From a virus (Duplodnaviria; Heunggongvirae; Uroviricota; Caudoviricetes), in the IMG/VR virus record IMGVR_UViG_3300042009_000026, positions 1 to 64,000 of that record: a stretch of 64,000 nucleotides of DNA. The stretch is one strand, 5' to 3'. The notes below the pieces were generated by a model. The model was not told the DNA's origin. It did not search any database and saw nothing but the letters and a program-made list of their open reading frames with translations. The position numbers were made by a program, and so were the translations under genes. Below are positions 1 to 64,000 of this stretch, piece after piece; positions within the stretch are counted from its first letter, which is position 1; every line of letters begins with the position of its first letter.

Positions 1-138
1 GAGAAGTTTCTGTGTCCTTGCTGTGATCAACGCATGTGTAACAAGAAGACTAATGGTTACAGAATACCCATTATAAAACAGTTCCAACTGGATTATGATG
101 TATTAACTGCCCAGATAGCTTCTGTACAATCCGAATAA
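1..138 (+). CDS. 3' end of an upstream ORF (C-terminal fragment, CxxC-containing) ending TAA at 136-138
   Basis: Open frame from window edge: EKFLCPCCDQRMCNKK...SVQSE*; followed by hairpin terminator. Confidence 0.35.
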   Translation, partial: EKFLCPCCDQRMCNKKTNGYRIPIIKQFQLDYDVLTAQIASVQSE

Positions 139-144
139 GCATAA

Positions 145-179
145 GCTCTCCCTTCGGGGAGAGCACTATGTCTTTTTTT
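145..179 (+). terminator. Intrinsic terminator: GCTCTCCC-TTCG-GGGAGAGC hairpin followed by TTTTTTT
   Basis: Perfect 8-bp GC stem, UUCG tetraloop, downstream T-run seen directly. Confidence 0.8.
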
Positions 180-190
180 GTCTACTCCAC

Positions 191-220
191 AAAATCTCAA
201 ATCTATATTACTGTAGTGAA
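191..220 (+). promoter_or_regulatory. Promoter-like motif A (AAAATCTCAAATCTATATTACTGTAGTGAA), copy 1 of 4 long copies
   Basis: Near-identical ~30-nt sequence recurs at 5997, 25205, 50372, always between a terminator and the first gene of a plus-strand gene run. Confidence 0.55.
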
Positions 221-244
221 CCTCCACCTCAAAAGGATTCCCTG

Positions 245-1159
245 ATGTTCGAAGCAATTCACCGTTGGTTGTCTAAACGTCGTCTAGATAAAATTTATAC
301 TGATGAACGCTTTATCGATGAGATCCCATCGATCAATATTGGTTGGGAAGGAAGGGCTTACTTTGATCTATCTCAGGATGGGGAACGTACCGCATTCATT
401 ATGCCGTCGATGCAGTTCGTAGCACCAGACAGCATTCACGTTAATCCGGACAGTGTTGGATGGACAGAACGAAGCAAACCTTACAACACGTACCATCTCG
501 AAGCAGCTGAGAAAATAGCTAACTTCTTGAAGCTACGTAAAGCTCAATTGTGGTATGGCGTTCCTTTCTGCCGCGTAGATAGCGTAACGTATTATCTGAA
601 CTCCGATAGTATCCGTCCAAACTACGTTGTTCTTTATACGAGTTGGACAAAAGAAGTTCGTGTACCGAAGGCTGCCTTCAGTAACTTACTACATGACAAA
701 ATGTTGAAGCCTGACATCTATACGATGCATCCAATTGATCTGTCGACTCGAAGGAAAGCAGATGACTGGAAACCAATCATTGAAATGTTGCCGGGTACAC
801 AAGGAGTCAATTCAGCTTACACCGCACTGACCGATGTACCAGGCTGTCCAGGAGTATTGGATTTCCTGTGTAATGATATCGTTATCAATATCAATTGTCT
901 GGATAACAGTGCTCTGCCGATTGTTGACCTGGAACATTTCATTGCTGCCATTCGTGATGGGTTCCCCCATGTCTCCAATCGCTGGACATTAAACATCGAG
1001 CAGATTCAACTACAGATCGGCATGAACCCTAAACCGATCCGTGTCATTGACCTGGCATCTGAACTGAAAGACCATCGTATCATCTTGTCGGAAACGCCGA
1101 TGATACAAGACTGTGAAGAATACAAGAATACTGGTAACCTCTCAACAACTTATCCTTAA
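245..1159 (+). CDS. hypothetical protein (304 aa)
   Basis: Long ORF downstream of motif A; no recognisable motif. Confidence 0.6.
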   Translation: MFEAIHRWLSKRRLDKIYTDERFIDEIPSINIGWEGRAYFDLSQDGERTAFIMPSMQFVAPDSIHVNPDSVGWTERSKPYNTYHLEAAEKIANFLKLRKAQLWYGVPFCRVDSVTYYLNSDSIRPNYVVLYTSWTKEVRVPKAAFSNLLHDKMLKPDIYTMHPIDLSTRRKADDWKPIIEMLPGTQGVNSAYTALTDVPGCPGVLDFLCNDIVININCLDNSALPIVDLEHFIAAIRDGFPHVSNRWTLNIEQIQLQIGMNPKPIRVIDLASELKDHRIILSETPMIQDCEEYKNTGNLSTTYP

Positions 1160-1191
1160 GGTGCCGATCTACTGATTCTAATCTTTTAAAC

Positions 1192-1216
1192 GGCTATATT
1201 ACAATCGTGATAAGCC
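1192..1216 (+). promoter_or_regulatory. Short promoter-like motif (GGCTATATTACAATCGTGATAAGCC), CTATATTAC core
   Basis: Shares CTATATTAC core with motif A; followed by GC/UUCG hairpin 1226-1243 without T-run. Confidence 0.4.
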
Positions 1217-1360
1217 TAAACCATAGGCCTCCCTTCGGGGAGGCATTATGTCCTTAGACTGAGGTACTAACCATGATGCATCCAGATGCAATTAATATCT
1301 GCAAGGCGCCTCTAATCTAAGGGGAGTCCTGCGAAATCTATCTTCCAGGAGGAACTCCCA

Positions 1361-1723
1361 ATGAAAGCAATGTATTTGACTCTTACCAACAACACTTTGA
1401 CTTTTGAAGACCTGTCTCCTATCGGACAGGAAGCAGAAGCACTCAAATTCACGTTGGTTGATCGTTTCACCCGTCAGCCAATAGATCGTCCTATGATCGT
1501 TGCTGCGACTGATACACGCCACGAAGGTGTTGTAGTGTCGTCTGTAGTAATGCATAGTGATGGCGAATCCACCTTCCAAGCTCTTTTCGACTGGTGGAAC
1601 AAATGTGAGATCCATGAGATCGAAATCGAATGGTACCACATCGATAGTGCTAAAGTGGATATCCGAGTAAAGGGTAATCCTAAGCACGTTGTAAACTATG
1701 CTCTTAAAGTAGAAAAAGCATAG
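1361..1723 (+). CDS. hypothetical protein (120 aa)
   Basis: ORF with GGAGGA RBS 8 nt upstream of ATG; antisense ORF 1292-1687 judged spurious. Confidence 0.5.
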   Translation: MKAMYLTLTNNTLTFEDLSPIGQEAEALKFTLVDRFTRQPIDRPMIVAATDTRHEGVVVSSVVMHSDGESTFQALFDWWNKCEIHEIEIEWYHIDSAKVDIRVKGNPKHVVNYALKVEKA

Positions 1724-1913
1724 TCTATCCTTTTGGATTGGACACCTCTGACCTTATGGGTTGGGGGTGTCCATCTATAGCTTTTCTTTTTTATACTCAG
1801 CTTCCTTCTAGTATAGGTGAATGACCATACTAAGAGCAAAGGAGGGGGCTTTTATTTTGTAACACTGGTTACGTTAGTAACATCCTTATTCCAACACCAA
1901 GAAGAGATCGTAA

Positions 1914-2258
1914 ATGTCCGCTTTCCGTATCGTAAAGATTCCAGTGATCTGCATGGGTGCAGAGACTCGTAAACTGTACGCCACATTGGAATCACCAATT
2001 AAAGTAGTTGGTTGCAGATTCCTGAACGTTGATGAGGAACACCTCAAAGAATACATTGCAGCAAACGAAGCACCAATCCCGAATGTTTATCAGCGTACCC
2101 TTTACAAAAAGGGACCTGAGACATCTGAGAAGATTGGTTGCTTGTTCGTTGACTTGCAAACTGGAGTTTATACTCTGAAGCTTAATGACCCGTTGGCACG
2201 TCCAGCTGGTGTTGATATTCACCTCACCATTCAAGAAACCCCTAAGGAAAGCCAATGA
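1914..2258 (+). CDS. hypothetical protein (114 aa)
   Basis: ORF in plus-strand coding run. Confidence 0.5.
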   Translation: MSAFRIVKIPVICMGAETRKLYATLESPIKVVGCRFLNVDEEHLKEYIAANEAPIPNVYQRTLYKKGPETSEKIGCLFVDLQTGVYTLKLNDPLARPAGVDIHLTIQETPKESQ

Positions 2259-2689
2259 CCGAAATGTCTATTCGCCGCATGCCTGTTGATGACAGTGCTG
2301 GTAGCCGTCAATGCATCGTGCAAGTTCCCATCAATAGTACGGAATGCTATCAGCTTCCTGATCTACTCCAGTTGAGCGACCCAGCGCAGATTCATTGGAT
2401 TACCCCAGTACAAGTGTCAGCACAGTACACTGGTATTCCATGCCCAGGCTTTACATTCGGTATTCGTCCTCATCGTGCCGAAGAAGGCAAAGGGCAATGG
2501 GTAGATATATTCTATCAGCTGAATAAAGTCGCAGTGATTTGTATTGGCGGACCACATGGCCGGATCGTAACCGGTAATGCTGTTGTAGGCGAAGAGGTAT
2601 CGGCTGAAGTAGCGAATGCAGTGGCACAGGCGACGGTGGCTTTCCTCGTGCAGTTCGAGGTCCCCCATGAAGACACGTTTGCTACTTGA
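2255..2689 (+). CDS. hypothetical protein (144 aa)
   Basis: ATGA overlap with upstream stop (translational coupling). Confidence 0.45.
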   Translation: MTEMSIRRMPVDDSAGSRQCIVQVPINSTECYQLPDLLQLSDPAQIHWITPVQVSAQYTGIPCPGFTFGIRPHRAEEGKGQWVDIFYQLNKVAVICIGGPHGRIVTGNAVVGEEVSAEVANAVAQATVAFLVQFEVPHEDTFAT

Positions 2690-3044
2690 CTATTCCAATC
2701 GCGGAGTAGTATCAGGCAGATCTAATAGTTTGGTACATCACGGATCTCCGGATCATCAGTTTACTGACGTGAATGTACTGTCGGTTACGCAAGGGCCACA
2801 GACATACGAATCTGAGTTGGGCTTCTATAAGGAGCCACAACTTGAGTTCCCCAATCGAGTAGTGTTTACTTTCTTTGATAAGATTCAGAATCAACTGATA
2901 GCTGAACTGGAGGTAGAACTCCAATTGAAAAGAATGCGTTGGATCAAATCCGTGACTATGTTTCGGATAACTCCTTTCCAAGTTGAACTAGAGCTTATAC
3001 AGAACCCTGCTGTTCCAAGCCATCTTTGGAGTATTGCAGTTTGA
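2667..3044 (+). CDS. hypothetical protein (start trimmed to internal ATG after GAGG RBS)
   Basis: ORF-track ORF 2616-3044 overlaps previous gene by 74 nt; ATG at 2667 preceded by GAGGTCCCCC gives plausible coupled start. Confidence 0.4.
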   Translation: MKTRLLLDYSNRGVVSGRSNSLVHHGSPDHQFTDVNVLSVTQGPQTYESELGFYKEPQLEFPNRVVFTFFDKIQNQLIAELEVELQLKRMRWIKSVTMFRITPFQVELELIQNPAVPSHLWSIAV

Positions 3045-3457
3045 TAGAAGTCACTGTAGCTTTATATAACGAACGGGAAGGTGATCTAGGGGATTGTGTT
3101 AGAGGCACTGAAGATAAGACCTTAGGTAAACCCTTTTGGATAACTCCAGGCCTAACCTTCGAAACAGATGGACAACCGATCCATGCCTTTAAGACTGTCC
3201 CCACGCTACACTCTTACGAGGGTGTAAAGACATTCCAGATCTGGGACAAGCGCAGTCAGTCCAAGCGAAAGCTTGTGGCAACGATAACGATTAACACCGA
3301 AACTAATCGCTACCACGTGGCATTAGAGGATTACTATCAACGTCGTCGGTTGAATACGACTTTCCATGTTCATGGGAATTACGTTAGACCACCTGCACCT
3401 GTGGCATTCCATAACAAGACCCATCACGGTGATTGGGTTTTCGATAATACGATCTAA
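3026..3457 (+). CDS. hypothetical protein (143 aa)
   Basis: ORF in plus-strand coding run. Confidence 0.45.
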   Translation: MEYCSLIEVTVALYNEREGDLGDCVRGTEDKTLGKPFWITPGLTFETDGQPIHAFKTVPTLHSYEGVKTFQIWDKRSQSKRKLVATITINTETNRYHVALEDYYQRRRLNTTFHVHGNYVRPPAPVAFHNKTHHGDWVFDNTI

Positions 3458-3459
3458 CC

Positions 3460-3633
3460 ATGAAGACTAAAACTGAAATGATCCATGAACTGCAATCGCA
3501 GATGGAAACGCTTATCGAGGATAACCTGAAGTTGGTTAAACAGGTAAGCGGGTTAGTCAAGAAGCACGGTGAACTCATCGATCGTGTAGAAGCATTAGAA
3601 AAGAAGAAGGGTAAAGCATGCAGCATCCGGTAG
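3460..3633 (+). CDS. small coiled-coil protein (57 aa, below ORF-track cutoff)
   Basis: ATG 3460, heptad-like MKTKTEMIHELQSQMETLIEDNLKLVKQV...; fills gap between genes. Confidence 0.35.
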   Translation: MKTKTEMIHELQSQMETLIEDNLKLVKQVSGLVKKHGELIDRVEALEKKKGKACSIR

Positions 3634-4082
3634 TAGCTAAACAGGTATTCATTGACATGGGATTGCCCGTCGATGGTAAGACTTATTATCCAGAAGGCTC
3701 TCTCAATGCGACCTTAATAGAACAAGTGTTGAAACGTGAAGCTCGCTGGTTGACCTACAACAAAGCGGGTGTACTAGCAGGTTATAATGCCGAAGATGAT
3801 CTGATGCTGGGTACTCGTTTGGTACTGAACCATAATGGAAAAGTATTAGATTCGGATATTTTCTGGGTACCTTTCGCTGGTGACCAAGATACGGCACTTC
3901 ATCAGCTTTATACCGAAGGGCTAGAAGCTGTTACTAATAAGTCCACAGAAACACATGCTTACCTCATGCAATCCATGACTAAACGTGGTTGGACTCCCGC
4001 ATTCGATGACGCAGGTAATGTTGTAAGCCTGTGCCGTAATCATGTTGCTGATGTGACACAAATCAATCGCCGTAATATCTAA
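3618..4082 (+). CDS. hypothetical protein (154 aa)
   Basis: ORF; GGGTAAAGC upstream. Confidence 0.55.
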   Translation: MQHPVVAKQVFIDMGLPVDGKTYYPEGSLNATLIEQVLKREARWLTYNKAGVLAGYNAEDDLMLGTRLVLNHNGKVLDSDIFWVPFAGDQDTALHQLYTEGLEAVTNKSTETHAYLMQSMTKRGWTPAFDDAGNVVSLCRNHVADVTQINRRNI

Positions 4083-4090
4083 GGATAACT

Positions 4091-4537
4091 ATGTCAGCTG
4101 TTTTCTATTTGCTGGATAACAAACATCTCCCCGAACTGAAAGCCATGATGCGAAAGCATGGCGATAACGATCTCTGGATCTGGCGTGAAGGCGGTGGTGA
4201 TGAAGATGCCATGGATGCTTTGATTAATAAATCAGTCCCAACGGTAACAGACCAAGATCTTCATGTTGAGCAACTAGTTGTACCTGAAGGCATGTTCATT
4301 GTAGGAGTAGGTATCGCTTGGCATGAGGACGGAAAGATCATTAGTCGTAATAGTGATATGTTCCGCCGCCACACCAGTGAACATGATTCATTAACCAGTT
4401 TGCTTTGCTTACGACGCGATATAGCTGAAGCATTAGTTCCCAAAGTGAATCGGCCAAAGGGTACTCAACGGATTGGTTTTTCGTTAGATTCCTCCGATGG
4501 TTATTACGCGCTTCGAATAAATGGGCTTTATGAATAA
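4091..4537 (+). CDS. hypothetical protein (148 aa)
   Basis: ORF with AAGGATAACT RBS. Confidence 0.55.
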   Translation: MSAVFYLLDNKHLPELKAMMRKHGDNDLWIWREGGGDEDAMDALINKSVPTVTDQDLHVEQLVVPEGMFIVGVGIAWHEDGKIISRNSDMFRRHTSEHDSLTSLLCLRRDIAEALVPKVNRPKGTQRIGFSLDSSDGYYALRINGLYE

Positions 4538-4581
4538 ACACTTCGGTGTATTAATATTCTGACCCATCAACTAGAGGCAAC

Positions 4582-4953
4582 GTGATGCAATGTTTAACAC
4601 ACGTACTGAGGTCGTTGGTTCTTGTAACCGCATTAGCGGCTGCAACGAATACAATGGCAACAGAGGTGATGGCGGATGGCGCTTATTGTGACAGCTTGGC
4701 CACCATGGCTAAAGCTGGAGCAGAAGCTAAATCCCGAGGTGAGTCTAAGCAACAATGGCGCACCAATCTCCTCTCCCTAAAGGGATACGTTGTGAAGAAT
4801 AAAGATAACGTTCTTTACAGCATTCTTCCTAAAGCGGTATCGGAAGTAGATACAGTCTATAAGAATCGTGAGACTCCTATGGAAACGTATCAAACTTCCT
4901 ACGTCAGCTGCATGACGAATGATTACGGCACATCAGTCGTACTCAATTATTGA
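4582..4953 (+). CDS. secreted/periplasmic small protein (N-terminal signal peptide)
   Basis: MMQCLTHVLRSLVLVTALAAATNTMA hydrophobic leader. Confidence 0.5.
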   Translation: MMQCLTHVLRSLVLVTALAAATNTMATEVMADGAYCDSLATMAKAGAEAKSRGESKQQWRTNLLSLKGYVVKNKDNVLYSILPKAVSEVDTVYKNRETPMETYQTSYVSCMTNDYGTSVVLNY

Positions 4954-4963
4954 CAAAACATAT

Positions 4964-4990
4964 AGTCTCCCTTCCGGGAGGCTTTTATGC
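4964..4990 (+). terminator. Hairpin (GTCTCCC-TTCC-GGGAGGC) + TTTTATG
   Basis: GC stem-loop then U-rich tract. Confidence 0.55.
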
Positions 4991-5008
4991 CCACTAATAA
5001 GGATTTAT

Positions 5009-5575
5009 ATGAATGGAGCATACATCTTAACTGATAGAAAAAGCGGTGTCTTTTACATCGGTAGTTCTAATGATTTCTTTACCCGCCTGAGTCGACACAT
5101 GGGAGAATTGGCTGAAGGAATACATCACGCAACCTTACTGCAAGAAGCATTCAATGCAGGTGCACAGATATCGCATTCCTTTCAGGGCGTCCCGACAAGA
5201 GAGGATGCTTATAAGTTAGAACGCATGTTAATTGAACAGCATGCTGGTAACAAACTACTGGCGAATAAAACGTATAATGGTTATTCACCTGTTATTACCG
5301 AAGAAACAAAGAGAAAGCTTTCTATCTTAAACAAAGGTAAGAAACATACTCCTGAAGTTGTTGCTAAAATGACAGAGTTTCAAAGGGGCCGAGTTAGGAC
5401 ACCAGAACAGATTGCACAACTGGTAAATAGTATTCCACGAACACCAGTATCAATTAATGGCGTGAAGTTTGATAGTGCTACTGATGCATCACGACATTTT
5501 AACATCGGTCTTTCAACAGTAAGGCAACGTGTACACAGTAAAAGTGAACAGTTTAAGGACTGGATACTTCTGTAA
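5009..5575 (+). mobile_element. GIY-YIG homing endonuclease with NUMOD3-like repeats (free-standing HEG)
   Basis: GVFYIGSSNDFFTRLSRH (GIY-YIG), later NKGKKHTPEVVAKM / RGRVRTPEQIAQ NUMOD3-like motifs; ATG 5009 with AAGGA RBS chosen over ORF-track start 4919. Confidence 0.75.
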
Positions 5576-5594
5576 CATTAGCATATTGATATTC

Positions 5595-5614
5595 GGCCTT
5601 CCTTCGGGAAGGCC
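5595..5614 (+). promoter_or_regulatory. GC stem/UUCG hairpin (GGCCTTCC-TTCG-GGAAGGCC) followed by TTATGTCC, no T-run
   Basis: Member of conserved hairpin+YUUAUGY family. Confidence 0.5.
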
Positions 5615-5648
5615 TTATGTCCCAATTGATCAAAAAGGAAAAGTAATA

Positions 5649-5786
5649 ATGGGTGGTCCGCTAATCACGTTGGGTGTTTTTGCACTCTTGTTTGGCCACA
5701 GTAAAAAACATGGTTGGGATAGAGACTGCCTTATTGGTGGTGTAGTGGCGATTGTAGCTGGTGTAGTTATCAATCTGATTAACTAG
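5649..5786 (+). CDS. small membrane protein (45 aa)
   Basis: ATG after GGAAAAGTAATA; hydrophobic GGPLITLGVFALLFG... Confidence 0.4.
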   Translation: MGGPLITLGVFALLFGHSKKHGWDRDCLIGGVVAIVAGVVINLIN

Positions 5787-5795
5787 GAGGTTTCT

Positions 5796-5993
5796 ATGGA
5801 ACTAGTCGTTGCAGTAATGATTATCCTGATGGTACTCAGTCTTGCTGGTCTTGCCATAATTGGCGTCTGCTTGCTTTGGTGGGGAGAGAAAATGCCAGTT
5901 AAGAAGATAAACCAATTCCTATGGTTGATAGGTGGACTGTTTATCTTCGCCCTCGCTAATATGGCAGGGGTCGTTTGGGTTATGCAACACTAA
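5796..5993 (+). CDS. small membrane protein (65 aa, two hydrophobic helices)
   Basis: TAGGAGGT RBS; MELVVAVMIILMVLSLAGLAIIGVCLLWW. Confidence 0.5.
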   Translation: MELVVAVMIILMVLSLAGLAIIGVCLLWWGEKMPVKKINQFLWLIGGLFIFALANMAGVVWVMQH

Positions 5994-5996
5994 CAC

Positions 5997-6028
5997 AAAA
6001 AATCTGAAATCTATATTACTGTAGTGAA
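5997..6028 (+). promoter_or_regulatory. Promoter-like motif A copy 2
   Basis: AAAAATCTGAAATCTATATTACTGTAGTGAA upstream of 4-gene AAA operon. Confidence 0.55.
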
Positions 6029-6054
6029 TATTAATAGACCATTAGGGGTTTCAA

Positions 6055-6795
6055 ATGCAAATCGAACAACGCGATACCAACATGACCCGCACTATGATGA
6101 ACGCTTTCTTCAGTTGGTTCGCGGCAAATGATCTTGGCCGTATTCACGTTATCGTGGACGGCACTCTTTTTGATAGCAAAGCTTTCGTAGACGACATGAA
6201 TGGTCTATACCAGATTCGTCTGTCAATCGGTGCTTCTGCTGTCCGTGGTTTCGGTTATCATGACCACGGCTTCTCATATGGCTGCATGCGTCAAGGCGTT
6301 CATATCGACATGGACATCCCCTATGAAGCTGTTCTAGGGTTTGTTATTCCTACCGGTGAGAACACCGAAGTCATTTTTGAGGTTCCTAATCTGGAACGTC
6401 ACATGCTGAAGCTCGAACAACAGAAAGGTCTGTTGCCTCAACTGGGTAACTTCGCATTCGTAGATCATGAAGGCAAAGCACTGCCTGAAGAAATGATCCA
6501 TGAGATCATGCGTCAACTAGTTCCGGCTAATGTAGCCAAAGCAATCGAACCAGCTCCTTATGCTGTTCATGGTATCGAACCAGAGACCCATGACGACGAA
6601 GGTAATCAACTACCGACCATCACTGGCCTGATGACCCGTAAGCCTCTGGCGCAACGTCCTGCGAAGCCACAGCCTAAAGATGAACCAACTCCACTACTGA
6701 ACTTTGGTAATGTAAGTGGCACTGCCCTGCCAGCATCTAAAGTCAAACGTACTATGCCTGAAAGCTGGTCCGTAATCCAAGGAGGTAAAGCATGA
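6055..6795 (+). CDS. hypothetical protein (246 aa), first gene of AAA-ATPase operon
   Basis: ORF; stop overlaps next start. Confidence 0.6.
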   Translation: MQIEQRDTNMTRTMMNAFFSWFAANDLGRIHVIVDGTLFDSKAFVDDMNGLYQIRLSIGASAVRGFGYHDHGFSYGCMRQGVHIDMDIPYEAVLGFVIPTGENTEVIFEVPNLERHMLKLEQQKGLLPQLGNFAFVDHEGKALPEEMIHEIMRQLVPANVAKAIEPAPYAVHGIEPETHDDEGNQLPTITGLMTRKPLAQRPAKPQPKDEPTPLLNFGNVSGTALPASKVKRTMPESWSVIQGGKA

Positions 6796-7505
6796 ACCCG
6801 TGTGATCTGAAAGCACATATCACGTGCCGCCGCAAATCTCCCCGCTTGGCCGAGATCTTCAAAAAGATGGATGGCAATTCCCATTTCCAGCAATTCGATA
6901 TGTATGAACTGAACGATCTGTTGTTCAAAGAACTTGCCTGGATGCCTTCGTCTCTTTCGATGGATTCTGAAGAACTGTATCAAGTCAACATCCGTACTGT
7001 CCCAATGGTTCGTTTGGAGAATGGTAACCTGCGTGTGTTGTCAATGGATACCGCCGACTATTGGCCTAACCTGAATGACATCACGAATGAACACGGTGTG
7101 TTGACCTCGATGGTTGAAGCAGCGATGATCCGACATGTAATGAGCTGGGGTCTTCGTATTAAAGAACCAGAACTGCGCATGCCTGTGCATTTCACCTTTG
7201 ACCAATTGCGTCAGAACTTTGATGCTGTGGTTGTAGGGGCTGGATTACATTCCTTGGTGGATAACGATCGTCGTGTTCCGCGTACCACGAATCACCTTAC
7301 GATTACCGTGGTTCTTATGATTACACCATCACTGATGTATCAAGTCCGTGATCAGGCTAAAGCACAAATTTTCCTTACCGACAATAGTCTTGGACAACAT
7401 CAGAACTTTGACGAAGTCGTAGACAATGGTAATGAAAGCTTTTTCAACTTCTTGCGTGAACAGAGTTTCGATGGCACAGTAATGTTAATGCCAGGTCTGG
7501 AGTAA
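6792..7505 (+). CDS. hypothetical protein (237 aa)
   Basis: ATGA-coupled ORF. Confidence 0.6.
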   Translation: MNPCDLKAHITCRRKSPRLAEIFKKMDGNSHFQQFDMYELNDLLFKELAWMPSSLSMDSEELYQVNIRTVPMVRLENGNLRVLSMDTADYWPNLNDITNEHGVLTSMVEAAMIRHVMSWGLRIKEPELRMPVHFTFDQLRQNFDAVVVGAGLHSLVDNDRRVPRTTNHLTITVVLMITPSLMYQVRDQAKAQIFLTDNSLGQHQNFDEVVDNGNESFFNFLREQSFDGTVMLMPGLE

Positions 7506-7508
7506 CAG

Positions 7509-8891
7509 ATGCTTATCCAAGAGATACTTAGTCTTTACCACACCACGTTGGAAATGCTTAGTTCCGGGGACTCTACTGTCAAGGGCTTCATGACGTTGGG
7601 TCTTATGGGTGTCTTGGGTTATTTGGGGCGCACCATACCCCAAACAATCTGGGCGTTCATCAAACGCAATACAATCTCATCGATGACGTTTACTCGTGCT
7701 GGTTCATATTCCATGGACATGCAGAACTACGTAGAATTCATGCGTTGGTTCTCGCAATCTAAATGGGCCAAATACGATCGTAACCGTCGTGTTACATTTG
7801 ATCGAGATAACCCAGCCTTCGGACCAGGTACCGGTTTCCATTGGTTTATTTGGAAAGGTCGTTACTTCTGGTTTAATGTAGTACGTTTGAATTCTTCCGG
7901 TACCGATATCGAGAAAGAAGAATTCACGCTGTATACATTCGGTCGTACTACTGCTCCATTCGAAGAGCTGGTGGAAGAGTTCCGTATTAAGCCGTGCAAG
8001 AAGTCGATCCGTATCTTTGCTCCGTCTAATGACGGTTGGAACTATCAGGGTCGGTTACGCCTGGATGCCGATGAAACATTGATCATTGACCCACAAGTAG
8101 AGAAAGAGTTCTTTGGCTCTATTGACTGGTATCTGGCGAATGAACCCTGGTACCGTAAACGTGGGTTGGCTTATAAGCACACCATCGTATTGCATGGCCC
8201 ACCTGGTACCGGCAAGACGTCATTGCTTAAACGGGCTGCACGTAAGTACAAGCGGGATATCCATTTCTTGAACTTGGCTACTCATGGGCGACAGCTAGTT
8301 GATCTGATGGGTAAGCTTTCTCCAGGTGATATTCTGGTCATTGAAGACTTCGATGATGTTAAGTCATTGCATCGACGCACTGGTCCGAAGAAAATGGAAG
8401 TGGGTGAACTGGACATCGGCGACAAGAAACCAGAAGCATTGTTGATGGACTGTGAGATCCAACTCAGTACGTTCCTCAATGTGTTGCAAGGTGTGGTAGA
8501 ACTGGATGACATCATTATTGTCCTGACTACTAACCATCTGGAACTGATCGACCCAGCAGTTTACCGTCCATCCCGTGTGAACAAGTTGATCGAAGTACTG
8601 CCCCTGAAAGATCCGGAAATCAAGCGTTATATCGACACGATGTATGATAATCCTACTTACGATCGTAATGTAATGTATCCAGATATACCAGCTTCTACAT
8701 TGGCCGGTATCTTCATGGAGTATCCAAGCGATCATCTGGCTTTCATTAATAAGCTAAATACGTTGGATGACAAATACGTCGCGGAGAACTACGCTCTACA
8801 GCCAGAGCCCCCGCGCCCTCCTATAAACAAGTCAGGCAAAGATGCCGCCCCAGCAGGGGAACGGGTCCTGGAACCACTAGAGGCAGCGTAA
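7509..8891 (+). CDS. AAA+ ATPase (BCS1-like architecture: N-terminal domain + single AAA module)
   Basis: Walker A GPPGTGKTS, Walker B ILVIEDFDD, sensor region TTNHLELIDPAVYRPSR. Confidence 0.8.
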   Translation: MLIQEILSLYHTTLEMLSSGDSTVKGFMTLGLMGVLGYLGRTIPQTIWAFIKRNTISSMTFTRAGSYSMDMQNYVEFMRWFSQSKWAKYDRNRRVTFDRDNPAFGPGTGFHWFIWKGRYFWFNVVRLNSSGTDIEKEEFTLYTFGRTTAPFEELVEEFRIKPCKKSIRIFAPSNDGWNYQGRLRLDADETLIIDPQVEKEFFGSIDWYLANEPWYRKRGLAYKHTIVLHGPPGTGKTSLLKRAARKYKRDIHFLNLATHGRQLVDLMGKLSPGDILVIEDFDDVKSLHRRTGPKKMEVGELDIGDKKPEALLMDCEIQLSTFLNVLQGVVELDDIIIVLTTNHLELIDPAVYRPSRVNKLIEVLPLKDPEIKRYIDTMYDNPTYDRNVMYPDIPASTLAGIFMEYPSDHLAFINKLNTLDDKYVAENYALQPEPPRPPINKSGKDAAPAGERVLEPLEAA

Positions 8892-8892
8892 C

Positions 8893-9234
8893 ATGGAAAC
8901 TTTTGCACGTCACGATTTCAATGTTTATCCCGAAGAAATGACCTACCACAAAGATCGCTTCTTGCAAAAGGAAGCTGGTTGTGCGGTAGTTACATTTGTT
9001 GGAGCTTTTCATGGCGATACCATTCTGACAAATGAAATCGAAGTAATTTCTCGTGGCGTTGAGCCAGGTAAGATTGCTCGATTCATGGTACGTTGTGGTG
9101 ATCAGGTAACCCATCTGGACATGGATCTAGTTACTTGCCGGTATGAAGCCGAGAGTAACATCAAAACAAAACTGGGTGACGTCGTATTGGTGTTCACCGC
9201 GCATTACACAAACGAAGAAAAGGAAGCTGCATGA
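8893..9234 (+). CDS. hypothetical protein (113 aa)
   Basis: ORF coupled to flanking genes. Confidence 0.55.
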   Translation: METFARHDFNVYPEEMTYHKDRFLQKEAGCAVVTFVGAFHGDTILTNEIEVISRGVEPGKIARFMVRCGDQVTHLDMDLVTCRYEAESNIKTKLGDVVLVFTAHYTNEEKEAA

Positions 9235-10169
9235 TTCGCGTACGCTATGGCTACAGTCATTGTTCTTCGACTATGCCTGTTGAAATGAAACACATGCCAG
9301 GTGGTGAACTCCACCCAACGATTGACAAAGATCACTTGGATGCCAGCGAGTACACAATCTACGCTGATACCAAGAACTCCGATGATCTGTTCGCTATTGC
9401 TCTAGTAGCTAATGCGATCCGTCGCAATGCTGAAGTACCAATCAGAGCACTCTCGCTGGTAATTGGTTATGTACCTTACGCGCGCCAAGATCGTATTGTT
9501 AGTGGCGAAGGTGAAGCTCTGTCGATCGAAGTGATGGCCGATTTTATCAACATGCTGAACTTCAATGCAGTGATCATCGTAGATCCTCACAGTGATACAA
9601 CTCCGGCATTGATCCGTAATGCTAAGGTCATGTCTCAGGAAATGATCTTCAGTGAATTCTTGATCCGTGGTACGGCGGACTATGATACACGGTACGTTGC
9701 TTATAATCCATCCGAGTACATCCTGGTTTCCCCAGATGCTGGTGCAATAAAGAAGACCGAGAAACTAGCTCAGAAGTTTGGCTTTAAAGGTGTGGCGTAT
9801 GCTAACAAAACGCGTAACACACGTACCGGTAAACTCAGTGGTTGCACAGTAGACCGTGTGACTATTGATGGTGAACCAGCTAACCTAGATGCCCTGACTG
9901 GTTCGAAGCTGTTGGTAGTAGACGATATCTGTGATGGTGGCTATACATTCATCCAACTGGCCGAGGTATTGAACACCTTTACCCCAACTAGTCTGGAACT
10001 GTATGTTACACACGGCATATTCTCCAAGGGTCTCGATCCGTTGTATGAAGCAGGTTACACCCGTGTAGTTACTACCAATGCTTATGGCATGGAAGGTAGC
10101 ACGGCGTTGTATGGTTTGGAGAAAGACGAAATCGCAGCACTCAAATTCATAAAAATCGATATTGCCTAA
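9231..10169 (+). CDS. Ribose-phosphate pyrophosphokinase (Prs)-family protein; candidate NARP1 Adps (ADP-ribose pyrophosphate synthetase)
   Basis: PRPP-binding loop LLVVDDICDGGYTF; Prs-like fold order; immediately upstream of NAMPT homolog. Confidence 0.8.
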   Translation: MIRVRYGYSHCSSTMPVEMKHMPGGELHPTIDKDHLDASEYTIYADTKNSDDLFAIALVANAIRRNAEVPIRALSLVIGYVPYARQDRIVSGEGEALSIEVMADFINMLNFNAVIIVDPHSDTTPALIRNAKVMSQEMIFSEFLIRGTADYDTRYVAYNPSEYILVSPDAGAIKKTEKLAQKFGFKGVAYANKTRNTRTGKLSGCTVDRVTIDGEPANLDALTGSKLLVVDDICDGGYTFIQLAEVLNTFTPTSLELYVTHGIFSKGLDPLYEAGYTRVVTTNAYGMEGSTALYGLEKDEIAALKFIKIDIA

Positions 10170-10178
10170 GGATTCCAA

Positions 10179-11990
10179 ATGTCAATGTTTCTCAATGGCG
10201 GCACTGCTACTGACTTCTACAAACCTGGCCACGGTCCACTGTATCCAGAAGGCACTACTCGTAAGTATTCCAACTTCACCCCTCGCTCAGCGAAGAACTT
10301 CCTGCGTTCCAAAAGCTGCTCGGCTTACTACGATAACAAAGTAGTAAACTTCGGCCTGTATGGTACCTGGCAAGAACTGGTTGATCTGTGGGACAAAACT
10401 TTCTTCCAAGTATCGAAGAAGAAAGCAATCCAAGCGATCAAACGCCGTTTCGACAATGCGACTGGTCTGGATGTTATCTCCACCAAACAAATCGCAGCAT
10501 TGCACGATGTAGGCTTCCTGCCTGTGACCGTGTTGTCGATCGAAGAAGGCAACCGTGTCGACATCGGTATTCCATTGTGGGTTATCTACAACTCCGAAGA
10601 ATATCCAGAACACTACTGGCTGGTTAACTACCTGGAAACCATTACCAGTTCGTACAACTGGCAGTGCATTACCAATGCAACCATCGCTTATGAATATCGC
10701 CGTCTGTGTGAGATCTGGGCAGAGAAGACTTGCGATAATAACGATCACGTCAAGATCCAAGGTCATGACTTTTCGTTCCGTGGTATGCCTGGTCCAGAAG
10801 CAGCTGGTCGTTCGAACGCTGGCCACTTGGCTTCGTTCTGGGGTACTGATACTATCCCAGCGATCGATTATATCGAACGTTTGTACAATGCCAACTCGGA
10901 CAAAGAAATCCTGGGTGTATCGGTTACTGCTACTGAACACGCTGTAGCAACTGCAAACATCCTGTCCCGTCTGAAGCACAAGATCCGTGCGCTGCCTGAA
11001 GACACCGTCATTTCTGGTGAAATGATCGACCTGCTTAAGCTCGAATGTGAGCGTGAGTATATCCTGGAAATCATCCTGGTTAAAGTGAGCAAGGGTATTA
11101 TCTCCCTGGTTTGTGATAGCTTTGACTTCTGGGGTGTTATCGAATCTGTATTGCCTTCGCTGCGTGCAGAAATCGAAAGCCGTATCAAGAATGAACTCGG
11201 TCTGGCTAAGGTCGTTGTTCGTCCTGATTCGGGGAATCCAGTTCACGTGATCTGTGGTTTCAAACTGGTCGAATATGAGTCGATGAAAGCATTCGAAGAT
11301 GCATTGCAAGCGTATGGCCTGTGTGCAGTTGAAGGTGAAGCAATTCGTATCGGCGATAAGTACTACGAGTTGAATGCGTTCAATCCTGGTGCTTATGTGG
11401 AGACTCAAGACTTCCTTGGTCGTGAGATGAAACGTGTTGAAGCACTGGGTGCTATCGAATCCCTGTGGGAATCTTTCGGCGGTCACGTAAACGGTAAGGG
11501 CTATAAAGTCCTGAACGAATACATCGGTCTGATCTATGGTGACTCGATCACTGTGGAACGTACCGAACAGATCTTCGAACGCCTGGCTGAGAAAGGCTTC
11601 GCTTCGTCGAACGTCGTTCTGGGTATCGGTTCGTTCACTTACCAGTACAACACTCGCGATACCTTCGGCATGGCTATGAAGGCAACTGCGTGTGAAGTGC
11701 AGGATGAACTGATCGAACTGTACAAAGATCCAAAAACTGCTGCATCCAAGAAGTCTGCTAAAGGCTTCCTGCGTGTACTGAAAGATGCTGATGGGAACTA
11801 TAGCCTCGAACAAGAAGTAGAAATGGATTGGAAAGATCTGTTCTATGGTTCGGGTGAACTGAAGCCTCTGTTCCATAATGGCAAGTTCCAGCGTCAAGAG
11901 TTCTTCGGTGATGTACGTAACCGTATCGATGCTACTTTCGTAGTAGCGAATGACGATGATGGTTTCGACCCTATTGAAGAAGCGGCATAA
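10179..11990 (+). CDS. Nicotinamide phosphoribosyltransferase (NAMPT/NadV)-family protein, 603 aa; candidate NARP1 Namat
   Basis: N-terminal TDFYKPGHGPLYPEGT resembles NAMPT TDSYK...YP start; GTDTIPAIDYIERL region; length extended vs canonical NAMPT; antisense 536-aa ORF is artefact. Confidence 0.8.
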   Translation: MSMFLNGGTATDFYKPGHGPLYPEGTTRKYSNFTPRSAKNFLRSKSCSAYYDNKVVNFGLYGTWQELVDLWDKTFFQVSKKKAIQAIKRRFDNATGLDVISTKQIAALHDVGFLPVTVLSIEEGNRVDIGIPLWVIYNSEEYPEHYWLVNYLETITSSYNWQCITNATIAYEYRRLCEIWAEKTCDNNDHVKIQGHDFSFRGMPGPEAAGRSNAGHLASFWGTDTIPAIDYIERLYNANSDKEILGVSVTATEHAVATANILSRLKHKIRALPEDTVISGEMIDLLKLECEREYILEIILVKVSKGIISLVCDSFDFWGVIESVLPSLRAEIESRIKNELGLAKVVVRPDSGNPVHVICGFKLVEYESMKAFEDALQAYGLCAVEGEAIRIGDKYYELNAFNPGAYVETQDFLGREMKRVEALGAIESLWESFGGHVNGKGYKVLNEYIGLIYGDSITVERTEQIFERLAEKGFASSNVVLGIGSFTYQYNTRDTFGMAMKATACEVQDELIELYKDPKTAASKKSAKGFLRVLKDADGNYSLEQEVEMDWKDLFYGSGELKPLFHNGKFQRQEFFGDVRNRIDATFVVANDDDGFDPIEEAA

Positions 11991-11996
11991 TCGGAC

Positions 11997-12031
11997 GGGG
12001 ACCTTCGGGTCCCCATCCTATTTTCTTTTTT
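11997..12031 (+). terminator. Intrinsic terminator GGGGACC-TTCG-GGTCCCC + TTTTCTTTTTT
   Basis: Seen directly. Confidence 0.8.
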
Positions 12032-12045
12032 GTTGGAGTATGTAA

Positions 12046-12654
12046 ATGAGTTGCTGTGCAGGTTGTGATGATAACAATGTTGAGCGCGAACAATTCCAAG
12101 TGACCTATAACTGGAATAATTTCGAAACCAACATCAAAGAACTAATCGGCAAGGATGTCAAGTTTGTAAATGGTTTGGTGATGACTGAAGACAATGCCTA
12201 TCCTAAAGGTAGCATTCGGACGGAGATGACCTCTGTGGGTGAAAACCATCGGGTGTCCATCTACCGTAACAAACTTCCTTTTGATGAACTCATGGTCACT
12301 ATTCAATTCAATGAGAAGAGTGGGGACGTCAAAACAAACATCTATTGCCTGACAGCCCCTTTCGTCAAAGTCGAGTTGACCCTTACCCGAGTCAAAGAAA
12401 AACAAGCATTGTTTACTCAGCTCGCAACTGGTATCTATCGTGTTACTTCAATAGGTGGTTTCTATGAGCTATTCGAGAAATACTTGGTAATGGGTCAAGA
12501 CCTGGCACATGCCGAAGGCCAGATCCCTAGCATCCATGACAAAGACCAATGGCCGGTAATGGCTATCTTCAATAATCATTCTCCTCTGTTGTCTACGCGT
12601 AATGCCACTGTCATCAATATCCCCAACTGGAAGAATGACGCAGTTTGGCAATAG
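12046..12654 (+). CDS. hypothetical protein (202 aa) with N-terminal Cys cluster MSCCAGCDD
   Basis: ORF; GGAGTATGTAA RBS. Confidence 0.55.
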   Translation: MSCCAGCDDNNVEREQFQVTYNWNNFETNIKELIGKDVKFVNGLVMTEDNAYPKGSIRTEMTSVGENHRVSIYRNKLPFDELMVTIQFNEKSGDVKTNIYCLTAPFVKVELTLTRVKEKQALFTQLATGIYRVTSIGGFYELFEKYLVMGQDLAHAEGQIPSIHDKDQWPVMAIFNNHSPLLSTRNATVINIPNWKNDAVWQ

Positions 12655-12678
12655 TGTGTAATTAATCGGAGAGCTTTA

Positions 12679-14094
12679 ATGAAAGAATATTTGTCGATGC
12701 AACGTGAAGTACTGGAACGTGGTGTTCCTAAGGGTGACCGGACTGGGACTGGTACTATCTCTGCACCTGGTGTTAGTCGTACTTATGACATCAGTGGTAA
12801 TAAGTTAGCTGCAACATCTACCAAAAAGATCCATATCAAAACTGGTCAAGTCGAAGAAGACTGGATGCTATCCGGTGACACGCGACTGAAGTTCTTGAAA
12901 GACAACAACTGCAATATCTGGGATGAGTGGGTTCTTAAAGGCACTGGTATTTATCGTACCCGTACCGTCAAAGAAATGCGGCGAGTTTATACCCGTAACC
13001 ATTTCGGTTGGGCTGTGCCGACCATTTTAGATCCTAGTGCTACACCTGGTGAAACTGATGTTTGGAAGTTGGTCTATGATGGAGAAGATCTTTCGATCTG
13101 GGAATACCCCGCTGCAGCTGATGTAAAAGCACATCATGGCATCCAAGATAAATCCAAAGACAGTAAAAACTGGATGAATTGGTTTGAAAGAGAAGATCCA
13201 ATTTGGATTCGGTTTTATTCCGCACTAGGGATTTCCGATCAAGAAGTTGTAGATGGTGAACTCGGGAAAGTCTATGGCGAGATGTTCCGTAACATCGAAG
13301 ACACTCGTTTAGTTAAACCAGAAGAAGTAGATAGTTTTCTTCTGCGTGGTTTCAAGAACTGCGGGCCATTAGTAAATAGTGATCAATATGTGGTTACTCG
13401 CAATATCGATCAGGTTGCTAACCTGCTACATGACTTGGAACATAATCCGGATTCACGTCGTTTGATTCTGTGTCCATGGAATCCTGCATATGTAGATGAA
13501 CAGGCTTTGCCCCCATGCCATTCATTCATCCAGTTCTGGACACGTGAACTGACACCAGAACAGCGTTACCATATCTACTGTGCGCAGTATAAACGCGAAC
13601 AGAAAGAACTGCTGGAAGACATCGCTAAACGTAGTCGTGCTGACATCTATACTGCACATGTACCGTACCCATTGTCGTGCTTTGTTGAAGCCACTGATCG
13701 GGATATCGACTTCGATGAGTTTAAGTTACATACTTACTTGGATGAGCTCGATGTACCTCGCCGCGGTTTGACTTGCATTGTCTACATGCGATCTAACGAT
13801 GTTTTCTTGGGTGCGCCTTACAACCTGACATTTTATTCTTCGTTGACTCACAAACTGGCACACCAGTTTAACATGTATGGTGAGAAGTTGGTTCACTTTG
13901 TTGGTGATGCCCATATCTACCAGAACCATTTGGAACAAGTTGCAGAACAGCAGACCCGTACACCAGATCGGGACATGCCACGTCTGAAGATTAATGTGCC
14001 TAAAGGTACTTCGATCCTTGATATGAAGTTCACTGACTTGGAAGTAATCGGTTACAACCCTCAGGCGGCTATTGAAGCACCTGTAGCTGTCTAA
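12679..14094 (+). CDS. Thymidylate synthase (ThyA) family enzyme, dUMP-type, with two large insertions (471 aa vs ~264 aa)
   Basis: MKEYLSMQREVLERGVPKGDRTGTGT (ThyA N-term), NIWDEW, LPPCHSF catalytic Cys, RSNDVFLGAPYNL (Asn retained = dUMP specificity), DAHIYQNH, C-term IGYNPQAAIEAPVAV. Confidence 0.85.
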   Translation: MKEYLSMQREVLERGVPKGDRTGTGTISAPGVSRTYDISGNKLAATSTKKIHIKTGQVEEDWMLSGDTRLKFLKDNNCNIWDEWVLKGTGIYRTRTVKEMRRVYTRNHFGWAVPTILDPSATPGETDVWKLVYDGEDLSIWEYPAAADVKAHHGIQDKSKDSKNWMNWFEREDPIWIRFYSALGISDQEVVDGELGKVYGEMFRNIEDTRLVKPEEVDSFLLRGFKNCGPLVNSDQYVVTRNIDQVANLLHDLEHNPDSRRLILCPWNPAYVDEQALPPCHSFIQFWTRELTPEQRYHIYCAQYKREQKELLEDIAKRSRADIYTAHVPYPLSCFVEATDRDIDFDEFKLHTYLDELDVPRRGLTCIVYMRSNDVFLGAPYNLTFYSSLTHKLAHQFNMYGEKLVHFVGDAHIYQNHLEQVAEQQTRTPDRDMPRLKINVPKGTSILDMKFTDLEVIGYNPQAAIEAPVAV

Positions 14095-14104
14095 CAACAT
14101 AATG

Positions 14105-14127
14105 CCTCCCTTTGGGGAGGTTTTTAT
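14105..14127 (+). terminator. Hairpin CCTCCC-TTTG-GGGAGG + TTTTTATT
   Basis: Seen directly. Confidence 0.6.
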
Positions 14128-14139
14128 TCCGGAGTTATT

Positions 14140-14397
14140 ATGCAACAGAATGTAATCATTGCTGTAAGCTTCCCGATCATGGGTCGAGATAGCGTAAAGT
14201 TCGTTCAAGAGATCAAGAATGATAAAGGAGCGGTTACTATCGTCTCTGTTAATACTGCTGACCAAGCACAACTTTTTGGCGGTGAGGTAGGGGCAGTTAC
14301 AGAGTTCTTAAACTACCACGTTAAGCCTACTATGGAGAATACCTGGAAGTTTAATTCTGTGGACACAACTAAAATAAAAGCTGAGGTACCAGCATGA
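14140..14397 (+). CDS. hypothetical protein (85 aa)
   Basis: ORF. Confidence 0.45.
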   Translation: MQQNVIIAVSFPIMGRDSVKFVQEIKNDKGAVTIVSVNTADQAQLFGGEVGAVTEFLNYHVKPTMENTWKFNSVDTTKIKAEVPA

Positions 14398-14903
14398 GTT
14401 TTCGTCGTGAGCTGTCTATTGAAGAACGTTGTGCATTCAGTAATTTGTTGGGTGATCAACGGCTAACCGATATTCCGTCGCGTTATACCCCTACAAGCAT
14501 TCGTTCACTTGGTGTGTTTACTAAAGAAGGCATGACCGTCGAAGCAATGCATACTCGACTGGATCAGGAAGAAGTTCCTCGTTATACGGATAACCCATAC
14601 CCAGAATTTGAAGTAGCTGACTTCATTCAAGCCGCCAATGGCCGATTGTATGCACTTCAATTGCAGGACAATGGTAGTATCAAATATACCCATCATGGCT
14701 ACGTTGAAACAATGCTGGCCAAGGCATTGCTAGGCCACCTGGTAAAAGATGGCAACAACTTGGTGTATCGTCGTGTAGATGATGATGTGCAAGTCCTATT
14801 GACGATTCGTCCCGGTGATTTCTTGATGCGGCGTATGGCTGATATGAACACTTATGCCTATTGGCTGGCTGAACGTGATGGTGAAACTGAGGAAGCAGAG
14901 TAA
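14394..14903 (+). CDS. hypothetical protein (169 aa)
   Basis: ATGA-coupled ORF. Confidence 0.55.
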   Translation: MSFRRELSIEERCAFSNLLGDQRLTDIPSRYTPTSIRSLGVFTKEGMTVEAMHTRLDQEEVPRYTDNPYPEFEVADFIQAANGRLYALQLQDNGSIKYTHHGYVETMLAKALLGHLVKDGNNLVYRRVDDDVQVLLTIRPGDFLMRRMADMNTYAYWLAERDGETEEAE

Positions 14904-15329
14904 ATGCATCAAATAAAAATTGAGCTGTCCAAGAAAGCAGAAGGCTTTAAAGAAGCTCTCGAAGTATATATCAAGCGTTATACCTCAACAGGTATGCAGG
15001 TAGAGTTCGGTACGCCTAATCTGGCGCCGTATAAGGACGCCAAACGTCGTCTGTGGCGTTTGCGCCAAGTGAATCCAGCGAATGTATGCGCTGTGCTTAA
15101 AAGCCCCGTATACAACGAATTAGACAACACGTATACCTTTACGGTTCATCCGGATGGTGGGCGGCGTGATGTACTGGATGCCTATAATGAAGAACTCATG
15201 ATAGGTACCCGACTGATGAAAGACAAAAATGGCAAGGTAATTGAAATCATGCAAATCGATTTCATCCTGGCTAATGATCACATTGATACTGAACATGAAG
15301 AGTTCGGTAAAGAGAAGAAAAAGAAATGA
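14904..15329 (+). CDS. hypothetical protein (141 aa)
   Basis: TAAATG-coupled ORF. Confidence 0.55.
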   Translation: MHQIKIELSKKAEGFKEALEVYIKRYTSTGMQVEFGTPNLAPYKDAKRRLWRLRQVNPANVCAVLKSPVYNELDNTYTFTVHPDGGRRDVLDAYNEELMIGTRLMKDKNGKVIEIMQIDFILANDHIDTEHEEFGKEKKKK

Positions 15330-15601
15330 ACACATTGCTTAAGGTCGCGCTCATTCTGTACTTTCAGGTGTCATGGCTGGTATGTTGGCCATTCATGAAA
15401 CGTACTCGCTATACCACAACAGCGGCTAAACTCAACCGTATTCCGAATATGGGTTATGGTTGTGGTGAAATCATCAAATTGTTGAATCGGGACTATGGGA
15501 GCGAAATGGAGGTCGAAGTACTCGGTGCACCTCGGTTCCGTTATGATCGCTTCCGTTGGACATTCCGTTATACTGACTGTACCATCGTTGTAACTGAATA
15601 A
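15326..15601 (+). CDS. hypothetical protein (91 aa)
   Basis: ATGA-coupled ORF. Confidence 0.45.
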   Translation: MNTLLKVALILYFQVSWLVCWPFMKRTRYTTTAAKLNRIPNMGYGCGEIIKLLNRDYGSEMEVEVLGAPRFRYDRFRWTFRYTDCTIVVTE

Positions 15602-15670
15602 AAATATACCCGTGTTGATTATTGATTGCAGTGAAGTCTGCTGCTTTCAATAATCCACGAGGTGTATTCA

Positions 15671-17035
15671 ATGACTCAAGAAGTTGCTATAGCTGTAACC
15701 CCTGAACCTATCGTTCAGAAAGAAATTAAAGAAGGTTTCGGTGTTGTCGAGAAAGACCGGAAACTTGCACGTATCGTTATTATCGATGACGTAATTAAAC
15801 ACCCTAATGCCGATGCACTGGAACTCGCTGTAATTGGTGGCTGGCAGCTCTGTGTTAAATTGGGCGAATACAAGAAAGGCGATCGGGCAGTCTACTGTGA
15901 AATCGATTCCCTTTTGCCACTATCGAACATTGAACTATTCGGTTTCCTGGAAGAACGACGTTCTGATAACCGTCGTGTAGATGGTGTGAACTATCACCGT
16001 CTGAAGACTATCAAACTGCGTAAAGAAATCTCGCAAGGTTTGCTGGTTCCTGTTCCGAATAAATTCAAAGATGCTCCAGTCGATACCAACCTGACTTTGG
16101 AACTCGGTATCCTCAAGTACGAAGCACGCGCCCCAATGGAACCAGGTTCGAAAGAAGCCCGTGGATCTGATTGGTACTCGCGTTTGGTCCGCCGTATCCT
16201 GGGGAACATTGGTGGTACACTGCTACCATGGCCTGCCCAATTGATGAAGTCTGACCAGGATCGTGTACAGAACAAAACTGTTGCTTTCGCTACAGCTCAG
16301 GAAGAAGGTGAAGAGTTCGAAGTCACCTACAAACTCGATGGCCAATCGATGACTGTTTTCTGTATCGATGACAACGGTATTCGTACTGGTGTCTGCTCCC
16401 GTAACTACGAACTGGGTATCGGTGGCGGCAAATGGACTTTCGCTGAACAGGTCCGTTACTGGGTTGGTACATTCCTGGTGCGTAACCGTAGGATTCTCTC
16501 TTGGAAGAAAACCAAGAATGAGGAAGGCGATGTCAAGTTTAAGATTCGCTGGAATGGTGTGATCATCCCTGAGTGGAAAGCCAAGACTGAAGGTGGCGAT
16601 AACAACTATACCCGTACTGTTGCTAAGTACGGCATCATCGAGAAGTTGAAAGCTTACCAAGCTCGTACTGGTGAATTCATCAGCCTGCAAGGCGAACAGA
16701 TCGGTCCAGATATCCAATCTGGTTTCGAAGGTGTAGAAGAGCACGAATACCATGTCTTCAACGTATACCGCAATGGTAACGAAGAAGTACTGCCAGAAGA
16801 AGCTCGCGCAATCGTGGCTGAACTCGGTCTGACATACGTTCCAGTAATGCACGAACGTTTCGTAATCCCGAAAGAATGGACTGTTAAAGATATCTTGGCT
16901 ATGGCTGAAGGTCAACGTGCTTTCAATCAGAAGAAAGGTACCTACCGTGAAGGTGTCGTATTCAAGTCGCTGAAACGAGTAATGTCGTGGAAAGCAATTT
17001 CTACGGCATATTTGCTTAAAGTCAAAGACGAGTAA
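15671..17035 (+). CDS. ATP-dependent RNA ligase with N-terminal tRNA-binding-like (Myf/EMAP-type OB) domain
   Basis: N-term VIKHPNADALELAVIGG...GDRAVYCEIDSLLP resembles tRNA_bind OB domain; nucleotidyltransferase motif I TYKLDGQSMTVF (KxDG); GAGGTG RBS before ATG 15671. Confidence 0.7.
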   Translation: MTQEVAIAVTPEPIVQKEIKEGFGVVEKDRKLARIVIIDDVIKHPNADALELAVIGGWQLCVKLGEYKKGDRAVYCEIDSLLPLSNIELFGFLEERRSDNRRVDGVNYHRLKTIKLRKEISQGLLVPVPNKFKDAPVDTNLTLELGILKYEARAPMEPGSKEARGSDWYSRLVRRILGNIGGTLLPWPAQLMKSDQDRVQNKTVAFATAQEEGEEFEVTYKLDGQSMTVFCIDDNGIRTGVCSRNYELGIGGGKWTFAEQVRYWVGTFLVRNRRILSWKKTKNEEGDVKFKIRWNGVIIPEWKAKTEGGDNNYTRTVAKYGIIEKLKAYQARTGEFISLQGEQIGPDIQSGFEGVEEHEYHVFNVYRNGNEEVLPEEARAIVAELGLTYVPVMHERFVIPKEWTVKDILAMAEGQRAFNQKKGTYREGVVFKSLKRVMSWKAISTAYLLKVKDE

Positions 17036-17087
17036 TCAAACATATCTGAAACCTGTATCACTAGTGGGTAATTGAAGGAGGGGTCTA

Positions 17088-17900
17088 ATGATAACCCTAT
17101 ACATCAAGACCCATCTAGTGACGGGTCTCAAATATTTTGGTAAGACCGAGAAACGGGATATCTACCGTTACAAAGGGTCTGGTAAAAGATGGTTACGCCA
17201 TCTGGCTGTACATGGTAATCACGTACACACTGAAATTGCAGCTCAATTTGAAGATATCGACAAAGCCACAGAATTTGGAATAAAATTCTCGATGGAGAAC
17301 AACATTGTGGAATCTCCAGAATGGGCCAACCTAATAGTGGAATGTGGCATAGGTGGAGCTAACTTCGGGTCTACTCTAAATGACCCATTGGGAATAGTTA
17401 GAGAAAAGATTTCTGATGCTTCTACAAAGATGTGGCAGAATGAAGAAAAACGTAACCGTATTGTGGCGACACATAAGAAGCGTTGGACTCCAGAGCTGAA
17501 AGAAAAGAATAGCGTTATGATGAAAGGCCTTTGGACGGATGAACGTAAACAGGCACAATCCCGACTATCTAAGCGTCTAGCAGCAGAGGGTAAAATCTCA
17601 GCAGCGCCTATTCTTATCCCTAAAACAGTTGCCCATAAGAAAGCCATTGCTGCCGCATTAAAAGGAAAAGAGAAGTCATTAGAGCATCGCCTAAATCTAA
17701 GTTGGATGAGGATAGGTGGGGCTGATGGGTTCACCAATTACTTGGATTATGCAAAGTACTGCTACGAAAGATACCATATCGGTATATCTGGCCCGATGAT
17801 TGCTAGAGATACCAATACCGGTAATACCGCGGTATATAAGGCTATCAAATGGTGGCCAGAGCTTTCTACGAGCTATCTGTTGAAGAAATCTGACGAATAA
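17088..17900 (+). mobile_element. GIY-YIG homing endonuclease (free-standing HEG, 270 aa)
   Basis: LYIKTHLVTGLKYFGKTEKRDIYRYKGSGKRW (GIY-YIG), C-terminal basic/helix-rich DNA-binding region. Confidence 0.75.
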
Positions 17901-17906
17901 TCCTAA

Positions 17907-17924
17907 ATGGGCCTTCGGGTCCAT
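17907..17924 (+). promoter_or_regulatory. GC/UUCG hairpin + TTATGCC
   Basis: Hairpin family member. Confidence 0.5.
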
Positions 17925-17942
17925 TTATGCCATGGTGACTAG

Positions 17943-18302
17943 ATGATCTACGACTTAATTGGTAATCAGGTTCACTCTGCACCAAAACCCCATCAAGTTA
18001 AATACACAGAAGGAAATAATGTGTCTCAGTTCTATACCAAAGGCAATGGTCGTGAAGTGACAGCTGTAATGAAAGCATTGGTTCCAGATACGTTTACCTG
18101 TATCCAAGAGATCCTTGCTAGCCTGTCCCAAAGTGTTTCAGATACATTCAAGGTATCTATCTGCCAGAAGAAACACTTCTTTAGTCGTCAGGTGTGGGAA
18201 TACGCCGATGTGCGTAACTACAGCGGAGATATTATTTTCGAATCGAAACGCCAGATAGTTCAAAAACCCAAACCGTTTAATATAGCCCAAGTTGTAGGCT
18301 AA
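17943..18302 (+). CDS. hypothetical protein (119 aa)
   Basis: ORF. Confidence 0.45.
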   Translation: MIYDLIGNQVHSAPKPHQVKYTEGNNVSQFYTKGNGREVTAVMKALVPDTFTCIQEILASLSQSVSDTFKVSICQKKHFFSRQVWEYADVRNYSGDIIFESKRQIVQKPKPFNIAQVVG

Positions 18303-18537
18303 TAATAAAGAGATCTAACCGTGAAACGTTTGCTAACTATTGCTTTCGCCGTGCTTATTGGTGCTATCCTGGTGGCTGGTACTTTCGTTCAAATGCAACT
18401 AACGGTTATCAAAACACATCAATTGGAATCGAAATGAAAAAGCTTTGTATACTCTGGATGGCATTGCTAATGTCGTCCTGTGTTGCTAGCCCGTCTTATG
18501 CGGCATGTGCAGCTAAAGCTACAATGGAGGAAAGTAA

Positions 18538-18960
18538 ATGATTGAACCAAAAGTAATTCGTAGGGTCACTACCCGTGCAGTGATCACTGATAAAACTGGC
18601 CGTAATTACGAAGGCCTCCAATTAGGTCATGCTGAACGTTGTGGTAATAATGAACTGGATGGTATTCCATTCTACCTAACCACAGATGCCAAGCTCTGGT
18701 CTGATGATCAAATGGCACTGTTTGGTAAGTATATACGTGGTGCTGATGCCGCTGTTGATTACGCAGTTTGGGAAGTGACCCATGGCGACAATGAACAATA
18801 CAAAACTGTGGTATATCCCGGTGACCTCATTCTTTTCGTTGATGGCAAAATTATACCAATCATTGGTGAACAAGTCAACCTTCTATTCGATGTTACCACC
18901 TATCAAGTCGAAATTCCTGTTGAACCAGATCCAGAACAACACGTGGATAAAGCTACATAA
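18538..18960 (+). CDS. hypothetical protein (140 aa)
   Basis: ORF with GGAGGAAAG RBS; two tiny hydrophobic ORFs (18321-18437 GTG start; 18434-18541 lipoprotein-like) precede it. Confidence 0.5.
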   Translation: MIEPKVIRRVTTRAVITDKTGRNYEGLQLGHAERCGNNELDGIPFYLTTDAKLWSDDQMALFGKYIRGADAAVDYAVWEVTHGDNEQYKTVVYPGDLILFVDGKIIPIIGEQVNLLFDVTTYQVEIPVEPDPEQHVDKAT

Positions 18961-19029
18961 CTCTGGTGGTGTTCGATTGGCTTTCCATTGGGCCTGAATA
19001 TAAACATTCTCTTTTCGAGGTAATCAAAA

Positions 19030-19278
19030 ATGGCTAAGGCTATCCGTTATAAAGATGGTACCTGGATGCAGGATGGTACAACAGGTCATGAATTGGCGAC
19101 CGCCAAGAAGACCAAAGAACTAGATAAGCATATGGATGATCTTGACAAAATTTGGCGTAAAGCTGAAGGTCGAGTCCCTGCCAAAGAACTGGATGAACGG
19201 GGACAGATGCTGGAAGGCAGAATCCCATGGGACCCTGTTCGTCTAAAAGAACTCACAGCCGAAAGGCTGGCGACATGA
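19030..19278 (+). CDS. hypothetical protein (82 aa)
   Basis: ORF. Confidence 0.45.
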   Translation: MAKAIRYKDGTWMQDGTTGHELATAKKTKELDKHMDDLDKIWRKAEGRVPAKELDERGQMLEGRIPWDPVRLKELTAERLAT

Positions 19279-19392
19279 GGTAGCAACATGAATGAAGAAT
19301 ACGAAGGCTTTATTACTAATGAAGAGTGGATCTAATGAAAGAGATCGATCTCGGATTCATGGACGAACGTCCTGACATCTAACGACATATTG

Positions 19393-19432
19393 GCTACCCT
19401 TCGGGGTAGCCTCTATTCCCTTTTCTTTTTTT
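19393..19432 (+). terminator. Intrinsic terminator GCTACCC-TTCG-GGGTAGC + long T tract
   Basis: Seen directly. Confidence 0.8.
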
Positions 19433-19453
19433 GTACATTCAAACTTTTTAAAA

Positions 19454-19479
19454 GCCTATATTACTTTTGTGATATTGCC
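19454..19479 (+). promoter_or_regulatory. Promoter-like motif (GCCTATATTACTTTTGTGATATTGCC); part of ~40-nt terminator-promoter cassette duplicated at 32971-33010
   Basis: AAACTTTTTAAAAGCCTATATTACTTTTGTG vs AAAAGTTTTAAACGCCTATATTACTTTTGTG. Confidence 0.5.
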
Positions 19480-19537
19480 AGAAAGAATTACCCTTTCTCG
19501 CAAGAGAAGGATTTCAATATTAAAAAGGAGTTAAGCT

Positions 19538-19783
19538 ATGTCATTTACAGCTGTGTTATTCTCCACCATGATCGGCTTGTCTGGTAGTGAACAATATCCC
19601 AACACACTAAGCCAAGAAAAGATTGAATTCCGTGGGTTGAATGCAATGGCACAATGTCGTTCATTCGAGAATTCACTTCACACTAAGGCGCCTGCTACTC
19701 AGGGCATACGTAAAGTATCGCGCGATAAAGTAGGGGTTAGTGAAATACAGCGTGAAACTTATTGCGTGCAAACAGAACCGTAA
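19538..19783 (+). CDS. hypothetical protein (81 aa)
   Basis: AAAGGAG RBS. Confidence 0.4.
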   Translation: MSFTAVLFSTMIGLSGSEQYPNTLSQEKIEFRGLNAMAQCRSFENSLHTKAPATQGIRKVSRDKVGVSEIQRETYCVQTEP

Positions 19784-19786
19784 GTG

Positions 19787-19815
19787 TTGACACGATAAAA
19801 GCCGTCACTTATAAT
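19787..19815 (+). promoter_or_regulatory. Consensus sigma70-type promoter TTGACA-N17-TATAAT
   Basis: ttgaca (19787-92), 17-nt spacer, tataat (19810-15), upstream of ORF 19848. Confidence 0.65.
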
Positions 19816-19847
19816 GATGGCTCACTCACAGTAAGTAGGGATGCAAA

Positions 19848-20054
19848 ATGAAATATGAAGATCTGTTACTTAACATCACCCAGTCCCGTGTACGGTATCT
19901 GGTAGATGTTCTTAGAGCAGCAGTGGCGGAAGGTCGTGAGACACATAAGCCACAAGGAATTGCGGTTACAGAAATTCTTGCAGCATTTAGCCTTAGTGAC
20001 GTAGAGCGCAAGGCACTTCAAAGAGAGGTGATTGAACGCCTTCGCAATACTTAA
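19848..20054 (+). CDS. hypothetical protein (68 aa)
   Basis: ORF downstream of sigma70-like promoter. Confidence 0.45.
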   Translation: MKYEDLLLNITQSRVRYLVDVLRAAVAEGRETHKPQGIAVTEILAAFSLSDVERKALQREVIERLRNT

Positions 20055-20113
20055 CGACTAACCGAGCCCTGAAAAGGGCTCATCTGTTTCTAAGGAAAAG
20101 AAAGAGGTTACAA

Positions 20114-20524
20114 TTGAGAGTGTTCAGAATTGAGAGAGCGAATGGGGAAGGACTGTATGGAATCTGTGAAGGTGCCGAATACAAAGATTCCCTAGCCGCA
20201 AGCTTACCCGAATACTTTGGATTCTATGGGCGAGCATGGCAACCACCGCCAAGTGAAGATGGTCTTACACGAGCAGACACCGTCGAAGGAATGTTGTACG
20301 GGTTTGCCGGTATAGGCCAAATGTGTAACTGGTTAGGCGATTGTCCGTTTGATGAACTCTATGCAAAAGGAGGACGTGTAATCGTACTGGATGTTAAAGA
20401 AGCGCAGTTTGGTTACAGCCAGTGTCGTTTCTATCCAGAGAGTGTTATTTTCCGTGAAACTCTAACCCTTCAAGAAATAGAACAGGAATTACCCTATGTC
20501 AATGTACAGCGGTTTGCAGCTTGA
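20114..20524 (+). CDS. hypothetical protein (136 aa)
   Basis: ORF. Confidence 0.5.
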   Translation: MRVFRIERANGEGLYGICEGAEYKDSLAASLPEYFGFYGRAWQPPPSEDGLTRADTVEGMLYGFAGIGQMCNWLGDCPFDELYAKGGRVIVLDVKEAQFGYSQCRFYPESVIFRETLTLQEIEQELPYVNVQRFAA

Positions 20525-21185
20525 TATCAAACTGCGTGATGATATCCCACCAGCTATCATCGTGTGGCTATCGAAACATACTCTTGGCGATGGTAACATC
20601 CCTGAGATCAACGATCTGTTCAGCTCGGGTGTTCCGTACTTCGAGAACTGGAAAGGTGGTTCGCTGGTCTTCAAAGAAGATCACTGGCATCTGAAATCGA
20701 ATGGCGTAGGTTCTCGTTATGATGATAACAAACTTGCGTTCTTCTTGCATGAACTCCAGCCTTGGATGGTTGTAGACGAAGGCCGTGTATTGGCTCGACT
20801 AGTGTACGAAGAATCTGAAACTACTGAAGAGATCTTTTGGATCGATCCAATTGATACTTTGGTACGTCGCCGCCGTGCCACCCGTTATGGTTGGGGTGGA
20901 TCTGATTCTATCCTGGGTGTTGATGCAGAACCAGAAGATCGTCCTGGTTTCTCCACCGACCATCCAAAGACCTGGGATGCGGAAGATCTTGCGAAGTCAC
21001 TTGGGCATGAGCACAATTATCCACAGCCAGCATTCTTAGACTGGAAAGTATTTAACTTCCCAGTTAATCCAAAGGTCAATGTAAAAGCAGAGACCAAACG
21101 TATTCTGGCAAAACAACATAATGACGGGCACGTAACTAACGTACTCGCGGAAATAGCTAAGATGGAAGGGAAAACAAAAGAATGA
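20496..21185 (+). CDS. hypothetical protein (229 aa)
   Basis: ORF. Confidence 0.55.
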   Translation: MSMYSGLQLDIKLRDDIPPAIIVWLSKHTLGDGNIPEINDLFSSGVPYFENWKGGSLVFKEDHWHLKSNGVGSRYDDNKLAFFLHELQPWMVVDEGRVLARLVYEESETTEEIFWIDPIDTLVRRRRATRYGWGGSDSILGVDAEPEDRPGFSTDHPKTWDAEDLAKSLGHEHNYPQPAFLDWKVFNFPVNPKVNVKAETKRILAKQHNDGHVTNVLAEIAKMEGKTKE

Positions 21186-21595
21186 ACATCGTAACTTGGC
21201 GTGATGCTCGGATCGTGTTGGTTAAGGATAGCCTGTTGTCAATAGCGGCGCGCCTTGGTTATATGGGTACTGAACAACTCAACGAAGTACCAGTCTGTCA
21301 AGCCGTTGATGGTTGGAACGTAAAGGTCTACGGTACCCAGGGTATCGGTCAACGCATCAAGCATGTAATGACTGTTGAGATCTGGCACACTGATCCTGGC
21401 ACTCGCCGCTGGAAATTCACAATCGATGTGTTGGGACAGAACCAATGCAAGAACTGTTATTTCCCTGATCTGCATGGTAGTGACCGCCCTATCGATCGGA
21501 TCGGTGCCAACGAGTGGGAGGATCTCTGCTTTCTGCCAGAGATCTTTGGCGACTTCGTTGCAACAGAATTGCTCAACCATTACAAACGGGGATAA
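21182..21595 (+). CDS. hypothetical protein (137 aa)
   Basis: ATGA-coupled. Confidence 0.5.
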   Translation: MNIVTWRDARIVLVKDSLLSIAARLGYMGTEQLNEVPVCQAVDGWNVKVYGTQGIGQRIKHVMTVEIWHTDPGTRRWKFTIDVLGQNQCKNCYFPDLHGSDRPIDRIGANEWEDLCFLPEIFGDFVATELLNHYKRG

Positions 21596-21597
21596 TA

Positions 21598-22014
21598 ATG
21601 CAGCAGCCATTGAACTGTGCAATCGGTAAAGAATTGGCCGAACACATGGTCAAGGGATTGGTCGATCGTTTCTTGGAATACGGTTACCTATCCCTGATTA
21701 AACGTTGGAGTAGAGAAGACAAAGCATTCTATACCTGGGTCACTCCAACCCATGAAGAGACTGTTAAAGTACATGTCATGCCAACTTGTTTCACCATCTA
21801 CCGTGATGGCTTTGAAGGTACGGCTGACGCGTATGAAGTGACCATCTCGTTGGACATGAATTTTAATGTGACTACCGTGGAGATCAAATCCGAGTCCCAT
21901 GCATTTCTCACTGTTGCCACTGATCTGCATCGCGTACTGACATCTACAATGAACAGTATCGATTCGTTCGGTAAACCAAAAAACCCACAACAACAAATTG
22001 ACTGCAGCTGCTAA
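21598..22014 (+). CDS. hypothetical protein (start trimmed to ATG 21598)
   Basis: GGGGATAATAATG; avoids overlap. Confidence 0.5.
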   Translation: MQQPLNCAIGKELAEHMVKGLVDRFLEYGYLSLIKRWSREDKAFYTWVTPTHEETVKVHVMPTCFTIYRDGFEGTADAYEVTISLDMNFNVTTVEIKSESHAFLTVATDLHRVLTSTMNSIDSFGKPKNPQQQIDCSC

Positions 22015-22023
22015 GGATTAGTA

Positions 22024-22506
22024 ATGAAGATGTCTACTACTGCAAAACGTATTGGTTTGGCTCAAATCGAAGTGGTTGTCAAGGACTTCATCGCTAGCGG
22101 TTTCCTGGCGATGTTCACTACGATTAATGCAATGCACACTTTCCGTGTGGCTGAGAACCAAACCCTGGAGCTGCGTTATGCAGATGCCGGTAAGGTTAAG
22201 CGTATCTATTTTACCCGCATCAATGAAATCTCTGGACGTAAAGATGTAATCGTCTATATGTTCAATCGTGGCGATCTGGCAGAAGTGACTGTTGAACCTA
22301 CTGTTGGTGGACAAGCCCAGAGTTACATAGCTCTGGCATATTGGTTGGCAGCAGCTATTACCACCATCCAAGATAGCCTTACCGTGGATGGGGAAGAACG
22401 TATTTATTATCCAGGCGGCACTGGGTATTCTGCAATCGATGGTGATAACGCTGCAGAGGCATTTGTTCGTATGCGCAACAATGGTACCCCAGGTGTAGCA
22501 AATTGA
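22024..22506 (+). CDS. hypothetical protein (160 aa)
   Basis: ORF. Confidence 0.55.
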   Translation: MKMSTTAKRIGLAQIEVVVKDFIASGFLAMFTTINAMHTFRVAENQTLELRYADAGKVKRIYFTRINEISGRKDVIVYMFNRGDLAEVTVEPTVGGQAQSYIALAYWLAAAITTIQDSLTVDGEERIYYPGGTGYSAIDGDNAAEAFVRMRNNGTPGVAN

Positions 22507-22781
22507 ACCAGCTTAGCTTGTGGAGCCTGTTAATGCCGTATCTGGGTATCTTTGGGATATCGGGTACATGGTTTACTTTTCGTGCCTTTGTAACAGGCTG
22601 CGAAGCACGTAACTTTGCTTTGCAGTTCAAGCCTGGTATTCATGGTAATGAATATCGTGCACGATATGAACGGATGTTCTACTACTTCACGATGATGTGT
22701 GTAGCTGCATCTCTCATGTGGATGGTTTTTACAGCTCTTCTATTAATAGCCTACTTCGGGAGCGCCAATGGATCATCTTGA
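22503..22781 (+). CDS. membrane protein (92 aa)
   Basis: Hydrophobic segments. Confidence 0.4.
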   Translation: MNQLSLWSLLMPYLGIFGISGTWFTFRAFVTGCEARNFALQFKPGIHGNEYRARYERMFYYFTMMCVAASLMWMVFTALLLIAYFGSANGSS

Positions 22782-23211
22782 ATTACCCTGTATTAAGATG
22801 CTGAACCAAATCTTTAAAGGGGTGCAGCTACAACGCTTCAAAATGGAAACTCAAGCAATCGGATACCTCACACAAGCGGAAGGTATGTGGTTGACCCAGA
22901 AGAATTCTCCGATGTTGTATTCGGCAGATGACTGGGTTGGCGAGAAGTTCGATATCCACGCTTATGGTCCAGACAGAGTAATTCATTCTCAAAAGGTGTA
23001 TGTAATCACCCATTATCATGATGAATGGAAACTAATTCTGTCTTCGCCAGAAACAACGATGGAAAACTTACCGCAGCTCATGCGTAATCTGCGTTTGGAT
23101 GAAGCACTTGTCCCAGATATGATCCTACTGAATCTGGATCTATACCCACCTCAAGGACGGAGACCAAAAAAGGGTTGGCTGTACGACCCTAAAAACTATT
23201 TCTGGAGTTAA
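22768..23211 (+). CDS. hypothetical protein (147 aa)
   Basis: ORF. Confidence 0.5.
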   Translation: MDHLELPCIKMLNQIFKGVQLQRFKMETQAIGYLTQAEGMWLTQKNSPMLYSADDWVGEKFDIHAYGPDRVIHSQKVYVITHYHDEWKLILSSPETTMENLPQLMRNLRLDEALVPDMILLNLDLYPPQGRRPKKGWLYDPKNYFWS

Positions 23212-23214
23212 GAC

Positions 23215-23604
23215 ATGAAGCTACTTAAAATCATGCTGGCTACAGTTATCGCATTCGGGATGGTATTAAGCCATCCCGTTATGGCGGTACCTGCACCGAC
23301 CCAAGAGACAGGAATCTCTACAGCAACATGCCAAACTGCAGGCCGTTATATCGCGGATGTAATTCGGATGATACAGGAAAGGCGTAGTAACTTCGAGATC
23401 ATGTCATGGCTTGATAGTGTTACGCCCAATGTCAAGGAAAACCCACACGCTTACTTAGGTATGGTGATGGTAAAACTAAATGTCGTATCCGTTAGGTCTG
23501 CTTTATCAAAAGCGTACAAGCCTGACGTGATACGGCAAAAACAAATTTCTGATTGCGTAGCCAATGAAGGCACGCAATTAATGGTGTATGGAAAATCCCA
23601 ATGA
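23215..23604 (+). CDS. secreted protein (signal peptide)
   Basis: MKLLKIMLATVIAFGMVLSHPVMA. Confidence 0.5.
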   Translation: MKLLKIMLATVIAFGMVLSHPVMAVPAPTQETGISTATCQTAGRYIADVIRMIQERRSNFEIMSWLDSVTPNVKENPHAYLGMVMVKLNVVSVRSALSKAYKPDVIRQKQISDCVANEGTQLMVYGKSQ

Positions 23605-24059
23605 AACTGGAAGTAATCAAACAACTGAATGAATTGTTCGGTGATCGTTACATGCCGTCGAATGATCTGTTTCGTAAATCCCTGAATACTGTGGCTACTC
23701 CAGTTATGGGGTGCAGGAAAGCAGTGCTGTGGATCATCGTTGATAATGGGCAACGTGGTGAAGATGTGACACGTCGTCATTATGAAACCATGTTGGCAGA
23801 AGATACCCTGCTAACTGGTAAAGAACAACTGATTGACCCGTATGGTGGTCCTCGTGAACTCGCTGTGCGGTTGCTGCAACAAGGTTACGAAATGAAGTTG
23901 ACTTTGATTCCACCTGGATTCGAAGAAACCCAGAAATACATCGCTCTTCAGTACTCGGCGATGCAAGCTGAATTCAAAGATGTCCAGGCAGTTTGCTATA
24001 ACCTCGACAACCGGGTAATGCCGGAAGATAAACTAAGCATAGAAGGAATTGATGAATGA
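23601..24059 (+). CDS. hypothetical protein (152 aa)
   Basis: ORF. Confidence 0.5.
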   Translation: MKLEVIKQLNELFGDRYMPSNDLFRKSLNTVATPVMGCRKAVLWIIVDNGQRGEDVTRRHYETMLAEDTLLTGKEQLIDPYGGPRELAVRLLQQGYEMKLTLIPPGFEETQKYIALQYSAMQAEFKDVQAVCYNLDNRVMPEDKLSIEGIDE

Positions 24060-24499
24060 GAGCTATCCTCGCTACATTCGCTTTGATCCTACTCGTTGTA
24101 GTGGGTGGACCAGTTAAAGCTGAACAAGTCTTCGGCAATTTTGCTGTAGAGAAGCTTCCGATTACTCCAGCTGTATGTATCGAAGTTGGGGGATTGACTA
24201 CGCTGGTAGTTGACCGGATGCAGCAAGGATCTACTGATCTCGTATTGGTGAACGATCTGTCTATGATGGCTCAACGTGATGCTGCTAATGATACCAAGTA
24301 TCAAGCAGATCTCATGGTCAGTACGGCTATTCCTTATATCCGTACACAGTTGAATTCACCTGAGACTCTTGCATTCCTCAAGAAGTATCCAGAGCAGAAT
24401 AAAAGCTCTGCGATTGCTTTAAGCATGAAGATTAAATGTTCCAAACTAGAAGGCACAACTTACGATGTGCCAAAACGTAATAAACAAGGAGTTAAATAA
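24056..24499 (+). CDS. secreted protein (signal peptide)
   Basis: MRAILATFALILLVVVGGPVKA. Confidence 0.5.
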   Translation: MRAILATFALILLVVVGGPVKAEQVFGNFAVEKLPITPAVCIEVGGLTTLVVDRMQQGSTDLVLVNDLSMMAQRDAANDTKYQADLMVSTAIPYIRTQLNSPETLAFLKKYPEQNKSSAIALSMKIKCSKLEGTTYDVPKRNKQGVK

Positions 24500-24500
24500 C

Positions 24501-24941
24501 ATGCATAAATTACTATTCGCTGTAATCTGGTTGATCGTGGGTTCGTTCGTAGCTTTCGCTGCAATGGCAACTCCAAACTATCCGATCGATTACAGTACCA
24601 AAGAGAAAATCCTGATCACACCTAAAGTGTGCAAGGTATACTACGACACCATGAATCTGGCATTGAAGAACTATGCCGTAAATGTTCCTTATCTGGAAAT
24701 TGCTGAAGCTCTAGATAAGGGCATTCTGGAGAACATGGTTGATGATGAAGAATACGCTGGCCGAGCTATGGCCAGTGAGAACCTGTCTGTAGCTACTGAT
24801 GTTGTGCGCAATGATTCATTATTTACAACCCCAACGATCGTCACGCGGATGGATGCAGCTGATCGTATCGTTGCTGACGTATATCAACATTGCCGACAAA
24901 TCGTCGGCGAAACCCGCGGTGTGTTTGCACGCCGCAAATAA
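24501..24941 (+). CDS. secreted protein (signal peptide; paralog-like of previous)
   Basis: MHKLLFAVIWLIVGSFVAFAAMA. Confidence 0.5.
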   Translation: MHKLLFAVIWLIVGSFVAFAAMATPNYPIDYSTKEKILITPKVCKVYYDTMNLALKNYAVNVPYLEIAEALDKGILENMVDDEEYAGRAMASENLSVATDVVRNDSLFTTPTIVTRMDAADRIVADVYQHCRQIVGETRGVFARRK

Positions 24942-24950
24942 GGAGGAAGT

Positions 24951-25152
24951 AATGTACAACAAGTACATACATAAACCATTATCTTACCTCATCGGATTTA
25001 CTGTAGCATGGGTATTACTGGGCGCTTTTGCCCCAGTAGTATCAAGGACATTTACCACTATCGGCAACGATACATTGGTTTGTAGTCAAGAATGGGAAAT
25101 CATTCGCTTTAAAACCAATTGCCGTGTAGATGTTTCTCATACCGGTCACTGA
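24951..25152 (+). CDS. small membrane protein (66 aa)
   Basis: AAGGAGGAAGTAATG RBS. Confidence 0.4.
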
Positions 25153-25158
25153 TATTGC

Positions 25159-25193
25159 GCTGCCCTTCGGGGCGGCTTTGTCTGTTTTTTTTT
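25159..25193 (+). terminator. Intrinsic terminator GCTGCCC-TTCG-GGGCGGC + T tract
   Basis: Seen directly. Confidence 0.8.
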
Positions 25194-25204
25194 GTCCCGA
25201 CTCG

Positions 25205-25236
25205 AAAAAATCTCAGATCTATATTACTGTATTGAA
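25205..25236 (+). promoter_or_regulatory. Promoter-like motif A copy 3
   Basis: AAAAAATCTCAGATCTATATTACTGTATTGAA. Confidence 0.55.
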
Positions 25237-25323
25237 TTAGTAATCAAAAGAATTCGTGAGGTAACACCATGTAACCTTCAGCCGGAAATAATAACTGTAG
25301 AACATTTGCTATAGGAGCAAACA

Positions 25324-25800
25324 ATGGCTTTTACTAAATTAGCTATTGTCCGTGGAGAATGGCAACTTGATCCAGATCAGGTATTCCGCCTCTATGTGCG
25401 CCCAACTCTCGAACTCATCGACCGTGCCGGAGAAACGCACCATGTACCAGCATTCGCAACAACTGCCCGAAGAACAAGTGATCCACGATCAACAACGTCG
25501 GGTACTCTCTTTTGCTCCTCCTCCGAAACCAGTGACTCGTTTGGGGGAAGACATGGGCAAGACTTCACCGCGTCCGACCAAAAGTGGTTGGAACCGTTAA
25601 GTCCTGATCAAAGCTTTCACATGCTTGGGGAATTGTCTAATGACAGTTCTCCGATTATGGCCGCTTTAATATCCCGCTCAGCTATTCAATGGCTAGCAAC
25701 CGATATGGAACCAGAACTCGTTTGCATCGATGATGCGATAGAGACTAATCAATTCGATGGACAACTCATCGAAATCCTCAAACGCTTCAAGGTAGGATAA
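25324..25800 (+). CDS. hypothetical protein (158 aa)
   Basis: ORF. Confidence 0.5.
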   Translation: MAFTKLAIVRGEWQLDPDQVFRLYVRPTLELIDRAGETHHVPAFATTARRTSDPRSTTSGTLFCSSSETSDSFGGRHGQDFTASDQKWLEPLSPDQSFHMLGELSNDSSPIMAALISRSAIQWLATDMEPELVCIDDAIETNQFDGQLIEILKRFKVG

Positions 25801-25808
25801 TAGTGGGC

Positions 25809-26135
25809 ATGTATAAAGACGAGTTAAAGAATATCCCGTCTAAGGAAGACCTTCTCCAAATTGGTCTTGTTAAAAAAACTCGCTTAGTTCTTGAGCATGT
25901 TAAGGAAGAGTTTTCTGAAGAAGGTGCATATGCCCCTTTTGCTAAAGCTCAGGATACTCCTTCTTGCTGGAAGTGGTATGTTGAACTTCCTTTTGCTGTG
26001 TCGGAAATTGAGCAGCATGCTGTTCGTGACGCACTGGCCGAGAAGTTATTTGACCACATCCATTTCAATGACCACCATGCGTTTGAAACGAACTTCACCC
26101 GTATGTCGATCACTATTAACAAGGGCGACAAGTAA
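25809..26135 (+). CDS. hypothetical protein
   Basis: ORF. Confidence 0.5.
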   Translation: MYKDELKNIPSKEDLLQIGLVKKTRLVLEHVKEEFSEEGAYAPFAKAQDTPSCWKWYVELPFAVSEIEQHAVRDALAEKLFDHIHFNDHHAFETNFTRMSITINKGDK

Positions 26136-26464
26136 TGTGTCATATCCACCATGATCCAGATGCAATCATCCAAGCATATACCGATGAACTCGTCGAACGA
26201 GTTATTAATGAAGTCATGAGTGTGCACCGGGAAGGACGTATGCCCGCTGTTGTACGTGTGACAGAAATAGGCCTTGGATTCCAACAATTCATCGCCGAAC
26301 ATATTCATCACAAGTCAGCTGCTGCTAAACGCATTGAGCAAGAAATGAATAGTCTTGGATTCGTAGAAGTTTACTTCGCCAACCAGGAAGTGGATGGACA
26401 TAGTACGTCCATGGAATACACCCTCACCACCCTCGATAAGTTCGAGGAAATGACAAATGTTTGA
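26135..26464 (+). CDS. hypothetical protein (109 aa)
   Basis: ORF. Confidence 0.5.
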   Translation: MCHIHHDPDAIIQAYTDELVERVINEVMSVHREGRMPAVVRVTEIGLGFQQFIAEHIHHKSAAAKRIEQEMNSLGFVEVYFANQEVDGHSTSMEYTLTTLDKFEEMTNV

Positions 26465-26732
26465 TCTGGCCAAGAGTGATGTCTTTAAGGAAGGTGATGT
26501 AATCGTTACCTTCAAAGAGGGTGACGATGAAACGAAAACCAAAATCATTCGCACAATGAGTGATTTGGGGTTACAACAGTGGGCTTACTCCAAACGTGTC
26601 GATGATGGCTGCGAACAATATCTGTTCGTAAGTGATTACGATCAACGTAAGGAAGATCATCTTCGTAGCTGTATGAATTCGTTGTTCCTACCTGATGACG
26701 TTAAAGCAAAGTTGTCGGAACTGGCGGTATGA
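26457..26732 (+). CDS. hypothetical protein (91 aa)
   Basis: ORF. Confidence 0.5.
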   Translation: MFDLAKSDVFKEGDVIVTFKEGDDETKTKIIRTMSDLGLQQWAYSKRVDDGCEQYLFVSDYDQRKEDHLRSCMNSLFLPDDVKAKLSELAV

Positions 26733-27067
26733 CACAGTACCCATGCGATACCCTGGCGGAACAGCTCCGTAAGATGCGTAATGAGTTCTGGTGGCTTACT
26801 CCTGAACATGTGGCACTACCAGGCGAGTACATCATCAATCAGTCTCACGGGCGATTCTACGAGTCTTCAGAAGAACTGGCTACTCGACGTCGTGAATGGC
26901 TAATTAACAATGCGGGTAAGACTGCGTATCGTTTCAACTTCGATGGGGACGCTGAAACTTTATACGTGGGTTCGCTAACAAATGAGGACGAAATCGTCTT
27001 CTCATGGTTACGCGGTGAGGATAACAAACATGGCAAAGGAACTATTCCCGGAGAACCTGTCATTTGA
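26729..27067 (+). CDS. hypothetical protein (112 aa)
   Basis: ORF. Confidence 0.5.
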   Translation: MTQYPCDTLAEQLRKMRNEFWWLTPEHVALPGEYIINQSHGRFYESSEELATRRREWLINNAGKTAYRFNFDGDAETLYVGSLTNEDEIVFSWLRGEDNKHGKGTIPGEPVI

Positions 27068-27208
27068 AGAAGTCTTAGCTAGTGTGGCGGGTGGAGCATT
27101 AGTGCGCAACCGTCATCTGCCTGAGACAAAAGAAATGCCAGAACCCATCCAACAGACGGACCGATTGGAACTCAAACCAAATCCAGAATACCTGGTGGAT
27201 GTACACGT

Positions 27209-27502
27209 ATGAATGCTCGCACCACAGGCATGATCAACGCGCGCGAAAAGCTGCTTGGTGATCTACTTGATGCAAATCAACAAGTCCAAGATAAACTCGA
27301 TGACCAAGATCTTGGTTTTACCATTGATCAAGCTGTCGCAGTTAAAGGTGCTATCCAAGACACCACACTGTTGACGCTTCAGGCCATCGAGTCGCAAGCT
27401 CAGATTTTCCCGCATCAACCACCTGGAGTAAAACTGGGTAACCAACCCTTCTTTGATGACGATGAGTTATCGGAAGCTTATATTACTGCAATCAACTCGT
27501 AA
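27209..27502 (+). CDS. INS-tail family small protein (ends ...EAYITAINS)
   Basis: C-terminal [aromatic]-A-x-x-I-N-S-stop shared with 8 other ORFs. Confidence 0.5.
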   Translation: MNARTTGMINAREKLLGDLLDANQQVQDKLDDQDLGFTIDQAVAVKGAIQDTTLLTLQAIESQAQIFPHQPPGVKLGNQPFFDDDELSEAYITAINS

Positions 27503-27510
27503 GGAACAAC

Positions 27511-27759
27511 ATGGATACTGAAGAACTCGTTGAATCCGTTGCAGAGGCTAATGACCTCAAGCAGAAAGAAATTCTAGATGGCCTGGTCGGTATTCGTATC
27601 GAAGCAGAAGCCATGCCTCAAGTAGAAGGCATTCATCATGCGATCTCTGAAACTGCCCGGTTGTATGAAGGTGCATTCGTTCTGGAAGTAACAGCTAATG
27701 GCTGCGCTACAGAATTCATGGGTGCTGCTGATCGTTACCTGGAGTACGTCAACTCGTGA
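27511..27759 (+). CDS. INS-tail family small protein (ends ...RYLEYVNS)
   Basis: Shared C-terminal tail. Confidence 0.5.
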   Translation: MDTEELVESVAEANDLKQKEILDGLVGIRIEAEAMPQVEGIHHAISETARLYEGAFVLEVTANGCATEFMGAADRYLEYVNS

Positions 27760-28025
27760 TGCATTCTGTTCCTGATGCCAAAGTCATGTCTGCAGCAAAG
27801 CTATTCGTTGACTGGTCACGTAGTGTCGATGAAGACGATTTCGATGCTACAGCACAAGGGCTGGAAGCAGTCATGGATATTCTGGCTAAAGCAGAGATTA
27901 TCCCTCTTGATACTAAAGAGCGTTTGATTGCAACTATCGGTCGTCTTAACGATGAGGAAGATAAGCTGTCACTAGCTGAGTTCTTCGGAGAGACCCATGC
28001 CACTACCGCTACCACCGGAAACTGA
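27756..28025 (+). CDS. hypothetical protein (89 aa)
   Basis: ORF in same tightly coupled array. Confidence 0.45.
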   Translation: MMHSVPDAKVMSAAKLFVDWSRSVDEDDFDATAQGLEAVMDILAKAEIIPLDTKERLIATIGRLNDEEDKLSLAEFFGETHATTATTGN

Positions 28026-28608
28026 CTGGCCAGAGGACAGCAGCCTCGATTATGATGTTGCTAAAGAACTGGCTGAGTTGGGTATTCCGCACCCACCACA
28101 TGGGGGCCAAGGGCCTTGGATGGCTTATGAAACACCATCCTGGGCACTGAAACCAATGCGTGCAGAAATGCATGAATGTTACACCGAACTAATGGGGCGT
28201 GTAAAAAATGACGTCCCCATGCAATACCATGCAGTAATCAGTGATGTCGTACAAGAGGCAATTATTGACACTGCGATTATTATCAACAACAACGTTGATA
28301 TGATCGATGAATCTCACAATCATGTCTGGGGTTTACATCTGAACCTCTTTGACCACCCAATAGGAAGCACTGCAATGACTGACAAAATCGTAGAAGCCAA
28401 CGTTGAATCCCGTGATGTGCTGATCGTAGCAATCAATGATGTTCGTTCCCAAGCCAATGGTGAAGTCACCATCTCTGCTGCTGTTGATCTGGCTATCACC
28501 GGTACTGTGATCGCTGTTGAACAAGCTGTTCTCACCGGTGGTGTTGGTTCCGTTGTTGATCTGAACGAAGAACTGAACAAGAACTGGGCTGAAGCGGTAA
28601 ACTCTTAA
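27997..28608 (+). CDS. INS-tail family protein (203 aa; ends ...NWAEAVNS)
   Basis: Shared tail. Confidence 0.5.
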   Translation: MPLPLPPETDWPEDSSLDYDVAKELAELGIPHPPHGGQGPWMAYETPSWALKPMRAEMHECYTELMGRVKNDVPMQYHAVISDVVQEAIIDTAIIINNNVDMIDESHNHVWGLHLNLFDHPIGSTAMTDKIVEANVESRDVLIVAINDVRSQANGEVTISAAVDLAITGTVIAVEQAVLTGGVGSVVDLNEELNKNWAEAVNS

Positions 28609-28865
28609 TGACAGCTGTATATCTGGAAGAAAGTGGTCTGGGTGTAACACTCAAAAGCGATCGTGACTTTACCGTTATGGAAACGCTAGCGAAGTTTGCT
28701 GATAAAGGTATATCTACAGAGACCTTGACAGAAGTAGCGACCTTCACCGCTAATCGCGCTATCGAACATACCCTGGCCACGATTGAAACAACATTGTTGG
28801 CTGGTCGTAACGGTGGTGAAGATCCGGTGCTCGCTGCTGAATGGGCGGAGGCTATTAACTCTTAA
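28608..28865 (+). CDS. INS-tail family protein (ends ...EWAEAINS); paralog of next gene
   Basis: N-term YLEESGLGV vs SLKESGLFH in next ORF. Confidence 0.5.
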   Translation: MTAVYLEESGLGVTLKSDRDFTVMETLAKFADKGISTETLTEVATFTANRAIEHTLATIETTLLAGRNGGEDPVLAAEWAEAINS

Positions 28866-29149
28866 TGGCGCTATCCCTTAAAGAATCGGGACTGTTCCAT
28901 CTGTTTGACCGTGATCGTGACCAATTGGTTTGCGATGCATTCAAAGACGCACGTGCCGAGACTGGTGCTCTAACCACCGCCTCGGTCGTTGCAGCAATGG
29001 ATCACCTGTACGACAGAACAGTCGGACAAACGTTGTCCGCTTTAGATAGTGTGGGCTTCTTCACGATTGCCGACGTTAAAGCTGGAACAATCACCGATAT
29101 CGTAGAACAAGACATGGCGGACCAGTGGTTCGCTGCAATCAATTCGTAA
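28865..29149 (+). CDS. INS-tail family protein (ends ...DQWFAAINS)
   Basis: Shared tail and N-term with 28608 ORF. Confidence 0.5.
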   Translation: MALSLKESGLFHLFDRDRDQLVCDAFKDARAETGALTTASVVAAMDHLYDRTVGQTLSALDSVGFFTIADVKAGTITDIVEQDMADQWFAAINS

Positions 29150-29158
29150 GGAAACAAG

Positions 29159-29506
29159 ATGCTCCCTGTATATTGGCAAGGTAGTGTAATTGGCGCAGTC
29201 ATGGGCCTCATCGTGATCGCTGTGTTTGTTACATGGTTGATCCGTTCCAAAGCTGAATGGCTGGTGTGGTTTACTAAACGTACCCGCTGGTTGACTGCAG
29301 TATCGCTCCCGTTGATCTGGCTGCTTACATTCGTGAACATCGGTATCCACAATGTGGAAGGTGATCGTGCTAGCTTTGACCAAGTAGGTAAGTTAGTAGA
29401 TAAAGATATCCCTAAGGTTACTCGGGATACACTTTCGCCAGAATCCGTAAAGAAAGCAGCTGAAGAATCTCGCAAAGAGATCGATGCTGGTAATCTGAAC
29501 AAGTAA
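29159..29506 (+). CDS. membrane protein (115 aa, 2 TM helices)
   Basis: MLPVYWQGSVIGAVMGLIVIAVFVTWLI... Confidence 0.5.
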   Translation: MLPVYWQGSVIGAVMGLIVIAVFVTWLIRSKAEWLVWFTKRTRWLTAVSLPLIWLLTFVNIGIHNVEGDRASFDQVGKLVDKDIPKVTRDTLSPESVKKAAEESRKEIDAGNLNK

Positions 29507-29548
29507 TCCCCACGCTGTACACCATTCGAATTCAAAAGGAAATGTTGC

Positions 29549-30412
29549 ATGAAATTGCTGTCTGTTATCAAGTCTGCTGCACTCGCTATGATCGCTGTCG
29601 TTGCTCTGCAAGGCTGTTCATTCGAAGTCATCCCACCTGCCTTCAAAGGTAAGATTCTGACTACCTCTGGTTACAACCCAGAGATCCTGGAACCGGGTAA
29701 AGAAACCCTGTGGGGTCGTGATGAACTGGTGCTGCTGGAAACTGGCACTCGCACCGTTGCTGAAACCATTACCGTGAAGATGGAAGACAAACTCGACTTG
29801 ACCTTCGACGTTCGTTTCCGTACTCGCATCGGTGGTGACAAGAAAGTCCTGAACCAAATGTTCAATGACATTCAAGTCAAAGAAAAGCGTGTGACCCTGC
29901 AGCAAGTCTACGGCGTGTATGGTCTTGACGTGGTACAATCGGTATCCCGTTCGGTTGTTGGTAAATACAAAACCGAAGACGTCGGTGCTAACTTCGACAA
30001 GATCACTGCTGACCTCGCTGATCGTCTCGTGAAAGCAATGGCTAACTCGCCACTGGAAGTATCGAACGTCACTCTGGGTAACCTGAAGTATCCGAAGGTT
30101 ATTACTGAAGCGATCGAGAAACAACAAGAGCGCCTGCTGGCAATCGAAACTGAAACTAACCAACAGGCTATCGAAACAGTTAAGCGTGATAACCAACTGC
30201 GATTGGCTCAACTGGACCGTGATATCGAACTGACCAAAGCCAAGACTCTGCGTGACGCGAACGCCATCACTGCTGACGGCCTGAGCCCTGCACTGTTGCA
30301 ATACCGTGCTCTTGACGTACAAGAGAGAATGGCTGAGAACGATGCTGCTGTATTCGTACCATACGAAGCTTTTGGTACCGCTGGCATGTCTAATCGCATG
30401 TTCAGCAAGTAA
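29549..30412 (+). CDS. SPFH/band-7 (stomatin/prohibitin-like) lipoprotein
   Basis: Lipobox ...VVALQGC; SPFH-like beta region then long coiled-coil QQERLLAIETETNQQAIETVKRDNQLRLAQLDRDIELTKAK; antisense 366-aa ORF rejected. Confidence 0.65.
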   Translation: MKLLSVIKSAALAMIAVVALQGCSFEVIPPAFKGKILTTSGYNPEILEPGKETLWGRDELVLLETGTRTVAETITVKMEDKLDLTFDVRFRTRIGGDKKVLNQMFNDIQVKEKRVTLQQVYGVYGLDVVQSVSRSVVGKYKTEDVGANFDKITADLADRLVKAMANSPLEVSNVTLGNLKYPKVITEAIEKQQERLLAIETETNQQAIETVKRDNQLRLAQLDRDIELTKAKTLRDANAITADGLSPALLQYRALDVQERMAENDAAVFVPYEAFGTAGMSNRMFSK

Positions 30413-30414
30413 TA

Positions 30415-30770
30415 TGAATGACACGATCCAAATGTCTGAGCGCTTACAGAAGGCACTTGGTAGTATCTCCGATGCACGTAAGCAAGCTGAATATGATCGT
30501 GTAGCCCATCGAAATATCTTCATGGGTGCGATCGTTGAAGGATTGGCTGAGAAAGGCAACAGTGGTACATTCTTCGAGGGTAACAAGGAGGCAGCTACTG
30601 CACACCGAGTTGGTCTACGTGAAGGTGCTGCTGTTGTTATGAGTGTTATCGATCGAATGGACGCAAGTCTTGAGATTGATGAACATTGTATTAACCTGCA
30701 AGCCAATGATGATTTCACTTATACAACGGTTTCAATGGAAGCAGCATTTGCTGCATCTATTAACTCCTAA
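30415..30770 (+). CDS. INS-tail family protein (ends ...AAFAASINS); paralog of 31972 ORF
   Basis: Start trimmed to ATG 30415; shared tail. Confidence 0.5.
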
Positions 30771-30775
30771 CAGAC

Positions 30776-30812
30776 GCCTCCCTTCGGGGAGGCTTTCTGC
30801 CATTTTCTTTTG
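30776..30812 (+). terminator. Hairpin GCCTCCC-TTCG-GGGAGGC + U-rich tract
   Basis: Seen directly. Confidence 0.65.
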
Positions 30813-31090
30813 TGAGCTTACAGATGAGCCAATACGAAAAAGCATTTGAAAATATTCATCGGGATATCTCTTGCGGAAGTTATGCACGTAACAGCCCATG
30901 TCCAATTGACCAGCGTTATGCAGATGGCTTGGATGAAGGCATGCGGCATGGTGTAAGAGTTACGCTAGATATCTTGGAACTCCATGGCCACTTGGTGAAC
31001 GAGGAAGCCGGTAAAGTATCGATCCAGAACCAATGGGATGGTTGGTACCACACTATGCTCGATGAACATGTCGACGTTATTAACGGATAA
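30812..31090 (+). CDS. hypothetical protein (92 aa)
   Basis: ORF. Confidence 0.45.
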   Translation: MSLQMSQYEKAFENIHRDISCGSYARNSPCPIDQRYADGLDEGMRHGVRVTLDILELHGHLVNEEAGKVSIQNQWDGWYHTMLDEHVDVING

Positions 31091-31095
31091 ACAAA

Positions 31096-31344
31096 ATGAT
31101 ACCCACCTCAAATGAATTCTTTGTTGGTTTAGTGGGACATATTGCTAAATTTACCAGTGATGATACTGAAGATGGTTTAGCGCTAATCCATGAAGGTGCG
31201 GCAATGACTCTGGACTACATCGCTCTGCAAACAATTCGTGATAACCCAACAGGTGATCACTCAGATGTTGTAACAATGTCTGAATGTTTTCTGCAACATG
31301 TAGAGATGTTCTATAAGAGCCCAGAAGAACTAGCCGCGGAATAA
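31096..31344 (+). CDS. hypothetical protein (82 aa)
   Basis: ORF. Confidence 0.45.
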   Translation: MIPTSNEFFVGLVGHIAKFTSDDTEDGLALIHEGAAMTLDYIALQTIRDNPTGDHSDVVTMSECFLQHVEMFYKSPEELAAE

Positions 31345-31518
31345 AACACGCATAGACATTCTCTATGTACTAACACCCTCGGAACACGGACACCATGAAA
31401 CAGAAAATCATTGCCTTCTTCTACGAATATCGTAAGCCTATCGGTCTTGCTCTCGTAGGTGGATGCTATATCGCTTTCGCAACTCTCTCTGGCCTCAGCT
31501 GACAAAAGGAAAACTGTA

Positions 31519-31977
31519 ATGTCTCCCGCTCTTATTCTCTCCCTCGCCGCTATCGTAATCATTCTACTCGTTGCCTACTATGCGTGGGTTGGTCTCATCA
31601 ATGCTACTGGTGGTAGCTTGAAAGAATGGGTAGATAGTGACTTTCCTGAAATCAAGCATACGCCGAAAGCGACATGGTTGACTGGATTTAAATATCGACA
31701 ACATGGCTTGTCTATTAAAGCTAAGTTGGATGTACCGATCTGCCTGGAGTATGATCAGCAAGAATACCTCGGTCGGTTCTCAGTGGTTGATACATTCGCC
31801 CGTTCAACTAGCCCATTGGATGGTGCAGACCAGAATCATGAAAAAGATCTAGTTGCCTATGACTACGGTCTGGAGCTGGAACTTATGAAAGGTGGTCAGA
31901 TCGCAATGCGTGTGGTCTATAACCGTATTAGTATTACTGACATCGAACCAATCATTGAGGACTCTGCCTGTGAGTGA
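31519..31977 (+). CDS. membrane-anchored protein (N-terminal TM)
   Basis: MSPALILSLAAIVIILLVAYYAWVGL; start trimmed from ORF-track 31459. Confidence 0.45.
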   Translation: MSPALILSLAAIVIILLVAYYAWVGLINATGGSLKEWVDSDFPEIKHTPKATWLTGFKYRQHGLSIKAKLDVPICLEYDQQEYLGRFSVVDTFARSTSPLDGADQNHEKDLVAYDYGLELELMKGGQIAMRVVYNRISITDIEPIIEDSACE

Positions 31978-32323
31978 CTATCCAAAAGCTACCAAAGTGG
32001 AACTTGAAAAAGCGTACGCCTTGGTTAATGAACTAGAAAAAGAACTTGTAGCTGATGCACAGATGGCTCGTGGGATATTGTTCGCAGAGATCCAAGCTAA
32101 CGTATTGGATCAGAACCCACCTAAGTTTGATAAAGGGGCAACCATGACTCAAGCTTTCCGGATGGGATTGGATCGTGGTGTAGACTGTGTATTGAATGCA
32201 GTAGACACACGGAGTATCCTGATGATCGATGGTAACGACCGAATGCTTAATGTGGACATCACCAGTGATGGTCCCGACATGTTGCCACTGGTAGACCTGT
32301 GGGCCTCCTACATTAATAGCTAG
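31972..32323 (+). CDS. INS-tail family protein (ends ...DLWASYINS); GTG start
   Basis: Paralogous to 30415 ORF (AQMARGILFAEIQANVLDQ vs RVAHRNIFMGAIVEGLAEK). Confidence 0.45.
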
Positions 32324-32385
32324 GCTTTGTGTGATCTTATGTATCTACGTTTGTAGATCTCATTCTGATCACAAAGGAGTCAATA

Positions 32386-32925
32386 ATGACTATTCTGAAC
32401 AAAGCCGGCGCTGTTGCTGCACGTGTAGCACAGGACATCACTCCACTGGAACTGTTTATCAATGAACACCTGACTACTCAGCGTGTCATCGATTACATCA
32501 GCAACACCGAGATTGAAAACCCGTCTATCCGTGTTAACATCGATGGCGCTACCCTGACCACTCCAGCCGTAGCTGCTCTGAAAGCATCTATTGAAGCCGC
32601 TGACTGGAAAGACGTTGAAGTCATCCAAGAAGCTAAGCGTGTAGTTGTAGCTTTCTCGGTTCTGCCTAAGATTGACGTTTACGTCGCCACTGTTAGCCCA
32701 GCATCTCCAACTGCTGCAGTAGCTGGTACTGTGCAACTGGTCGTTACTGTAACTAAGAACGGCGAAGCTTACACCGCTACTCCAACCTACACCTCTGGTA
32801 CTCCAGCCAATGCCACCGTCTCCTCGACTGGTCTGGTTACTGGTGTTGCAGCCGGTACTTCTGTTATCACTATTGCCGAAGCTGGCAAGTACAGTGTTAC
32901 CAAGACTGTTACCATCACTGCTTAA
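32386..32925 (+). CDS. Protein with C-terminal Ig-like (Big_2-type) domain; possible virion decoration/structural protein
   Basis: ATVSSTGLVTGVAAGTSVITIAEAGKYSVTKTVTITA. Confidence 0.5.
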   Translation: MTILNKAGAVAARVAQDITPLELFINEHLTTQRVIDYISNTEIENPSIRVNIDGATLTTPAVAALKASIEAADWKDVEVIQEAKRVVVAFSVLPKIDVYVATVSPASPTAAVAGTVQLVVTVTKNGEAYTATPTYTSGTPANATVSSTGLVTGVAAGTSVITIAEAGKYSVTKTVTITA

Positions 32926-32931
32926 TATATT

Positions 32932-32970
32932 GCCTCTCCTTCGGGAGAGGCTTTATGTTCTTTTTTTTTT
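32932..32970 (+). terminator. Intrinsic terminator GCCTCTCC-TTCG-GGAGAGGC + T10
   Basis: Seen directly. Confidence 0.85.
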
Positions 32971-32986
32971 ATTTAAAAGTTTTAAA

Positions 32987-33010
32987 CGCCTATATTACTT
33001 TTGTGGATTC
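32987..33010 (+). promoter_or_regulatory. Promoter-like motif (CGCCTATATTACTTTTGTGGATTC), duplicate cassette of 19454
   Basis: Sequence identity to 19441-19479. Confidence 0.5.
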
Positions 33011-33445
33011 ATTAGCTAAGGGGAAAAGGCCATGACTAAAATAAGACCGATCGCGAACGCACAGAAAAGCTGTCAGTGTTCAGCAAAGATCTCGTAAGAG
33101 ACCCGTTCACTGATCGATGCCTTATGTCCGTATGCACCATGAGCAAAGGAACTCACTGATAACCAGATGCCATGATCGTAACAGTACAAGTAACATTGTG
33201 TGACAACGGAAATAGTCTTTACTACTTAACCTTTACGGGCAGCGGTAAAGAACAAGAAGTCTTCGAGATGAAGACGGACATCATGTACTGAACGCCCTTA
33301 TGTTTTAATGAAACAATCCCTAGCATGTCAACTACAATGACTATGCTAAGATCTCCGTAGACGGAGTGATTATTGATCCTACATAAAAGGGTCTAACCAC
33401 TTTTGTCCACAGAGATACGTCCCTCACGGGACTCCATTTTTTCTT
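33011..33445 (+). ncRNA. Candidate ~430-nt non-coding transcript from promoter-like motif to hairpin terminator (GTCCC-TCAC-GGGAC + TTTTTTCTTTG at ~33418-33445)
   Basis: No ORF >25 aa; bounded by promoter motif and intrinsic terminator. Confidence 0.3.
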
Positions 33446-33484
33446 TGTCTGTTTTAAGAAACTGGAAAAGGTTATCGTAACATC

Positions 33485-33781
33485 ATGAGCGAATATGTAA
33501 TCGAAATTATCCGTGGGCGTGACAGAGTCTTCCTTTCTCGTAAAGAGAGTGGCCGAGCTAACGTTACTCCACAAGAACGCAATGCTGTTACCTTCACATC
33601 TCCAACAGATGCAAAGACGGTAATAGATGCACTGATGGAAAAATCCCCCGCCGACATTCGTAAACTGGTGAAGGTTGATGCTGGTTGGGAACAACCCATC
33701 CAATTGCTAGCACGTAAGAGACTGGGCAGTAGTCACATGACTACCAACGCACGTTTGTATCTATTTAAGGAAGCAGCATGA
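33485..33781 (+). CDS. hypothetical protein (98 aa)
   Basis: ORF. Confidence 0.45.
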   Translation: MSEYVIEIIRGRDRVFLSRKESGRANVTPQERNAVTFTSPTDAKTVIDALMEKSPADIRKLVKVDAGWEQPIQLLARKRLGSSHMTTNARLYLFKEAA

Positions 33782-33930
33782 TCTGGGAATTTACGGCGTA
33801 TAATGGTACTGTTTGGAAAGTACCCTATCAAATGGATCTGGTCGAAGCATTGGAACTGTTCTATGTTTCGACTAGCCTCACTGATTACGATATTAAAACA
33901 ATCGTTAACCTCCACTAAAAGGAATTAGTC

Positions 33931-34614
33931 ATGATCGAGATTAAAGTTAAGCCCCAGCATGGTAAAGGTCCTGGTATCAACATTCACGGCAAACACGTGA
34001 CTGAATCGGTACACCAGATCTTCTCTCGTGTGATGTGTGCCAATCACATGGATAGCCCTTTCTATAAGGCTCGGAAAAAGTGCTCTGCTTTCTTTCAGGG
34101 TGGCTATGACGAACCTAAAGGCGAATGGCTATTCATCGAGTTCTGGGGTAGTGATTACCTGGACTTCGTTCAGATCATTCGTAAGCTGATTAATCATCTC
34201 GATAACGAGGGTAATCCGCTGCCGATTACTTATCACTTCCCTGAAGAAAAACGGGAACGCGCTGAGTTCATCCATCACGATACCCTACGTGGCAAGTACC
34301 AGAATAATGCTGACGGTACGAAGACACTGTTCCCTGTTGATGGGGATGATGTGATCGATCTTGTCTGGCATATCGAACACGAAGGTTTTGTAATCCGTCG
34401 GGAAGAGATCCATGTTGATCCATACGAGTGGGAAGAGAAAGGCTCCCTGGGTGTATTTCAAATGATCACCGAGGATACCACGGTTCCTTACATCTGGTTG
34501 CTCGGTGAGGACCTCCGCTTCCTGCCAACCAATGAAGAACAGCGTCGTCAAGTAGCTGATCTATTGGGTGAATTCAAAATCGCTTACACGCTGAAGAAGT
34601 TTGGTTATGAGTAA
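33931..34614 (+). CDS. hypothetical protein (227 aa), first gene of CCA-enzyme operon
   Basis: GGAATTAGTCATG RBS. Confidence 0.55.
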   Translation: MIEIKVKPQHGKGPGINIHGKHVTESVHQIFSRVMCANHMDSPFYKARKKCSAFFQGGYDEPKGEWLFIEFWGSDYLDFVQIIRKLINHLDNEGNPLPITYHFPEEKRERAEFIHHDTLRGKYQNNADGTKTLFPVDGDDVIDLVWHIEHEGFVIRREEIHVDPYEWEEKGSLGVFQMITEDTTVPYIWLLGEDLRFLPTNEEQRRQVADLLGEFKIAYTLKKFGYE

Positions 34615-34909
34615 AGCGTTACAGTGGGAACTCGACTGGGTTGATGCTAACCCAGATCGATATGAAGGCCCATGGCACCGTGAACTGGTGAAACGGAACA
34701 TAAAGGCTCGCTATGCAGCGAACCAATTATTCAAGGGTGAAGTGATTTACATCAAACGTCCTGAGACCCGTTACAAGTACTTGGGTCAGTCCATGGGTGC
34801 GGGGTGGCGACGTGATGAACGGCTATTCGTTTATTGGGATGCTGAAAAAGGTCAACTGTTCCATCGGGAACGAGAAGACTTCAAAGAACAAATGGGGCAT
34901 TGTAAATGA
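34601..34909 (+). CDS. hypothetical protein (102 aa)
   Basis: Coupled ORF. Confidence 0.5.
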
Positions 34910-36138
34910 AGACACTAGTTTATAAAGTAGGTGGAGCTGTACGAGATCGACTGCTGGGTATTCCTGTAACCGATGTAGACTGGGTAGTGGTTGGTTCTAC
35001 TGCCGAGGAAATGTTGGCGCAAGGCTATCGCTCAGTAGGTTCTGATTTTCCTGTATTCATACATCCAGAGTCGAATGAGGAATATGCTCTGGCTCGTACT
35101 GAGCGTAAAACAGGAGCTGGCTATGGTGGCTTCACATTTCATGCCAGCAATGAAGTCACTCTCGAAGAAGACTTGGCACGGCGTGATCTTACGATCAATG
35201 CAATAGCTGAAGATGCTGAATTGAATCTGACTGATCCTTACGGCGGACTACGCGATTTGGATGCACGCATCCTACGTCATGTTTCTCCGGCTTTTGCTGA
35301 AGATCCAGTTCGTGTCTTGCGGGTTGCACGCTTTGCAACTCGGTACGCTAAGAAGGGGTTCCAAGTTGCACCTGAGACCATGGCGCTCATGCGGGGACTC
35401 AGTGAGTCTGGTGAACTAAGTGCATTAACAGCTGAGCGGATCTGGAAAGAAGTTTCCCGTGCACTGATGGAAGATAAGCCACAAGTCTTCATTGAAGTAC
35501 TACGTGAATGCTCAGCCCTTAAGGTATTGCTACCTGAGGTTGATGCGTTGTTCGGTATACCTCAACCAGCAGTACATCATCCAGAAATCGATACCGGTAT
35601 CCATGTTCTGAGTGTATTGGAACAATCTGCTTTGTATAAACAGCCGTTAACTGTACGTTGGGCTTGTTTGATGCATGACTTAGGGAAAGGCTTAACTCCA
35701 TCTGAAGAATGGCCACGACATATCGGTCATGAAAAAGCTGGGGTTGCTTTGATCAAGAATGTTAACCAGCGATTCAAAGTACCAAAGGACTGTCAAGAGT
35801 TAGCAGTGTTTGTTGGCCAGTACCATACCAACAGCCATAAAGCATTTGAGCTTACTCCATCAAAACTGTTAGCACTCATGCATAGCTTTGATGTATACCG
35901 TCGTCCTCATCGGTTTGAAGAGTTTATTGCTGCTTGTGAGATGGACGCACGTGGCCGCCTAGGACTTGAAGATAGAGATTATCCTCAAGCAGATTACCTA
36001 CGTGGAGCGATGACAGCTGTACGTAATGTGTCTATCCAACATCTGTTGGAGAAAGGCCTGAAAGGTGCTGTTCTTGGCGATGCAATTCGACTGGAACGAC
36101 TTAATGCTTTGAAGGCACATAAGAAGGCAAACAAATGA
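34906..36138 (+). CDS. cca: tRNA nucleotidyltransferase (CCA-adding enzyme), class II with HD phosphohydrolase domain
   Basis: [30 protein letters not shown] (pol-beta head), HD motif LMHDLGKG; length 410 aa as E. coli Cca. Confidence 0.85.
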
Positions 36139-36359
36139 GAGAACTAGCGGATGGCGAGTATGATACTTGTCCAATGTATGGCCCTAAGGTTTATATGCCA
36201 GACCGTCTGGTAAGAGTTGAAAAGAATGTGGTTAGCTTTGTCATTGATGACACGGTTACCCCAGATCCAAAACCAATGGGTTGGCCGCGCCGTTTCTCGG
36301 TACCGGACTTCTTCAGCGTTAACGTAATCTTCGATAAAGAAAAGAATAAGGTAATTTGA
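36135..36359 (+). CDS. hypothetical protein (74 aa)
   Basis: Coupled ORF. Confidence 0.45.
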
Positions 36360-37078
36360 AAATGTCGAAATGTGTTATCTACACCGATACCCCTTCCCGT
36401 GGCGAAATGCCATACCGTGTATACCTGCAAGAAGCAGGTTCATTGGGTATGACCAAACCATTCTGGCTGGATGGTGAAGATCATGGGAAGTTGAATACCC
36501 TGGACTCGCGTTGTCTAATATTCCCAAACGCAAAAGAAGCTATCACATATGCTGAGATCTTCGCAAACGTACACACCCGATTCGGTGGTTGCCAAACTGT
36601 TGGTATCCATGGTATCACTGAAAACGGCAATGCCTGCCCTCCATTCAAAGTTGTTAAGCACGGCAATGATGAGATGGGCTGGACTAAAGAAAAACATGAA
36701 GCTTGGCAAGCCCGAGTAGACGCATGGAACAATATGTTAATCCCAGCACTGATCAGTCGCTCGGAGGTGGAAATCCCACGTCTTGGTGATGTAACTCCAA
36801 GTGAACTACTTGACCGTATCACTTACCTGACCGATAACTTAGTTGAAGAAGAACTCGATGAAGTTATCGGTACCCTGCAGAACATGGACCGCCTCGAGTT
36901 TCGATGCACCGATATCGATACTTATCCAGAATCGGCAACCATTCATTATACTCGTGATCATCTGCCTGCCATTGAACCTTACCATTGCTCGCTGACCATC
37001 TGTTCATTGAACTTGTTCGATGAGAAAGGTATCCAACAATTGAAAGACCTCGCAGCACGTGAGACAAGCGATGCATGA
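36356..37078 (+). CDS. hypothetical protein (240 aa)
   Basis: ORF. Confidence 0.55.
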   Translation: MKMSKCVIYTDTPSRGEMPYRVYLQEAGSLGMTKPFWLDGEDHGKLNTLDSRCLIFPNAKEAITYAEIFANVHTRFGGCQTVGIHGITENGNACPPFKVVKHGNDEMGWTKEKHEAWQARVDAWNNMLIPALISRSEVEIPRLGDVTPSELLDRITYLTDNLVEEELDEVIGTLQNMDRLEFRCTDIDTYPESATIHYTRDHLPAIEPYHCSLTICSLNLFDEKGIQQLKDLAARETSDA

Positions 37079-37508
37079 ACAAGGCTTTATGCGCCGATAT
37101 ACTACGGCACAGAGTTACAAGTTCCACGAGATCGATGCCGATACCACAATGGATCAGATATCTCTAGCATTCAGTTGCTCTTATAGTGATTTACTTAGAG
37201 TGTATCCTGATGACCTACACTGGGACAATTGCCAGCATATGGGTTTCGGTGGGTATGGTTTATTCGAAGTTGTAGTATGCGTTGCTAATACGTCATACTG
37301 GAACAGCAAAGGTCCATTCGTCTACCAGCCAGCCCATGTTGTTTTCTATGGTGGTTCTATTGAGAAGATTCATGCTGAGGCAGAGAAATGGTTTCTTGCT
37401 AATCGGGATCTGAAGAACGAACTATATACTCATCGCACTGGTCATGAAATCACACCGGTACTATTACCGATGCGTTGTTACGAACCGTACATACCCAAGG
37501 AAAAGTAA
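37059..37508 (+). CDS. hypothetical protein (149 aa)
   Basis: ORF. Confidence 0.5.
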   Translation: MRQAMHEQGFMRRYTTAQSYKFHEIDADTTMDQISLAFSCSYSDLLRVYPDDLHWDNCQHMGFGGYGLFEVVVCVANTSYWNSKGPFVYQPAHVVFYGGSIEKIHAEAEKWFLANRDLKNELYTHRTGHEITPVLLPMRCYEPYIPKEK

Positions 37509-37951
37509 TGATTAGTTTGATTGATTACACCGCTCCCCCTTTGGCAGACAGTAGTGATATCGTCACAATGCTCAAGAAGTTCAATGTGAACGTACCTCTG
37601 GCTATCCGTGCGCGACTTCGAGCTACTCCATTGGCGATGTCTACGGCCCGTATGCATATGCGTTTTCGTGCATTTATTGGGACTAGCCATGAACAGTTCC
37701 TAGCGATGGTTGAACAGCTAAATACGGCTATTGTAATTATCCAAGAAACAACATCTGTCGATAATTATGCGCTCGAACCGCTGCGCAGTCGCCGTGATCT
37801 CATCGTTAGTATTCAAGAGGATCTGTTGGCACTGGATACGCTCATGACCGAATTTGGTTTGGTTGATCCTATGGACAAAACAGCTGTGGTAATCGAAGAA
37901 CCGAAGTTTCCAGGAACTATCGGAGAAATCATGCGCCAAGCAATTAAATAA
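37508..37951 (+). CDS. hypothetical protein
   Basis: ATG 37508 (TAATG coupling). Confidence 0.5.
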   Translation: MISLIDYTAPPLADSSDIVTMLKKFNVNVPLAIRARLRATPLAMSTARMHMRFRAFIGTSHEQFLAMVEQLNTAIVIIQETTSVDNYALEPLRSRRDLIVSIQEDLLALDTLMTEFGLVDPMDKTAVVIEEPKFPGTIGEIMRQAIK

Positions 37952-37961
37952 GAGAATAGAG

Positions 37962-38243
37962 ATGAGCGTTAAGTTGATCAAGCGTGACAATGTGTGGGTT
38001 ACTGAATTCTTAGGGAAAGAGCGGCACTTCATCATTGATACTGATTTGGTGACTTGGCGCTCACTCGGTGTACATCCGTCCGGTGCAGTCGAATTCCAAA
38101 TCGATCTGGATGGTACTTTGGAGAACGTACGAAGTATCTTTACTGGGGAAGACATTGTGGAACTAGATATTCCTAAAGGTCACTCGGTAGCAGGAATGAT
38201 AAAAGCAACGAAACCGTACGTGCATGGGGGTAAACATGCTTGA
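37962..38243 (+). CDS. hypothetical protein (93 aa)
   Basis: ORF. Confidence 0.45.
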   Translation: MSVKLIKRDNVWVTEFLGKERHFIIDTDLVTWRSLGVHPSGAVEFQIDLDGTLENVRSIFTGEDIVELDIPKGHSVAGMIKATKPYVHGGKHA

Positions 38244-38646
38244 AGCAAATGCAGTAAACCTGGCTCTCCTTTTCACAGCGATAGTACTTTTCCTTTGGTG
38301 GCTAATCGTCTGGGTATCCAAGCCAGTAACATCTATCAAGTTCGATGCCGTTGAGCTTACGACTTTGTATGGCAATCAACGCATCATAGAGAGTACTAAG
38401 CTACAATCGCCATCAGGGGATAAGAAGCTTAGTACTGGACTGAATGACTTCTTTATCACGGTTACAGAAGGTGTGATCCGATATCACAATCATGGGGAAG
38501 CTGGTCTACTCAACCCAATCCTACGAAGCTCTGAGGACGTCTTGTTCTTCAGACTACAAATTCGTGTGGTCGGTGAACGGATCGTTAAGTTCGAACAGAC
38601 CAATCTTTCTAAGCCGAATGCTAAATTGCTCTGGAGCAAAGCGTAA
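38236..38646 (+). CDS. membrane protein
   Basis: MLEANAVNLALLFTAIVLFLWWLIVWVS. Confidence 0.45.
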   Translation: MLEANAVNLALLFTAIVLFLWWLIVWVSKPVTSIKFDAVELTTLYGNQRIIESTKLQSPSGDKKLSTGLNDFFITVTEGVIRYHNHGEAGLLNPILRSSEDVLFFRLQIRVVGERIVKFEQTNLSKPNAKLLWSKA

Positions 38647-38725
38647 GGGATAAACCATGCTACAATGGCGGAGTTGGTTTCCCTGTAGGTATCTTAGTAT
38701 CTTTAACAATCGTGAGGACTTAATA

Positions 38726-39187
38726 ATGACAGAACAGCTTAACGCTGGACAGTTCCCAGTACTACAACGCACTAGCAATGGTAAGTACTTTGTACAGCAC
38801 AAACAATCGCTACCTCAACGAGTAAGTCTCCCGAACGGTGAGACGGTTGAAACTGGTTTTGTAAAAGTTACCGGCACAGAATCCGTTAACTTGTATGCAC
38901 TGTGCCAGAATAATGGCCGTAGTCAATCCCTGTCGATTAAAGCGATTGCTTATATCGATGAAGGCGATAACCTACAAGTGCATGATGTCAAACGTATGGC
39001 TCCGGCTGTATTGAATGATCCGGCCTATGGTAGCAAAGGTGCAGCCAAGATCGAAATTGGACATGTGACTAAAATCTGTGGACTGCGTTGGGGTTTCAAT
39101 CTCAAGCTTGATCCAAAGACTGGTTACTGCACAATCGAAGTTGATCGGGAATCTCCGATTGTTGGTTTGAAATTGCAGTTCGATTAA
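38726..39187 (+). CDS. hypothetical protein
   Basis: ATG 38726; ORF to 39187. Confidence 0.5.
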   Translation: MTEQLNAGQFPVLQRTSNGKYFVQHKQSLPQRVSLPNGETVETGFVKVTGTESVNLYALCQNNGRSQSLSIKAIAYIDEGDNLQVHDVKRMAPAVLNDPAYGSKGAAKIEIGHVTKICGLRWGFNLKLDPKTGYCTIEVDRESPIVGLKLQFD

Positions 39188-39190
39188 ACG

Positions 39191-39208
39191 GGGTCCCTTC
39201 GGGGACTC
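39191..39208 (+). promoter_or_regulatory. GC/UUCG hairpin + CTTTATGTTG
   Basis: Hairpin family. Confidence 0.5.
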
Positions 39209-39230
39209 CTTTATGTTGTAAAAAATTATA

Positions 39231-39256
39231 GCCCTACATTACAATCTGGTGTAGGG
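39231..39256 (+). promoter_or_regulatory. Promoter-like motif embedded in hairpin (CCCTAC-ATTACAATCTGGT-GTAGGG)
   Basis: CTACATTAC core in loop of 6-bp stem. Confidence 0.4.
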
Positions 39257-39331
39257 AGAGATACATGCAACGACCATTAGTAAATACCATCCTCGACCAA
39301 TCCTGGCGCACGAATAGTAAGGCAACAAAGA

Positions 39332-39616
39332 ATGCTCAGCACGCTCCTAAAAATGACAGTCCGCGGAATCGCAGCATCCAAAGTAGAACCGGGTATGGTA
39401 TTAACTGCAGCACGTGATATATTCGTTACCATTCTTGATAGACGTGGGGCACACCACGATATCTTGTTTGCTAACGAAGGGGATCAGGTCCGAGTAGAAG
39501 CACCTGATTGTTGCCGACCAGGCGACTTGTTTGTTTGTTCTAATGTTGACAACTTTGATGAAGTTGCCTCCGTAAATCCACATGACCTCGAAGACATGCT
39601 CAAGGAATATACCTGA
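39332..39616 (+). CDS. hypothetical protein (94 aa)
   Basis: ORF. Confidence 0.45.
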   Translation: MLSTLLKMTVRGIAASKVEPGMVLTAARDIFVTILDRRGAHHDILFANEGDQVRVEAPDCCRPGDLFVCSNVDNFDEVASVNPHDLEDMLKEYT

Positions 39617-39954
39617 TGCAATTTAATAGCCTATATGAATACATCGACCAAACCTACGATGTACAACTGGATAAAGAATTTCTAAAGAAAGAAGCTCCCG
39701 GTCTGACTTATGTCAAACTGGTCCGAGTTCTTTCACAATTGAGGATCAGTGTGGTTGGTATGACTGCCGACCAACTGTTCTTTGAAGCAGTACGTTATGA
39801 ACGTAATCTAATCGGCCAAGAACAAAAACGTCTTGAGCTTATGTTCCAGCTCGCCGATCTACACGAAATCATCGAAACCCTTATTCGTAAGTCAGGAAAG
39901 AAAAGCAATGACCAATTCGACGACAATCTCTTCGCCCAAGACATTAATAGCTAA
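39616..39954 (+). CDS. INS-tail family protein (ends ...NLFAQDINS)
   Basis: Shared C-terminal tail. Confidence 0.5.
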   Translation: MQFNSLYEYIDQTYDVQLDKEFLKKEAPGLTYVKLVRVLSQLRISVVGMTADQLFFEAVRYERNLIGQEQKRLELMFQLADLHEIIETLIRKSGKKSNDQFDDNLFAQDINS

Positions 39955-40140
39955 AGAAGACTTGACCATGACTATTGGTGAGCATACTGGCACACTCGCC
40001 AAGAAAGGGGATAAGTTAACTCTGGTTGTACAGCATGACGGCTTCTTGGAAGTCATGGCATCTGATGGTACTAGCTTTTATACCAGTAATGATAAAGTAG
40101 TACCTGCCTCCTAAATCTAATGTGATTATAGGAGATAGCA

Positions 40141-40500
40141 ATGTTCCAAGTAGACGATAAATTTTATACATGGTCTTCCACTATACATGGCCGTGGTTTT
40201 CGAAAAGAACTGGTGACCACTGGGGCATATGTGATAGACCACATTAGTTCTGGATGGGTAATGATCGGTCATTCACGTACGGTAAGTGCTGAGGTAGACA
40301 AACAAATTGCGTTACTGAAGGCTGGTCGTCATCCTAACAAAAGATTCCAATCGCAGTTTTCCAGTTTGAACCATGAGAGTTCATCGGACATCAAGCTGAT
40401 GGAGTTTCCAGCTAAAACGGTAAAAGATGGCAAGCTGATTGAATCCAAGATCCGCGCTAGCTATACTGAGCAGGGCGGAACATTTTGCGTCACTAACTGA
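40141..40500 (+). CDS. hypothetical protein (119 aa)
   Basis: ORF. Confidence 0.5.
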   Translation: MFQVDDKFYTWSSTIHGRGFRKELVTTGAYVIDHISSGWVMIGHSRTVSAEVDKQIALLKAGRHPNKRFQSQFSSLNHESSSDIKLMEFPAKTVKDGKLIESKIRASYTEQGGTFCVTN

Positions 40501-40506
40501 GGGCAA

Positions 40507-41124
40507 ATGATGTTAGCGTATACCCAGATGCACAGCAAGACTGGTATTGAAGAAATTCGTCTGCTGGCTGTTGAAAATATCAGGGATGCTCTAGGCGATG
40601 CCCGCTGGGAATTCATGGTAACAGAACGCGATCCAGATGTTGCATCTGTATTAGCGACTGTTGGTAACAATCGCTTCGGTACTCCGGATATCATTCTGGG
40701 TTGTGGCGTAGCAGATCGTAGTCTTGGTGCAATGCGTGAATCCATGACTGATCTGATTGCTTACCTGGAATGGCATAAAGACTTCACCTCAGGTGATATC
40801 GATCTGGTTGATTATTATTCCTTCCTGCTGGAACATCGTGACTATAAAGAAGTCGCCCCCATCAGATCCACTGATCGCCTCCATCTGCGCCATGTAGATG
40901 CAGATCGTTGGATGTCTGGTATGGGATGGCAGCACGGTGCTTTCTATAATGCAGACGAACGCGAGAATGCTCGTTTCTTGCAATTTGTCTTGTCTGATGA
41001 GCAAGGGCGTTTGCCTTGGGATGAAGGTTACAGCTATATCAACCAACTGGTATTAGATTCGGAACCATTCGGTCGTAAACCTGTTGCCAAACCTGCACCT
41101 GCTCGTGCCCATTATTTGAACTGA
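40507..41124 (+). CDS. hypothetical protein (205 aa)
   Basis: ORF. Confidence 0.55.
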   Translation: MMLAYTQMHSKTGIEEIRLLAVENIRDALGDARWEFMVTERDPDVASVLATVGNNRFGTPDIILGCGVADRSLGAMRESMTDLIAYLEWHKDFTSGDIDLVDYYSFLLEHRDYKEVAPIRSTDRLHLRHVDADRWMSGMGWQHGAFYNADERENARFLQFVLSDEQGRLPWDEGYSYINQLVLDSEPFGRKPVAKPAPARAHYLN

Positions 41125-41131
41125 GGTAGCA

Positions 41132-41386
41132 ATGTCTGATCGTAAATTTGCTGTATGTGAATACGTCAAGTTAAACTGTGATGTCATGATTAACAAACCC
41201 GGTAGTGGTCAGGTGCTTTATGCATCTAAAGATACTGTGGTTCGTGTCATGTCGTTTGATCCAAGTCTGGATTCCCCTTATGGTGTCCGTGTTGATGGCG
41301 AACCTTATCGCAATGCTCCGGTTACCGAAGCTATGATGGATAAGATGCCAATGGGGTATGTACATGCCGAGTCCGTGGGACTATAG
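41132..41386 (+). CDS. hypothetical protein (84 aa)
   Basis: ORF. Confidence 0.45.
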   Translation: MSDRKFAVCEYVKLNCDVMINKPGSGQVLYASKDTVVRVMSFDPSLDSPYGVRVDGEPYRNAPVTEAMMDKMPMGYVHAESVGL

Positions 41387-41738
41387 GTCCGATCAACGGC
41401 AAGGAGTAAACTGGGAACGTAAGTATTACATCGTACTGGCTGATGAAGCAAGTCAGCCATTGTACGAGTATGCCCGCATGGTCGGTAAGATTTACTCCAA
41501 AACAAAATCTAGTCGACAGGCACACTTTGCCGTACCGCGTAAAGAGAATGAACGCATTTACTTTATCCAGTACACTGATGCTCGGAGTGCAATGATTCAA
41601 ATTGCAAAGACCGCTGTATCGAATGTGCCTGTTGGCCGTTACCACTTGTTGGTAATGCAAACCTATGAAAATGAACCTGTGGCTTGTTTGCCATACTACG
41701 TGAATAAAGAGATTACATATGACCCAAGTTCCGACTGA
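41358..41738 (+). CDS. hypothetical protein (126 aa)
   Basis: ORF. Confidence 0.5.
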   Translation: MYMPSPWDYRSDQRQGVNWERKYYIVLADEASQPLYEYARMVGKIYSKTKSSRQAHFAVPRKENERIYFIQYTDARSAMIQIAKTAVSNVPVGRYHLLVMQTYENEPVACLPYYVNKEITYDPSSD

Positions 41739-42129
41739 AGGCGATGCAAAACTTCTGGAAATGAAGTTGTTCAACAACTCGTTCCATCATTACACCCTGG
41801 ACATCAAAGGTTCCGACGTTAGTATTACGTCTAACCAAGAATCCCAAGACTTCAACGTGTATCGTCCTATCCATGGGGACACTACTCGGATGATTGGCGA
41901 TCAACCGATTACGGGCTTTGCTTGTTTCGGTAATCAGCACCCAGAAGCTGTTGTTCGTGACATGCTGAAGCTGAAACGCTGGGATGAACAAACTCTACGT
42001 GAGTATTCAATGTTCACTATCGGTGACTTCCTGATTCTTACCAAAGAGAATATTTACTTCTCGGTGAATGGTGACCTGACAGTCAAGACGACTGCTGAAG
42101 GTTTCCATACTGAAAAGGGCCAGAAATAA
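41719..42129 (+). CDS. hypothetical protein (136 aa)
   Basis: ORF. Confidence 0.5.
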   Translation: MTQVPTEGDAKLLEMKLFNNSFHHYTLDIKGSDVSITSNQESQDFNVYRPIHGDTTRMIGDQPITGFACFGNQHPEAVVRDMLKLKRWDEQTLREYSMFTIGDFLILTKENIYFSVNGDLTVKTTAEGFHTEKGQK

Positions 42130-42425
42130 TGCATGTCATTCGCGTAGCAACAGATCGGTTGGGCGCTAATCCCATTGGTCAAGTCTGTGAAGCATCTAAA
42201 GTAAAGAAGCTGATGTGGTGTCCTAAAAATACCACTAATGTCATTGCTGATACTGCAGACTACCATGTGGGTATGATGATTGCATCGGGTTACGTAAATG
42301 AACCTGAGCCACTCACCAAGTTCCTACAGAAACTTAAACAACCGGCTGGCGAGTATTACGTTCTATTGTGGAACGTTACTCGTGGTAACTCCGATGCTGT
42401 CTTCGAGTTTGACTTTGCTGGGTAA
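42129..42425 (+). CDS. hypothetical protein (98 aa)
   Basis: ORF. Confidence 0.45.
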   Translation: MHVIRVATDRLGANPIGQVCEASKVKKLMWCPKNTTNVIADTADYHVGMMIASGYVNEPEPLTKFLQKLKQPAGEYYVLLWNVTRGNSDAVFEFDFAG

Positions 42426-42446
42426 GCCTTCGGGCTTACCTTTATT
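42422..42446 (+). promoter_or_regulatory. Hairpin GTAAGCC-TTCG-GGCTTAC + CTTTATTCCG
   Basis: Hairpin family. Confidence 0.5.
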
Positions 42447-42464
42447 CCGTCTTAAGGAAACACA

Positions 42465-43001
42465 ATGCCTTTTCTACTATACATGGTTTGGATGTTCGCA
42501 AGTGCTTGGGGTAGTTTCAAAATCGCAACCGCTTCATTTGGACCAGGTGATGGGATAGAAAGATTACTGCTCTGGGTGATTATCTGGGTCATCTGTTTAG
42601 TGCTGGTTGGGGTACTGATGCTTAAAGTCTTCCCAGATAAGCCTCGGGGTAAGTTTACCTTGGACCAAGTGTCTCTCCGTTATTGGGCTGGTATGGGACA
42701 GTATACCGAGATATTGGATATTAGCCCATTGCACAAAATGTACGAGGTAGGTGTTGGGGTTAATACTTTCTATGCGATATTGGAAGATACCGATGATCCC
42801 ACTCCAGCTAGTTTCGGTAGTGTAATGGGCTGTCGGCCAGTATGGGTTCGTTCTCTACAAGAAGTAGCGATCAACGAACAAACAGATCTGTTGAAGATCA
42901 CGATTGACAAAGACTTCATGACTAAGGTTGAATACCTCGGTCCGACTGCATGTGTCACAGCTGAATGTAAGTGGTCCTTTGCCCCTGGAGAAAAGAAATG
43001 A
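42465..43001 (+). CDS. membrane protein (178 aa)
   Basis: Two N-terminal TM helices. Confidence 0.5.
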   Translation: MPFLLYMVWMFASAWGSFKIATASFGPGDGIERLLLWVIIWVICLVLVGVLMLKVFPDKPRGKFTLDQVSLRYWAGMGQYTEILDISPLHKMYEVGVGVNTFYAILEDTDDPTPASFGSVMGCRPVWVRSLQEVAINEQTDLLKITIDKDFMTKVEYLGPTACVTAECKWSFAPGEKK

Positions 43002-43417
43002 ATAATGAAACGTTCTATGTTGTCGAAGTAATACGTAAAGCCGACAACATGGCGTTTATGTTGTTCGGTAACCATTCATCGGATGTAGACGATAGCTGGT
43101 ACTTCGATCAGCGGCGTGCCAGCGAGTTGCATAATTGGGCTCGCTTAGGTTCTATCATCCGTATCGGTGACCATATCGATCACAATCAGTGGATCGTTGA
43201 TTTTGTTATACCGCAGATGCGGATGTTGCAAGATCGCTATCCTCTTAGTGACGATCATCACCAGGAAGGTGTAAAACATGCCACGCATAAACTTTGTATC
43301 TACAAGGTCGATATGCGAGCTAGTTTAAATTTACGTTTTAAACCAATGGTGTGTCAGACCTTCCATCTGGTAGGTGAACCATTCGTTGGCGCAATCAAGC
43401 AAGGATATATCAAATGA
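42998..43417 (+). CDS. hypothetical protein
   Basis: ATGA coupling at 42998. Confidence 0.5.
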   Translation: MNNETFYVVEVIRKADNMAFMLFGNHSSDVDDSWYFDQRRASELHNWARLGSIIRIGDHIDHNQWIVDFVIPQMRMLQDRYPLSDDHHQEGVKHATHKLCIYKVDMRASLNLRFKPMVCQTFHLVGEPFVGAIKQGYIK

Positions 43418-43770
43418 GTAAACAAACAGTACAGTCAGTAGTCGTTGAAACCAAAGAAGCCAAACTGCTCCGTTTGCGGAAAGAATACATTCTTGAGCAA
43501 TGGCCTAGTTTCTTGAAGCTTTTCCCAGGCATGCCTGAATTCCGAGGAGTAGGTCCTCTGGAACAGAAAGCAGTAGAGATGCTGGAACACAGTTATGCAG
43601 CTCATGTCACGATTACTGGTGTGCCAGTAGCTGATGAGGATCTACCTGCATTGTTGGTGCGTCCTACCAAAGACTTCATCAAGCATCTGAAGTCTGACTA
43701 TAACCGTGCTAACCTAGCTGATCAATGGCGTATTGTACGTGATCAGTTTATGATGGATCTCGAAGAATAA
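43414..43770 (+). CDS. hypothetical protein (118 aa)
   Basis: ORF. Confidence 0.5.
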   Translation: MSKQTVQSVVVETKEAKLLRLRKEYILEQWPSFLKLFPGMPEFRGVGPLEQKAVEMLEHSYAAHVTITGVPVADEDLPALLVRPTKDFIKHLKSDYNRANLADQWRIVRDQFMMDLEE

Positions 43771-43773
43771 GCA

Positions 43774-43798
43774 GTGTCCCTTCGGGGACACCTTTATT
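43774..43798 (+). promoter_or_regulatory. Hairpin GTGTCCC-TTCG-GGGACAC + CTTTATTACG
   Basis: Hairpin family. Confidence 0.5.
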
Positions 43799-43817
43799 AC
43801 GTTAAGTGGAGTTACGC

Positions 43818-44387
43818 ATGACAATGTCTAAAGCAGAAATTGTAATGAACACTAAATTTCCTACCGGTGGGCCAAGTTATCAGCCCTGGTATAAGGCGGC
43901 AAGTAATACACATGTTCGCACTGACGATATGTTTGATGTCGATCGTCAAGGCAATGGTTTCATTGTAACGGTATATGAATACCTGAACAAGAAGAAAGAA
44001 ACCTGTCGTGAAGTGATCCGTGTCAAACACATGGGTAAAGTAACTATCATTGATCTCGCCGATTACTATGGCTGCAAGCGAGTGCATCTCCGCGCCTTGG
44101 ACTCGGGTGATCTGGTCAGTACATATCGCCGCTTGTGCCGTGAAGCGCCACCTTCACGTACTTATGGACTGGATTCACGTGGCTACGCTATCAAGGGAAC
44201 TGGCCCGTTGTTGGATTCGCCAGATCTAAAACCTGTGTTCGTAGATGGCGTAGTTTTAGTCGATTCAAGTTTAGAACAAATTCGCTTTAAAGCTATTACC
44301 GCGGTTATGCCACGACACGACCCATCCCGTGTGATGATCGGTTGCTGCGATGGAATCCATCCTATTCGCACAATGGCTGTTTCCTGA
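43818..44387 (+). CDS. hypothetical protein
   Basis: ATG 43818 (alt GTG 43806). Confidence 0.5.
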   Translation: MTMSKAEIVMNTKFPTGGPSYQPWYKAASNTHVRTDDMFDVDRQGNGFIVTVYEYLNKKKETCREVIRVKHMGKVTIIDLADYYGCKRVHLRALDSGDLVSTYRRLCREAPPSRTYGLDSRGYAIKGTGPLLDSPDLKPVFVDGVVLVDSSLEQIRFKAITAVMPRHDPSRVMIGCCDGIHPIRTMAVS

Positions 44388-44798
44388 ATGACGTACGAAC
44401 GGTTTATGACTCAGGTCTATCCTAACTTCCAGTCGTATCTACCTGGTGGTATCAATTACGATTGGCACATGCCTATTCGTACACGGGTGATACTTCTTGA
44501 ACAAGCTGCTAAAGAACTATTAGCTGCAGCTACAGAACTTGGTTGTGATCACATTGGTTGCCTTGATACACCACGCAGATACGATAGCTTAATCTTTATT
44601 GCACGATTTATCAATAAAGGCTGTAATCGTAACGATCGGCACGCATGGCGTAAACTCTGCGCAGCTTCCGGTTTTGTGGCGTGTGATGATTGGCAGGCAC
44701 CTGTATTCTGGGGACCAATGAAAGGCTGGGCTGAGTTTCGTGAAGAGCTACAGAAGTATGTCAAGCTGCAGCAAAAAATAACTAGAGTCGTCTATTAA
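44388..44798 (+). CDS. hypothetical protein (136 aa)
   Basis: ORF. Confidence 0.5.
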   Translation: MTYERFMTQVYPNFQSYLPGGINYDWHMPIRTRVILLEQAAKELLAAATELGCDHIGCLDTPRRYDSLIFIARFINKGCNRNDRHAWRKLCAASGFVACDDWQAPVFWGPMKGWAEFREELQKYVKLQQKITRVVY

Positions 44799-44830
44799 AT
44801 GACCATCCAATCGCACAACAGGTAGTAACA

Positions 44831-45043
44831 ATGTTTAATAAGAGACAATCTGTCACCATGAAACAAACCCTCATTGTTCCAGCCCGTAAAGGTCGCTCGA
44901 ATATTGCACTGGGTTACGAAGGGGACAAGATGCGTATCATCGGTGCTTGCGAAGAAAGAGCTGGTTTTTACTATGTTCGTAACTTCAACACCGAGTGCCC
45001 ACCAATGATCCTGGCACACGCGTCTGAACTGAAAGCAGCATAA
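44831..45043 (+). CDS. hypothetical protein (70 aa)
   Basis: ORF. Confidence 0.45.
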   Translation: MFNKRQSVTMKQTLIVPARKGRSNIALGYEGDKMRIIGACEERAGFYYVRNFNTECPPMILAHASELKAA

Positions 45044-45085
45044 TTGCAGCCCTATGGGGCTGCGTTTATATCGTTAGGAGTTAAC

Positions 45086-45514
45086 ATGCGTTACAATAGC
45101 CCATCAAAGCAAAAGTTTACTTTACTCGGTTGGACCATGGGTTGGATAGAATGGCTGATCCTGGTCTGTGTGTTGGCATACGGTGCATATGACCACTTTG
45201 CGAGTAAACCAAAACCTATCTCAATGTCGGTTCCAATCGAAGAGGTTGCAGCAGTATTCGGTCCAAGCTTTGATAGTCAAGATAAGTCGGTTGATATCTG
45301 GGCAACAAAGTTTAAACTAGAGTTTGATGCAATAGACAACCGTTACCGAGCAGAACGTGAACTACGCTTCTTCGAACAGACCCTCCTCCAGCGTTGCCTG
45401 TTAAAGACTGCGTCTACCAATTCTGGTCGCTTGTCTGATAGTCAAGTCGCTGATTGCCAAACTTCTTCAGCCAAAGAAGCAGCTGAAGCCCAAGCATATT
45501 GGAATAAGAAATGA
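45086..45514 (+). CDS. membrane protein
   Basis: GGAGTTAACATG; TM segment. Confidence 0.45.
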   Translation: MRYNSPSKQKFTLLGWTMGWIEWLILVCVLAYGAYDHFASKPKPISMSVPIEEVAAVFGPSFDSQDKSVDIWATKFKLEFDAIDNRYRAERELRFFEQTLLQRCLLKTASTNSGRLSDSQVADCQTSSAKEAAEAQAYWNKK

Positions 45515-45804
45515 AAGAGAACGCAACCCGTTGTTTCCTTACTGCATGCTTGATTATTGCTCTCGCGGGTGTCGGGGCGAAAGTATGGAATCATTACTTT
45601 GTGGCACCTGCTGACAAAGTACTTGCAGAGATGGTTGCTGCGCAAGACAAACGAATTGAGGTCATGCGGAAACGGCTGCAATATGCCAAGACCTGTGTCC
45701 TCGAAGAAAAAGTGCTTGACCACCAATGGGGTCAGATGCGATATAATTGCGAAAAGATCGCTGCTCAAGTCTATCCATTCCCGGAAGAATTGAAAAAGAT
45801 CTAA
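45511..45804 (+). CDS. membrane protein (97 aa)
   Basis: N-terminal TM. Confidence 0.45.
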   Translation: MKENATRCFLTACLIIALAGVGAKVWNHYFVAPADKVLAEMVAAQDKRIEVMRKRLQYAKTCVLEEKVLDHQWGQMRYNCEKIAAQVYPFPEELKKI

Positions 45805-45805
45805 C

Positions 45806-45828
45806 CGCTATATTACAATAGTGCAATA
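45806..45828 (+). promoter_or_regulatory. Promoter-like motif CCGCTATATTACAATAGTGCAAT
   Basis: CTATATTAC core. Confidence 0.45.
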
Positions 45829-45847
45829 AGAACCTAAGGAGTTGTAA

Positions 45848-46525
45848 ATGGAACAAGTTAAGAGTAACTTTGAAATCGCACGTAGTATCGTTCGTCGCTA
45901 CATGGCTAACTTCACTGACACAGTGACTCCACCAAAAGCCGTCAAAGGTGGTTTCTTTGCTATGATCGCCTCGGATACTGGGGAGGTCTGGCTTGGGGAA
46001 GCTCAGTCTTTCGCAGCAACTATTACGCGCTTCAGAGCTACTTCTGGAAAGCAGATTGCTGACTGCATGGCACAAGCTAAACTGCGTGGTGCAAAACTGG
46101 AGTTGTGGTGTTTAACACAACCTACTCGGTTCTCTGCACAAGAGCTGGAAAATGAGTTGTATGAAGCAGACCTGTTGGCTGGACGGAAACGTCCTAACCG
46201 TGAAGGTGCAGGCAAGTTGTTGGTGGTTCGCCATCGTCGCTCGCTGAATTACTTCGTGGTATCCAATCGTCAGGACATTGCTCCAGAATCCGTTCTGAAC
46301 AGTTTCCTGTATCGTTTGGGTACAACTGGTGGGGATACGTACAATAAACGTTTGGCTGATTTCATTACCGAGTATGCTGAGGATGTATTGACTCAGCGTG
46401 GTTTTGATATTACGTTTATTGCTCACTTTGTGGACAATGAGGATCTTTGGTTAAAACGTCAACTTTACATCGATGAATGTAAATCGGGTGAATGCTTGAA
46501 CCATAAAAATGTGGATCTGGTTTAA
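45848..46525 (+). CDS. hypothetical protein (225 aa)
   Basis: AAGGAG RBS. Confidence 0.55.
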   Translation: MEQVKSNFEIARSIVRRYMANFTDTVTPPKAVKGGFFAMIASDTGEVWLGEAQSFAATITRFRATSGKQIADCMAQAKLRGAKLELWCLTQPTRFSAQELENELYEADLLAGRKRPNREGAGKLLVVRHRRSLNYFVVSNRQDIAPESVLNSFLYRLGTTGGDTYNKRLADFITEYAEDVLTQRGFDITFIAHFVDNEDLWLKRQLYIDECKSGECLNHKNVDLV

Positions 46526-46599
46526 TTCTACGTACGTTTATTATCTGGTGAAGTAAATGTTCCCAAAAGAATCTCAAATGTCCAAAAGGTTTAATCATC

Positions 46600-47250
46600 A
46601 TGTCAGCTCACATTGTAGAGATCCATGACCACATCAAAATCCTCTTAAAGAGGATTGACGGCTACACGATCAACAAGCAGTATGGTGAGGGGAATATTCC
46701 TCACCTGTGCATTAAAGTAAAACATAACAATGGATTCGCCTGGTTTGGTGTTCACATCCTGGAAGCACCAACCACTAACTGGCCTATAGAAGTACGGGAT
46801 CAGATAGAGAAAGAAATTCGCGAAGGTCTTGATAAGATCTGCGATGTCCAGGAACTGGTTACCGATATGCCACGTCTGATGGATTCTATTTCAGACGTGG
46901 TAAGCTCTCGCAAACGTCCTACCTTATTCGGTGGACAAGGCAATGATCTATTGCAACTCCACATGGACGGCAACGTTCAACTCGATATGTATCGAGAACA
47001 TCGTAATCCGGACACATTGTCTTACGGTGGATTCGAAGGTGAGATTCTGTTGAATGGTCGATGGTATCCATTCTTCATGTATCACCGTGGAGTTATCTTG
47101 TATAACTACATCGATGCATCTACTGCTACGGCAATGATCGTTCGTGCACTGACTCGTCAGTTCCCCGAGATCTTCGATGAAGACGAACCAGATTTCGTGC
47201 AAGTAGATCACAGTATCGATCGGACTCGGAATAAACGTAAGGAGCTCTGA
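46600..47250 (+). CDS. hypothetical protein (216 aa)
   Basis: ORF. Confidence 0.55.
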   Translation: MSAHIVEIHDHIKILLKRIDGYTINKQYGEGNIPHLCIKVKHNNGFAWFGVHILEAPTTNWPIEVRDQIEKEIREGLDKICDVQELVTDMPRLMDSISDVVSSRKRPTLFGGQGNDLLQLHMDGNVQLDMYREHRNPDTLSYGGFEGEILLNGRWYPFFMYHRGVILYNYIDASTATAMIVRALTRQFPEIFDEDEPDFVQVDHSIDRTRNKRKEL

Positions 47251-47684
47251 TGTCTCACCTGGTGCTGGTAGAAATCGCACCTGCTGGTGTGTCATTGGAC
47301 TTCCCACGTGTATCAGGAGAACCCTTGACGTGCCTTGCGTCCTACGCAGACAAAGTCACAGATCTATTTACAATTCGTCAGTATGGGTATCATCCTGAAT
47401 ACGGGGCAACTCTATTCGAGATCATTATTGACTGGGGACGTCCTGAGAACATACCAACTCGCCGAGAAGGTGGGCTTGGTGAAATCTTAGAACGTACCGA
47501 ACTCGATAAGGCGTTGATGAAACTGCAAAGGCAGTATGAGGTAATCTTAGAAGCGAACTGTCAGGTCGTGCGCCACGAGGGCCGGATAACTAGGTGTACA
47601 TTCAAACCGAAAGGTGAGTATCTAGAACCCCCGACCAATTTAGACTGGACGCTCGAAGACCCTCCATCACGAGAACTCATTTGA
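47250..47684 (+). CDS. hypothetical protein (144 aa)
   Basis: ORF. Confidence 0.5.
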   Translation: MSHLVLVEIAPAGVSLDFPRVSGEPLTCLASYADKVTDLFTIRQYGYHPEYGATLFEIIIDWGRPENIPTRREGGLGEILERTELDKALMKLQRQYEVILEANCQVVRHEGRITRCTFKPKGEYLEPPTNLDWTLEDPPSRELI

Positions 47685-47699
47685 CTGAGAATAGTGTAC

Positions 47700-47885
47700 A
47701 ACTATATATGTGGTGATACTGCATGTGTTGTTTCCTTTCTCTTGATCAGTTCTTTAACAACTTGTGTGTAACGACTAGCGGGGTTAGATTCCCTTGCACC
47801 TCCTCAGGCGTCTTTCATCGACCGACGCCGTGTCCTGGATTGCCAGGCGCAATAAATTGCCTATCCTTCGGGATAGGCTTTATGT
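47700..47885 (+). ncRNA. Candidate small RNA / structured leader ending in hairpin GCCTATCC-TTCG-GGATAGGC + TTTATG
   Basis: ORF-free; internal hairpins (GGCGTC...GACGCC, CCTGG...CCAGG); ORF-track ORF 47723-48016 runs through terminator and is rejected. Confidence 0.3.
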
Positions 47886-47921
47886 TGTCTAATACTAAAA
47901 AACTATCATTGGGGCCACATT

Positions 47922-48371
47922 ATGCATTACACTTTTGTACACAGAGAACTGCCCTTTCAGTTGAACACCTTATTGCGTTTCCTTTGCAAGTCAACTGTTA
48001 TGCGTCGCCAATTTGAAGGCGATGAACGCGTTTCATATACACCAATGACATCGGTAAGGATGGTTATTCCTACTTCCGGTGGGATTGATCCATATATCAC
48101 TGCTACCTGTCCCGTAACTGGTTGCAGCCTGCGTTTGACGGTCAAGCTAGTGCCTGAGCGTCCACTGGTGACACGTAATGATGCTGTGGCATACTTACGT
48201 CGTACTCTCTGCCGAGAAGCTATTATGGTGACTGAGCGAGATCTCCATAATGTGGAGAAGTATGGTGAGCGTAAGCACTATACTAAGAACTTCTTCAAAG
48301 AACTGATTGCAAAATATCAATATCGCATTGATACGTTCCATAACTACAATTACCATGCTGTCTACGATTAA
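47922..48371 (+). CDS. hypothetical protein (149 aa)
   Basis: ORF. Confidence 0.5.
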   Translation: MHYTFVHRELPFQLNTLLRFLCKSTVMRRQFEGDERVSYTPMTSVRMVIPTSGGIDPYITATCPVTGCSLRLTVKLVPERPLVTRNDAVAYLRRTLCREAIMVTERDLHNVEKYGERKHYTKNFFKELIAKYQYRIDTFHNYNYHAVYD

Positions 48372-48380
48372 GGATTTATC

Positions 48381-48599
48381 ATGTACGCTAAAGATAGGAT
48401 TGTTGCTGAACTTACTGCAATCTGTATTGCGGTGACTCTTGTGGGCTGTAGTATAGTTGCAGTGCTGTCGTTGTTCTCTGCAGTTATATTGTTCGACTCG
48501 TCCCCTGGTTGGGCGGCGCTGTGGTTTGTGGTAAGCATTGTGACCGGTAGTATCGCATCGTTTATCTGGCGTCGCATTATGAAGCGGTGGAAACGATGA
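48381..48599 (+). CDS. small membrane protein (72 aa)
   Basis: Two TM helices. Confidence 0.45.
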   Translation: MYAKDRIVAELTAICIAVTLVGCSIVAVLSLFSAVILFDSSPGWAALWFVVSIVTGSIASFIWRRIMKRWKR

Positions 48600-48937
48600 T
48601 TATACTATCTATTCCAACCGAAGAAGATCGCATTGCTAGCCTGTATGGTGAACAGATCAAACAGTATAGCGAAGCCATCAACCAAGCCATCCTAACCGGT
48701 GACTGGCAATGTGGTCGGTTTGATTACTTGTATGTTCCCGTTAACAATGGGGAATACATTCACAGTGAGATAACCAATTGGTTAAAGACGCAATACAAGA
48801 AAGCTGGCTGGTTGATCGAGGCTAACGGTTTTGATGATGAATATCACTATCGTTTGTTTCGTACTAAACCAACCGAAGAAACAAAACATGGTTCTAGTCG
48901 CCCGTCAGAAAACTCGGGTGAAGATATACCAGATTAG
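48587..48937 (+). CDS. hypothetical protein (116 aa)
   Basis: ORF. Confidence 0.5.
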   Translation: METMIILSIPTEEDRIASLYGEQIKQYSEAINQAILTGDWQCGRFDYLYVPVNNGEYIHSEITNWLKTQYKKAGWLIEANGFDDEYHYRLFRTKPTEETKHGSSRPSENSGEDIPD

Positions 48938-49048
48938 TACTCTGTATGCAATAGTATATAGACGAACTGGAATTCCGTAGAACATCTCCCAACTTAGCAC
49001 CTACCCGTCGGTGTGTTGGTGCTACGTGAATTCCACCTATTTAATACT

Positions 49049-49072
49049 GTCCACCTTCGGGTGGACTTTATG
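49049..49072 (+). promoter_or_regulatory. Hairpin GTCCACC-TTCG-GGTGGAC + TTTATGCCG
   Basis: Hairpin family. Confidence 0.5.
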
Positions 49073-49089
49073 CCGCTTTAGGAAATATA

Positions 49090-49265
49090 TGTCTTATATC
49101 AAATACGTCTGGCTGTTTGTGTTAGTGCAGTTGTTGTTTGGTGGTCTTGAATTGCGTTACGGGTTGAAGTTTGCAGATATGGACAGCTTTAACTATTGGG
49201 CTGGTACGGGCTGTATCTTCATGTTCGTATCTGGATTTGCTTGGTTGTTGGAGCCTAAGAAATGA
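49090..49265 (+). CDS. small membrane protein
   Basis: MSYIKYVWLFVLVQLLFGG. Confidence 0.4.
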
Positions 49266-49957
49266 CGTATGTTATTTACGATGGGAAAACTCTCATCGCT
49301 GATAAGCTCCTCAAGCAGTCTGTCGGTACGTACATGTGTACTCGTCGGGAACCTGATGAAGAAGGCTTCTATCGCCCTCATGGGTCGAGCAAAGCGGTAC
49401 CTGTCTACTATCGTGACGCATGCAAGATCATTCCTTTGCGTAATGGAAAGTTCTTGGGTAAAAAGATTAAGGTTCTAGCTGTCGCTGGTACGATCACCAA
49501 CTTAGAAGAGATGCTGAGTGCTCTGGAAGCTGGCTGCGATCTTGACGCCTACATGACCGTAGATGTGAACATTCAACCGGTCAGTGCTCGACGTATGTTC
49601 AGTGGTAAGACATCCATTATGGTTATCACTGACGATAACGTAGGGGCGATCTTTACGGCTCATGGTCGCAACATTAATAGGCACGATGAACTGCCATTGC
49701 ACATGGGTTGTGGTACGGATGTAGTCAATGGGGTTAACTACCACCTGAAAGAGAACATGACTGCATTGGAAGCCCACACAATGGCATCCACCCATGATCG
49801 TCAAGTTAGTCTGGAGTTCGACTACTATATTCCCGCTACGGGTAAACTGGTTCGTGATCAACTACTGACTACTCGTCAACGCGAAAGCATCTTGAAGAAG
49901 ATCCAGAGTCGGGTCAATGTGGTGGATGAGCCAATCGCTCGCACCTATATCAACTAA
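49262..49957 (+). CDS. hypothetical protein (231 aa); weak resemblance to Ntn-hydrolase/HslV-like N-terminus (Thr2)
   Basis: MTYVIYDGKTLIADKLL... Thr after initiator Met, G-rich loops; speculative. Confidence 0.5.
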   Translation: MTYVIYDGKTLIADKLLKQSVGTYMCTRREPDEEGFYRPHGSSKAVPVYYRDACKIIPLRNGKFLGKKIKVLAVAGTITNLEEMLSALEAGCDLDAYMTVDVNIQPVSARRMFSGKTSIMVITDDNVGAIFTAHGRNINRHDELPLHMGCGTDVVNGVNYHLKENMTALEAHTMASTHDRQVSLEFDYYIPATGKLVRDQLLTTRQRESILKKIQSRVNVVDEPIARTYIN

Positions 49958-50097
49958 CAAGGATGTCACATGCATAACCCAGTACAAGACAGGATGAAGC
50001 GTCGTCAGAATGCAATGCGGCTTGACACCGTCCAACGTTACGTAATGAAAGCATTCATCACAATCGTGGTGGTAATAGGACTTGTGGAATTGATAAC

Positions 50098-50370
50098 ATG
50101 AATACGGCAATACCTGGTTGGATAGCACTAGGCTTATTCGTTACTTGGTTAACCTGTCACATCTTGGCATTCTATCTCGCACTCAAAAGAACAGAGGCGA
50201 TGAATATTGACGATTGGCAATGTGGCGATAAAAGAGAATTTGTTAAGCAGCTTTTCTTCCACCACAATGATGCTATCCTAGCGGTGTGGTGGTTTAAAGC
50301 GATTCGAGCTATTGGTATCTACGGAAGCATTTCGTTCTTCTTTTTGTGGCTGCACTACGCTTCACTGTAA
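50098..50370 (+). CDS. membrane protein (90 aa)
   Basis: Two TM helices. Confidence 0.45.
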   Translation: MNTAIPGWIALGLFVTWLTCHILAFYLALKRTEAMNIDDWQCGDKREFVKQLFFHHNDAILAVWWFKAIRAIGIYGSISFFFLWLHYASL

Positions 50371-50371
50371 A

Positions 50372-50396
50372 CAATCTCAGATCTATATTACTGTTG
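50372..50396 (+). promoter_or_regulatory. Promoter-like motif A copy 4 (AATCTCAGATCTATATTACTGTTGG)
   Basis: Sequence identity with copies 1-3. Confidence 0.5.
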
Positions 50397-50606
50397 GGCA
50401 TATACCCCCAATAAAAGAAAAGGTAACTACAATGTTGAATCAAGCCGATATGTATACCCTCGAAATTAAAGACCTGAACGGCACTGAGGTAACTACTGTT
50501 ACTAAAGCCGGTTGGGAACTGAATGGCGAATACGATTTCTTGATCGTAGGCCAGACCGTGCGCGATTGGCGCATGTATATTGTGACACCCATGTTCGGAG
50601 CATAAA

Positions 50607-51123
50607 AATGTCGAAGCTAAAGCAGCTGTCCAAGCAGTATGCCGATGAAGACAAATCAATCCCCGTTGAATACTATTCCCCCACGGGCACTTTGTTACGG
50701 GGAGCAATTCAGCGCATCGATGATGATGTTGCCATCGTTGTATCGCGTGAAGCAACAGCCCCTATCCGTGTGAAGATTAATGTCACTGGAATGGCGGGAG
50801 TAGCTAATCCCCAAGAATGGTGTCTTACCCGTGATGCACGCGATCGTTATTGTGCCATCGGGGAAAATGGGGGCGATGAATTACGCCAAGCACGTTTGGT
50901 ACTGCTTACGAATGCGTTTGAGAAAATCAAACAACATGCCGATGATGTACATTATCACTTCATCGAGAAGTGGCCAGGCTTGTTTGCTTCAGATATTGCT
51001 GGCTTCGTATCGTTCAACATAAATACTACGGATGTTCCAATCTCGGGCTTCCTAGTATTTTTGGATGGACGAATGCGTTTCATCCACACTCTGCCTATCG
51101 CTGTTCAACTTCGAGTAGTATAA
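50607..51123 (+). CDS. hypothetical protein (172 aa), last plus-strand gene
   Basis: ATG 50607. Confidence 0.5.
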
Positions 51124-51137
51124 CAACACGGCATAAA

Positions 51138-51178
51138 GGCTACCCTTCGGGGTAGCCAATATACCTTATTTTTTTTTT
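51138..51178. terminator. Bidirectional intrinsic terminator at strand-switch (GGCTACCC-TTCG-GGGTAGCC flanked by A/T tracts)
   Basis: T11 downstream on plus strand; hairpin also directly follows stop (51180) of minus-strand 603-aa gene. Confidence 0.8.
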
Positions 51179-51179
51179 G

Positions 51180-52991
51180 TTAGAACTCGAAGGAATCAAT
51201 CCAACGAGCAATTGCGGTATCAGACTGAGCTTTGTACTTGATGTATTTCAAGAACAGTTCTTCCAACCGTGGATGCTCACGTACAACCATCAAGCCACCA
51301 CGAGTTACTTTGAGATAATCTTCCACCCCAATGACGATAGTCGGATCATCCAATTGCTTAGCGAGTTCTTCCAGACGGTCGATGTTCTGGAATGCACACC
51401 AGCAATCTTCGATCTCGTTGTAGATCGCTTTAGGGATACTACCTTGAGAAATGTTCCACAGACTGAATGGACCATCAATACGACGTTTGAGTGGAACAGT
51501 ACCATCACCGAACTCATTCAACCAACGTTTATTGTTTTCGAACAGTTCCAATGCATATTCTACAGCCGTAGGCAAATGGGCAGACAACAGATTTTCTAGT
51601 GCTGTGTAATCAGGCATTTGTAGAGGATAGAAACCTTCACCCACGAACGATTCAGGATCGAATCCTTCTACCTTAGTATCAGCATGCAGCACTGCTACCA
51701 TATTACCTTCACCCGTATCCTTCACGAAAACGTAAGCATTCTTACGGTTCTCTGGATTAGCTAGAGTAGGCTTTTCTTCAATAGTTACCATACCTGTGGA
51801 ATCTTGCCCATTGTCGTTATATGCTTCTTGGATGATAGCAATAGTAGTGCTTGGATCTGGATCATCCTTATCGATGTCAATATGGATAACTTTCTTTTCT
51901 TCCGGTACTTTTGCTAGCTTAGCAATCGCATCTGTCAGGATGAGATCTGGAGTGACATCTACGTTCAGGTCAGCTTTAGGATAGGCCGAACGGAAGTAGC
52001 CAATTGTGGTCAGAGGCGATAAGTCACTATTGTCTACTTTCAGATTGATTGTCATCTTACCAGTAGGTTCATCATCGTTATAGCTGCATGCGGCATCGCA
52101 ATCATCACCAAGGTCAATACCCCATTCATCCGGGTCTACCTCACCACCGTTTAGATCGGTATCTGGGATTTCTGGATCAGTCAGAGCACTTACGCGATCG
52201 GTATGGTAACGAGATTCAACACCAGTAATGTGGATCACGCTGTGCAGCAGTGAAGGCAGTGCCAAGTTACGTTGTGCATCTGACAAAGTAGTATCAGCGA
52301 TATTTAGTTTGGTTTCATAACGACCACTACCACCCAGTATGTGATCTAGATGACGTGCCAATGCCTCGGCACCTGAGTTACTATCGAAGCCTGTCACGGT
52401 TACATGGATCGTATTGACTCCAGGATCGTCGGCAGATGTATCAGGCAATACAACCTCTTTCGATGTTCGTGCCAGGATGTCTTTGTACTCGGCCATCTCG
52501 GTAACATCCACTTGGAACAGATGTGCTAGTACACGAGCAGCAGCTTTATTCGCTTGGCCATGCTCTATACCAGAATCCATGATAGGGCATGCGGTATTGC
52601 AAACCCATGACCACAAGTAACCAGGATCGGTAGCCATCGCAGTTTTCAGTGTATCGAAAGCTTTGGCGATATCATTCTTTTCTTGTACTGGTTCTTCGGC
52701 TTTCTCCAGAGTTGCTTCTTCTGGATAATCAACTTCTACGAAGCCACCAGCACTATGCCATTTCACGTAGTAATGAACATCTTCAAAATCGATGAACATG
52801 ATGTACTTGTCATCACCTTCATGTTTACCAGCAGTAGTGACTTCTGGCCAATACTTTTTCAGCTTTTCTTCAGTGCCACGAACTACCTTCAACGAATACA
52901 TACCTGGTTCAACAATAGCCGACCAATGAATACCGAGTTCTTTGATAGTGTCGCGAATTAGATCTATACGTAGTACGACTGTTTGTTCCAT
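51180..52991 (-). CDS. hypothetical protein (603 aa, acidic)
   Basis: Long minus ORF. Confidence 0.6.
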   Translation of the reverse strand: MEQTVVLRIDLIRDTIKELGIHWSAIVEPGMYSLKVVRGTEEKLKKYWPEVTTAGKHEGDDKYIMFIDFEDVHYYVKWHSAGGFVEVDYPEEATLEKAEEPVQEKNDIAKAFDTLKTAMATDPGYLWSWVCNTACPIMDSGIEHGQANKAAARVLAHLFQVDVTEMAEYKDILARTSKEVVLPDTSADDPGVNTIHVTVTGFDSNSGAEALARHLDHILGGSGRYETKLNIADTTLSDAQRNLALPSLLHSVIHITGVESRYHTDRVSALTDPEIPDTDLNGGEVDPDEWGIDLGDDCDAACSYNDDEPTGKMTINLKVDNSDLSPLTTIGYFRSAYPKADLNVDVTPDLILTDAIAKLAKVPEEKKVIHIDIDKDDPDPSTTIAIIQEAYNDNGQDSTGMVTIEEKPTLANPENRKNAYVFVKDTGEGNMVAVLHADTKVEGFDPESFVGEGFYPLQMPDYTALENLLSAHLPTAVEYALELFENNKRWLNEFGDGTVPLKRRIDGPFSLWNISQGSIPKAIYNEIEDCWCAFQNIDRLEELAKQLDDPTIVIGVEDYLKVTRGGLMVVREHPRLEELFLKYIKYKAQSDTAIARWIDSFEF

Positions 52992-53000
52992 GGGATCACC

Positions 53001-53411
53001 TTAAAGGGCTTGATAAGAACCATCGGCCATTTTGGCAACGCCGATGTTAGAATGTTGTTCGATTGGAGTTTCGGTAACTTTAGTTACCATCTGTTTGGTA
53101 CCGTCATTGAGACTAACCAACAATGTACAGTTGTAGACTTTGCTGCCAGAGGCGCCGTATGCAGCCCCACCAAGCGCACCACCGATTGCACCTATTGAAC
53201 GACCCTTCTTGCCAAACAAACTACCTACAAGCGCACCACCGGCGCCCCCAAGGGCACCGCCTACCAATCCACCACTCATGGATTCGTTACGGGTAACCAA
53301 TACGCAATTAGCTGACTCTACGTAACCAGTAGTATTGTTTACGACTTGTGAAGCATGGGCAGGCAAGGTCATTGCCAACAACAGTGCTACAGCTGAAACA
53401 ATCTTTTTCAT
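53001..53411 (-). CDS. secreted glycine-zipper protein (Rick_17kDa_Anti/Gly-zipper-like)
   Basis: Signal peptide MKKIVSAVALLLAMTLPAHA; GGALGGAGGALVGSLFGKKGRSIGAIGGALGGAAYGASGS. Confidence 0.55.
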   Translation of the reverse strand: MKKIVSAVALLLAMTLPAHASQVVNNTTGYVESANCVLVTRNESMSGGLVGGALGGAGGALVGSLFGKKGRSIGAIGGALGGAAYGASGSKVYNCTLLVSLNDGTKQMVTKVTETPIEQHSNIGVAKMADGSYQAL

Positions 53412-54328
53412 ACAGGAGTAACCTCAGTTTTAGCGCGGTGCCCACGCAGGCGGATTTTAGTAACACCAGGGGCTTCTACCCAAACGGTTGCTACCATGTC
53501 TTCAGTACATTCGGCACGAACAGAATAATCATCAGCAGGGAATTCTTCTCCGAGTTGCTTCAATACCGCAATGCGGATATTCTTTGCGAACTCCTCAGCA
53601 GAACGATCTTGTTCATGTTCTAGGAATGCATTGGTAAAAGCACGGTTAACTGCCGCTGTTAGCGCTAGTGTCTTTTCAGCGCGCCCACGTTGTGCTGGGG
53701 TAATAGATGCAGGCTCGATGACTTCTGGTACGCTCGGTTGTAGGGGTTCGGTTTGTTCTTCGTAATTCTCGTAGGTAATTGTGTACTCATGAACTTGACC
53801 CATGCGAACATCTTCTACGTTAATACGGAACGATAGGTCTTTACCTATACCAGCGGTGACGGACACTTCGAAATCTTCTTCCAGTCCTTCGTAGTGTACG
53901 GCCAATGCTTTCTTGATGAGTTCTTCGCCACGCAGAATCATTTCATGCGTCGAGGGTGTAACTGCATCTATCAAATCTTTGAATGTCTTATCTGCAACTG
54001 TTTTCACGACTTCAGCAAATGCAGAGTCTTGTTTATTTCCAGAAGTAAGACGAAGTTCTGCATGAGCGGTTGACGTGTATTTAACACCATCGTGTTCGAT
54101 GATAGCGTTCACTTCGAATGTTGGCTTTACACCTTTCCAGCGAATGCAAGTACTGATACCTACATTCTTACCTGGATATTCTTTTTGCATTAATGCTTGG
54201 ACGTCATCCGCTACCTTTTCTCTGAGGGCATTGGCATCAGCCATGCGGTCTTCCTGAACACTTGTAACTACAGTATTCGTGAACTCTTGTAGGTTAGCAT
54301 CGAACAAAGTTGTTTCTAATCCACCCAT
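53408..54328 (-). CDS. hypothetical protein (306 aa) immediately downstream of RtcB; possible RtcB accessory factor
   Basis: Coupled to RtcB gene (TAA/ATG 54328-54332); no archease signature recognised. Confidence 0.5.
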   Translation of the reverse strand: MGGLETTLFDANLQEFTNTVVTSVQEDRMADANALREKVADDVQALMQKEYPGKNVGISTCIRWKGVKPTFEVNAIIEHDGVKYTSTAHAELRLTSGNKQDSAFAEVVKTVADKTFKDLIDAVTPSTHEMILRGEELIKKALAVHYEGLEEDFEVSVTAGIGKDLSFRINVEDVRMGQVHEYTITYENYEEQTEPLQPSVPEVIEPASITPAQRGRAEKTLALTAAVNRAFTNAFLEHEQDRSAEEFAKNIRIAVLKQLGEEFPADDYSVRAECTEDMVATVWVEAPGVTKIRLRGHRAKTEVTPV

Positions 54329-54331
54329 GAC

Positions 54332-55660
54332 TTAACCTTTTACGCAGAGAATTTGTTTGAGGGTATGGACAACGTCCACAAGTTCGGCTTGAGCTGACAT
54401 TACGTCATCGATGTTCTTGTAAGCCTTTGGTGTTTCATCGAGTACGCCAATATCTTTACGGCATTCCACACCAGCGGTATCACGGATGTGATCTTCCAGA
54501 GTGAACACTTTCTCAGCTTGAGTACGGGACATTACACGACCTGCTCCATGCGAACACGAGCAGAACGATTCACGTTGACCTTTACCACGAACGATGAAAG
54601 ACTTAGCGCCCATCGAACCAGGGATGATCCCGAGAGTACCTTTGTCGGCGTTTACTGCACCCTTACGCGTTACCAGGACGTTCTGACCGAAGTGACGTTC
54701 TTCTGATACGTAGTTGTGGTGACAGTTGATTGCAGACATGTCCGAATCGATTGGCAGACCCAAGGTCTTGTGGATAGCACCCAGAGTAGCATGCATCATG
54801 ATTGAGCGATTGAGTGCAGCAAACCGTTGTGCCCAGGACACTGCTTCGATGTAATCATTGTAATACACGGAACCTTCTGGTAGATAAGCAAGATCACCAT
54901 CTGGTAGGTGAATGAAGAAACGTTTCATTTCTTCTTTTGCTTTCGCGATGAAGTACGTACCGATGGCATTACCGATACCACGAGAACCGGAGTGCAACAT
55001 TACCCAAACCTGATCGGTTTCATCCAGACAGATTTCGATGAAGTGGTTCCCTGTACCGAGCGTACCTACGTGGTTCCATGCCCGAGCTGCTGCTTTCGAC
55101 AGCTTAGGATGACGCTCTACAATCGAGGACAAATGCTTACGTAGCTTCTCTGCTTCGTCACGGATCTCTTTGACCTGGTGATCGAATACGTTTACTTTAC
55201 CAAATGCACCACGGTCGTTAGGGCCACCGTTGTCAGTGCGGCCATGAGGCACTGAGGCTTCGATAGCGGCGCGCAAATGACCCAGAGACTCAGGTAGTGC
55301 TGTGGACTTAAAAGTAAGGCGCTGTGCAGCCATACCGCATCCGATATCAACACCTACTGCGGATGGAATGATCGCACCTTTGGTGGCAACCACAGAACCA
55401 ATGGTGGCACCTTTGCCCAAGTGTACATCAGGCATCACAGCGATGTGTGAGTAGATGAATGGAAGAGCGGCAATGTTCTTCAATTGCTGGATTGCTTCTT
55501 TTTCGACTGGTACGCCGACGGTCCAGCCTTTGATTGGTTTCGAACCTTCTTCTACGGTATCACCAATCAGTTCAAATGTTTTCTGTTTCATAAAAGCCTC
55601 ACGCGGATGGAAAGAGGAATTGTTACATACACTGACTTTGCCAGTATTATTAAACGGCAT
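54332..55660 (-). CDS. rtcB: RNA-splicing ligase RtcB (3'-phosphate/2',3'-cyclic phosphate RNA ligase)
   Basis: MHSGSRGIGNAIG (GTP-binding), metal-binding His/Cys-rich segments, CHHNY; 442 aa. Confidence 0.85.
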   Translation of the reverse strand: MPFNNTGKVSVCNNSSFHPREAFMKQKTFELIGDTVEEGSKPIKGWTVGVPVEKEAIQQLKNIAALPFIYSHIAVMPDVHLGKGATIGSVVATKGAIIPSAVGVDIGCGMAAQRLTFKSTALPESLGHLRAAIEASVPHGRTDNGGPNDRGAFGKVNVFDHQVKEIRDEAEKLRKHLSSIVERHPKLSKAAARAWNHVGTLGTGNHFIEICLDETDQVWVMLHSGSRGIGNAIGTYFIAKAKEEMKRFFIHLPDGDLAYLPEGSVYYNDYIEAVSWAQRFAALNRSIMMHATLGAIHKTLGLPIDSDMSAINCHHNYVSEERHFGQNVLVTRKGAVNADKGTLGIIPGSMGAKSFIVRGKGQRESFCSCSHGAGRVMSRTQAEKVFTLEDHIRDTAGVECRKDIGVLDETPKAYKNIDDVMSAQAELVDVVHTLKQILCVKG

Positions 55661-55662
55661 AA

Positions 55663-55682
55663 GAGTTCCCCGGAGGGAACTC
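55663..55682 (-). promoter_or_regulatory. Minus-strand GC hairpin GAGTTCCC-TCCG-GGGAACTC + TTATGCCG (same family, reverse orientation)
   Basis: Reverse complement reproduces hairpin+UUAUGCC consensus. Confidence 0.5.
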
Positions 55683-55703
55683 GAATACTTACAGGACTAC
55701 AGT

Positions 55704-56039
55704 TCATTCGCCTATATAAGCACGAAGGTCTTCAATTAGGTCTGTATCAGTATCACGTCGTTTTAACATTGCTGTTAGTTCTTCGTAAGTACATTCTTCA
55801 GGTTCCCATTGATCTTCTAATCCCATACAGGAGCAGTGCGATCCATGGACTTCATAATACTTATCACCTTTCGCGAAGAGTACGTATGCGTCGCCGCAAT
55901 AGTTCTCCCCATCGTCATTGTAATAAGCGTGAATGATTGTTACACCCTCCAAATCCTTTTCACAGATTCGGAAATCAGACATCATGCCTTCGATACCACT
56001 TTCGGACCATTCTTTGTAAAACATGTTTATACCTTTCAA
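55704..56039 (-). CDS. hypothetical protein (111 aa)
   Basis: ORF. Confidence 0.5.
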   Translation of the reverse strand: MKGINMFYKEWSESGIEGMMSDFRICEKDLEGVTIIHAYYNDDGENYCGDAYVLFAKGDKYYEVHGSHCSCMGLEDQWEPEECTYEELTAMLKRRDTDTDLIEDLRAYIGE

Positions 56040-56432
56040 GCGTTAATTACGAGCATCGTAATCTTTCAGTGCTTGAACGTATAGTCCTGTACATTATATC
56101 GACAGCAGTATTTCTTTATTTTGATAAGGCAGCATAAAGGAAAGCCGAAGCCCCCCTCAATACTTAAGTAATCTACAATACCAATGGCCGGCCTGCTCTA
56201 TCGCCCACCTATAGGGAGCGATCATTGGTAAATGTAGCGCCACGAATTCGTAGTATCCTTCCAGTCCTGATGGCTATGTCATACCGCATGGGACTGTCTA
56301 GATAGTTGAACGTATGACTCGGCATCAGAGAGATTGTCACATCCCTAAGTACCATTCGGGTTGAAGCTTGACAGGCTTCGTTTTGTAGGTGTCTTCCCCG
56401 TGTGTGTAGAAACCGCGCAACCTACACTCTGG

Positions 56433-56446
56433 TCGTATACTATTAC
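56433..56446 (-). promoter_or_regulatory. Motif B (TCGTATACTATTAC on plus; GTAATAGTATACGA on minus), copy 1 of 3; candidate minus-strand promoter
   Basis: Identical 14-mer at 60127 and 63742, each at the upstream (high-coordinate) side of a minus-strand transcription unit. Confidence 0.4.
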
Positions 56447-56461
56447 GGGGTCAGTATTTTA

Positions 56462-57382
56462 TTACTTCAAGAAAGTACCACAGCTAGCTTGAACATCTGT
56501 ACCCACACGTGGGATAACCTTCACTCGTGTCTCTGGCAAACGATTACGGATATAACCAGCCAGATAATGAATCTGTCCTTCCACTGTTTCTTTCGACCAG
56601 TGGCCTGCCGGTGGGTTATATCGAACGACGTTCCAGTTTACACGTAGACCTATTTCTTCTATTTCGTCAATGATCGCCTTAACGTCTCCTAAAGAATCGT
56701 TTTGGTCATTAATGAAAGCATAATGGATCTTTGGTGTTTTACCGGTAACCTCTTGCCAACGCTTGAGTTCATCCAAAGCAGTAATAGGTGAACTGGCTTT
56801 AGGTAGCCACTGTTTACGAAACTGTGGATTCATACTGTACGCCGAATAGTACAGCTCAGGATACACGTCTGAGTCAGTGAAGACATCAGTTAGACGAGTA
56901 TAGCCAAAGTCCTTAGGCCAGATGGTGGAGATCAAGAACTTTGCCTCAAGCCCCCATTCTGCAGCCATTCGTTTAAGACCCCTGAGGATCTCATCGGCAT
57001 TCTCGATGAAGTGTTTGTTAGCCAGTGGTTCGCCACGTGCCATGAAGTTAAAATGAACACGCTTAGCTGGACCGTGGACAGGATCATTGCGAATGACTTC
57101 GGTGTAATGATCGAATACTCGCTCAGCTTGTTCGAAGTATTCTTTCATGGTTACATCACGTGTATCTGTTTGGCCAGTGGCCGTCAGCCAACACATCCGG
57201 CAAGCTTGTTTACAGCCTGTTTGAGACGACAAATAAACAATGAAGTAATCTTCTACCCGTCTAACAAAACGTGCCTCTAGCATCCCTGCGTGATCTTCAA
57301 AGCGGTGTTCGAAGTTAACTGATTGGTCGAGTTGAGAAACGTGTTGCTTAAAGATGAGTTCTGGCATTACCGTACTCCGCAA
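56462..57382 (-). CDS. Radical SAM enzyme, RlmN/Cfr-like (RNA adenine C2/C8 methylating family), N-terminally truncated relative to RlmN
   Basis: SSQTGCKQACRMCWLTATG (CxxxCxxC), C-terminal ...TDVQASCGTFLK matching RlmN second Cys motif. Confidence 0.7.
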   Translation of the reverse strand: MRSTVMPELIFKQHVSQLDQSVNFEHRFEDHAGMLEARFVRRVEDYFIVYLSSQTGCKQACRMCWLTATGQTDTRDVTMKEYFEQAERVFDHYTEVIRNDPVHGPAKRVHFNFMARGEPLANKHFIENADEILRGLKRMAAEWGLEAKFLISTIWPKDFGYTRLTDVFTDSDVYPELYYSAYSMNPQFRKQWLPKASSPITALDELKRWQEVTGKTPKIHYAFINDQNDSLGDVKAIIDEIEEIGLRVNWNVVRYNPPAGHWSKETVEGQIHYLAGYIRNRLPETRVKVIPRVGTDVQASCGTFLK

Positions 57383-57683
57383 TTTGGAAATCTCCTAAGT
57401 TAACAACAAAACCTTCGGAGGTAACTATTACTTCTGGTTTTACTTTGCTGTAAGGTCCATGCTGGTCACGCCAATATTCATGCAATGTTGCCTCCAACAT
57501 AGCAATGGTTTTGGCCCCCATTAATTCACCCCACTGTGAATCCAGTGCTTTTTCTATCTGGTATTGATAGCTTTTAATAATGTGGCGTGGTGGATTAGTT
57601 TCTGGTCCATGGTGTTCTTGTTTCATGAAAGCTAGGCGCGCATGACATGCTTCACGAAAAGCCTGTGTAGTTCTTTCGCTCAT
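57348..57683 (-). CDS. hypothetical protein (111 aa)
   Basis: ORF; overlaps rSAM start by 35 nt. Confidence 0.4.
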   Translation of the reverse strand: MSERTTQAFREACHARLAFMKQEHHGPETNPPRHIIKSYQYQIEKALDSQWGELMGAKTIAMLEATLHEYWRDQHGPYSKVKPEVIVTSEGFVVNLGDFQIAEYGNARTHL

Positions 57684-57716
57684 TTGTGTGTCCTATTGAT
57701 TGATTGCGGGCATAAA

Positions 57717-57736
57717 GGCTATCCCGAAGGATAACC
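57717..57736 (-). terminator. Minus-strand hairpin GGTTATCC-TTCG-GGATAGCC + TTTATGCCC after tRNA cluster
   Basis: Reverse complement matches family. Confidence 0.55.
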
Positions 57737-57762
57737 CAATGCGAGGGGCTCTAAGGCCAATA

Positions 57763-57840
57763 TGGTGCCGACATTCGGAATCGAACCGAAGACCTACCGC
57801 TTACAAGGCGGTTGCTCTGACCTAGCTGAGCTATGTCGGC
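57763..57840 (-). tRNA. tRNA-Thr (anticodon UGU), CCA encoded
   Basis: Manual cloverleaf: acceptor GCCGACA/UGUCGGC, loop CUUGUAA, T-loop UUCGAUU. Confidence 0.8.
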
Positions 57841-57841
57841 A

Positions 57842-57928
57842 TGGAGCTAAGAGAGGGATTTGAACCCCCGATGATCTTTCGAAACAGGATTTGCAATCCC
57901 GTGCATTCGTCCACTCTGCCATCTCAGC
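57842..57928 (-). tRNA. Type-II (long variable arm) tRNA with anticodon GCA (Cys codons) - atypical
   Basis: Manual fold: acceptor GCUGAGA, 3-bp D stem, anticodon stem CGGGA/UCCUG loop UUGCAAA, 15-nt variable arm, T-loop UUCAAAU, U73, CCA. Confidence 0.55.
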
Positions 57929-57935
57929 TTTAATT

Positions 57936-58023
57936 TGGCGGAAGCATAGAGATTCGAACTCTAGGGGCTGTTACACCCGACGGTTTTCAAGACCGTTGCC
58001 TTAAGCCACTCGGCCATGCTTCC
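57936..58023 (-). tRNA. tRNA-Ser (anticodon UGA), type II, CCA encoded
   Basis: Loop CUUGAAA, D-arm GCC-GAGUGGCUUAA-GGC, long variable arm, G73. Confidence 0.8.
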
Positions 58024-58038
58024 TGTGTTGCTTTTGTT

Positions 58039-58124
58039 TGGTGCGGACAGAGAGACTCGAACTCTCACGCCCTAAGGGCGCTGGAACCTAAATCCAGTGC
58101 GTCTACCAATTCCGCCATGTCCGC
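58039..58124 (-). tRNA. tRNA-Leu (anticodon UAG), type II
   Basis: Loop UUUAGGU, D-loop AAUUGGUAGAC, A73 CCA. Confidence 0.75.
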
Positions 58125-58130
58125 TGTGTA

Positions 58131-58215
58131 TGGTGCCCGAAGCGAGATTCGAACTCGCGATCCTGAAAGGCGGGAGATTTTAAGTCTCCAGTGTATGCCG
58201 CTCCACCATTCGGGC
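58131..58215 (-). tRNA. tRNA-Leu (anticodon UAA), type II
   Basis: Loop CUUAAAA, stem GGAGA/UCUCC, long variable arm, CCA. Confidence 0.7.
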
Positions 58216-59164
58216 GTGTAACTAAATTCATTCCCAGCATCCAGGATTCATGCCCTGGTTATCTGCTTATGCAGTGTAGATCGCCGCTGGGCGAGCTTTT
58301 CATCCTAGTACATAGCCTCGACTAAAATCGAAACCGGCGAGCTAGGTCTATCTACGTACTTGCCTACAACGCTTCAGTGTGATGGAGGGCAAGTAAAAGA
58401 ATCGAGGGAACCCGCTACACGCTTTGCTTAGATGGTGTTTAAACCAAATGCCGAGTAGCTCATTCCATGGGTGTATTCTAGTATACACGCAACTGCCTTT
58501 CAGCCGTCTCGTCGATTACCAGTCGCAACTGGTTCTCTGTGTATGGCCCAGTAGCCTCTTTACGGGAGTCATCTACTGGGAAGGTTACCACTACAGGACT
58601 TTCACCTTCTGTGGCCTGGCATTCCAACCAGTTCATGTAACCAAGACGGAATTGACTAATCCGTTGTAGCCGAGTCATCACGCTTCTTCGGTATGGGCGC
58701 CTTAATAATCAGGACTATCCGATCTTTGGGGTATTTGGGGTACGGGCATCGAGTTTCCCTGTTATTCCACTATTCTAGTCTTTTGTGGAACGTCATTGGG
58801 TATTATTCGTAGATCCATACAAGTGCAACTCTGCGCCCTAGTCTGAGGATTAATCAGACACCTGTATAGATCCGAGCCTATCCCTTTCAGGCTAGGACTT
58901 CACCAAGTCAATGGACTCAGTGTATGTGGAAGTTTGATGGAACGATCCTCTACCTTCATCTATTCGGACTCAGGCGACCTTTTCAGCACAGTGGGGTGGA
59001 GTGCACTTACCCAACATCCTGCCATGTCTTTCACATGCTTGTTGAAAAAGATGTAACGATCTAACCTCTTAACGCTAGTCGGCAGCTTTCCCGATTCACG
59101 CAACCTTTACCGAACACTGGAGGCAACTACCTTACCCAATATCCGAACATCTTATTCATACGCT

Positions 59165-59839
59165 TTATTCGTGCGTAGTAGACAACTCAGAGATGATGCA
59201 GATCGAACCATCTTCAACCAGTGTGGTATCGGAGTAATCAATCTGATTGTAAACACCACCATGGAATTGGAAAGTTCTATCTTTCCATGTGCTATCTAGT
59301 TTCAGCACTGGGCAGACCGACTTACGTCCATCACAAAGTACTGATACCGAAACGGAACCAGCAGCTGTGACATGTAAGCTAATCTTGAATGGTACACCTA
59401 ATGGAACGTCTTCCAGCAGCGTAAAGTTATTTATGATTGCGTCAATGAAGTTACTACGGAAACCAGCTGTGATTCTTCCTTTATTCCAGAAGACTTTCAG
59501 TGGCGGAGTAGTTGCATTCTTGACATGGACTTGTGCAATCACCACTTTCTGTGCCGAGTTAACTTTAGTAACAGTCATCGACTGGCGAGACCAGTGGTGT
59601 GGTGCGCTAGTAAGAGACCAATAGGCTGGTTCTTTCCATTCGCATCGTGTGCGGTGTGTACTTTTGCTGGACGCCCCTAATGTGGGCGCAGAGAGTTGAA
59701 TAGATCCATCTTCTAGTTGACTAACCACTTCTGGGCATTGAATCAAGGCTTCCGAACCCATGAGTTCCAATGCAACCGGGTTCTCTTCAGATACCGGCAA
59801 TGGTGTAGCGATCAAATAGTTACTGATGTCAACGAACAT
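59165..59839 (-). CDS. hypothetical protein (224 aa)
   Basis: ORF. Confidence 0.55.
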   Translation of the reverse strand: MFVDISNYLIATPLPVSEENPVALELMGSEALIQCPEVVSQLEDGSIQLSAPTLGASSKSTHRTRCEWKEPAYWSLTSAPHHWSRQSMTVTKVNSAQKVVIAQVHVKNATTPPLKVFWNKGRITAGFRSNFIDAIINNFTLLEDVPLGVPFKISLHVTAAGSVSVSVLCDGRKSVCPVLKLDSTWKDRTFQFHGGVYNQIDYSDTTLVEDGSICIISELSTTHE

Positions 59840-59861
59840 TGTTACTCTCTTTTAAATAAGC

Positions 59862-59930
59862 GAGGGTGTCCTAGGCCACTAGACGAACTGCCCCGAAGGA
59901 CAGTACCGGGGTCGAACCGATGTTTCCCTC
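59862..59930 (-). ncRNA. Non-canonical tRNA-like cloverleaf element between tRNA-Trp and ORF 59839
   Basis: On minus strand: outer stem GAGGG/CCCUC enclosing T-arm-like hairpin (AUCGG-UUCGACC-CCGGU), 7-bp hairpin ACUGUCC-UUCG-GGGCAGU, and D-arm-like hairpin (CUAG-UGGC-CUAG). Confidence 0.3.
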
Positions 59931-59936
59931 TATCAC

Positions 59937-60012
59937 TGGCGGGCATGACAGGACTTGAACCTATAACATCTGGCTTTGGAGGCCAGCGTTCTGCCAATTG
60001 AACTACACACCC
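59937..60012 (-). tRNA. tRNA-Trp (anticodon CCA)
   Basis: Stem CUGGC/GCCAG loop CUCCAAA, T-loop UUCAAGU, CCA encoded. Confidence 0.7.
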
Positions 60013-60126
60013 TAAAACTTGGTCGGGTTTTTGTTAAACCAGGCTAACCGATATCCCTGGTCCCTATCGAGTAAGCTCTAGGGGAGTCTTACTCTTACGC
60101 TCGTTTGGAGACTTAACGACAGTCTC

Positions 60127-60140
60127 TCGTATACTATTAC
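60127..60140 (-). promoter_or_regulatory. Motif B copy 2
   Basis: TCGTATACTATTAC between minus ORF 60154 and tRNA-Trp. Confidence 0.4.
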
Positions 60141-60153
60141 ACTCCCAGTAATT

Positions 60154-60348
60154 TTATCCGTAGAGTGTTCCCCAGTTAACGACTTTGTTTAGTTGTTCCT
60201 GAGTAGGGATTCTACGACGAGCTTCTTCTTCAATCTGCTTGTCATATGCTGCCATTTTTATCCGTGCTTCTTTAAGACGTTCTTTTTGTTCTTCAGTAAG
60301 CGGTTCCAGTGCATTGCGTGACAAAGCGATCAGTTTAGCTAGACTCAT
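60154..60348 (-). CDS. small hypothetical protein (64 aa)
   Basis: ORF in minus-strand small-gene run. Confidence 0.4.
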   Translation of the reverse strand: MSLAKLIALSRNALEPLTEEQKERLKEARIKMAAYDKQIEEEARRRIPTQEQLNKVVNWGTLYG

Positions 60349-60539
60349 AGAGAAATTACCTTGTTCAATAAAGCCTCAGAAGGAATAGAGTCTTGGAATA
60401 TTTTGTGGCATCGTTTATCCATTTCTGCTAATCTTTCTACTTGTTTACGCAAGCGCGCTGCTTTCTCTTCAGGTGGTTCTTGTGAACGACGGTATTCAAT
60501 CAGTTCTTCTATGGTGGCATGCGTTCTCACAATGTGCAT
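60345..60539 (-). CDS. small hypothetical protein (64 aa)
   Basis: Coupled ORF. Confidence 0.4.
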   Translation of the reverse strand: MHIVRTHATIEELIEYRRSQEPPEEKAARLRKQVERLAEMDKRCHKIFQDSIPSEALLNKVISL

Positions 60540-61044
60540 CTCTTGGCTAATAGTTCAGGAGTAACTTTCTGATTCTCTAAGTCTGTAGCGCATCGTTCAT
60601 TGAATACCCGTGAACGTTCCTGCGCGTCAGCTAATCTGGCAGCACGAGTTGGACCCATTCTTTTACGGGTTTCCCTTATCAAGTTCTCTAGGCTCATATC
60701 GTGCATCTCCGTGCTAACATTTCAGGCGTTACTTCTTGAGTTTTGGCTTGGGCTCTTAAGATACGGGTCATAACTACAGTGCGTGCACGTGCCTTGCGTA
60801 AGAACTCCTCATGGCTGGCATAGCCCATTATGACCCAACATGGTTTACGGGTTGGTTCTGTCATAACGTACACCTTTTGTTCAAGATTTCAGGAGTCATT
60901 CGTTGGCTATCTAATTGTTCATTCAGTTCTTGATTGAGTTTAGCCATACGTGCATGTTGGTGTTGTCGATATTCCATAGGGGTCATTCCCATAGCAGCAG
61001 CGGCACGATTTAATATGCGTTCAATTAGTCCTGGTGACATCATA

Positions 61045-61311
61045 TCAATCTACCTGTACTTGTACATAGACCCTAGTTGTGCCATGCATGAAGTCATAGT
61101 TGCTTACGTACTGTGCTTCATTCAAAGGCTTAGCACTGATCCATACTTGGATGATATCCTGTCCACACTTCCGTAGGATCTTAGATACGCGGTTCTGGAT
61201 ACGCCTTCGACCCACTGCAGCTATCTTAGGGAACTCACGCTTCAGCATAACTACCATTCGCTCGTGACATTCCTTACCACGTTGGATTTCATCTGGAGTT
61301 CTATACATCAC
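61045..61311 (-). CDS. small hypothetical protein (88 aa)
   Basis: ORF. Confidence 0.4.
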   Translation of the reverse strand: MMYRTPDEIQRGKECHERMVVMLKREFPKIAAVGRRRIQNRVSKILRKCGQDIIQVWISAKPLNEAQYVSNYDFMHGTTRVYVQVQVD

Positions 61312-61504
61312 TAAACGTCCTTAGAAATATGCTCTCTGCAATTGTCCACATGGTGTATGCTGGGGCATCTTTTGTTGGTTCTAGATTTGTATATACGACC
61401 ATAGGCCAACTGCAGTCTTGGGCATGACGGGCCAGATATAGAACTCTGAATGGTTTACCGGTAGGTGACTTATAAACTTTTTGTTCTTCAATTGATTCGA
61501 GCAT
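61301..61504 (-). CDS. small hypothetical protein (67 aa)
   Basis: ORF. Confidence 0.4.
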   Translation of the reverse strand: MLESIEEQKVYKSPTGKPFRVLYLARHAQDCSWPMVVYTNLEPTKDAPAYTMWTIAESIFLRTFSDV

Positions 61505-61763
61505 TGACGGTAGCCACTTCCGAGTTTATGTTAATCCATATCTGTTTGCCATTATGGATATCATCTTTCAATATCATTCCACATTCGCAGTTGTAGAGAT
61601 TATAACAGTAGTCTGGTTGGGGTTGTTGATTACGATCATCACATGTGACTAGATGCATTTGTTTACAACACATACATTTCATCATTGGCAACTCCCCTGC
61701 ACTTTTAGTCCACATTGTAGGCAGATCTCCCGCCAACCATTTTCTTTTGACTCTGGTTCCCAC
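61488..61763 (-). CDS. Cys-rich small protein (putative zinc finger)
   Basis: CMCCKQMHLVTCDD...CYNLYNCECG. Confidence 0.4.
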   Translation of the reverse strand: MGTRVKRKWLAGDLPTMWTKSAGELPMMKCMCCKQMHLVTCDDRNQQPQPDYCYNLYNCECGMILKDDIHNGKQIWININSEVATVNARIN

Positions 61764-61839
61764 TCTGGGTGAGTGCAGTCTTTTTGCTGTATCTTAGGAA
61801 CTAACTTACGTTCTTTAAATAGCCATCTGAATAGTCGCA

Positions 61840-62097
61840 TTAGTGCATCACCATTGAGCCTTCATTATGACATGCGCAAGTACACAGTTTAAGTGGTGTG
61901 CCGCACATGGTTACGATTGTGTTTATTGGATAAAATCCTCTTTTCGCAAAGACGTATTTTCCCCAATCAGTATCACGCTCTTCTTCTTCATGAATGGTAG
62001 CATCCTCACCAAACATTGCTTTCATGGATTCTGGCTTAGGATTACCTTCTTTATCCAGGTATTGACGTTCAGTATTATCGCAGCATTGTACACACAT
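61840..62097 (-). CDS. Cys-rich small protein (putative zinc ribbon); start trimmed to avoid HNH overlap
   Basis: CVQCCDNTERQY...CGTPLKLCTCACHNEG. Confidence 0.4.
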   Translation of the reverse strand: MCVQCCDNTERQYLDKEGNPKPESMKAMFGEDATIHEEEERDTDWGKYVFAKRGFYPINTIVTMCGTPLKLCTCACHNEGSMVMH

Positions 62098-62110
62098 TGT
62101 AAGTTCCTCT

Positions 62111-62527
62111 TTATGAATTAATTGCATTGATGTAGAACATGTCAAATCGTTCTGTACCCATTGGACTAATCGAATAGAACCCTGCTTCAATACGGTCGTG
62201 TTCTTCTCTGTGGCAGTTCGCACAGAGTAATAGACATTTGTCTAATTCTACTTTTATTCGATCAAAAGATTTTGTTCCACCCGATGTACTGATACCGAAT
62301 TCCTTTTCATCTGGATCAGCATGATGGAATTCAAGAGCACTTGGATTAGAACAGTATCCGCAATCGTTGCACGCGCCGCCTTTATATTCAATCGATAGAA
62401 CTTTTAATTTCCTGCGTCTATCGCTTACGGCTATGGACATGCATTTCATACAACGCCATTTAATTTGATTACCTGCACGGAAAGATCTGTATGTTACCAT
62501 TCCGTGGACTTTACATTCTTTCTGCAT
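62111..62527 (-). mobile_element. HNH homing endonuclease carrying the INS C-terminal tail (ends ...MFYINAINS)
   Basis: CNDCGYCSNPSALEFHHADP...LLCANCHREEH (HNH); C-terminal AINS. Confidence 0.65.
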
Positions 62528-62579
62528 TGTAAATTCCTATTGCGACATAAAGGAGATCTTTCGACCTCCTTTATTAAAT

Positions 62580-62664
62580 TGGCTCCGAGAACTGGGTTCG
62601 AACCAGTAGTGACTATGTCGCACGGTTAACAGCCGTGTGCCTTACCAATTCGGCGCATCTCGGA
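62580..62664 (-). tRNA. Type-II (long variable arm, Ser-like D-arm, G73) tRNA with anticodon GUU (Asn codons) - atypical
   Basis: Manual fold: acceptor UCCGAGA, D-arm GCC-GAAUUGGUAA-GGC, stem CACGG/CCGUG loop CUGUUAA, 13-nt variable arm with GAC/GUC stem, T-loop UUCGAAC, CCA. Confidence 0.55.
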
Positions 62665-62670
62665 ATGAAG

Positions 62671-62706
62671 CAGTACTTGGTCTATATTATTACATACCAA
62701 GTACTA
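62671..62706. promoter_or_regulatory. Hairpin AGTACTTGGT / ACCAAGTACT with CTATATTATTACAT in loop
   Basis: Promoter-core-like sequence presented in a hairpin loop. Confidence 0.3.
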
Positions 62707-62986
62707 TTTAAACTGTACTGGGATACCGGGCTTCCTCCGGATAATCGTTTTATCTAGACTCCCTCTCATGTCTAGCGATGCTTGAAATTATCCCAAAGAT
62801 CTCCGGTACCACAGCATTCACGGTTACCCGTTATGTGTAATATACTTCCGGCGTCATCGATGGAAATTCTTTACCTAAACAGTTCCCTAATAACTGATTA
62901 CCCTGCGCGTCAGGTCGTTCGTCTATTAGGTAGGCGTGTATGCGACGCCTCGTTTTAGTTCTGCACCTAAGTGCCTTCTGTCTAGC

Positions 62987-63060
62987 ACGCCCCTACCGGA
63001 TTTGAACCGATGACCAATGGATTATTAGTTCACTGCTCTACCAGACTGAGCTAAGGGGCG
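62987..63060 (-). tRNA. tRNA, anticodon uncertain (apparent AAU, Ile-reading if A34 modified); no encoded CCA
   Basis: Acceptor CGCCCCU/AGGGGCG, D-arm GCUC-AGUCUGGUAG-AGC, loop CUAAUAA with one A-C mismatch in anticodon stem, T-loop UUCAAAU. Confidence 0.5.
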
Positions 63061-63064
63061 ACAA

Positions 63065-63148
63065 TGGTGGATGAAGGAAGGAATTGAACCTCTAGGAGAA
63101 CCGGCGGGGTTACAGGCCGCTGACGGTAGCCATCCGTCTCTACATCAT
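63065..63148 (-). tRNA. tRNA-Tyr (anticodon GUA), type II, A73, CCA encoded
   Basis: Stem GCGGC/CCCGC loop CUGUAAC, long variable region, T-loop UUCAAUU. Confidence 0.65.
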
Positions 63149-63375
63149 CCGTATCAGCAGCAGCCGGTCCACCCGGTCATGAGGTTTTAACTCTTCTGTG
63201 CTGATAGTAAAACATTTGAAATTAACTTTGGAGAAAGGCGACTCGTTTTATCTCCTGACTTGTACCCATGCACCCATTATTGGATTGTCTAATAGACTTT
63301 CCAATGATCCACCGGGCGGCTCCTTTAATGTGGACCGGGCTGTACCTTACCGTCGTTGTAAGTTAATTTCAAAAC

Positions 63376-63452
63376 TGGCGCAACCAGCGGGACTCGAACC
63401 CGCGACCTCCTGCGTGACAGGCAGGCATTCTAACCAACTGAACTATGGCTGC
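63376..63452 (-). tRNA. tRNA-Asp (anticodon GUC)
   Basis: Near-identical to E. coli tRNA-Asp core (UAGUUCAGUUGGUUAGAAU...CCUGCCUGUCACGCAGG...GUCGCGGGUUCGAGUCCCG). Confidence 0.85.
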
Positions 63453-63640
63453 GTTATGCTGCTTGCTGTTCTCTTTTACTGACTGCGTAGTCAGCATCAT
63501 TAACAGCTTCTCGAAGTACCTGCTTATCAAGTTTCAAGTTCTTCCAACTAAGCTTGCTGCAACAGCGGCAATCAGCTGGACCGAAATCATCCAAGGGACG
63601 AGGCTTTATCTTGACTTTCATAACTACTCCAAGAGAAAAT

Positions 63641-63718
63641 TGGGGTGGACTACGGGGTTCGAACCCGTGACCCCCAGGGTCACATCCTGGTACTCTAACC
63701 AACTGAGCTAAGTCCAAC
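63641..63718 (-). tRNA. tRNA-His (anticodon GUG) with extra G-1 and C73
   Basis: Stem CCAGG/CCUGG loop AUGUGAC; acceptor 3' AGUCCAC-C-CCA; G-1 present. Confidence 0.7.
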
Positions 63719-63741
63719 ATCAAGCATCGAGGGCATTGCTC

Positions 63742-63755
63742 TCGTATACTATTAC
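63742..63755 (-). promoter_or_regulatory. Motif B copy 3, upstream (minus sense) of tRNA-His
   Basis: TCGTATACTATTAC; 24 nt from tRNA-His 5' end. Confidence 0.4.
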
Positions 63756-64000
63756 ATTCAAAGTATTATTTTACTTTGGGGCAAAGACAACTGCGATTGG
63801 GCTGCACTATTGCGCTGACCCAACCACATATAGTTGTATACAATTCAACCACTTAGTAAACGAACGACCCAGTAGTTACATCGTAATATGATTCAGCAAT
63901 CCATTTCCAATCAGGCCAACGCTTACGGAAAGCAATTCGGGCTGTTTCCATCTCTTCTGCATTCAACACGATGTCAGTATGGATATCTTTATTCCATGGC

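Follow-up and report, generated by a model that had tools for sequence, protein, structure and literature searches.

The tRNA gene and its fold

The window, by which we mean the whole 64,000-nucleotide stretch analysed, carries a tRNA-Cys gene on the minus strand at positions 57842-57928. ARAGORN called it as tRNA-Cys(gca) at exactly these coordinates, with a length of 87 nt including an encoded CCA. Infernal with the Rfam model RF00005 scored the gene at 54.1 bits (E = 1e-9; the gathering score is 29), matched model positions 1-71 in full, and placed the gene in a register identical to that of ARAGORN. Neither program produced an alternative register with a Leu or Ser anticodon, or a pseudogene call.

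Read on the minus strand, the first part of the tRNA is GCUGAGA UG GCAG AGUGGACGA AUGC A CGGGA UUGCAAA UCCUG, and this is followed by UUUCGAAAGAUCAUC GGGGG UUCAAAU CCCUC UCUUAGC U CCA. In the ARAGORN cloverleaf the acceptor stem has 7 bp, formed by the 5′ strand GCUGAGA (57922-57928) and the 3′ strand UCUUAGC (57846-57852), with one G4·U69 wobble. The D arm (57903-57919) consists of a 3-bp stem (GCA/UGC; G10-C25, C11-G24 and A12-U23), a G13·A22 mismatch, and an 11-nt loop that includes A14, G15, G18 and G19. The anticodon arm CGGGA-UUGCAAA-UCCUG (57885-57901) was found by both programs, and its inner stem and loop (GGAUUGCAAAUCC) are those of E. coli tRNA-Cys. The anticodon GCA, which ARAGORN places at position 35, lies at 57892-57894 (TGC on the plus strand) and reads UGC and UGU. 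There follow a long variable region, UUUCGAAAGAUCAUC (57870-57884); the T arm GGGGG-UUCAAAU-CCCUC (57853-57869), which both programs give as 5 bp with one G·U pair; the discriminator U73 (57845); and the encoded 3′ CCA (57842-57844). The universal tRNA positions are intact, namely U8, A14, G18-G19, U33, the UUCAAAU T loop, G53-C61 and the CCA end.

The variable region is 15 nt long by standard numbering (positions 44-48). ARAGORN counts 14 nt rather than 15 because it pairs A26 with U44. A Levitt pair is possible between G15 and C48, the last base of the region. A minimum free energy fold of the single sequence is not a cloverleaf (z = -0.82); this result is uninformative, and is no argument against a tRNA.

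The initial annotation, made by hand folding, had described a 3-bp D stem, a 15-nt variable region, a T arm and an anticodon loop UUGCAAA with the anticodon GCA. ARAGORN and Infernal confirm all of these features. Its coordinates are likewise correct, and neither program moves the fold into the other register that it had named as a possible refutation; it omitted the strand, and the variable arm that it described turns out to be a weak hairpin in this copy.

Genomic context and closest relatives

The window comes from a large phage of approximately 45% GC, which is around 83% identical in patches to the Pseudomonas syringae phages D6, Psa21 and RVTF4, whose genomes are approximately 305 kb. 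ARAGORN places the gene in a minus-strand cluster, Leu(UAA)-Leu(UAG)-Ser(UGA)-Cys(GCA)-Thr(UGU), at 57763-58215, with spacers of 1-15 nt, and there are further tRNAs upstream of it. The order Leu(UAG)-Ser(UGA)-Cys-Thr is common to D6, RVTF4 and four IMG/VR contigs (L023, L025, L041 and L045). We note that the cluster holds other odd tRNAs: an Asn tRNA with a long variable region, an Ile tRNA whose anticodon is AAU, and a Tyr-like gene of non-canonical type.

Downstream of the cluster, on the same strand, are genes for an RtcB RNA ligase (Pfam, 426 bits) and a distant RlmN/Cfr-like radical-SAM protein. The neighbours of the tRNA-Cys gene are tRNAs, an HNH endonuclease, an alginate lyase, the radical-SAM protein and RtcB; there are no Sec genes among them, and no link to selB*/cysS* or the Sec machinery was seen there. 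Cysteine codons occur at 13.9 per 1000 in the open reading frames of the window, with a UGU:UGC ratio of about 1:1.

The ortholog in D6 is 92% identical to the window gene and is annotated plainly as tRNA-Cys, and the tRNA-Cys of contig L025 is one base different. Where the window gene and its D6 ortholog differ, the change lies at an unpaired position (9, 13, the D loop or the hairpin loop) or in the outer pair of the variable stem, or else converts the G4·U69 wobble to G-C. Judged from this comparison, the substitution pattern is what one would expect a constrained, functional tRNA to show.

Amino acid identity

tRNAs with long variable arms are confined, according to textbooks, to Leu, Ser, bacterial Tyr and Sec. 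The initial annotation placed the window tRNA in this class, as a type-II body carrying a Cys anticodon, and proposed, among other possibilities, that it might insert serine at UGC/UGU.

The window tRNA has both U73 and the GCA anticodon, the two elements that PMC9976931 describes as the major determinants for CysRS. U73 is present in 54 of 54 viral tRNA-Cys from the loci with the long pattern described below, and in 94 of 96 bacterial tRNA-Cys among the matches listed. LeuRS and TyrRS depend on A73, which is found in 28/28 phage tRNA-Tyr and 118/120 phage tRNA-Leu. The window tRNA, with U73 and C35, therefore has neither the A73 of tRNA-Leu and tRNA-Tyr nor the GUA anticodon of the latter. 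It also differs from tRNA-Ser, which has a variable stem of about 5-7 bp, one unpaired nucleotide before the T stem, and usually G73. The comparison with the SerRS and CysRS rules that the initial annotation had recommended thus comes out on the side of cysteine: U73 rather than G73, a variable arm unlike that of Ser, and both CysRS elements in place.

The rest of the body was compared with each isotype using custom position-weight profiles, which were derived from 1463 ARAGORN tRNAs in all fetched loci. Since the pattern used to fetch the loci covers the anticodon, the inner anticodon stem and the T loop, these positions were masked, and the Cys profile was trained only on genes with short variable loops. 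Under these conditions 42 of the 45 unique long-arm phage tRNA-Cys scored best as canonical Cys, or 39 of 45 when N73 was left out. The window gene itself scored highest as Cys (16.7), with Ser second (11.5), a moderate margin obtained with a custom matrix; for the full body, again with a custom position-weight matrix, the scores were 41.3 for Cys and 29.3 for Ser. Tyr was absent from the top-scoring isotypes of the window tRNA when the anticodon was masked. By variable-region length the long-arm shape named in the initial annotation stands; the Leu/Ser/Tyr/Sec-class body is not supported, since the masked body scores as Cys.

The short D stem had also been read as a mark of the Leu/Ser class. 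It is common in canonical phage tRNA-Cys. Of 87 such sequences, 69 have U8-G9 and 82 have G·A, A·A or C·A at position 13:22, which leaves a D stem of 3 bp. The precise combination seen in the window tRNA, U8-G9 with G13·A22 and a 3-bp D stem, is found in 52 of the 87. In most other class I tRNAs the corresponding features are U8-A9 and a paired 13:22. The D arm of the window tRNA, with its 3 bp, G13·A22 and U8-G9, is of the normal tRNA-Cys kind and does not mark the Leu/Ser class.

Two near-isogenic pairs of phage genes connect the long and short forms. Contig L013 has a tRNA-Cys of 83 nt with a 13-nt variable region, and L156 has one of 75 nt with a 5-nt variable region; their bodies are 93% identical. 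The body of the window gene is 87% identical to that of the short tRNA-Cys of L136, which has 78 nt and a 6-nt variable region. Cys bodies that are nearly identical thus occur with and without the arm, which makes the arm an insertion or deletion that arose within the Cys lineage. On these grounds we rejected a Ser or Tyr body with a changed anticodon. An origin from tRNA-Tyr by the changes U35C and A73U, which the Tyr-like layout of the arm might suggest, was rejected in view of the Cys-scoring body and the near-isogenic short tRNA-Cys.

The one feature of all described canonical tRNA-Cys that is missing is the short variable loop of 4-6 nt, in place of which the window tRNA has 15 nt. By every sequence criterion that could be tested, save loop length, the window tRNA is a tRNA-Cys. 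A Ser-, Leu- or Sec-type body with a foreign anticodon is not supported.

The variable arm

In the window copy the variable hairpin (57874-57883) is weak. It consists of a U46·U55 mismatch and 2 bp, U47-A54 and C48-G53, closed by a GAAA tetraloop and followed by a 4-nt tail, CAUC; no stable fold was predicted for it in isolation. Taking a variable region of more than 10 nt that forms a stem-loop as the definition of the long-arm shape, the window tRNA has that shape, with a weak hairpin. The pairs are kept in relatives, and the outer pair is Watson-Crick in D6 (U-A), L023 (A-U) and L010 (C-G). The hairpin of the window copy is the weakest in its clade; besides its U·U, only one other outer pair is broken.

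Among the 45 unique phage long tRNA-Cys, variable regions range from 10 to 20 nt with a median of 15 nt, and the median stem is 3 bp long. A GAAA loop is present in 18 of these sequences and a GNRA loop in 24. The hairpins of the phage long tRNA-Cys are more stable than those of shuffled controls (-2.32 versus -0.41 ± 0.12 kcal/mol).

A covariance model derived from four long tRNA-Cys was unspecific, with 354 matches that took in every tRNA of the loci, and the resulting set was too mixed to be used. A tighter search still took in 10 Ser/Leu rows, and pairs were counted on the 32 Cys rows only. In this alignment the variable-stem pairs are kept in 27/29, 28/30 and 26/29 sequences. Each of the two outer pairs occurs as four to six standard pair types, and the innermost pair is C-G in 24/29; the stem of the variable arm covaries at the two outer pairs. 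All seven acceptor pairs are kept in 32/32 aligned sequences, with several pair types each. The Levitt pair 15:48 covaries as well, being G:C in 18 and A:U in 21 of the 45 long-arm tRNA-Cys. This covariation shows that the Levitt pair has been kept and that the register is correct.

Phage tRNA-Ser arms are considerably larger, with a median of 18 nt and 6 bp and a 1-nt 3′ tail in 81 of 94 sequences; G73 is present in 77 of 95. Phage tRNA-Tyr arms have 3 bp and a 3-nt tail, and so resemble the Cys arm in size and layout. SerRS is described as relying on the long variable arm (PMC7373986), and the window arm, with 2-3 bp and a Tyr-like layout, is therefore a poor candidate for serylation.

Variable hairpins also turn up here and there among the remaining class I tRNAs of phages (Asn, Trp, Lys, Met, His and Thr), and the hairpin has been gained or lost repeatedly across phage lineages.

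Distribution of the long form

A sensitive BLAST search with the 87 nt against cultured phages returned matches of which every annotated one is a tRNA-Cys. The long form is present in the Pseudomonas isolates D6 and RVTF4, and also in isolates from other hosts: the E. coli phage EcS1 (87 nt), the Caulobacter phage CcrPW (85 nt) and the Vibrio phage pv27 (82 nt).

IMG/VR was scanned with an exact pattern, consisting of GGATTGCAAATCC, a gap of 14-32, and then GGTTCRA. This long pattern was found in 60 contigs, and ARAGORN called a tRNA-Cys of 81-92 nt in 53, usually inside tRNA clusters. The same scan with a short gap gave at least 120 matches, and for this exact pattern the long share of phage tRNA-Cys is at most about one third. 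The initial annotation knew of no such tRNA from a phage tRNA cluster; in the IMG/VR contigs they are common there. The commonest long variant in IMG/VR has only distant BLAST matches in cultured phages (77.6-79.4% identity), almost all of them to short-form tRNA-Cys of Acinetobacter phages; one, in the Yersinia phage MHG19, is a full-length match to the long form.

The same long pattern was applied to bacteria, using one genome per species, and gave at least 120 loci. Among the 120 matches listed, 93 are tRNA-Cys of 81-88 nt, called with U73 in all but two cases and nearly all from Phycisphaerae or other Planctomycetota according to the record titles. In a complete Phycisphaeraceae chromosome the long tRNA-Cys lies between secA and a glutamine synthetase gene. 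This is a chromosomal housekeeping setting, and the long form is therefore a cellular tRNA-Cys in Phycisphaerae. Synteny around the Phycisphaerae gene was too little conserved to be informative. The phage and Phycisphaerae long tRNA-Cys have in common the D arm and a GC-GAAA-GC plan followed by a short tail. E. coli genomes have a single tRNA-Cys of 74 nt in 5425 of 5426 cases, and their phage EcS1 has the 87-nt form.

A search of the literature on phages and Planctomycetota found no description of a long-arm tRNA-Cys with a 7/5 acceptor/T arrangement, an absence that is no proof of novelty. Orthologs are already entered as tRNA-Cys in GenBank: it is the shape that is unexpected, in a family that is broad and whose function is probably ordinary.

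Comparison with known systems

The closest resemblance is to canonical tRNA-Cys. The 74-nt tRNA-Cys of E. coli shares with the window tRNA the UUGCAAA loop, U73, G1-C72, the 7/5 arrangement and U8-G9, as well as the 3-bp D stem, a purine·A mismatch at 13:22, and a nearly identical anticodon arm. The differences are the variable region, which is 4-6 nt in the canonical form as opposed to 15 nt with a hairpin, and the Levitt pair, which is G15:G48 in E. coli but G15:C48 here.

The selC* tRNA-Cys described by Mukai et al. (2017, PMC5389517) likewise combine U73 and GCA with a long variable arm. As portrayed in that source they have a Sec-like, bulged 8/4 arrangement and longer acceptor and anticodon stems, are linked to selB*/cysS* and Sec, and come from anaerobic bacteria; in contrast, the window tRNA is 7/5 without a bulge, has a normal Cys D arm and lies in a phage tRNA cluster. 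A sixth anticodon-stem pair (A26-U44) is possible in the window tRNA, and this alone does not define the selC* family. A selC* identity was rejected because of the 7/5 arrangement without a bulge and the lack of a link to Sec machinery among the neighbouring genes.

The allo-tRNAs (Mukai et al., 2017) also have a long arm with a non-Ser anticodon, and some occur in metagenomes and phages. They have 8/4 or 9/3 acceptor/T arrangements and a long Sec-like D stem with a tetraloop, both of which are absent from the window tRNA. On the basis of its 7/5 arrangement, given by both ARAGORN and Infernal, its 3-bp D stem and its 11-nt D loop, an allo-tRNA identity was rejected. Of the Rfam clan the general tRNA model fits best and the anticodon is GCA, which separates the gene from tRNA-Sec (RF01852; UCA, 8/5). 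The proposal of a diverged Ser/Sec-like tRNA or an allo-tRNA is not supported, given the 7/5 arrangement, which is neither 8/4 nor 9/3, and the near-isogenic long and short tRNA-Cys.

tRNA-Tyr(GUA) has an arm of similar layout (approximately 3 bp, a 3-4-nt loop and a 3-nt unpaired 3′ tail) and an anticodon one base away, but has A73 and U35, whereas the window body scores as Cys. tRNA-Ser has a long variable region and a similar D-arm sequence (GAGUGG...AA), but its arm is of the larger Ser type, with a 1-nt 3′ tail, and it mostly has G73. Finally, the nev-tRNAs of nematodes (PMC3333845) combine the long-arm shape with an anticodon that belongs to neither Leu nor Ser. They are described there as nematode-specific and as having a mismatch between body and anticodon, unlike the window tRNA, in which body and anticodon are both Cys.

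Discussion

We propose that the window gene encodes a functional phage elongator tRNA-Cys, which would be charged by the host CysRS and would decode UGU and UGC; from the sequence evidence we put the probability of this at roughly 80%. We infer that the tRNA would be transcribed with its neighbours as part of a polycistronic cluster and then processed out, that the host cysteinyl-tRNA synthetase, recognising U73 and the GCA anticodon, would attach cysteine to it, and that it would serve to decode UGU and UGC during infection by a jumbo Pseudomonas-type phage of approximately 45% GC. The extra arm would be a small hairpin, usually GNRA-capped, inserted into the variable region of an otherwise ordinary tRNA-Cys.

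There are two reasons why such an arm would probably be tolerated. As a class I enzyme, CysRS would approach from the minor-groove side of the acceptor stem, which is the side bound by class I synthetases according to PMC7373986. Moreover, the tRNA-Cys core (G9, G13·A22 and a 3-bp D stem) resembles the core of long-arm tRNAs. Two analogies point in the same direction: the selC* tRNA-Cys, which are long-arm and Sec-like, are reported to be cysteinylated by a CysRS (PMC5389517), and the long form is chromosomal in Phycisphaerae. E. coli CysRS is described as sensitive to the tRNA core, notably G15:G48 (PMC9976931), while the Levitt pair of the window tRNA is G15:C48; the preference for G15:G48 is that of the E. 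coli enzyme, and may not be that of the host's. U73 is reported to be no strong block to SerRS (PMC5389517), and trace serylation of the window tRNA is therefore possible.

The hairpin might in addition be adaptive, setting the phage tRNA-Cys apart from that of the host, so that it escapes a tRNA-directed nuclease or other defence or is selectively recognised by a phage factor. This would be an addition to a working tRNA-Cys rather than an exclusive alternative to it. The difference between E. coli, with its short 74-nt form, and its phage EcS1 fits such a role, as does the near restriction of long bacterial tRNA-Cys to Planctomycetota among the 120 matches listed. So do the repeated gain and loss of the hairpin in phage lineages and its sporadic presence in phage Asn, Trp, Lys, Met, His and Thr tRNAs. 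The RtcB gene just downstream would suit a phage that faces tRNA cleavage, and the literature records both defences that cut the variable loop or anticodon arm of tRNAs and phage tRNAs that escape such cutting (PMC13096335, PMC10264068, PMC11555353). However, the analysis brought up no nuclease specific for tRNA-Cys, the link to RtcB is one of proximity only, and the same form is a cellular gene in Phycisphaerae, so that no defence context is needed. In addition, the hairpin of the window copy is partly degenerate at the U·U position, which suggests weak constraint. On balance we consider an adaptive role unlikely.

In its widest form this idea would make the 7/5 tRNA-Cys with a GNRA-capped hairpin an undescribed long-arm family, normal in Phycisphaerae and recurrent in unrelated phages whose hosts have the short form, with the phage hairpin as an adaptive mark. 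The mark may then provide escape from tRNA-targeting defences, or may assist handling by the phage RtcB or the RlmN/Cfr-like radical-SAM protein. Taken together, these propositions are speculative and, in our view, quite improbable as a whole.

It is much harder to see the gene as a tRNA-like element that takes no part in translation, whether a pseudogene, a regulatory RNA or the anticodon-nuclease decoy raised in the initial annotation. The weak variable hairpin of this copy and the company of other odd tRNAs in the cluster could be read in that way. Against this, the universal tRNA positions are all intact, the Rfam score is well over threshold, and both sequence and synteny have been kept in D6, in RVTF4 and in several IMG/VR contigs. 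Substitutions spare the helices except for the outer pair of the variable stem, and a decoy would have no need of the intact acceptor identity elements that are present here. We therefore regard a non-translating role as very improbable.

Least of all do we favour recruitment of SerRS or another long-arm synthetase by the arm, so that Ser or another residue is inserted at UGU and UGC as by a missense or allo-tRNA-like recoder: the long variable region on which SerRS is said to rely (PMC7373986), the reported compatibility of G73 or U73 with Ser identity in allo-tRNAs (PMC5389517) and the single change that separates GCA from GCU are outweighed by a short, Tyr-like arm of 2-3 bp with a 4-nt 3′ tail in place of the much larger Ser arm, by a body that is Cys-type and carries U73 with GCA, by a 7/5 arrangement, by the lack of the A73 required for LeuRS or TyrRS, by the ordinary-looking frequency of Cys codons in the open reading frames of the window, and by conservation of the form in many phages and in Phycisphaerae chromosomes, where replacement of cysteine throughout the proteome would be harmful.

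The window tRNA is thus most likely an ordinary working cysteine tRNA of unusual shape, and not a mistranslating one. For this phage the consequence is probably modest, namely an extra supply of Cys-tRNA for a large phage. A long arm beside an anticodon other than those of Ser, Leu or Tyr is, in a phage, no evidence of recoding by itself. The wider interest lies in an ordinary 7/5 cysteine tRNA that has repeatedly gained a small extra arm, in at least 60 viral contigs, in cultured phages of Pseudomonas, E. coli, Vibrio and Caulobacter, and in Phycisphaerae. The near-isogenic long and short tRNA-Cys offer a natural test system for the role of the variable arm, with EcS1 providing an example in the tractable host E. 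coli. If these tRNAs function as we propose, CysRS, EF-Tu and the ribosome must tolerate a long-arm tRNA-Cys in several proteobacterial hosts, and the tRNA-Cys core, with its G9 and G13·A22, appears to be pre-adapted to such an arm.

Long-arm tRNAs in bacterial chromosomes and phage clusters

Chromosomal tRNA-Cys(GCA) genes of 81-88 nt that combine U73 with a variable hairpin capped by a GNRA loop are present in genomes of Phycisphaerae and other Planctomycetota. Such long-arm genes were found in the bacterial genome loci L191, L203, L215, L236 and L261, and in about 90 more genome loci among the matches listed. In one complete chromosome, the long tRNA-Cys lies with secA on one side and a glutamine synthetase gene on the other.

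UAU-anticodon tRNAs of 88-95 nt are frequent in phage tRNA clusters, where they account for 15 of the 55 Ile calls. Examples in the phage loci are at L016 4629-4720, L036 1170-1263, L043 3261-3351, L063 4225-4313 and L136 6363-6454, among others. Their variable arm is 21-25 nt long and carries a CCAGAUUAG motif that is common to several copies, and ARAGORN places the anticodon at position 31-33, which is unusually early. These tRNAs are reminiscent of the allo-tRNA(UAU) group (Mukai et al., 2017).

Variable regions and anticodons in other tRNAs of the cluster

ARAGORN also identifies a tRNA-Asn(GUU) of 85 nt on the minus strand at 62580-62664, which has a variable region of 13 nt, a U1-A72 pair and G73. 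In our isotype profiles its body scores as Asn, at 19.7 compared to 11.0 for the next isotype. The ortholog in the related Pseudomonas syringae phage Psa21 is 88 nt long and has the hairpin GC-GAAA-GC. Other phage tRNAs of class I also show small hairpins of this kind, namely Asn (4/44), Trp (3/63), Lys (2/47), Met (2/95), His (2/37) and Thr (3/64).

The minus-strand tRNA at 62987-63060 has an AAU anticodon (nominally Ile) within the loop CUAAUAA, together with a mismatch in the anticodon stem. The isotype of its body is ambiguous in the same type of scoring (Asn 29.8, Lys 29.4, Ile 29.4). Related loci contain further anticodons with A34: Gly-ACC in Psa21, Ser-ACU in L039, Pro-AGG in L048 and Leu-AAG in L068.

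A non-canonical tRNA-like gene

On the minus strand at 63065-63150 lies a non-canonical tRNA-like gene of 86 nt, whose anticodon is GUA (Tyr) and whose discriminator is A73. ARAGORN makes no call here, and the Rfam match is a weak one to tRNA-Sec (23.4 bits). Homologs occur in 203 phage records, 200 of which are Pseudomonas phages of several genera; most are unannotated, some are annotated as tRNA-Tyr, and the copy in PhiPA3 as a pseudo tRNA-Val. An RNAalifold analysis of seven homologs gave a fold in which 13 of the 21 pairs show compensatory changes, and in which the D arm has a 5-bp stem and an invariant AUGGCUA loop. The anticodon loop is CUGUAAC, and 31:39 is a C·C mismatch in the window copy. 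The acceptor/T configuration may be better described as 8/4 than as 7/5.

Other genes in and beside the tRNA cluster

A 55-nt minus-strand match to positions 330-384 of the bacterial 23S rRNA model (37.7 bits, E = 1e-8, below the gathering score) lies at 58585-58639, with tRNA-Leu(UAA) on one side and a gene for an alginate lyase on the other. This lyase gene (59165-59839, minus strand; Pfam 133 bits) and a gene for an HNH endonuclease (62111-62527, minus strand) are scattered between the tRNA genes; at matching positions, Psa21 and D6, another P. syringae phage, encode HNH endonucleases as well as a polysaccharide lyase.

Directly downstream of the cluster, and on the same (minus) strand, are genes for an RtcB RNA ligase (Pfam 426 bits; 54332-55660) and for a radical-SAM protein (56462-57382). 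The latter is only a distant relative of RlmN/Cfr, reaching 56 bits with TIGR00048, whose cutoff is 290. The counterparts of the two genes in D6 and Psa21 are annotated as RtcB and RlmN. The position of this pair adjoining the cluster, together with these annotations, suggests an RNA repair or modification module tied to the tRNA cluster.

Follow-up and report, generated by a model that had tools for sequence, protein, structure and literature searches.

A probable tRNA-Asn(GUU) in class II (long-variable-arm) format encoded in a phage tRNA cluster

Described tRNAs with unusual variable arms

By textbook accounts the long variable arm is confined in bacteria to the tRNAs of leucine, serine, tyrosine and selenocysteine, where it serves as a recognition signal for the synthetases. 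Several described systems come close to the tRNA considered here. The nev-tRNAs of nematodes and the other eukaryotic tRNAs with noncanonical variable arms (PMC3333845, PMC4033280) combine a class II architecture with a class I anticodon. The allo-tRNAs, or 8/4 tRNAs (PMC5389517), are non-standard tRNAs with a long variable arm that have been described in phage tRNA clusters and often carry G73. Streptomyces coelicolor encodes both a type I and a type II tRNA-Leu (PMC6614811), so that one amino acid is served by tRNAs with and without the arm; since the two types coexist, an arm can be gained or lost without a change of identity. The T5 tRNA variants that escape AriB, the nuclease of PARIS (PMC12409363, PMC11464382), involve a clustered phage tRNA-Asn(GUU) that differs from that of the host, the host tRNA-Asn being a known nuclease target. 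A literature search revealed no description of a long-arm tRNA-Asn or of class II phage tRNAs of this kind.

The tRNA gene and its locus

The window, by which we mean the whole stretch of 64,000 nucleotides of viral DNA that was analysed, carries at its right end ten tRNA genes called by ARAGORN, all of them on the minus strand. The relatives of the window are the Pseudomonas jumbo phages D6, Psa21, Phabio and 201phi2-1, which share 76-83% DNA identity with it in patches, and from these related phages we infer a Pseudomonas host. The region 62580-62664 of the minus strand is called as tRNA-Asn(gtt) of 85 nt, and the full Rfam model RF00005 matches 62583-62664 with 51.5 bits (E=4.9e-9), above its gathering threshold of 29 bits. 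A sequence-only reading of this DNA had proposed a long-variable-arm tRNA with the asparagine anticodon GUU, in which a stem of 5 bp carries the loop CUGUUAA, the D-stem is GCC/GGC, the discriminator is G73 and the variable region spans 13 nt. ARAGORN and Rfam bear out the proposal, all of these parts are present, and the ARAGORN call, which that reading had named as a check, assigns no Tyr or Ser anticodon.

The full RNA reads, 5' to 3', UCCGAGA-UGC-GCCG-AAUUGGUA-AGGC-A-CACGG-CUGUUAA-CCGUG-CGACAUAGUCACU-ACUGG-UUCGAAC-CCAGU-UCUCGGA-G-CCA. The features of the gene and of the region next to it are as follows.

62580-62664, minus strand: whole gene, an 85-nt tRNA-Asn(GUU) in class II format with encoded CCA (ARAGORN, Rfam 51.5 bits, cloverleaf)
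62658-62664, minus strand: 5' strand of the acceptor stem, UCCGAGA, with its partner UCUCGGA at 62584-62590; U1-A72 and C2-G71; near-identical to canonical tRNA-Asn of D6, L005 and L007
62655-62657, minus strand: connector UGC, made up of U8-G9 and one extra C ahead of the D-stem (cmscan: insertion after position 9)
62638-62654, minus strand: D-arm GCCG-AAUUGGUA-AGGC and A26; 3-bp stem with a G13.A22 mismatch
62621-62637, minus strand: anticodon arm CACGG-CUGUUAA-CCGUG with the anticodon GUU at 62628-62630 (ARAGORN, Rfam); identical to that of the second tRNA-Asn of D6
62608-62620, minus strand: variable arm CGACAUAGUCACU, 13 nt; one 5' nucleotide, 3-bp stem GAC/GUC, loop AUA and 3-nt 3' spacer
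62591-62607, minus strand: T-arm ACUGG-UUCGAAC-CCAGU (Rfam, cloverleaf)
62580-62583, minus strand: discriminator G73 and encoded CCA, read from the sequence
62549-62572, minus strand: hairpin of 10 bp with a GAAA loop, situated between the tRNA and the gene that follows; identical in L248
62114-62527, minus strand: gene for an HNH endonuclease, on the strand of the tRNA and 53 nt downstream from it (Pfam HNH E=2.8e-5)

The D-loop AAUUGGUA has 8 nt, with A14, A15 and G18G19 and without U20a, and the D-stem includes C11-G24. The last nucleotide of the variable arm is U48, the Levitt-pair partner of A15 (A15:U48, paired in principle). The variable stem-loop, which at 13 nt exceeds the minimum of 10 nt for class II, the 3-bp D-stem with a non-Watson-Crick 13:22 and the purine15:pyrimidine48 are those of class II, the acceptor and T-stems have the 7/5 layout and the invariant tRNA positions are all intact. 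The extra C between positions 9 and 10, U1-A72, C2-G71 and A15/U48 are features additional to those of the sequence-only reading, and the extra nucleotide at 9/10 is unusual. The pattern of a GUU loop followed by a long variable region and a T-loop has one match in the window and none in 100 shuffles. The single-sequence minimum-free-energy fold is undistinctive (z = -1.28), and support for the tRNA fold is drawn from covariance models and comparative data. A tRNA with GUU and a long variable arm, such as that of the window, departs from the canonical form in both bacteria and phages.

The tRNA cluster is flanked by a gene encoding an RtcB RNA ligase (54332-55660; Pfam E=1.9e-127), situated 7 kb from the tRNA-Asn gene, and by a gene with a weak radical-SAM match that is annotated as RlmN in the relatives. 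Apart from these two, a Pfam scan of 18 neighbouring ORFs has revealed no synthetase, amidotransferase or tRNA-modification gene. Two further tRNAs had been drawn into the earlier picture. The GCA tRNA (57842-57928), considered a companion of ambiguous identity, has U73 and classifies as Cys. The sequence at 63065, which had been taken for a true tRNA-Tyr, does not qualify as a standard tRNA; it has no ARAGORN call and its sole Rfam match is tRNA-Sec with 23 bits.

In many phage contigs a tRNA-Asn gene is directly followed by a homologue of the HNH gene. The nearest of them directly follow long-arm tRNA-Asn genes (in L248, L249, L102, L109, L097, L047, L093, L118 and L233), and the HNH protein of L248 is 93% identical to that of the window. 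This HNH family adjoins 63 of 1742 other tRNAs and is enriched next to tRNA-Asn (p=5e-4). The HNH gene of the window probably accompanies the tRNA-Asn locus as a mobile element.

The same locus has different occupants in the related phages. D6 and the metagenomic relative L005 have two ordinary 76-nt tRNA-Asn genes each and L007 has one. Psa21 (MK552327) encodes, at the same locus and on the same strand, a long-arm tRNA(GUU) of about 88-90 nt that is labelled simply 'tRNA-Asn' in GenBank and is directly followed by an HNH gene. It is similar to the window tRNA in having G73, U1-A72, a 3-bp arm stem and a 3' spacer, here of 4 nt, and differs from it in its acceptor stem, in a Tyr-like CCCG/GGG D-arm with a longer D-loop, in a GAAA arm loop, in the absence of the extra nucleotide at 9/10 and in the family of the adjoining HNH gene. 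In both Psa21 and L248 the live gene has fossil fragments of tRNA-Asn a short way upstream, which indicate serial replacement at the tRNA-Asn locus.

The arm could be a by-product of homing, in which case the HNH enzyme would cut ordinary tRNA-Asn genes, the arm together with the altered D-arm would render the gene uncuttable and the cassette would spread by gene conversion, the product still being a tRNA-Asn. The HNH gene so close downstream, the association of its nearest homologues with long-arm tRNA-Asn in nine relatives, the different HNH gene at the same position in Psa21 and the serial replacement indicated by the fossils are all in keeping with such a course, but the enrichment of the HNH family is downstream of tRNA-Asn in general, with no significant difference between long-arm (11/86) and canonical (7/107) genes (p=0.21). 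Only about 13% of the long-arm genes have the HNH gene, and an arm that is capped by GNRA loops, conserved in its geometry and matched by a co-adapted D-arm exceeds what arbitrary disruption of a target site calls for, so that we consider this reading unlikely. The possibility that the long arm is a polymorphism conferring immunity to the adjacent HNH enzyme was considered on the same counts and is kept as a minor rival only. The HNH link explains the mobility of the locus and not the arm.

The closest relative of the window tRNA among the matches listed is that of L248, with 3 differences, which comprise a compensatory pair (A5-U68 to G5-C68) and one change in the loop of the variable arm. 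A BLAST search of the window tRNA against 50,697 phage records, among which the window phage itself does not figure, gave one weak match. That the gene is decaying or non-functional, as the fossils at the locus in relatives, the extra nucleotide at 9/10 and the G13.A22 mismatch might lead one to think, is hardly credible: the invariant positions are intact, each change relative to L248 is either compensatory or confined to a loop, and many unrelated contigs encode tRNAs of this architecture, with the 3-nt connector among its features.

Identity of the tRNA body

A position-specific classifier of 20 isotypes was built from about 2,300 phage and array tRNAs, with the anticodon triplet and the variable region masked, and has a five-fold cross-validated accuracy of 78%. 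The window tRNA is placed with Asn, followed by Gln at 5 nats lower, and Ser, Tyr and Leu are absent from the top six classes. When the D-arm is also left out Asn is ahead by 8.5 nats, and on the D-arm alone Ser comes first. The body had earlier been described as Ser-like, and because the masked classification gives Asn and the D-arm-only classification gives Ser, this impression is valid for the D-arm and fails for the body as a whole. The masked classifier is not sharply specific, since the long-arm GUU family described below divides between Asn (60) and Gln (43), both of which are U1-A72/G73 types.

Alignment against phage tRNA sets, also suggested by the sequence-only reading, leads to a similar division, the D-arm being class-II-like and the acceptor, anticodon and T arms matching canonical tRNA-Asn. 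The acceptor stem UCCGAGA/UCUCGGA is close to the UUCGAGA/UCUCGGA of the canonical tRNA-Asn in D6, L005 and L007, and the T-loop is the same as theirs. The D-arm and the variable arm resemble those of long-arm GUU tRNAs from the unrelated metagenomic phages L123, L126 and L050. The two canonical genes of D6 have the same CUGUUAA loop, G73, U1-A72, C2-G71 and 8-nt D-loop without 20a, and their acceptor stem, anticodon arm and T-loop are near-identical to those of the window tRNA. They differ in having a variable region of 5 nt in place of the 13-nt arm, no extra nucleotide after position 9, A9 in place of G9 and a D-stem of 4 bp with C13-G22 in place of 3 bp with G13.A22. Judged from these alignments, the window tRNA shares its acceptor, anticodon and T arms with the ordinary tRNA-Asn genes that related phages carry at this locus. 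A Ser- or Tyr-derived body with a mutated anticodon is ruled out by the masked classification and by the alignment, which places the tRNA with tRNA-Asn.

Asparagine identity is known to be formed by the anticodon and G73, and ND-AspRS relies on the same elements (PMC9976931). Bacterial GatCAB requires U1-A72, and amidation is blocked by G1-C72 and by U20a (PMC1635274). In P. aeruginosa Asn-tRNA is made solely via ND-AspRS and GatCAB. The window tRNA carries this set in full, with G34-U35-U36, G73, U1-A72 and a D-loop without U20a, and its masked body is that of Asn; the ambiguous identity earlier ascribed to it is not upheld. On the basis of GUU, G73, U1-A72, C2-G71 and the 8-nt D-loop without 20a, the window tRNA appears to be equipped for the asparagine route. 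The window's own tRNA-Asp carries an extra D-loop U. The longer D-loop of the Psa21 homologue might mimic the 20a antideterminant for GatCAB.

The elements of the other long-arm tRNAs are present only in part. G73, which is common to Ser and Asn, is found, but the G2-C71 of the Ser type is replaced by C2-G71, which is listed as an antideterminant against SerRS (PMC9976931), and the Ser-type arm with a stem of 5-7 bp and a 1-nt 3' spacer is replaced by one with a 3-bp stem and a 3-nt spacer. The arm has the Tyr-type geometry, in which the stem comprises 3-4 bp and about 3 nucleotides on the 3' side are unpaired. The A73 and GUA of the Tyr type are absent (A73 is found in 57/57 phage tRNA-Tyr) and the G73 present instead is listed as an antideterminant against both LeuRS and TyrRS (PMC9976931). 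The 8/4, 9/3 or 8/5 arrangement of allo-tRNAs and tRNA-Sec is not seen, nor does the body bear the Leu/Ser elements that define the nev- and nov-types. Orthogonality of the window tRNA to SerRS, TyrRS and LeuRS, the three class II synthetases, is plausible.

We consider it likely that the gene encodes a working phage tRNA-Asn isoacceptor in class II format. The tRNA would be transcribed together with the neighbouring tRNAs and processed, and would then be charged by the asparagine route of the host, which in a Pseudomonas host would be ND-AspRS followed by GatCAB, so as to decode AAC and AAU as asparagine. TyrRS and LeuRS would be blocked by G73, and SerRS would be disfavoured by C2-G71 and by the short arm of Tyr geometry with its 3-bp stem and 3-nt 3' spacer. 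The class IIb synthetases, AsnRS and AspRS, approach the tRNA from the side of the variable loop, and a long arm might clash with them. Some serylation may occur, as G73 and a long arm form the core of serine identity in several systems.

The long-arm GUU family and comparison with known systems

At least 133 distinct, non-redundant long-arm tRNA(GUU) genes have been identified in phage contigs and bacterial tRNA arrays. Viral contigs were scanned for a GUU loop, a variable region with at least 4 extra nucleotides and a T-loop, which gave at least 120 matches, and at least 96 long GUU tRNAs among the viral-contig matches listed were confirmed by ARAGORN. A stricter pattern applied to prokaryotes, with one genome per species, gave at least 120 loci. 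Among the matches listed, true long-arm GUU tRNAs account for 40/120 of the loci, and 27 of these 40 lie in dense arrays with 7-36 tRNAs per 8 kb, examples being found in the chromosomes of Micromonospora and Verrucosispora and in Bradyrhizobium and Massilia. The other prokaryotic loci were rejected as variable arms of Peribacteria tRNA-Ser, archaeal intron-containing tRNA-Asn and 3'-half tRNA-Asn elements.

A joint scan that accepted short as well as long variable regions gave 110 new loci and 10 long-arm loci. ARAGORN finds a GUU tRNA in 95 of the former, nearly all of them canonical, and confirms 9 of the latter. Long-arm genes form about 8%, or about one in twelve, of the sampled phage tRNA-Asn genes with a CUGUUAA-type loop and a T-loop.

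G73 is present in 127/133 members of the family, and U1-A72 in 99/133 as against 39/48 canonical phage tRNA-Asn. The G2-C71 pair, which is found in 100/104 phage tRNA-Ser, occurs in 48/133. The 15:48 pair covaries (A:U in 63 members and G:C in 43), the 13:22 pair is G.A in 53/133 as compared with C-G in 34/48 canonical tRNA-Asn, and a 3-nt connector like the UGC of the window is found in 30/133. The arm has a stem of 3-4 bp in 100/133 and a 3' spacer of 3-4 nt in 69/133, a geometry that is shared with phage tRNA-Tyr. The variable arm of phage tRNA-Ser has a 5-7 bp stem and a single 3' nucleotide; only 11/133 of the family have a Ser-like arm, and in none of the 133 is such an arm combined with G1-C72 and G2-C71.

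Arm stems closed by a tetraloop are seen in 66 sequences, compared with a mean of 21 and a maximum of 34 over 500 shuffles. The loop is of the GNRA type in 54 of these 66, and 69 different stem strands are found. Going by these sequence patterns, the variable arm of the family is a selected hairpin. RNAalifold recovers the cloverleaf from 51 members with compensatory changes in 17 of 20 pairs.

The tRNA arrays in which the family occurs provide clues to its role. Of 32 arrays in which 15 or more amino acids are represented, 30 have no Asn tRNA other than the long-arm one, and five arrays cover all 20 amino acids with the long-arm GUU tRNA for asparagine. By the content of these arrays, it behaves as the tRNA-Asn of the array and not as an extra decoy. 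A decoy or miscoding role had been put forward in the sequence-only reading, and the arrays fit ordinary decoding instead. For these two roles, and for the recoding that the same reading had also named, the analysis gives no positive support.

As regards miscoding, SerRS (or TyrRS) would charge the tRNA by way of the long arm and G73, and AAC and AAU would be read in part as serine (or tyrosine). This would be in line with the published role of the arm and G73 as the main SerRS determinants in several systems, with the C11-G24 pair and the Ser classification of the D-arm, and with the nematode nev-tRNAs, where the body of a class II tRNA can determine its charging in spite of a class I anticodon. 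It has to be reconciled with the antideterminants C2-G71 (SerRS) and G73 (TyrRS, LeuRS), with an arm that departs from tRNA-Ser in both stem length and spacer and with the absence of the full Ser combination from all 133 members. Where the tRNA is the sole Asn tRNA of a large array, misreading all Asn codons systematically would come at a high cost. Such a dual identity is very improbable.

In the decoy reading the RNA stays outside translation and ties up an anticodon nuclease of the host or some other defence protein that binds tRNA. [quoted passage not shown] We therefore hold it to be improbable.

Long-arm forms of other class I tRNAs have also been identified. In arrays with a long-arm tRNA-Asn, 12/38 Thr(UGU) tRNAs have a long arm, compared with 0/41 in arrays with canonical tRNA-Asn only (p=5e-5), and for Ile(UAU) the corresponding figures are 14/20 and 2/12 (p=0.009). 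Taken over all tRNAs other than those for Leu, Ser, Tyr, Sec and Asn, the long-arm share is 65/913 versus 9/486 (p=8e-6), these co-occurrence p-values all being optimistic as the sampled phages are related. Cognate discriminators are kept in the other long-arm tRNAs, with U73 in 7/7 Cys and A73 in 17/17 Ile(UAU); the long-arm Thr(UGU) tRNAs have C2-G71 in 12/12 and G1-C72 in 11/12. Long-arm Met/Ile(CAU) tRNAs also occur.

The known targets of AriB include Asn(GUU) and Thr(UGU), and there are further defence systems that cleave tRNAs within the variable loop or excise the anticodon arm. With tRNA-cutting defences known and RtcB encoded in the same cluster, evasion of such defences is a reasonable hypothesis, and the co-occurrence of long-arm Thr(UGU) and Ile(UAU) together with the nearby RtcB hints at pressure from tRNA-targeting defences. 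Our preferred guess is that the arm alters the surface of the tRNA core and shields the phage Asn tRNA from host nucleases of this type. A more general proposal can be offered tentatively: phages may repeatedly have turned class I tRNAs (Asn(GUU) most commonly, and also Thr(UGU), Ile(UAU), Cys(GCA) and Met/Ile(CAU)) into class II tRNAs with their identity kept, the Tyr-like arm being a counter-defence that hides them from nucleases such as AriB of PARIS. In this wide form it is doubtful.

The arm of the window tRNA sits on a tRNA whose asparagine identity is otherwise complete. If tRNAs of this kind are charged correctly, a long arm is compatible with the class IIb synthetases and with GatCAB, and G73 together with a Tyr-type arm makes a naturally orthogonal class II scaffold that would be useful for genetic-code engineering. 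Correct charging would also mean that a phage-specific selective force favours the arm, for which tRNA-targeting defences are the obvious candidate. Should the counter-defence reading be true, the arm would represent a new structural route of immune evasion, and the rule that long arms belong to Leu, Ser, Tyr and Sec alone would be broken in bacterial systems.

The systems described at the outset each differ from this tRNA. The nev-tRNAs retain a Leu/Ser body, are charged with leucine, are weakly expressed and correspond to rare codons, whereas the phage tRNA keeps the identity elements of the amino acid of its anticodon. The allo-tRNAs have 8/4 or 9/3 stems and are predicted Ser/Ala acceptors, whereas the window tRNA has 7/5 stems and Asn identity. 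The tRNA-Leu pair of S. coelicolor represents the loss of an arm in a class II family and the phage tRNA-Asn the gain of an arm in a class I family. Escape in T5 proceeds through point changes in the anticodon stem, with no reported role for a long variable arm. None of the nev-tRNAs, the allo-tRNAs and the Streptomyces tRNA-Leu pair is a class II tRNA with a class I identity. Compared with them, the long-arm tRNA-Asn of phages, as read from its sequences, has an ordinary function in an unexpected and widespread format.

Replacement and neighbours of the long-arm tRNA-Asn

In two relatives of the window, the live long-arm tRNA-Asn gene is immediately preceded by fossil tRNA fragments:

8752-8812 of the Psa21 locus, minus strand: fossil tRNA fragment
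2815-2863 of L248 (the closest relative), plus strand: fossil tRNA fragment

The Psa21 fossil corresponds to the 5'-terminal ~24 nt of a canonical tRNA-Asn, and its acceptor strand is nearly the same as that of the Psa21 long-arm gene. The fossil in L248 preserves both the 5'-terminal 23 nt and the 3' end of a long-arm gene of the Psa21 type. The occurrence of such fragments just upstream of the live gene in both phages indicates that tRNA-Asn alleles have been replaced repeatedly at this locus.

Two features follow the tRNA-Asn gene in the window:

62549-62572, minus strand: 10-bp hairpin with a GAAA loop, between the 3' end of the tRNA-Asn and the HNH start codon
62114-62527, minus strand: HNH endonuclease gene, of a family also found at about 30 viral loci

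The hairpin, of which L248 carries an identical copy, may serve as a processing or termination signal. The HNH family resides inside phage tRNA arrays, where tRNA-Asn genes are followed by a member about three times as often as other tRNAs are; its more distant members neighbour Gln, Lys, Glu, Asp and Arg tRNAs.

The region upstream of the tRNA-Asn gene

A tRNA-like element followed by a conserved non-coding region is common to the window, D6 and Psa21:

62706-63060 of the window, minus strand
16270-16545 of the D6 locus
8810-9122 of the Psa21 locus

In the window the tRNA-like element is called as Ile-AAU and is devoid of CCA; the size of its anticodon region differs from phage to phage. The non-coding region of ~200 nt that follows is strongly conserved among the three phages, and RNAalifold predicts several helices in it, with compensatory changes in 8 pairs among the three sequences. 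No match to it was obtained in Rfam. The window copy is interrupted at about 62792-62871 by an 80-nt insertion.

63065-63150 of the window, minus strand: element with GUA, A73 and CCA

The sequence-only reading had taken this element for a true tRNA-Tyr. It is not a standard tRNA, being without an ARAGORN call and having tRNA-Sec (23 bits) as its sole Rfam match, and it shows no homology to the normal tRNA-Tyr of D6, L248 and the metagenomic relative L005. Judged by eye, its acceptor stem may have 8 bp, its T-stem 4 bp and its D-stem 5 bp. A sequence with ~92% identity is present in three 112-kb Pseudomonas phages, Nican01, phiK7B1 and ZY21, and is annotated as tRNA-Tyr in ZY21.

The long-arm GCA tRNA and the genes flanking the cluster

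57842-57928, minus strand: second long-arm tRNA, anticodon GCA, with U73; variable arm of 15 nt, capped by a GAAA loop
56462-57382, minus strand: gene that matches radical-SAM weakly and carries the annotation RlmN in relatives
54332-55660, minus strand: RtcB RNA ligase gene (Pfam E=1.9e-127)

The classifier assigns the GCA tRNA to Cys when the anticodon is masked. This tRNA is conserved in D6 (8150-8236 of its locus), and each of the seven long-arm GCA tRNAs observed in phage arrays has U73. The two protein-coding genes flank the tRNA cluster and are suggestive of functions in tRNA repair or modification.

Related tRNA forms in bacterial genomes and phage arrays

A recurrent element, the 3' half of a tRNA-Asn, has been identified among the matches listed for prokaryotic genomes (L136, L150, L153, L161, L173, L178, L186, L206, L207 and others), in Verrucomicrobiota, Acidobacteriota, Desulfobacterota and Chloroflexota. 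It is comprised, in this order, of a GUU-type loop sequence, a hairpin of 7-9 bp, and the tRNA-Asn T-arm, 3' acceptor strand and GCCA, with no recognisable 5' half at these loci. Some of the elements are duplicated, with copies ~300 nt apart. They may represent integration-site remnants or a tRNA-like RNA.

Among the matches listed for viral contigs (L008-L127), phage arrays encode long-arm tRNAs with further class I anticodons: Ile(UAU), whose arms are very long (20-26 nt), Thr(UGU), Met/Ile(CAU) and, in a few cases, Lys, His and Trp. The converse is observed in about one quarter of the phage tRNA-Leu(UAA/UAG) genes at these loci, which have a variable loop of only 5 nt.
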